A DNA stretch of 17,161 bases, taken from assembly GCA_965215005.1 (NCBI GenBank), contig CBDCCZ010000050.1, positions 1 through 17,161 of the forward strand, in the 5' to 3' direction. A program made the position numbers and the translations under genes. Below, piece by piece: positions 1-17,161 of the stretch (its first letter is position 1; the number at the start of each line of letters is the position of its first letter). Source of the DNA: Kofleriaceae bacterium. Lineage in GTDB: Bacteria; Myxococcota_A; Polyangia; Haliangiales; Haliangiaceae. The notes beneath the pieces were generated by a model, which saw only the letters and a list, made by a program, of their open reading frames with translations, did no database searches and was not told the origin of the DNA.

Positions 1-1
1 G

Positions 2-1312
2 CACGCCGCAGCGCATCCAGAGACGCCTGTCTCCCTCCCCATCGAAACACATCTCGGCTATTGGACGACGCAGCTACGCGGCGTGGAGCCGCTGCAGCTC
101 CCGACCGACTTCCCGCGGCCCAAGCGCGCTTCGGACGAAGCGGGCGCCGTGCCGGTGCGCATTCCCGCGGAGCTGAGCCAACGGGTGGCATCCTTCGCGC
201 GCGAGGAAGGGACCACTCCCTACGTGGTGTGGCTGTCGCTCTATGGTGCGCTCCTCGGTCGGCTCGGCCGCCAAGACGACCTCACCATTGGCAGCCCGGT
301 GGCCAATCGGCGCGACCCCAAGCTGGAAGGACTCATCGGCTTCTTTGTCAACACGGTGGTGCAGCGCCTCAACCTGAGCGGCCGGCCCTCGCTGCGCGAG
401 CTGGTGCGCCGCACGCACGAGACGGCGCTCCAAACGCAGGAGCATCAGGACGCCCCGTTCGAGCAAGTCGTGCAGGCGCTGGATGTCCCGCGCGACCTGT
501 CGTCGACGCCGCTCTTCCAAGCGATGCTCGCGTATCAGAGTGCACAAGGCGGTGAGCGCCTCGACGTCGGTGAGGTCACGTTCGAAGCGCTGCCTTCCGA
601 GCCCTCCGCGCAGTTCGACCTGAGCCTATCGCTGAGCGAATCGACCGCGTCGACCACCGGCGCGCTGGTGTACCGCTCCACGCTCTTCTCTCAGCAGACG
701 ATGGAGCGGCTGGTAGCGCACCTAGTGCGCCTGACGCGAGAGGCACTGTCCGCACCGTCGGAGCCGATGGTGGCACTGTCGCTGCTAGATGGCGACGAGC
801 GCACGCGCGTGTTGGAGCGCTTCCAGGGCGAGGCCGCAGCGGCCGATGTTCCGGATGTGCTGACCGCATTCCGCGCGCAGGCGAAGCAGCACCCGGATGC
901 GGAGGCGCTACGCTTCGAAGGCACTTCACTTACCTACGCGGAGCTCGACCGCCGCACCGACGCACTGGCGGCAGCGTTGCACGCACGAGGCATCGGACCG
1001 GGTAGTCGTGTGGGTCTGAAGCTCGAGCGGAGCCTGAGCCTGGTGGAAGCGGTGTGGGGCGTGTGGAAAGCGGGCGCGGCTTATGTGCCGCTGGACCCGT
1101 CGCTGCCGGCGGAGCGGCTGTCGTTCATGATGGAAGACGCGGCGCCACAGCTGGTGCTCACCGACGACGACGAGCACTCGGACGCATCGCTCTCGTTCAC
1201 TCAGCTGATGGAAGAGGGCGCTCGCGTCGGACCGCTCTGCGCCCAAGGTCTCGCTGACACCCACCACGCCGGCCTACCTCATCTACACGTCGGGCTCGAC
1301 GGGCAGACCTAA
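2..1312 (+). CDS. NRPS fragment 1: end of DCL C, half C domain, N-terminal part of A1; true frame lost at ~1217
   Basis: ORF 83..1312 extends upstream to 2 ([21 protein letters not shown]...); [32 protein letters not shown] motifs; the tail after MEE is out of frame. Confidence 0.85.
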   Translation, partial: HAAAHPETPVSLPIETHLGYWTTQLRGVEPLQLPTDFPRPKRASDEAGAVPVRIPAELSQRVASFAREEGTTPYVVWLSLYGALLGRLGRQDDLTIGSPVANRRDPKLEGLIGFFVNTVVQRLNLSGRPSLRELVRRTHETALQTQEHQDAPFEQVVQALDVPRDLSSTPLFQAMLAYQSAQGGERLDVGEVTFEALPSEPSAQFDLSLSLSESTASTTGALVYRSTLFSQQTMERLVAHLVRLTREALSAPSEPMVALSLLDGDERTRVLERFQGEAAAADVPDVLTAFRAQAKQHPDAEALRFEGTSLTYAELDRRTDALAAALHARGIGPGSRVGLKLERSLSLVEAVWGVWKAGAAYVPLDPSLPAERLSFMMEDAAPQLVLTDDDEHSDASLSFTQLMEEGARVGPLCAQGLADTHHAGLPHLHVGLDGQT

Positions 1313-4300
1313 AGGCGTGGTGTCACACCACGGTGGCTTGGCCAACCGCCTGCAGTGGATGCAGCAGGCGTATCCTGTTGGCATCGGCGATCGAGTGGCG
1401 CACAAAACGCCGTTCAGCTTCGATGTATCGGTATGGGAGCTAAGCTGGCCGCTGCTGACCGGAGCGACGCTGAGCGTGGCGCCTCCGGAGCTGCACCGCG
1501 ATGCGGCGGGGCTGCAGTCGTGGCTCGAAGCGGAAGAAGTGCGTGTGGTGCACTTCGTTCCGTCGATGCTGCGGGCGTGGCTGGAGACTGGCGCGCGCGC
1601 GGGCGCGCTACGCACGGTGGTGTGCAGTGGAGAAGCCTTGCCGGGCGCAGTCGCCGAGAGCTTCGCGCGGGCGCTGCCGACCGTGGCTCTCGAGAACCTC
1701 TACGGCCCCACCGAAGCCGGCCATCGACGTCACGCGCGCCAGCGTCGAAGCGGGTGCACCGATCACCTTGGGGCGACCGGTCCAAGGCACTCAGACCTAT
1801 GTGCTCGACGCCGCGCTGAAGCTCTGCGGCATCGGCGCGGTAGGCGAGCTGTACCTCGCCGGGATGCAGCTGGCGCACGGCTACCACGGTCGCTCCGCGC
1901 TGACGGCTGAGCGCTTCGTGCCTAATCCTTTCGGCGCGCCGGGCAGCCGGATGTACCGCACCGGGGACCTGGCGCGGTGGACCGAAAACGGCGAGCTGGA
2001 GTTTCTCGGCCGCGCAGACTTTCAGGTCAAAGTGCGCGGCTATCGCATCGAGCTCGGCGAGATCGAGTCGCAGCTACAGGCGCAGCCGTCGGTGCAGCAA
2101 GCGGTGGTCGTGGCACGGGACGAACGGCTGCATGCCTATGTCGTCACGGCCGACGCGACTGCGGACGCCACATCTCTACGTGCGGCGCTGAGCGCGGTCC
2201 TACCGGAGTACATGGTGCCGGCGACGTTCACGGCGCTGCCCTCGCTGCCGCTGACTCCGTCAGGCAAGCTGGACCGCCGCGCGCTGCCCGAGCCCGAGGT
2301 AGAGAAGGCGGTGTACGAGCCGCCGCGCGGCGAAGTGGAGCAAACGCTGGCAGCGTTGTGGCAGGAGCTGCTCGGTGTAGAGCGAGTCGGTCGCGGCGAC
2401 GACTTCTTCGCGCTCGGTGGCCATTCGCTCTTGGCCACGCGGCTGGTGGCGCGGGTAAGCTCGGAGCTCGGGCAGTCGCTGTCGCTACGCGACGTCTTCG
2501 AGCGGCCGCAGCTGGGCGCGATGGCGGAAGCGATTGGCGGGCAAGCGGCGACGCCGCCGCTCACGCGAGTGGAGCGCGAAGGCCCTCTTTTGGCGAGCTA
2601 CGCGCAAGAGCGGCAGTGGGTGCTGCACCAGCTGTCGCCCGAGTCTGCGGCGTACCACATGCCGGTGCTGTTGGAGGTGACCGGGACGCTGGATGACGCG
2701 GCGCTGGAACAGGCATTGAAGCAGCTGACCGAGCGGCACGAGGTGCTGCGCACGCGGCTCTACGAAGTGGACGGGGAGCTGCGGCCAGAGGTGCTGCCCG
2801 AGGCGCCGCTGCGGCTCGAGCGCTTCGCAATGACGCGCGCCGAAGCCGAGGCCCACGCCGGAGCGTGGATGCGCCGCCCATTCGCGCTCTCCGAAGGCGA
2901 GGTGCTGCGCGCAGCGCTCTACGAGCTCACCGATACCGATTCGCAGCTTCTGGCGTTCTGCATGCATCACATCGCATCGGACGGGGTATCCATGCAGGTG
3001 CTGGTGCGCGAGGTAGGCGCGCTTTTGAGTGGCGAGACGCTCGAGCCGTTGCCGGTGCAGTACGGCGACTACGCCGCGTGGCAGCGGCAATGGATGGAAG
3101 CGGGCGGAGAGCTTGAGCGGCAGCTCGGCTACTGGACGACGCAGCTCCAAGGCGTGGAGCCGCTGCAGCTTCCAACCGACTTCCCGCGGCCCAAGCGCGC
3201 TTCGGACGAAGCGGGCTCCGTGCCGGTGCGCATTCCCGCGGAGCTGAGCCAGCGCGTGCACACCTTTGCGCGCCAAGAGGGCACCACGCCCTACGTGGTG
3301 TGGCTGTCACTCTATGGCGCGCTCCTCGGTCGGCTCGGCCGCCAAGACGACCTCACCATTGGCAGCCCGGTGGCCAATCGCCGCGACCCCAAGCTGGAAG
3401 GACTCATCGGCTTCTTCGTCAACACGGTGGTGCAGCGGCTCGACCTGAGCGGCCGACCGTCGCTGCGGGAGCTGGTGCGCCGTACCCACGAGACCGCGCT
3501 CCAAACGCAGGAGCATCAGGACGCACCGTTCGAGCAAGTCGTGCAAGCGCTGGACGTCCCGCGCGACCTGTCGTCGACGCCGCTGTTCCAAGCGATGCTC
3601 GCGTATCAGAGTGACCAGCGCGCCGAGGGTGGTGAGCGCCTCGACCTTGGTGAGGTCACGTTGGAGGCGTTGCCTTCCGAGCCCTCCGCGCAGTTCGACC
3701 TGAACCTATCGCTGAGCGAATCGCCCGAGTCGACCTCTGGCGCGCTGGTGTACCGCTCCACGCTCTTCTCTCAGCAGACGATGGAGCGGCTGGTAGCGCA
3801 CCTAGTGCGCCTGACGCGAGAGGCACTGTCCGCACCGTCGGAGCCGATGGTGGCACTGTCGCTGCTAGATGGCGACGAGCGCACGCGCGTGTTGGAGCGC
3901 TTCCAGGGCGAGGCCGCAGCGGCCGATGTTCCGGATGTGCTGACCGCATTCCGCGCCCAGGCGAAGCAGCACCCGGATGCGGAGGCGCTACGCTTTGAAG
4001 GCACGTCACTTACCTACGCGGAGCTCGACCGCCGCACCGACGCGCTGGCGGCAGCGTTGCACGCACGAGGCATCGGACCGGGTAGTCGCGTGGGTCTGAA
4101 GCTCGAGCGGAGCCTGAGCCTGGTGGAAGCGGTGTGGGGCGTGTGGAAAGCCGGCGCAGCCTACATTCCCCTTGACCCTTCGCTGCCGGCCGAACGGCTA
4201 GCGTTCATGAGGGAGGACTCGGCGCCGGAGCTGTTGCTCACCGACGACGACGACGACTCAAATGCCTCGCTCTCGTTCGCTCGGCTGATGGAAGAGGCGC

Positions 4301-7300
4301 TCGCGTCGAACGCCTCCGCGCCCGAGGTATCGCTTGCGCCCACGACGCCGGCCTACCTCATCTACACGTCGGGCTCGACGGGCAGACCCAAAGGCGTGGT
4401 GTCGCACCACGGAGGCTTGGCCAACCGCCTGCAGTGGATGCAGCAGGCGTACACCATAGGCATCGGCGACCGAGTGGCGCACAAGACGCCGTTCAGCTTC
4501 GACGTATCTGTATGGGAGCTGAGCTGGCCGCTACTGACCGGAGCGACGCTGAGCGTGGCGCCACCGGAGCTGCACCGCGATGCGACGGCGCTGCAGTCGT
4601 GGCTCGAAGCGGAAGAAGTGCGCGTGGTGCACTTCGTTCCGTCGATGCTGCGGGCGTGGCTGGAGACCGGCGCGCGCGCGGGCGTACTACGCACGGTAGT
4701 GTGCAGTGGCGAAGCCTTGCCCGACGCGGTCGCCGAAAGCTTCGCGCGGGCTCTGCCGACCGTGGCTCTCGAGAATCCTCTACGGCCCCACCGAAGCGGC
4801 CATCGACGTCACGCGCGCCAGCGTCGAAGCGGGGTGCGCCGGTCACCTTGGGGCGACCGGTCCAAGGCACTCAGACCTATGTGCTCGATGCCGCGCTGAA
4901 GCCCTGCGGCATTGGCGCGGTGGGCGAGCTCTACCTCGGTGGCGTGCAGCTGGCGCACGGCTACCACGGGCGGTCGGAGCTCACTGCGGAGCGCTTCGTG
5001 CCCAATCCTTTCGGCGCGCCGGGCAGCCGGATGTACCGCACCGGGGACCTGGCGCGGTGGACCGAGAGCGGCGAGCTGGAGTTTCTCGGCCGCGCCGACT
5101 TTCAGGTCAAAGTGCGCGGCTATCGCATCGAGCTCGGCGAGATCGAGTCGCAGCTGGAGGCGCAGCCCTCGGTGCAGCAAGCGGTGGTCGTCGCGCGGGA
5201 CGAACGGCTGCATGCCTATGTAGTCACGAAAGATGCAACTGCGGACGCCGCGTCTCTACACGCGCCGCGCTGAGCGCGGTTCTGCCGGAGTACATGGTGC
5301 CGGCGACGTACACGTCGCTCGAGTCCTTGCCGCTGACTCCGTCAGGCAAGCTGGACCGCCGCGCGCTTCCCGAGCCGGAGGTGGAGCAAGCGGATTACCA
5401 GCCGCCGCGTGACGAGATTGAACAGACGCTGGCGACGGTGTGGCAGAAGCTGCTCGGAGTGGCGCGGGTAGGGCGGCAAGACGACTTCTTCGCGCTGGGT
5501 GGCGACTCCATTGTGGCTCTGCAGCTCTTGGCGCGGCTGTCGTCGGCGGGAGTGCATCTGTCGCTGCGTGATGTGTTCGAGCATCCGGTGCTGTCAGCGC
5601 TGGCGAAGCAGCGGCGCGAGGCAGTGATCGCGGAGCAGGGTTTGGTCGAGGGCGAGCTGGCGCCGTTCCCCGTTCATCAAGAGTTCTTGGCGGAGGCGGC
5701 CGGTCGCGAGCATTTCAACCAAGCGTTTGTCCTATCCCTTGAGTCGCGCGTGAGCTTCGAGCGGGTGGAGGGGGCGGTAAAGCGGTTGGTGCGGCATCAC
5801 GACGCGCTGCGCCTTCGCTGGGAAACCACGGCAGACGGGGAGTGGCGCGGTGTATTCGGCCCGGCGGACGGCGCGGTGATGCTGGAGCTCGAAGACGTGT
5901 CGACGCTGCCCGCCGAAGCGCAGACCGCGCGCATCGAGTCGTTGTGTGCGGCCGCGCAGGCCCGCCTGAGTCTCGCGGGACCGATGGGCCGCGCCGTCTA
6001 TTTCGACACCGGCGAGCGGCCACGCTTGCTGCTGGCCTTCCACCATTTGGTGGTCGATGGCGTGAGTTGGCGCGTGCTGCTGCCGCAGCTGCAGGCGCTG
6101 TTGCTGGACCCGCAAGCGACGTTGCCGGCCAAGACCACGTCGGTGCAGCGGTGGGGCCAAGCGCTGGTGGAGGCCGCGCCGTGCCATGAAGGGCAGCTGC
6201 CGCGATGGACCGAGGCGGTGGAGCACGCGCGCGCGCAAAACCTCGGCCTCGGTCCCCAGCGGATCGCCGCTGAGCGCGTGACGCACAGCTTTACGCTGAG
6301 CGCGGCGACGACAACGGCGCTTCTGAGCCAGGCGTTGTCGCCGTATCGGTTGACCACCGAAGAGGTGTTGCTGGCAGCTTTGGCGCAAAGCTTTTCCGAG
6401 CAAGACGTGGTGGTGGTGACGCTCGAAGGTCACGGCCGCGAGGCAGAGGCCATCGACGCCAGCGTAGATCTATCGCGAACGATGGGCTGGTTCACCACGA
6501 TGTATCCGGTGGTGCTGCCGGTGCATCGCGACGCGGAGGCGCAGCTGGTGGCGGCCAAGGAGCAGCTGCGTGCAGTGCCGGACAAAGGCATCGGCTTTGG
6601 AGCACTGCAGTCGAGCCACCGGTCGCTACGGTATGCGCCCGACATGGTGTTCAACTACCTGGGTCAGACGCGAGGCGCGCTGAGCGCGGACGGTCTGGCA
6701 CTGGCACCGGAGAGCGCGGGTCCCTCGATGTCGGCGGAGCGCCCGCGCGAAGCGGTGACGGTGACAGCCATCGTCGTCGGCGAAGGGCGGATGCAGGTCT
6801 CGGTGGAGGTGGCGGCGCCGCAGGCTTCGCGAGGCGCTGAGCTCGCGAAAGCCATGGAGGCTTCGCTGCATCAGCTGCTGGCTCACCTGCAGCAGCCGGC
6901 GGTCGGTCGGTGGACTCCGAGCGACTTCTCGCTGGTCCCGGAGCTGACCGAGCGGGACCTGTCGGCGCTGCTGCAAGCGCACCCGCATCTGGAAGACATC
7001 TGGCCCTTGTCGCCGCTACAGCGAGGGCTGTACGTGCACGCGCGCCGCGACCGAAGTGCGTATGTGACACAGATGCGCCTCGATGTGGAGGGGGCGGACG
7101 AGGCGGCCTTGGAAGCGGGCCTGAGCCGGCTGCGCCAGGGCATGGAGCAGTCGGTGGAGGCACACAGCGCGGTCCGTGTGGCGATGCACACGCTCCGCGA
7201 CGGCACCGCGGTGCAGGTGGTTGTCCCCGCTCCACTGCCGTGGGTCGAAGAATACGCGTCCGCGGAGGCCGAGGACGAAGCGTGGCTGACGGAGGATCGC

Positions 7301-10300
7301 GCGCGCGGCTTCGTGCTGGAGGAGGCGCCGCTGATGCGCGTGAGCGTGCGCCGTTTGGGCGATGGTCGCGCGCAGCTGTTGTGGACCACGCACCACTTGG
7401 TGATGGATGGGTGGTCGCTGGCGCGATTCTTCCGCGACGTGGCGCAGGCGATGGCTGGGCAGCCAATCGTAAACGCGCCGAGCTACCGCGCGCACTTGCG
7501 GTCCATCGCCTCGGGACCGACGGCCGCGGAGGCGCGGAGCTATTTTGCGGAGTCGCTCGCGGGCGCTCGCAGCACGCGCCTGCTCCAGGCACCGACCGTG
7601 GGGGAAACGCCGCACGTCGTGGAGCACACGGTCGAGGTGCCGCTGGCGCCTCTGGCGCAGTGGGCGGCCTCGGCGCACACGACGGTCGCCAATCTGGTGG
7701 CGACGGCCTACGCGGCCACGCTGGGAAGCTTCGCGCAGACCCGTGACGTAGTGTTCGGCCAGACGACGTCGGGCCGCTCGCCCGACCGACCCGAGAGTCA
7801 CGACACGGTAGGGCTGTTCATCAATACGCTTCCGGTGCGCCTGCGGTGGGAAGGCGGCGAGTCTCCCCGCGAGCTGGCCGCGCGCATGCAGTCGGATTTC
7901 TTGGAGCGGCAGCGCCACGAGCAGACGCCGCTAGTAGACGCCCTCGGCGCCGCAGGTCTACGCGACTTCGACGCGCTGTACGTCTTCGAAAACTATCCGG
8001 TGGAGAAGGCGGTGCAAACGCAGCCGAGCGATGCGGGGCTCACGCTACAAATGCGGAGCTCACGCGAGCCCACGCACTATAGCGTCGCATTGGTTGCTTC
8101 CACCTCGGAGGACCGGCTGCAGCTGCGGCTGGGCGTCGATGAACGGCGGGCGTCGGAATACTGGAGCGCGGCGTTTCTGACGGCCTTGACCCAGTGGCTA
8201 GCGCACGCCGCAGCGCATCCAGAGACGCCTGTCTCCCTCCCCATCGAAACACATCTCGGCTATTGGACGACGCAGCTACGCGGCGTGGAGCCGCTGCAGC
8301 TCCCGACCGACTTCCCGCGGCCCAAGCGCGCTTCGGACGAAGCGGGCGCCGTGCCGGTGCGCATTCCCGCGGAGCTGAGCCAACGGGTGGCATCCTTCGC
8401 GCGCGAGGAAGGGACCACTCCCTACGTGGTGTGGCTGTCGCTCTATGGTGCGCTCCTCGGTCGGCTCGGCCGCCAAGACGACCTCACCATTGGCAGCCCG
8501 GTGGCCAATCGGCGCGACCCCAAGCTGGAAGGACTCATCGGCTTCTTTGTCAACACGGTGGTGCAGCGCCTCAACCTGAGCGGCCGGCCCTCGCTGCGCG
8601 AGCTGGTGCGCCGTACCCACGAGACGGCGCTCCAAACGCAGGAGCATCAGGACGCACCGTTCGAGCAAGTCGTGCAGGCGCTCGATGTCCCACGCGACCT
8701 GTCGTCGACGCCGCTGTTCCAAGCGATGCTCGCGTATCAGAGTGCACAAGGCGGTGAGCGACTCGACCTCGGTGAGGTCACGTTCGAAGCGCTGCCTTCC
8801 GAGCCCTCCGCGCAGTTCGACCTGAACCTATCGCTGAGCGAATCGCCCGAGTCGACCACCGGCGCGTTGGTGTACCGCTCCACGCTCTTCTCTCAGCAGA
8901 CGATGGAGCGGCTGGTAGCGCACCTAGTGCGCCTGACGCGAGAGGCACTGTCCGCACCGTCGGAGCCGATGGTGGCACTGTCGCTGCTAGATGGCGACGA
9001 GCGCACGCGCGTGTTGGAGCGCTTCCAGGGCGAGGCCGCAGCGGCCGATGTTCCGGATGTGCTGACCGCATTCCGCGCGCAGGCGAAGCAGCACCCGGAT
9101 GCGGAGGCGCTACGCTTCGAAGGCACTTCACTTACCTACGCGGAGCTCGACCGCCGCACCGACGCACTGGCGGCAGCGTTGCACGCACGAGGCATCGGAC
9201 CGGGTAGTCGTGTGGGTCTGAAGCTCGAGCGGAGCCTGAGCCTGGTGGAAGCGGTGTGGGGCGTGTGGAAAGCGGGCGCGGCTTATGTGCCGCTGGACCC
9301 GTCGCTGCCGGCGGAGCGGCTGTCGTTCATGATGGAAGACGCGGCGCCACAGCTGGTGCTCACCGACGACGACGAGCACTCGGACGCATCGCTCTCGTTC
9401 ACTCAGCTGATGGAAGAGGGCGCTCGCGTCGGACCGCTCTGCGCCCAAGGTCTCGCTGACACCCACCACGCCGGCCTACCTCATCTACACGTCGGGCTCG
9501 ACGGGCAGACCTAAAGGCGTGGTGTCACACCACGGTGGCTTGGCCAACCGCCTGCAGTGGATGCAGCAGGCGTATCCTGTTGGCATCGGCGATCGAGTGG
9601 CGCACAAAACGCCGTTCAGCTTCGATGTATCGGTATGGGAGCTAAGCTGGCCGCTGCTGACCGGAGCGACGCTGAGCGTGGCGCCTCCGGAGCTGCACCG
9701 CGATGCGGCGGGGCTGCAGTCGTGGCTCGAAGCGGAAGAAGTGCGTGTGGTGCACTTCGTTCCGTCGATGCTGCGGGCGTGGCTGGAGACTGGCGCGCGC
9801 GCGGGCGCGCTACGCACGGTGGTGTGCAGTGGAGAAGCCTTGCCGGGCGCAGTCGCCGAGAGCTTCGCGCGGGCGCTGCCGACCGTGGCTCTCGAGAACC
9901 TCTACGGCCCCACCGAAGCGGCCATCGACGTCACGCGCGCCAGCGTCGAAGCGGGTGCACCGATCACCTTGGGGCGACCGGTCCAAGGCACTCAGACCTA
10001 TGTGCTCGACGCCGCGCTGAAGCTCTGCGGCATCGGCGCGGTAGGCGAGCTGTACCTCGCCGGGATGCAGCTGGCGCACGGCTACCACGGTCGCTCCGCG
10101 CTGACGGCTGAGCGCTTCGTGCCTAATCCTTTCGGCGCGCCGGGCAGCCGGATGTACCGCACCGGGGACCTGGCGCGGTGGACCGAAAACGGCGAGCTGG
10201 AGTTTCTCGGCCGCGCAGACTTTCAGGTCAAAGTGCGCGGCTATCGCATCGAGCTCGGCGAGATCGAGTCGCAGCTACAGGCGCAGCCGTCGGTGCAGCA

Positions 10301-13300
10301 AGCGGTGGTCGTGGCACGGGACGAACGGCTGCATGCCTATGTCGTCACGGCCGACGCGACTGCGGACGCCACATCTCTACGTGCGGCGCTGAGCGCGGTC
10401 CTACCGGAGTACATGGTGCCGGCGACGTTCACGGCGCTGCCCTCGCTGCCGCTGACTCCGTCAGGCAAGCTGGACCGCCGCGCGCTGCCCGAGCCCGAGG
10501 TAGAGAAGGCGGTGTACGAGCCGCCGCGCGGCGAAGTGGAGCAAACGCTGGCAGCGTTGTGGCAGGAGCTGCTCGGTGTAGAGCGAGTCGGTCGCGGCGA
10601 CGACTTCTTCGCGCTCGGTGGCCATTCGCTCTTGGCCACGCGGCTGGTGGCGCGGGTAAGCTCGGAGCTCGGGCAGTCGCTGTCGCTACGCGACGTCTTC
10701 GAGCGGCCGCAGCTGGGCGCGATGGCGGAAGCGATTGGCGGGCAAGCGGCGACGCCGCCGCTCACGCGAGTGGAGCGCGAAGGCCCTCTTTTGGCGAGCT
10801 ACGCGCAAGAGCGGCAGTGGGTGCTGCACCAGCTGTCGCCCGAGTCTGCGGCGTACCACATGCCGGTGCTGTTGGAGGTGACCGGGACGCTGGATGACGC
10901 GGCGCTGGAACAGGCATTGAAGCAGCTGACCGAGCGGCACGAGGTGCTGCGCACGCGGCTCTACGAAGTGGACGGGGAGCTGCGGCCAGAGGTGCTGCCC
11001 GAGGCGCCGCTGCGGCTCGAGCGCTTCGCAATGACGCGCGCCGAAGCCGAGGCCCACGCCGGAGCGTGGATGCGCCGCCCATTCGCGCTCTCCGTAGGCG
11101 AGGTGCTGCGCGCAGCGCTCTACGAGCTCACCGATACCGATTCGCAGCTTCTGGCGTTCTGCATGCATCACATCGCATCGGACGGGGTATCCATGCAGGT
11201 GCTGGTGCGCGAGGTAGGCGCGCTTTTGAGTGGCGAGACGCTCGAGCCGTTGCCGGTGCAGTACGGCGACTACGCCGCGTGGCAGCGGCAATGGATGGAA
11301 GCGGGCGGAGAGCTTGAGCGGCAGCTCGGCTACTGGACGACGCAGCTCCAAGGCGTGGAGCCGCTGCAGCTTCCAACCGACTTCCCGCGGCCCAAGCGCG
11401 CTTCGGACGAAGCGGGCTCCGTGCCGGTGCGCATTCCCGCGGACCTGAGCCAGCGCGTGCACACCTTTGCGCGCCAAGAGGGCACCACGCCCTACGTGGT
11501 GTGGCTGTCACTCTATGGCGCGCTCCTCGGTCGGCTCGGCCGCCAAGACGACCTCACCATTGGCAGCCCGGTGGCCAATCGCCGCGACCCCAAGCTGGAA
11601 GGACTCATCGGCTTCTTCGTCAACACGGTGGTGCAGCGGCTCGACCTGAGCGGCCGACCGTCGCTGCGGGAGCTGGTGCGCCGTACCCACGAGACCGCGC
11701 TCCAAACGCAGGAGCATCAGGACGCACCGTTCGAGCAAGTCGTGCAAGCGCTGGACGTCCCGCGCGACCTGTCGTCGACGCCGCTGTTCCAAGCGATGCT
11801 CGCGTATCAGAGTGACCAGCGCGCCGAGGGTGGTGAGCGCCTCGACCTTGGTGAGGTCACGTTGGAGGCGTTGCCTTCCGAGCCCTCCGCGCAGTTCGAC
11901 CTGAACCTATCGCTGAGCGAATCGCCCGAGTCGACCTCTGGCGCGCTGGTGTACCGCTCCACGCTCTTCTCTCAGCAGACGATGGAGCGGCTGGTAGCGC
12001 ACCTAGTGCGCCTGACGCGAGAGGCACTGTCCGCACCGTCGGAGCCGATGGTGGCACTGTCGCTGCTAGATGGCGACGAGCGCACGCGCGTGTTGGAGCG
12101 CTTCCAGGGCGAGGCCGCAGCGGCCGATGTTCCGGATGTGCTGACCGCATTCCGCGCCCAGGCGAAGCAGCACCCGGATGCGGAGGCGCTACGCTTTGAA
12201 GGCACGTCACTTACCTACGCGGAGCTCGACCGCCGCACCGACGCGCTGGCGGCAGCGTTGCACGCACGAGGCATCGGACCGGGTAGTCGCGTGGGTCTGA
12301 AGCTCGAGCGGAGCCTGAGCCTGGTGGAAGCGGTGTGGGGCGTGTGGAAAGCCGGCGCAGCCTACATTCCCCTTGACCCTTCGCTGCCGGCCGAACGGCT
12401 AGCGTTCATGAGGGAGGACTCGGCGCCGGAGCTGTTGCTCACCGACGACGACGACGACTCAAATGCCTCGCTCTCGTTCGCTCGGCTGATGGAAGAGGCG
12501 CTCGCGTCGAACGCCTCCGCGCCCGAGGTATCGCTTGCGCCCACGACGCCGGCCTACCTCATCTACACGTCGGGCTCGACGGGCAGACCCAAAGGCGTGG
12601 TGTCGCACCACGGAGGCTTGGCCAACCGCCTGCAGTGGATGCAGCAGGCGTACACCATAGGCATCGGCGACCGAGTGGCGCACAAGACGCCGTTCAGCTT
12701 CGACGTATCTGTATGGGAGCTGAGCTGGCCGCTACTGACCGGAGCGACGCTGAGCGTGGCGCCACCGGAGCTGCACCGCGATGCGACGGCGCTGCAGTCG
12801 TGGCTCGAAGCGGAAGAAGTGCGCGTGGTGCACTTCGTTCCGTCGATGCTGCGGGCGTGGCTGGAGACCGGCGCGCGCGCGGGCGTACTACGCACGGTAG
12901 TGTGCAGTGGCGAAGCCTTGCCCGACGCGGTCGCCGAAAGCTTCGCGCGGGCTCTGCCGACCGTGGCTCGCGAGAATCTCTACGGCCCCACCGAAGCGGC
13001 CATCGACGTCACGCGCGCCAGCGTCGAAGCGGGTGCGCCGGTCACCTTGGGGCGACCGGTCCAAGGCACTCAGACCTATGTGCTCGATGCCGCGCTGAAG
13101 CCCTGCGGCATTGGCGCGGTGGGCGAGCTCTACCTCGGTGGCGTGCAGCTGGCGCACGGCTACCACGGGCGGTCGGAGCTCACTGCGGCGCGCTTCGTAC
13201 CCAATCCTTTCGGCGCGCCGTGCAGCCGAATGTACCGCACCGGGGACCTGGCGCGGTGGACCGAGAGCGGCGAGCTGGAGTTTCTCGGCCGTGCCGACTT

Positions 13301-16300
13301 TCAGGTCAAAGTGCGCGGCTATCGCATCGAGCTCGGCGAGATCGAATCGCAGCTACAGGAGCAGCCCTCGGTGCAGCAAGCAGTGGTCGTCGCGCGGGAC
13401 GAACGGCTGCATGCCTATGTAGTCACGAAAGATGCAACTGCGGACGCCGCGTCTCTGCGCACCGCGCTGAGCGCGGTTCTGCCGGAGTACATGGTGCCGG
13501 CGACGTACACGTCGCTCGAGTCCTTGCCGCTGACTCCGTCAGGCAAGCTGGACCGCCGCGCGCTTCCCGAGCCGGAGGTGGAGCAAGCGGATTACCAGCC
13601 GCCGCGTGACGAGATTGAACAGACGCTGGCGACGGTGTGGCAGAAGCTGCTCGGAGTGGCGCGGGTAGGGCGGCAAGACGACTTCTTCGCGCTGGGTGGC
13701 GACTCCATTGTGGCTCTGCAGCTCTTGGCGCGGCTGTCGTCGGCGGGAGTGCATCTGTCGCTGCGTGATGTGTTCGAGCATCCGGTGCTGTCAGCGCTGG
13801 CGAAGCAGCGGCGCGAGGCAGTGATCGCGGAGCAGGGTTTGGTCGAGGGCGAGCTGGCGCCGTTCCCCGTTCATCAAGAGTTCTTGGCGGAGGCGGCCGG
13901 TCGCGAGCATTTCAACCAAGCGTTTGTCCTATCCCTTGAGTCGCGCGTGAGCTTCGAGCGGGTGGAGGGGGCGGTAAAGCGGTTGGTGCGGCATCACGAC
14001 GCGCTGCGCCTTCGCTGGGAAACCACGGCAGACGGGGAGTGGCGCGGTGTATTCGGCCCGGCGGACGGCGCGGTGATGCTGGAGCTCGAAGACGTGTCGA
14101 CGCTGCCCGCCGAAGCGCAGACCGCGCGCATCGAGTCGTTGTGTGCGGCCGCGCAGGCCCGCCTGAGTCTCGCGGGACCGATGGGCCGCGCCGTCTATTT
14201 CGACACCGGCGAGCGGCCACGCTTGCTGCTGGCCTTCCACCATTTGGTGGTCGATGGCGTGAGTTGGCGCGTGCTGCTGCCGCAGCTGCAGGCGCTGTTG
14301 CTGGACCCGCAAGCGACGTTGCCGGCCAAGACCACGTCGGTGCAGCGGTGGGGCCAAGCGCTGGTGGAGGCCGCGCCGTGCCATGAAGGGCAGCTGCCGC
14401 GATGGACCGAGGCGGTGGAGCACGCGCGCGCGCAAAACCTCGGCCTCGGTCCCCAGCGGATCGCCGCTGAGCGCGTGACGCACAGCTTTACGCTGAGCGC
14501 GGCGACGACAACGGCGCTTCTGAGCCAGGCGTTGTCGCCGTATCGGTTGACCACCGAAGAGGTGTTGCTGGCAGCTTTGGCGCAAAGCTTTTCCGAGCAA
14601 GACGTGGTGGTGGTGACGCTCGAAGGTCACGGCCGCGAGGCAGAGGCCATCGACGCCAGCGTAGATCTATCGCGAACGATGGGCTGGTTCACCACGATGT
14701 ATCCGGTGGTGCTGCCGGTGCATCGCGACGCGGAGGCGCAGCTGGTGGCGGCCAAGGAGCAGCTGCGTGCAGTGCCGGACAAAGGCATCGGCTTTGGAGC
14801 ACTGCAGTCGAGCCACCGGTCGCTACGGTATGCGCCCGACATGGTGTTCAACTACCTGGGTCAGACGCGAGGCGCGCTGAGCGCGGACGGTCTGGCACTG
14901 GCACCGGAGAGCGCGGGGTCCCTCGATGTCGGCGGAGCGCCCGCGCGAAGCGGTGACGGTGACAGCCATCGTCGTCGGCGAAGGGCGGATGCAGGTCTCG
15001 GTGGAGGTGGCGGCGCCGCAGGCTTCGCGAGGCGCTGAGCTCGCGAAAAGCCATGGAGGCTTCGCTGCATCAGCTGCTGGCTCACCTGCAGCAGCCGGCG
15101 GTCGGTCGGTGGACTCCGAGCGACTTCTCGCTGGTCCCGGAGCTGACCGAGCGGGACCTGTCGGCGCTGCTGCAAGCGCACCCGCATCTGGAAGACATCT
15201 GGCCCTTGTCGCCGCTACAGCGAGGGCTGTACGTGCACGCGCGCCGCGACCGAAGTGCGTATGTGACACAGATGCGCCTCGATGTGGAGGGGGCGGACGA
15301 GGCGGCCTTGGAAGCGGGCCTGAGCCGGCTGCGCCAGGGCATGGAGCAGTCGGTGGAGGCACACAGCGCGGTCCGTGTGGCGATGCACACGCTCCGCGAC
15401 GGCACCGCGGTGCAGGTGGTTGTCCCCGCTCCACTGCCGTGGGTCGAAGAATACGCGTCCGCGGAGGCCGAGGACGAAGCGTGGCTGACGGAGATCGCGC
15501 GCGCGGCTTCGTGCTGGAGGAGGCGCCGCTGATGCGCGTGAGCGTGCGCCGTTTGGGCGATGGTCGCGCGCAGCTGTTGTGGACCACGCACCACTTGGTG
15601 ATGGATGGGTGGTCGCTGGCGCGATTCTTCCGCGACGTGGCGCAGGCGATGGCTGGGCAGCCAATCGTAAACGCGCCGAGCTACCGCGCGCACTTGCGGT
15701 CCATCGCCTCGGGACCGACGGCCGCGGAGGCGCGGAGCTATTTTGCGGAGTCGCTCGCGGGCGCTCGCAGCACGCGCCTGCTCCAGGCACCGACCGTGGG
15801 GGAAACGCCGCACGTCGTGGAGCACACGGTCGAGGTGCCGCTGGCGCCTCTGGCGCAGTGGGCGGCCTCGGGCGCACACGACGGTCGCCAATCTGGTGGC
15901 GACGGCCTACGCGGCCACGCTGGGAAGCTTCGCGCAGACCCGTGACGTAGTGTTCGGCCAGACGACGTCGGGCCGCTCGCCCGACCGACCCGAGAGTCAC
16001 GACACGGTAGGGCTGTTCATCAATACGCTTCCGGTGCGCCTGCGGTGGGAAGGCGGCGAGTCTCCCCGCGAGCTGGCCGCGCGCATGCAGTCGGATTTCT
16101 TGGAGCGGCAGCGCCACGAGCAGACGCCGCTAGTAGACGCCCTCGGCGCCGCAGGTCTACGCGACTTCGACGCGCTGTACGTCTTCGAAAACTATCCGGT
16201 GGAGAAGGCGGTGCAAACGCAGCCGAGCGATGCGGGGCTCACGCTACAAATGCGGAGCTCACGCGAGCCCACGCACTATAGCGTCGCATTGGTTGCTTCC

Positions 16301-17159
16301 ACCTCGGGAGGACCGGCTGCAGCTGCGGCTGGGCGTCGATGAACGGCGGGCGTCGGAATACTGGAGCGCGGCGTTTCTGACGGCCTTGACCCAGTGGCTA
16401 GCGCACGCCGCAGCGCATCCAGAGACGCCTGTCTCCCTCCCCATCGAAACACATCTCGGCTATTGGACGACGCAGCTACGCGGCGTGGAGCCGCTGCAGC
16501 TCCCGACCGACTTCCCGCGGCCCAAGCGCGCTTCGGACGAAGCGGGCGCCGTGCCGGTGCGCATTCCCGCGGAGCTGAGCCAACGGGTGGCATCCTTCGC
16601 GCGCGAGGAAGGGACCACTCCCTACGTGGTGTGGCTGTCGCTCTATGGTGCGCTCCTCGGTCGGCTCGGCCGCCAAGACGACCTCACCATTGGCAGCCCG
16701 GTGGCCAATCGGCGCGACCCCAAGCTGGAAGGACTCATCGGCTTCTTTGTCAACACGGTGGTGCAGCGCCTCAACCTGAGCGGCCGGCCCTCGCTGCGCG
16801 AGCTGGTGCGCCGCACGCACGAGACGGCGCTCCAAACGCAGGAGCATCAGGACGCCCCGTTCGAGCAAGTCGTGCAGGCGCTGGATGTCCCGCGCGACCT
16901 GTCGTCGACGCCGCTCTTCCAAGCGATGCTCGCGTATCAGAGTGCACAAGGCGGTGAGCGCCTCGACGTCGGTGAGGTCACGTTCGAAGCGCTGCCTTCC
17001 GAGCCCTCCGCGCAGTTCGACCTGAGCCTATCGCTGAGCGAATCGACCGCGTCGACCACCGGCGCGCTGGTGTACCGCTCCACGCTCTTCTCTCAGCAGA
17101 CGATGGAGCGGCTGGTAGCGCACCTAGTGCGCCTGACGCGAGAGGCACTGTCCGCACCG
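2..17159 (+). CDS. Giant multimodular NRPS, internal fragment open at both window ends; reconstructed across 11 small indels. Architecture: (halfC-A-T-C-A-T-E-C)x2-halfC
   Basis: Continuous NRPS motifs once frames are joined: A-domain cores ([68 protein letters not shown]), T motifs (FFALGGHSL / FFALGGDSI), C motifs (HHIASDG, HHLVMDG), E motifs (HHLVVDG, EGHGRE, RTMGWF, FNYLGQ, TPSDF). Each copy-specific indel is absent from the sister copy. Confidence 0.93.
53..787 (+). other. Half condensation domain (C-terminal lobe of LCL type, no HHxxxDG), copy 1
   Basis: LGYWTTQL...LPTDFPRP...IGSPVANR...[10 protein letters not shown]...HQDAPFE; paralogous to 3124-3867. Confidence 0.85.
850..2295 (+). 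other. Adenylation domain A1, predicted serine
   Basis: Core motifs A1-A10; code DVWHVSLIDK read from FDVSVW, VVHFVP, TVVCSG, NLYG, AAID, SGK; boundaries approximate. Confidence 0.88.
1317..1910 (+). CDS. NRPS fragment 2: A1 substrate-binding core (in-frame part ~1218-1717)
   Basis: NRLQWMQ...FSFDVSVWE...HFVPSML...CSGEAL...NLYGPTEA; the tail after PTEA is out of frame because of an extra C at 1717-1718. Confidence 0.8.
   Translation: MVSHHGGLANRLQWMQQAYPVGIGDRVAHKTPFSFDVSVWELSWPLLTGATLSVAPPELHRDAAGLQSWLEAEEVRVVHFVPSMLRAWLETGARAGALRTVVCSGEALPGAVAESFARALPTVALENLYGPTEAGHRRHARQRRSGCTDHLGATGPRHSDLCARRRAEALRHRRGRRAVPRRDAAGARLPRSLRADG
1501..4899 (+). CDS. NRPS fragment 3: A1 C-terminal part, T, LCL C, most of A2 (in-frame part ~1720-4776)
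   Basis: 1132 aa ORF with [29 protein letters not shown]; both ends are out-of-frame extensions. Confidence 0.85.
2314..2540 (+). other. Thiolation (PCP) domain T1, GGHSL type; Ppant Ser codon at 2425
   Basis: [16 protein letters not shown]. Confidence 0.92.
2584..3867 (+). other. Condensation domain, LCL type
   Basis: [25 protein letters not shown] (2965-2985), [33 protein letters not shown]; follows a module without E. Confidence 0.9.
3930..5376 (+). other. Adenylation domain A2, predicted serine
   Basis: Same motifs and same DVWHVSLIDK code as A1; boundaries approximate. Confidence 0.88.
4434..5273 (+). CDS. NRPS fragment 4: A2 motifs A6-A8 (in-frame part ~4833-5258)
   Basis: GAPVTLGRP...GELYLGG...YRTGDL...[20 protein letters not shown] in the second half of the ORF. 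Confidence 0.75.
4706..9514 (+). CDS. NRPS fragment 5: end of A2, T, E, DCL C, half C, N-terminal part of next A1 (in-frame part ~5264-9418)
   Basis: 1602 aa ORF with [40 protein letters not shown]. Confidence 0.88.
5396..5610 (+). other. Thiolation domain T2, GGDSI type (epimerase-associated); Ser codon at 5507
   Basis: [16 protein letters not shown] directly upstream of an E domain. Confidence 0.92.
5640..6935 (+). other. Epimerization (E) domain
   Basis: [21 protein letters not shown] (6041), LEGHGRE (6425), [33 protein letters not shown]. Confidence 0.93.
6990..8245 (+). other. Condensation domain, DCL type, complete
   Basis: [32 protein letters not shown] (7391), [28 protein letters not shown]; follows E. 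Confidence 0.9.
8255..8989 (+). other. Half condensation domain (LCL C-terminal lobe), copy 2
   Basis: In frame directly after the complete DCL domain: [36 protein letters not shown]. Confidence 0.87.
9052..10496 (+). other. Adenylation domain A1', predicted serine
   Basis: Copy of A1; code DVWHVSLIDK. Confidence 0.88.
9519..15038 (+). CDS. NRPS fragment 6: A1 core, T, LCL C, A2, T, most of E (in-frame part ~9420-14916)
   Basis: 1839 aa ORF, uninterrupted across the positions that are frameshifted in copy 1. Confidence 0.9.
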   Translation: MVSHHGGLANRLQWMQQAYPVGIGDRVAHKTPFSFDVSVWELSWPLLTGATLSVAPPELHRDAAGLQSWLEAEEVRVVHFVPSMLRAWLETGARAGALRTVVCSGEALPGAVAESFARALPTVALENLYGPTEAAIDVTRASVEAGAPITLGRPVQGTQTYVLDAALKLCGIGAVGELYLAGMQLAHGYHGRSALTAERFVPNPFGAPGSRMYRTGDLARWTENGELEFLGRADFQVKVRGYRIELGEIESQLQAQPSVQQAVVVARDERLHAYVVTADATADATSLRAALSAVLPEYMVPATFTALPSLPLTPSGKLDRRALPEPEVEKAVYEPPRGEVEQTLAALWQELLGVERVGRGDDFFALGGHSLLATRLVARVSSELGQSLSLRDVFERPQLGAMAEAIGGQAATPPLTRVEREGPLLASYAQERQWVLHQLSPESAAYHMPVLLEVTGTLDDAALEQALKQLTERHEVLRTRLYEVDGELRPEVLPEAPLRLERFAMTRAEAEAHAGAWMRRPFALSVGEVLRAALYELTDTDSQLLAFCMHHIASDGVSMQVLVREVGALLSGETLEPLPVQYGDYAAWQRQWMEAGGELERQLGYWTTQLQGVEPLQLPTDFPRPKRASDEAGSVPVRIPADLSQRVHTFARQEGTTPYVVWLSLYGALLGRLGRQDDLTIGSPVANRRDPKLEGLIGFFVNTVVQRLDLSGRPSLRELVRRTHETALQTQEHQDAPFEQVVQALDVPRDLSSTPLFQAMLAYQSDQRAEGGERLDLGEVTLEALPSEPSAQFDLNLSLSESPESTSGALVYRSTLFSQQTMERLVAHLVRLTREALSAPSEPMVALSLLDGDERTRVLERFQGEAAAADVPDVLTAFRAQAKQHPDAEALRFEGTSLTYAELDRRTDALAAALHARGIGPGSRVGLKLERSLSLVEAVWGVWKAGAAYIPLDPSLPAERLAFMREDSAPELLLTDDDDDSNASLSFARLMEEALASNASAPEVSLAPTTPAYLIYTSGSTGRPKGVVSHHGGLANRLQWMQQAYTIGIGDRVAHKTPFSFDVSVWELSWPLLTGATLSVAPPELHRDATALQSWLEAEEVRVVHFVPSMLRAWLETGARAGVLRTVVCSGEALPDAVAESFARALPTVARENLYGPTEAAIDVTRASVEAGAPVTLGRPVQGTQTYVLDAALKPCGIGAVGELYLGGVQLAHGYHGRSELTAARFVPNPFGAPCSRMYRTGDLARWTESGELEFLGRADFQVKVRGYRIELGEIESQLQEQPSVQQAVVVARDERLHAYVVTKDATADAASLRTALSAVLPEYMVPATYTSLESLPLTPSGKLDRRALPEPEVEQADYQPPRDEIEQTLATVWQKLLGVARVGRQDDFFALGGDSIVALQLLARLSSAGVHLSLRDVFEHPVLSALAKQRREAVIAEQGLVEGELAPFPVHQEFLAEAAGREHFNQAFVLSLESRVSFERVEGAVKRLVRHHDALRLRWETTADGEWRGVFGPADGAVMLELEDVSTLPAEAQTARIESLCAAAQARLSLAGPMGRAVYFDTGERPRLLLAFHHLVVDGVSWRVLLPQLQALLLDPQATLPAKTTSVQRWGQALVEAAPCHEGQLPRWTEAVEHARAQNLGLGPQRIAAERVTHSFTLSAATTTALLSQALSPYRLTTEEVLLAALAQSFSEQDVVVVTLEGHGREAEAIDASVDLSRTMGWFTTMYPVVLPVHRDAEAQLVAAKEQLRAVPDKGIGFGALQSSHRSLRYAPDMVFNYLGQTRGALSADGLALAPESAGSLDVGGAPARSGDGDSHRRRRRADAGLGGGGGAAGFARR
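10515..10741 (+). other. Thiolation domain T1' (GGHSL)
   Basis: [12 protein letters not shown]. Confidence 0.92.
10785..12068 (+). other. Condensation domain LCL'
   Basis: [10 protein letters not shown] at 11166; copy of 2584-3867. Confidence 0.9.
12131..13573 (+). other. Adenylation domain A2', predicted serine
   Basis: Uninterrupted A domain; code DVWHVSLIDK. Confidence 0.9.
13593..13807 (+). other. Thiolation domain T2' (GGDSI)
   Basis: [12 protein letters not shown]. Confidence 0.92.
13837..15134 (+). other. Epimerization domain E'
   Basis: [27 protein letters not shown]; two +1 indels near the C-terminus. Confidence 0.9.
14918..17159 (+). CDS. NRPS fragments 7-11: end of E, DCL C and half C of copy 2/3, broken by indels at ~15047, ~15493, ~15871, ~16307; runs off the window end
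   Basis: ORF-track pieces 14926..15945, 15053..15532, 15743..16342 and an open frame from 16308 together match the intact translation of 6720-8960. Confidence 0.82.
15189..16445 (+). other. Condensation domain DCL'
   Basis: [34 protein letters not shown]; three indels relative to copy 1. Confidence 0.87.
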
Positions 17160-17161
17160 TC
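16403..17161 (+). repeat. Tandem bimodule repeat, partial copy 3 (759 nt, appears identical to 1..759)
   Basis: Carries copy-1 alleles at all positions where copies 1 and 2 differ (e.g. cgcacgcac, gacgtcggt, ctgagccta, tcgaccgcg). Confidence 0.95.
16455..17161 (+). other. Half condensation domain (LCL C-terminal lobe), copy 3, cut by window end
   Basis: Same junction and sequence as 53-759. Confidence 0.85.

What the first reader, a model, noticed from the sequence alone, without database searches (positions are those of the whole stretch)
850..16445. Assembly line predicted to build an alternating (L-Ser-D-Ser)n stretch
Seen: all four A domains have the same pocket residues, read by hand as D-V-W-H-V-S-L-I-D-K. 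Modules strictly alternate A-T(GGHSL)-LCL and A-T(GGDSI)-E-DCL. The window also opens on the tail of another DCL and ends entering another unit. Established: DVWH[V/F/L]SL[I/V]DK is the serine code (EntF and pyoverdine/syringomycin-type Ser modules); GGDSI PCPs pair with E domains; DCL accepts D-donors. Inference: the product contains at least four consecutive serines with alternating chirality, probably more. Strict L/D alternation is the pattern of beta-helix formers such as linear gramicidin, but those are hydrophobic. I do not recognise a known NRPS product with a long all-hydroxyl L/D-Ser tract. It could be a scaffold for O-acylation, glycosylation or dehydration, or a metal- or ice-binding polymer (speculative).
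Basis: partly seen in the sequence, partly recalled or inferred. Interest (0 to 1): 0.82.

Follow-up and report, generated by a model that had tools for sequence, protein, structure and literature searches.

The report
Doubled serine-rich peptide synthetase fragment
This is a piece of a bacterial peptide assembly line predicted to add serines, but its four modules are two modules present twice, likely because the genome assembly looped, so the product is predicted to carry one mirror-image serine in a mixed serine-rich peptide rather than a long alternating chain.

Summary
The serine pocket codes and the A-T-LCL / A-T-E-DCL order are real. But the window is a whole contig made of two 99.5%-identical copies of one 8.2-kb unit, with identical 759-base ends, so the 'four modules' are two seen twice. 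In the one informative run, contigs over E-DCL have depth 5.5-6.7 against 6.2-8.7 for a single-copy control (ratio 0.75; two copies predict 2). The doubling is therefore likely an assembly loop; a real duplication is not excluded (about 0.2). Sibling modules with 81-94% identical C-lobes include an Asn-coded one on contig C30, and a database protein adds a third pocket type, so the line is not all-serine. The window does not open on a plain DCL tail: a complete DCL is fused in frame to an extra half LCL domain. A read-derived contig confirms the junction, and it was unique among 1,275 C-A junctions surveyed. A first-reader note on this same window had flagged it; the scan showed nothing like it on other DNA. 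Likely product: a serine-rich peptide with a run of about three serines, one of them D. Both Ser-Ser-Ser and D-Ser-L-Ser occur in published peptides. Host: myxobacterium-like.

The parts
1..8202 (+). Copy 1 of the 8.2-kb unit
   Evidence: 99.45% identical to copy 2; 27 substitutions, 10 indel columns
8203..16402 (+). Copy 2 of the unit; likely an assembly repeat of copy 1
   Evidence: depth of E-DCL near one copy
16403..17161 (+). Exact repeat of bases 1-759 (contig closes on itself)
   Evidence: 100% over 759 bases; only such contig of 62
53..802 (+). Extra C-terminal half of an LCL domain (variant X), no HHxxxDG motif
   Evidence: Pfam PF00668 positions 191-452; 12 substitutions against the copy at 8255
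869..2271 (+). A1, serine-type adenylation domain; frameshifts near 1215 (shared with copy 2) and 1717
2341..2535 (+). T domain, GGHSL
2590..3882 (+). LCL condensation domain, HHIASDG intact
   Evidence: nearest solved chains Txo2, Txo1 (run on the copy-2 domain)
3949..5353 (+). A2, serine-type adenylation domain; frameshifts at 4777, 4831, 5258-5259, likely errors
   Evidence: read-derived contigs lack these bases (table 4)
5423..5608 (+). T domain, GGDSI
5630..6934 (+). Epimerization domain, HHLVVDG and EGHGRE intact
   Evidence: X1 contig 5338-7272 with 0 differences, depth 5.52
6992..8236 (+). Complete DCL condensation domain, HHLVMDG intact
   Evidence: Pfam 2-442; nearest solved chains
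8255..9004 (+). Extra C-terminal half LCL (variant Y), in frame after the DCL
   Evidence: one ORF 4700-9514; X1 contig 7676-8293 crosses the junction with 0 differences
9071..10472 (+). A1 copy (code DVWHVSLID); frameshift near 9416
10542..10736 (+). T domain, GGHSL
10791..12083 (+). LCL copy
12150..13550 (+). A2 copy, unbroken (code DVWHVSLID)
13620..13805 (+). T domain, GGDSI
13827..16445 (+). E and DCL copy, broken by five single-base indels (14915, 15046, 15492, 15870, 16306)
   Evidence: none listed in read-derived contigs (table 4)

Best explanation
The window is a fragment of a multi-module NRPS whose 8.2-kb unit (half-LCL, Ser-type A, T, LCL, Ser-type A, T, E, DCL) appears twice, likely because the assembler went round a repeat loop, so the genome likely holds one E-DCL and is predicted to make a serine-rich peptide with one D-Ser, not an (L-Ser-D-Ser)n chain. 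Shown: the doubling, the codes, the domain order, the in-frame DCL/half-LCL junction, and sibling modules with other codes. Inferred mechanism: A1 and A2 load L-Ser; LCL joins them; E converts the GGDSI-bound Ser to D; DCL passes it to the next Ser-type module. The extra C-lobe has no catalytic motif. It likely is the scar of an in-frame deletion or recombination between near-identical modules and would keep its usual contact with the following A domain. Opening the loop at one of its near-identical stretches gives about three adjacent Ser-type modules with one D. Elsewhere the line likely adds Asn (C30) and a further, possibly basic, residue (P0100).
For: Two copies 99.45% alike with exact 759-base ends, whereas the other paralogous modules differ by 6-19%. 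No substitution between copies over 5265-8202. X1 contigs on E-DCL have depth 5.52, 6.66, 6.14; the eight listed X1 contigs on a 19-kb rpoB/rpoC stretch have 6.19-8.65; weighted ratio 0.75. One X1 contig crosses the DCL end unbroken (7676-8293), so no second continuation of the DCL is seen, which a fresh tandem duplication would leave (inference). The five indels of copy 2 are not listed in the contigs, while the control stretch shows no differences or indels. Exact blocks of 211 and 482 bases shared between paralogues offer jump points. C30 reads T-LCL-A[DATKVGEVG]-T-LCL-A[DVWHVSLID]-T; DATKVGEVGK is listed as Asn in PMC3547906. P0100 is 88-91% identical to the window's LCL halves and carries A[DAEDVGTVT].
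Against: The tool warns that contig depth is no copy number. X1 and X2 are one sample, probably the source sample, and X2 sits at about 2 on both stretches, so it tells nothing. Two short X1 contigs on the NRPS have depth 3.2 and 3.8, about half the E-DCL value. The NRPS contigs lie in the lowest 3-4% of 745 genome segments by 4-mer likeness, so they could belong to a rarer organism. The copies differ by two clusters of 12 substitutions (412-665, 4990-5264), and several in the first are private and silent, which looks like real sequence. No read or contig spans the whole unit. C30, P0100 and C50 are linked by sequence likeness only. Substrates and epimerization are untested.
Confidence: 0.68

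Rival explanations
1. The unit is really tandemly repeated two or more times and the line builds (L-Ser-D-Ser)n with n of 2 or more; the extra C-lobe is part of each unit.
For: The assembly holds two copies, with clustered and partly silent differences. A unit starting mid-LCL and ending after the DCL is what a tandem duplication would give. Two short NRPS contigs have depth 3.2-3.8. Binning of C50 is not proven.
Against: Depth ratio 0.75, not 2. Other NRPS contigs in X1 have depth 6.2-10.3, not half of E-DCL. No branch at the DCL end. Exact terminal repeat. Even if true, Asn and other modules flank the tract.
Confidence: 0.2
2. This stretch is decaying: the inserted half domain uncouples the DCL from the next A-T, and the frameshift in A1 shared by both copies is real, so elongation stops at D-Ser.
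For: The frameshift near 1215 / 9416 is in both copies. P0100 also goes out of frame within about ten codons of that place. The fused half domain was seen in no other junction of 1,275.
Against: All catalytic motifs are intact. The half lobe differs from the LCL by 18 silent and 6 replacement codons in 118. The shared frameshift sits in a short G run like the other likely errors.
Confidence: 0.1
3. The serines are dehydrated to dehydroalanine by modAA-type condensation domains.
For: Serine codes also feed dehydroalanine modules (recalled for microcystin McyA; no call).
Against: The post-E domain scores 101-121 bits against BacC, PvdL, surfactin, TycB and McyB chains but 51-53 against AmbE and McyA; the LCL scores 279-292 against Txo1/Txo2 but 46 against AmbE and McyA. 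The subtype labels of these chains are recalled.
Confidence: 0.02

Closest known systems
Serine modules of PvdJ (pyoverdine), EntF, Txo1/Txo2 (teixobactin), fuscachelin FscH
   Same: Eight-residue code DVWHVSLI is identical to PvdJ-M1-Ser (PMC3207962, table passage). The pocket region's best solved matches are FscH, Txo1, Txo2, 8xjz and EntF.
   Different: Among source-named proteins the A-domain region matched at 44-55%. No gene cluster matching this one was found among 137 family genomes at E 1e-110.
Serine-rich NRPS peptides: pyoverdine of P. fluorescens Pf0-1, lactuchelin, BII-rafflesfungin, potashchelins, qinichelins
   Same: Ser-Ser-Ser runs (PMC4219678, PMC13037486, PMC6518819; passages) and D-Ser-L-Ser steps (PMC7100376, bioRxiv 10.1101/163170; passages). 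Rafflesfungin has Asn-Ser-Ser-Ser.
   Different: No iron-binding residue module or tailoring gene is linked here; start and end of the line are not assembled.
Unnamed relatives P0001, P0002, P0100
   Same: P0001 (60% in A) reads Ser-, Asn-like, Ser-, Val-like, Ser-like codes; P0100 shares the LCL at 88-91%.
   Different: None has an E domain or the extra C-lobe. The Val and Asn-like labels for P0001 are my reading of the codes.
Linear gramicidin (alternating L/D beta-helix former)
   Same: LgrA is the top whole-chain hit for the A domain because it has two A domains.
   Different: Alternation there comes from many distinct E modules (recalled); here one E module is likely counted twice, and residues are polar.
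XUC exchange unit (CAsub-A-PCP-CDsub) and interface (I) domains
   Same: The extra piece is the C-terminal subdomain that contacts the A domain; such a subdomain alone can affect the McyB A domain (PMC11546977, passages).
   Different: Here it follows a complete DCL instead of pairing with an N-terminal subdomain. I domains are reported only at the start of a pathway (PMC10212144, passage), and this lobe is 93% like its sibling LCL.

Membership tests
Multimodular type I NRPS | C-A-T(-E) domains in one reading frame with intact core motifs | tested here: met
   frames are broken at places likely to be errors
Serine-activating A domain | Pocket code DVWH-x-SL-x-DK | tested here: met
Serine-activating A domain | Measured adenylation of serine | not testable with these tools
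   needs an assay
Epimerizing module | GGDSI T domain, E domain with HHxxxD and EGHGRE, followed by DCL | tested here: met
   GGDSI/GGHSL pairing in PMC10212144; TIGR01720 scores 66.9, under its cut-off 74.2
Strictly alternating L/D assembly line | Two or more real E-containing modules alternating with L modules | tested here: inconclusive
   second E is a near-identical copy; depth ratio 0.75 favours one copy; no spanning read
All-serine polymer synthetase | All modules of the line carry the serine code | tested here: not met
   sibling modules DATKVGEVG (C30) and DAEDVGTVT (P0100); linkage by sequence likeness only
modAA (dehydrating) C domain | Closer to AmbE/McyA than to DCL or LCL | tested here: not met
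   (score ranking, no tree)
Interface (I) domain | Located at the start of a pathway | tested here: not met
   internal, after a DCL; definition from PMC10212144
Peptide siderophore cluster | Linked chelator-forming modules, tailoring enzymes and uptake genes | not testable with these tools
   neither C50 nor C30 has flanking genes; no other C domain in the 62 contigs

The most novel reading that the evidence does not exclude
A myxobacterial NRPS really carries a tandem array of Ser-Ser-E units that builds an (L-Ser-D-Ser)n tract, and each hand-over runs through a working 'one-and-a-half' condensation domain in which an extra C-lobe holds the next A domain while the DCL catalyses.
Probability: 0.14. 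Interest if true: 0.72.

Novelty: new variant of a known kind. Interest (0 to 1): 0.3.

Why it matters
As it most likely stands, this is an unfinished serine-rich NRPS cluster of an uncultured myxobacterium-like organism and a warning that near-identical modules can be doubled by assemblers. The part worth keeping is the real in-frame DCL/half-LCL junction: a natural break at the boundary between the two C subdomains that engineers use for module swapping. It would let one test whether a C domain can still serve a module across a spare lobe. If the array were real, an all-hydroxyl alternating L/D tract would be an unusual peptide scaffold; my searches found only runs of two or three serines.

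Tried and rejected
16S search of the genome: 0 matches; taxonomy rests on RpoB, best 78% to a Myxococcales MAG and 68% to a Polyangiales MAG in a scan that covered 1 of 64 parts. Searches for the rest of the cluster: all 16 condensation matches lie on C30 and C50; no MbtH; six weak thioesterase matches, none linked; small contigs C35, C55, C29, C47 showed no NRPS-like ORF. No contig end joins C50 except by paralogy to C30. Relatives: 41 of 61 genomes matched, best 47% outside the own genome; 0 of 137 family genomes at E 1e-110; 76 metagenome loci for E-DCL, best 38% on short segments and 36% or less on long ones. X2 depth (about 2 everywhere) was set aside as uninformative. A structure prediction of DCL-halfC-A was dropped: the alignment (60 of 95 candidate pieces) put the DCL C-lobes on the extra lobe, which would have biased the model. 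Names and cluster sizes for P0001, P0002 and P0100 could not be obtained, so their origin is unknown. Paper searches with no hit: DAEDVGTV; 'truncated condensation domain' + NRPS + 'C-terminal lobe'. MIBiG, antiSMASH, NaPDoS and PARAS were not available.

Full report
What the window is. It is the whole of contig C50 in a 6.2-Mb, 62-contig genome, 92.8% complete. RpoB is closest to a Myxococcales MAG (78%) and a Polyangiales MAG (68%) in a partial scan, so the host is myxobacterium-like. The contig holds two copies of one 8.2-kb unit, 99.45% identical, and its first 759 bases equal its last 759. No other of the 62 contigs has such ends. The copies differ by 27 substitutions and 10 indel columns; 24 substitutions fall in two clusters (412-665 and 4990-5264) and none between 5265 and 8202.

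Anatomy. The unit reads half-LCL, A1, T(GGHSL), LCL, A2, T(GGDSI), E, DCL. The intact A domains give DVWHVSLID, with columns placed by motifs whose GrsA numbering is recalled; the first eight letters equal PvdJ-M1-Ser in a table passage of PMC3207962, and the pocket region aligns best to FscH, Txo1, Txo2, 8xjz and EntF. E keeps HHLVVDG and EGHGRE and matches PvdL, TycB and other E-containing chains. The post-E domain scores 101-121 bits against BacC, PvdL, surfactin, TycB and McyB chains and 51-53 against AmbE and McyA; the LCL scores 279-292 against Txo1/Txo2 and 46 against AmbE and McyA. With subtype labels recalled, they are DCL and LCL, not dehydrating domains. The T-motif pairing agrees with passages of PMC10212144.

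Is the doubling real? One public sample holds the stretch (runs X1, X2); it is probably the source sample and is kept as contigs only. On 3960-8950, three X1 contigs cover E-DCL with no differences at depth 5.52, 6.66 and 6.14 (8 X1 rows shown, 199 rows of both runs hidden). On a 19-kb stretch around rpoB/rpoC the eight listed X1 contigs have depth 6.19-8.65 (365 rows hidden). The length-weighted ratio is 0.75; two identical copies would give about 2. The contig 7676-8293 crosses the DCL end without a break, so no second continuation is seen. The five indels of copy 2 are not listed, and copy 1's extra bases at 4776, 4831 and 5258 are missing from contigs; the control shows no differences or indels. 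True paralogues in this cluster differ far more: 86-90% identity over A-T, 81-94% over C-lobes. Exact blocks of 211 bases (inside the unit) and 482 bases (with C30) give an assembler places to jump. Such misassembly of repeated clusters is discussed in passages of PMC5484115. Against this: the tool warns that depth is no copy number; X2 is uninformative; the other five X1 rows on the NRPS have depth 8.78, 6.72, 6.2, 3.81 and 3.21, the last two about half the E-DCL value; the NRPS contigs sit in the lowest 3-4% of 745 segments by 4-mer likeness, with GC3 0.82 near the genome's 95th percentile; and the 412-665 differences include private silent changes. I read those as two real paralogous lobes merged into one loop, but a real duplication remains possible (0.2).

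The line is not all serine. Contig C30 holds T-LCL-A[DATKVGEVG]-T-LCL-A[DVWHVSLID]-T, a stop, then a new gene starting with an LCL. DATKVGEVGK is predicted Asn in a table passage of PMC3547906. P0100, absent from the genome as a whole gene, is 88-91% identical to the window's LCL halves and reads C-A[DAEDVGTVT]-T-LCL-A(serine-type start); I read that code as likely basic from recall, and no paper held it. Of 28 read-derived letters checked, 9 match none of the seven assembled A-T rows, so a further serine-type allele exists in the sample, in this organism or a close strain. All 16 condensation matches in the genome lie on C30 and C50: the start, the end and the tailoring genes are missing.

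The extra half domain. After the complete DCL the frame runs on at about 8252 into the last helix and C-terminal subdomain of an LCL (Pfam 191-452), then A1. The stretch is 93% identical to the module's own LCL-A, with 18 silent and 6 replacement codons in the first 118. The X1 contig extends about 40 bases past the junction with no difference, so the junction is in the reads. In 510 proteins (270 database hits, 235 ORFs from 90 loci, 5 own), 3 of 1,275 C-lobe-A junctions had another lobe hit just before; two were split partial hits of one lobe, leaving only the window. The sample was chosen by likeness to the window and is not a census. I noted the junction before the look-up; note e1-8318165 on this window says the same. 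Passages of PMC11546977 describe the two subdomains, the A-contacting role of the C-terminal one and the XUC unit. The likeliest origin is an in-frame deletion or recombination; whether the DCL still reaches the next T is untested. One frameshift near 1215 / 9416 is in both copies and was not checked against reads.

Comparison. In the same survey 176 of 1,409 A hits were serine-coded; 27 other proteins had two adjacent serine modules and none had three within one protein. In print, Ser-Ser-Ser occurs in the Pf0-1 pyoverdine, lactuchelin and BII-rafflesfungin (passages), and D-Ser-L-Ser in potashchelins and qinichelins (passages). A three-serine run with one D residue is thus ordinary chemistry. 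My two searches showed no longer alternating tract; they cover open-access text only and I read no supplements. No close cluster was found in relatives.

Verdict. The residue-level reading is right; the headline likely is not. Best reading (0.68): one E-DCL in a serine-rich, mixed NRPS, doubled in assembly. Interest 0.3, carried mostly by the real half-domain fusion.

Noticed in passing
window 8236-9004: Complete DCL fused in frame to an extra LCL C-terminal subdomain; junction present in a read-derived contig; unique among 1,275 junctions surveyed.
   Followed up: yes
L018 (G000:C30, minus strand): Sibling NRPS contig with an Asn-coded module, a Ser-coded module, a gene boundary with acidic C-terminus and basic N-terminus (docking-like), and a frameshifted third LCL.
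   Followed up: partly
P0100: Protein 88-91% identical to the window's LCL, absent from the genome as a gene, with an N-terminal module coded DAEDVGTVT; it leaves frame within about ten codons of the window's shared A1 frameshift.
   Followed up: partly
P0001: Five-module relative (60% in A) with serine-type codes at every second module and a thioesterase-like end.
   Followed up: partly
window 4900-5340 and C30: The C-terminal part of the A domains is nearly the same in serine and non-serine modules; the Asn-coded domain shares many A2 alleles there, a sign of recombination or gene conversion.
   Followed up: partly
G000:C3:301218-312224: Two ketosynthase domains, carrier domains and two weak thioesterase matches: a separate PKS-type locus.
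   Followed up: no
G000 contig ends: Several contigs overlap exactly at their ends (C19/C41 179 bases, C49/C26 600 or more, C12/C55 546), and a multi-copy element of about 2 kb recurs on C3, C4, C19, C23, C39, C48, C60.
   Followed up: no

Follow-up and report, generated by a model that had tools for sequence, protein, structure and literature searches.

The window, a 17,161-nucleotide contig of a Kofleriaceae bacterium, encodes part of an NRPS in which a complete DCL condensation domain is followed, in frame, by the isolated C-terminal lobe of an LCL domain and only then by a serine-type adenylation (A) domain. The junction is real, and we consider it probable (roughly 0.55) that it is a young scar of illegitimate recombination among near-identical Ser modules, in which the orphan lobe would serve as a passive, C*-like prop. 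The anatomy, read support, paralogy, mosaicism and rarity of the junction are observed directly; the order of events and continued activity of the module are inferred.

Domain Architecture

The entire 17-kb contig comprises 2.09 tandem copies of an 8202-bp two-module unit and nothing else. Positions 1-8961 align with 8203-17161 at 99.45% identity with 10 gaps (blastn), and the contig ends are identical over 759 bp (1-759 = 16403-17161). A second repeat, within the unit, spans the lobe and the whole A domain (50-2421 versus 3121-5503, 91%). The features of the window are as follows.

1..8202, + strand: tandem unit 1, lobe-A1-T1-LCL-A2-T2-E-DCL (self-comparison 1-8961 versus 8203-17161)
53..829, + strand: orphan lobe copy 1, variant alpha, preceded by only 17 DCL residues at the contig start
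5423..5608, + strand: T2 carrier domain of the D-Ser module, GGDSI type (Pfam PP-binding, residues 52-113 of ORF 5270-9511)
5702..6925, + strand: epimerisation (E) domain, HHLVVDG (PF00668 profile 23-449; E-type HMM best match, profile 1-456)
6992..8236, + strand: complete DCL condensation domain, HHLVMDG (PF00668 2-442/456; own DCL-type HMM 2-449/451)
8237..8254, + strand: junction, DCL tail (..PVSLPIETH) joined straight to the lobe start (blastn repeat boundary 8252)
8255..9031, + strand: orphan LCL C-terminal (acceptor-side) lobe, variant beta, 259 codons (PF00668 profile 192-452)
9071..10500, + strand: A1 adenylation domain with a Ser-type pocket, its frame interrupted by a single additional G near 9421-9423
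10542..10736, + strand: T1 carrier domain, GGHSL type (Pfam PP-binding, residues 378-442 of ORF 9411-15035)
10791..12083, + strand: complete LCL domain of the next module (PF00668 profile 6-452)
12150..13700, + strand: A2 adenylation domain with a Ser-type pocket, frame intact in copy 2 (AMP-binding profile 1-384; PDB matches)
8203..16404, + strand: tandem unit 2, with E and DCL broken by indels at 14915, 15046, 15492, 15870 and 16306
16455..17161, + strand: third copy of the orphan lobe, truncated at the contig edge, with 100% identity to copy 1

An earlier note on this DNA had described a full DCL domain followed by a C-lobe only, and the HMM matches, with PF00668 run over the whole genome, fall in that order: PF00668 2-442/456, then 192-452, then the A domain. 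The lobe-only match (8246-9004) sits between the DCL and the start of the AMP-binding match at 9071, and its E value of 1e-49 leads us to dismiss a chance match. Two further lobe-only matches are found at 41-802 and 16398-17159; the LGYW lobe start is present three times, at 53, 8255 and 16455, as that note had stated. The frame described as continuous at 8255 is so: it is open from 4700 to 9514, so that T2, E, DCL, the lobe and the beginning of A1 are read without interruption.

The orphan lobe extends over 259 aa from LGYW to FQG and aligns to residues ~192-455 of the Txo1 and Txo2 C domains. The N-lobe and the HHxxxDG motif are absent from 8255-9031, all C-lobe motifs are kept, and the native C-A linker is retained; the lobe ends at residue 1252 and the A domain starts at residue 1265 of ORF 5270-9511, the spacing of a normal C-A linker. 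Its in-unit paralogue is the C-lobe of the LCL domain, from 11325. The DCL assignment rests on a complete two-lobe fold, the HHLVMDG motif and a position directly 3′ of the E domain (5702-6925, then 6992). The DCL-type HMM was built from homologues of this DCL domain and is not a curated subtype model; in other loci its matches directly follow E matches where E shares the ORF. Catalytic motifs in the translation are all intact. Both A1 and A2 carry DVWHVSLI at the specificity-pocket positions. This code is listed for Ser (PMC3207962) and fits the previous designation of these modules as Ser modules.

The breakpoint lies within ~3 nt of 8252-8255 and shows no extended microhomology when the DNA is compared with five LCL paralogues. 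It is in frame and at domain boundaries. As reported, the C-domain end on the left was found permissive by Calcott et al. (PMC7486941), and the lobe boundary on the right is the one used for XUC units (bioRxiv 10.1101/354670).

Origin of the Orphan Lobe

The DNA of the lobe and A1 is 91-92.6% identical to that of the LCL lobe and A2; an LCL-A module of canonical layout on another contig, C30, falls in the same identity range. High identity to A2 stops at the A-T junction (2421/5503). At the protein level, the orphan lobe is ~95% identical to its sister LCL lobes. The T2-E-DCL segment (5504-8252) is the sole non-family segment of the unit and occupies the place of T(C) and LCL in the all-LCL line of C30; a foreign origin of this segment finds no support in codon usage or GC3, which are the same as in the rest of the unit. 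In a relative at 90% identity (P0001), lobe-type and A1-type sequence follows a complete LCL domain.

Two routes could have produced the arrangement E-DCL-[LCL C-lobe]-A-T. A cassette of C-lobe and A domain from a canonical LCL-A(Ser) module may have been pasted behind an intact DCL, right where its last helix ends, or a T(E)-E-DCL block may have replaced only T(C) and the N-lobe of a resident LCL. Tandem duplication of the 8.2-kb two-module unit probably came afterwards. In the product, the DCL alone would catalyse the condensation of D-Ser with L-Ser, since the orphan lobe has neither N-lobe nor HHxxxDG and is thus incapable of catalysis. It may instead present A1 with a native C-lobe surface and C-A linker and would thereby behave like the C*/ADA half-domains of starter modules, a passive prop and spacer that is tolerated rather than selected.

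The earlier note had offered two readings of the lobe, a structural adaptor or a tolerated scar; the near-absence of a lineage of its own, the continuing exchange of sequence and the erosion of a related lobe lean towards a young scar. An adaptor under selection, which we regard as unlikely, would be a required internal C* that keeps A1 active and specific through a native C-A platform and lets a foreign E-DCL plug in without co-evolving a new C-A interface. Duplication of the unit after the insertion would speak for such an adaptor, as would the private lobe changes, of which 9 are synonymous and 5 non-synonymous (binomial P = 0.004 versus neutrality), although gene conversion confounds this comparison. 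The lobe variants differ mostly by synonymous changes, as had been noted (8 synonymous, 4 non-synonymous). The lobe is a mosaic in which C30 type lies mostly before codon 183 and LCL_1 type after it, with only six shared private substitutions and with gene-conversion patches in which lobe and paralogues are 100% identical. Since the lobe exchanges sequence with working LCL-A modules, the synonymous excess is explained without selection on the lobe itself, which argues against the adaptor, as does a lobe too young for constraint of its own to show. Mosaicism, almost no private divergence and conversion patches also make a low dN/dS uninformative on selection for the lobe, and dN/dS was dropped as a test of function.

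Rarity of the Architecture and a Second Example

The distance from C end to A start is 269 residues here versus at most 69 in our own HMM survey of 240 NRPS proteins and 56 loci. A solitary C-lobe behind the end of a complete LCL or DCL domain was found at 0 of the 684 C ends in the 240 proteins and at 0 of 62 in the 56 other loci, which bears out the description of the architecture as non-canonical. The layout is also absent from 52 loci (one genome per species). C matches that lack the N-lobe number 15 in the 240 proteins and are all N-terminal, whereas the orphan lobe here is internal; the N-terminal C* proteins begin at profile positions 186-202, and the lobe here begins at 192. Full-length lobe-only starts occur in at least five non-partial proteins of the 240 (P0134, P0141, P0171, P0215 and P0042), a point in favour of a selected adaptor, and tandem full C-C pairs occur in four. 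In the protein database, junction queries in three length classes reached a best single-alignment coverage of 66%, a weak negative because the junction ORF of the window itself was not returned either. Literature searches for an internal C plus half-C layout turned up only truncated C domains at N-termini and complete C domains in tandem.

Among 40 relatives, the junction search gave a weak match (query 11-282) in one genome of the same family, G014, in which a full C domain, an eroded lobe and an A domain form an independent cis example. The layout of full C, lobe and A domain is thus present in a minimum of two genomes from a single bacterial family; with the G014 junction as query, 138 genomes of the family gave a match in G014 alone. 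The last 45 residues of the G014 lobe, beside the A domain, are identical to the neighbouring LCL, which would favour a selected adaptor. Roughly 70 of ~260 lobe positions (~1/4) are deleted, however, the C5 core motif included; an intact lobe is therefore not maintained in G014, and this speaks against selection. If the lobe is a tolerated scar, such lobes would erode with time, and the present locus and that of G014 may represent two time points of scar formation and subsequent whittling.

Comparison with Known Systems

Similar to the C* domain of ACVS module 1 and the ADA of Lys2-type enzymes, as described in PMC7884236, the orphan lobe is an isolated C-lobe without N-lobe or HHxxxDG, located directly upstream of an A domain. 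According to that account, C*/ADA lobes are thought to support adenylation rather than condensation; ACVS and Lys2-type enzymes need them for adenylation or catalysis, and deletion of C* from ACVS abolishes ACV formation. The ACVS C* is a precedent for props that consist of a C-lobe only, while the requirement favours a selected adaptor in the present case. The C*/ADA lobes of that account are, however, N-terminal in the protein or starter module, old, diverged and without motifs C1-C5, whereas the lobe described here lies within a polypeptide, behind the complete DCL that precedes it there, and closely resembles its sister lobes.

The copied segment also resembles the XUC or XU2.0 unit, C(Asub)-A-T-C(Dsub), as presented in bioRxiv 10.1101/354670, in that its left edge is at the boundary between N-lobe and C-lobe, whereby the lobe moves together with its A domain and the native C-A interface is kept. 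In XUC designs the resident acceptor lobe is swapped out; here the resident C domain stayed whole, resulting in one and a half domains. The right boundary differs as well, being the A-T junction here versus the lobe linker of the next C domain in XUC. The same report describes working C(Asub)-A-T starter constructs and the rescue of starter function by C(Asub) placed before an internal A domain, and a further one describes A domains tuned by C-A interfaces (bioRxiv 10.1101/2021.08.23.457306); the working starter constructs are a further precedent for C-lobe-only props, and rescue and tuning both favour a selected adaptor. Against it, the latter report also describes impairment of GxpS A3 by C(Asub) alone.

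The position of T2-E-DCL at the T(C) plus LCL site is reminiscent of the T(C)-LCL to T(E)-E-DCL replacements reported by Baunach et al. 2021 (PMC8097286). Those reported events replace the whole LCL, whereas here an LCL-type C-lobe remains behind the DCL. Tandem full C-C didomains such as that described for PfaA (PMC11731387) likewise place two condensation-fold units in a row, but these are two complete domains, and here the second unit is a half domain followed by an A domain.

These comparisons bear on a dispute among NRPS engineers over module cut sites, the C-A linker versus the lobe linker versus the A core. The natural event in this locus used the C-A linker and the lobe linker at once, and neither the C domain already in place nor the acceptor lobe that came in was lost. 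If the module works, an insertion of ~260 residues between C and A is tolerated; a rigid C-A platform would then be less strictly needed, and a straightforward means of placing E-DCL blocks in LCL lines would suggest itself. A more general proposal, that the lobe is a working internal C* domain, is unlikely; if true, it would be natural proof that direct packing of a C domain on its A domain is dispensable and that C(Asub)-A can be placed behind any complete C domain and still elongate, and it would provide a ready-made adaptor rule for NRPS engineering.

Frame Breaks and the State of the Module

The 10 gap columns between the tandem copies lie at short homopolymers and break frames, among them that of the second DCL copy at 15492, 15870 and 16306. 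These breaks look like consensus errors, because they are in homopolymers and differ between the copies. The extra G in A1, common to both copies, could be real. In the DNA alignment with A2 it falls in a G-run at ~1222 and ~9423, and the AMP-binding matches on its two sides, 9071-9391 (profile 1-107) and 9417-10088 (profile 151-384), are in different frames. Of the Logan contigs, a single one reaches this site, and with 17 differences and 6 gaps it represents a divergent paralogue. The frame of P0001 is likewise lost in this part of the A domain, ~10 codons further on.

In another reading the junction is real but the module or the whole synthetase is inactive, a recent rearrangement in a decaying or unselected cluster in which at least the shared A1 frameshift is genuine; the locus would then record no more than a failed recombination, caught in a repeat that is poorly assembled. 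The same extra G in both copies and the broken frame of P0001 point that way. So do the layout, seen in no close relative searched, and the assembly, in which no thioesterase, start module or further NRPS contig was found. Synthetase start and end are both absent from it. Such a dead end is nevertheless decidedly unlikely: all other indels are copy-specific and in homopolymers, the in-frame versions at 7671 and 8106 are carried by Logan contigs where these give coverage, and the catalytic motifs are intact. In addition, the units are 99.5% identical without stop-creating substitutions, which argues against long decay. Elsewhere in the genome, rpoB has an intact frame of 1420 aa.

Lobe Pairing and Read Support

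A different pairing of lobes, in which the orphan LCL lobe joins the DCL N-lobe to restore C-A-T geometry and the DCL's own C-lobe becomes a looped-out spare, is highly improbable. The argument for it is geometric, A1 being touched by the orphan lobe, and C domains made as hybrids at the lobe linker can be functional according to bioRxiv 10.1101/354670; however, the XUC experiments of that report did not succeed in combining C/E-type with C-type half-domains, and the DCL's own C-lobe is complete and covalently adjacent.

The earlier note had named misassembly as the outcome that would undo its reading, and the reads speak against it: a 618-nt Logan k-mer contig (depth 6.1) covers 7676-8293, across the junction, with 0 differences and 0 gaps, at a depth like that of other DCL contigs (5.1-6.7). 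The junction is present in one public run only, which may be the source sample. An assembly artefact, with the junction absent from the genome and arising from a chimeric read or from wrong joining across the C-lobe/A repeat, is suggested by the repeat-only contig with identical ends and many indels, by the single run and by the lack of a database match even to the window's own junction ORF, yet it is scarcely credible, given that a mis-join inside a repeat cannot create a repeat boundary, that the independent k-mer contig matches across the junction without error and has a depth like that of the unique DCL sequence beside it, that the junction is in frame at domain boundaries and that a structurally equivalent one exists in G014. 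One further joint, 8741>9257, has a low depth of 2.9 (side 30) and is probably noise from paralogues; it was disregarded. Other Logan contigs match the lobe but run leftwards into an LCL N-lobe, as expected of paralogues.

Domain Architecture at the Junction

The earlier note described a complete DCL domain followed by an extra LCL C-terminal lobe ahead of an A domain, a description that is correct, and the profile searches return exactly the pattern it predicted, one full PF00668 match and then a C-terminal partial match. The matches are arranged as follows.

6992-8236: full condensation match (the DCL), PF00668 profile positions 2-442 of 456, with the motif HHLVMDG
8246-9004: lobe-only match, in frame after the DCL, PF00668 profile positions 192-452 alone
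9071: start of the AMP-binding match (Pfam) of A1, the first A domain of the repeated unit, after a normal C-A linker
41-802 and 16398-17159: lobe-only matches (PF00668) of the other two copies

The orphan lobe spans 259 codons, from LGYW to FQG; when aligned with solved C domains, Txo1 and Txo2 among them, it covers residues ~192-455. We read it as the real, rare, and young scar of a recombination event, on evidence that, for the window, comes from an error-prone repeat contig.

Support for the Junction in Public Reads

The explanation that the junction is an artefact of assembly is very unlikely. A mis-join inside a repeat cannot yield the left boundary of that repeat, and the junction lies in frame, exactly at domain boundaries, without microhomology. 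One public run contains 76% of the sampled words from 7850-8650, and a Logan contig of that run (618 nt, depth 6.1) matches 7676-8293 with no differences and no gaps, crossing the junction with 579 bases of DCL and 39 bases of lobe; the misassembly that the earlier note named as a refutation is not borne out by this contig. Its depth is in line with that of neighbouring DCL contigs (5.1-6.7). This support is independent of the assembler and not of the DNA, since the source sample itself may have given rise to the run. In further Logan contigs, the lobe sequence continues to the left into an LCL N-lobe, as LCL paralogues should, and Logan contigs have in-frame versions at 7671 and 8106. One other Logan contig, of depth 2.9, joins 8741 to 9257 and misses 515 bases; this joint probably comes from a paralogue or another organism.

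Rarity of the Architecture

Domain order was surveyed with HMMs built from homologues, with the window as the positive control.

Matches that follow complete LCL or DCL domains, and distances from C-domain end to A-domain start
Set; complete LCL/DCL ends; next match; C-end to A-start gap
240 NRPS proteins; 684 with a following match; A 658, T 22, second full C 4, lone lobe 0; largest 69 aa, median 10
56 other loci; 62; A 62; largest 27 aa
Window; the DCL; lone lobe, then A; 269 aa

Five further loci have canonical C-domain ends. The part of the earlier interpretation that called the layout non-canonical is supported by these counts (0/684 and 0/62); between its alternatives of structural adaptor and recombination scar, our reading leans to a young scar. 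Matches that lack the N-lobe do occur among the 240 proteins, and all 15 are at protein N-termini, at least five of them in records not marked as partial. Such N-terminal lobe-only starts are common in our survey and begin at the same profile position as the orphan lobe (186-202). Truncated C domains at N-termini are also known from the literature, as in the C* domain of ACVS, BicA, ThdA of thermoactinoamide biosynthesis, and FmqC; literature searches for an internal C plus half-C returned only N-terminal truncated C domains and tandem full C domains. Four of the 240 NRPS proteins (P0146, P0168, P0004, and P0086) carry two complete C-type domains in tandem, and one locus, L058, has another odd order, E-DCL-T-LCL-partial DCL-A. 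On the reverse strand of locus L095 (G091:C120), a long frame has a reduced lobe-only match (profile 178-285 and 398-453) ahead of its first A domain, and the frame before it terminates with an LCL match; this arrangement may represent a split-module junction.

A Second Case in a Related Genome

In the NRPS regions of 11 related genomes (388 kb), 51 of 52 C-domain ends are canonical. The exception is found in G014, a genome from the same family and a different genus, in which an open frame encodes an MbtH-like domain, a T domain, a full C domain (HHVVDDD), and a lobe of ~190 residues (profile 190-276 and 376-447), with an A domain next, beyond a single-base slip within a G6 run. In a single BLASTP alignment, the window junction piece (residues 12-445) aligns across the G014 junction with 26% identity (E = 6e-15). 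On the same contig, the LCL of the next module has a C-lobe that shares 63% identity with the G014 lobe, and the final 45 residues of the G014 lobe match that LCL exactly; ~70 positions of the lobe, including the region of the C5 motif, are gone in several deletions. A search of 138 genomes of the family with the G014 junction matched only G014 itself. Between the window and G014, the DCL-type domains show only distant similarity, and the upstream context is E in the window and MbtH-T in G014. Given this weak similarity and the differing contexts, the two events appear to be independent. Together they suggest a life history in which the window holds an intact, fresh lobe and G014 an eroding one. 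Locus L075 (G014:C214), at 1700-6513, has a gene that begins with a reduced lobe-only domain followed by A-T; in the next gene, an MbtH-like domain is fused to a carrier domain and to a C domain that has HHVVDDD in place of HHxxxDG.

Origin of the Lobe

The orphan lobe with A1 is 91% identical to the LCL lobe with A2 of the same unit and 92-92.6% identical to a canonical LCL-A module on C30, another NRPS contig of the assembly. In P0001, a 90% identical relative from another assembly, sequence of the lobe and A1 type stands behind a complete LCL. On these sequence comparisons, an ordinary LCL-A(Ser) module is the source of the lobe. On the recipient side, the break falls at the very end of the DCL, a boundary that passages of Calcott et al. 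(PMC7486941) describe as permissive, and the donor breakpoint is at the lobe boundary that is also used by the exchange unit (XUC) concept, as outlined in parts of bioRxiv 10.1101/354670.

The A1 and A2 arms are highly identical only as far as the A-T junction, and T2-E-DCL (5504-8252) is the only segment of the unit without a paralogue; these two observations allow two readings of the event. In one, a C(Asub)-A cassette, that is, an acceptor-side C lobe with its A domain, would have been inserted behind the DCL; in the other, an imprecise replacement of T(C)-LCL by T(E)-E-DCL, a type of exchange described in portions of Baunach et al. (PMC8097286), would have left the LCL C-lobe in place. The insertion and replacement routes are not distinguished by codon usage.

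Selection and Gene Conversion

Pairwise dN/dS values between the orphan lobe and working LCL lobes are 0.11-0.16, compared with 0.15 among working lobes and 0.175 for the A-domain N-terminus. These values are not evidence that the orphan lobe itself is constrained, because the lobe is mosaic, has few private changes, and lies in a region with patches fully identical to paralogues. At 33 sites, almost all of them ahead of codon 183, the lobe agrees with the C30 module and not with LCL_1, the LCL within the unit; later in the lobe, it is identical to LCL_1 where the C30 module differs. Six private changes (five synonymous) are common to both lobe variants, and eight (four synonymous) are specific to the variant at 53 and 16455; non-synonymous changes (5/14) are fewer than the neutral expectation (P = 0.004), and several of the changed states are also present in other paralogues. 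Sliding windows reveal patches of 100% identity with A2 at 8946-9045 and with the C30 module at 9945-10244. Sequence that has already been selected can be brought in by gene conversion that is still under way, or by consensus mixing.

Tandem Units and Sequence Quality

The window is the whole of contig C50, which belongs to an assembly of 6.2 Mb in 62 contigs (completeness 92.8%). By self-comparison, C50 as assembled is an 8202-bp unit repeated in tandem (2.09 copies); 1-8961 and 8203-17161 share 99.45% identity with 10 gaps, and within each unit 50-2421 resembles 3121-5503 (91%). Pfam and our own HMMs give the unit order [C-lobe]-A1-T1-LCL-A2-T2-E-DCL. C50 consists of repeat only and looks like an assembler loop or a collapsed path, its last 759 bases being identical to its first 759; the genome may hold a different number of 8.2-kb units, and hence of Ser/D-Ser module pairs.

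The unit copies differ at 49 alignment columns, of which 10 are single-base gaps in short homopolymers; these gaps interrupt the coding sequence of A1, A2, E, and the DCL in its second copy. In both copies, a G-run near 1222 and 9423 has one extra G relative to A2, which breaks the A1 frame between motifs A2 and A3. P0001 also goes out of frame at its C-terminus, ~10 codons further on and into the same wrong frame; this shared break may be real or may mark a hot spot of systematic sequencing error. The shared A1 indel aside, the indels look like errors left in an unpolished consensus and limited to repeat contigs, since rpoB elsewhere in the genome has an intact frame of 1420 residues. Substitutions between unit copies cluster in two patches, 412-665 (12, in the lobe) and 4769-5264 (13, at the A2 end), and outside these patches the copies do not otherwise differ over ~7 kb; such clustering is the pattern expected of gene-conversion tracts.

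Proposed Role of the Orphan Lobe

The DCL would be the sole possible catalyst, because the orphan lobe lacks the N-lobe that carries HHxxxDG. Through the lobe, A1 would retain its native partner surface and linker, as with the C*/ADA domains that head starter modules, and T1 would have to reach the acceptor site of the DCL across an extra 260 residues. Passages of PMC7884236 describe C*/ADA domains as important for starter-module catalysis, and parts of bioRxiv 10.1101/354670 report that a C(Asub) ahead of an internal A domain allows starter function. By analogy, a passive, C*-like role for the orphan lobe is plausible.

Both A1 and A2 have the pocket DVWHVSLI, read at residue positions that we take to be those of the A-domain pocket. 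This code is listed for Ser (PMC3207962). With a Ser-type code in both A domains, the unit would add L-Ser and then a Ser that is epimerised to D-Ser.

Other NRPS Sequence in the Assembly

No thioesterase or start module of the system was found in the assembly, in which C30 (8 kb) is the only other NRPS contig, with a canonical T-LCL-A-T-LCL-A-T order. C30 contains a gene boundary inside the NRPS, on the reverse strand at ~6400-6700. The upstream gene ends with A-T and an acidic helical tail of the docking type, and after 10 nt the downstream gene opens with a basic stretch at the N-terminus, followed by a full LCL.
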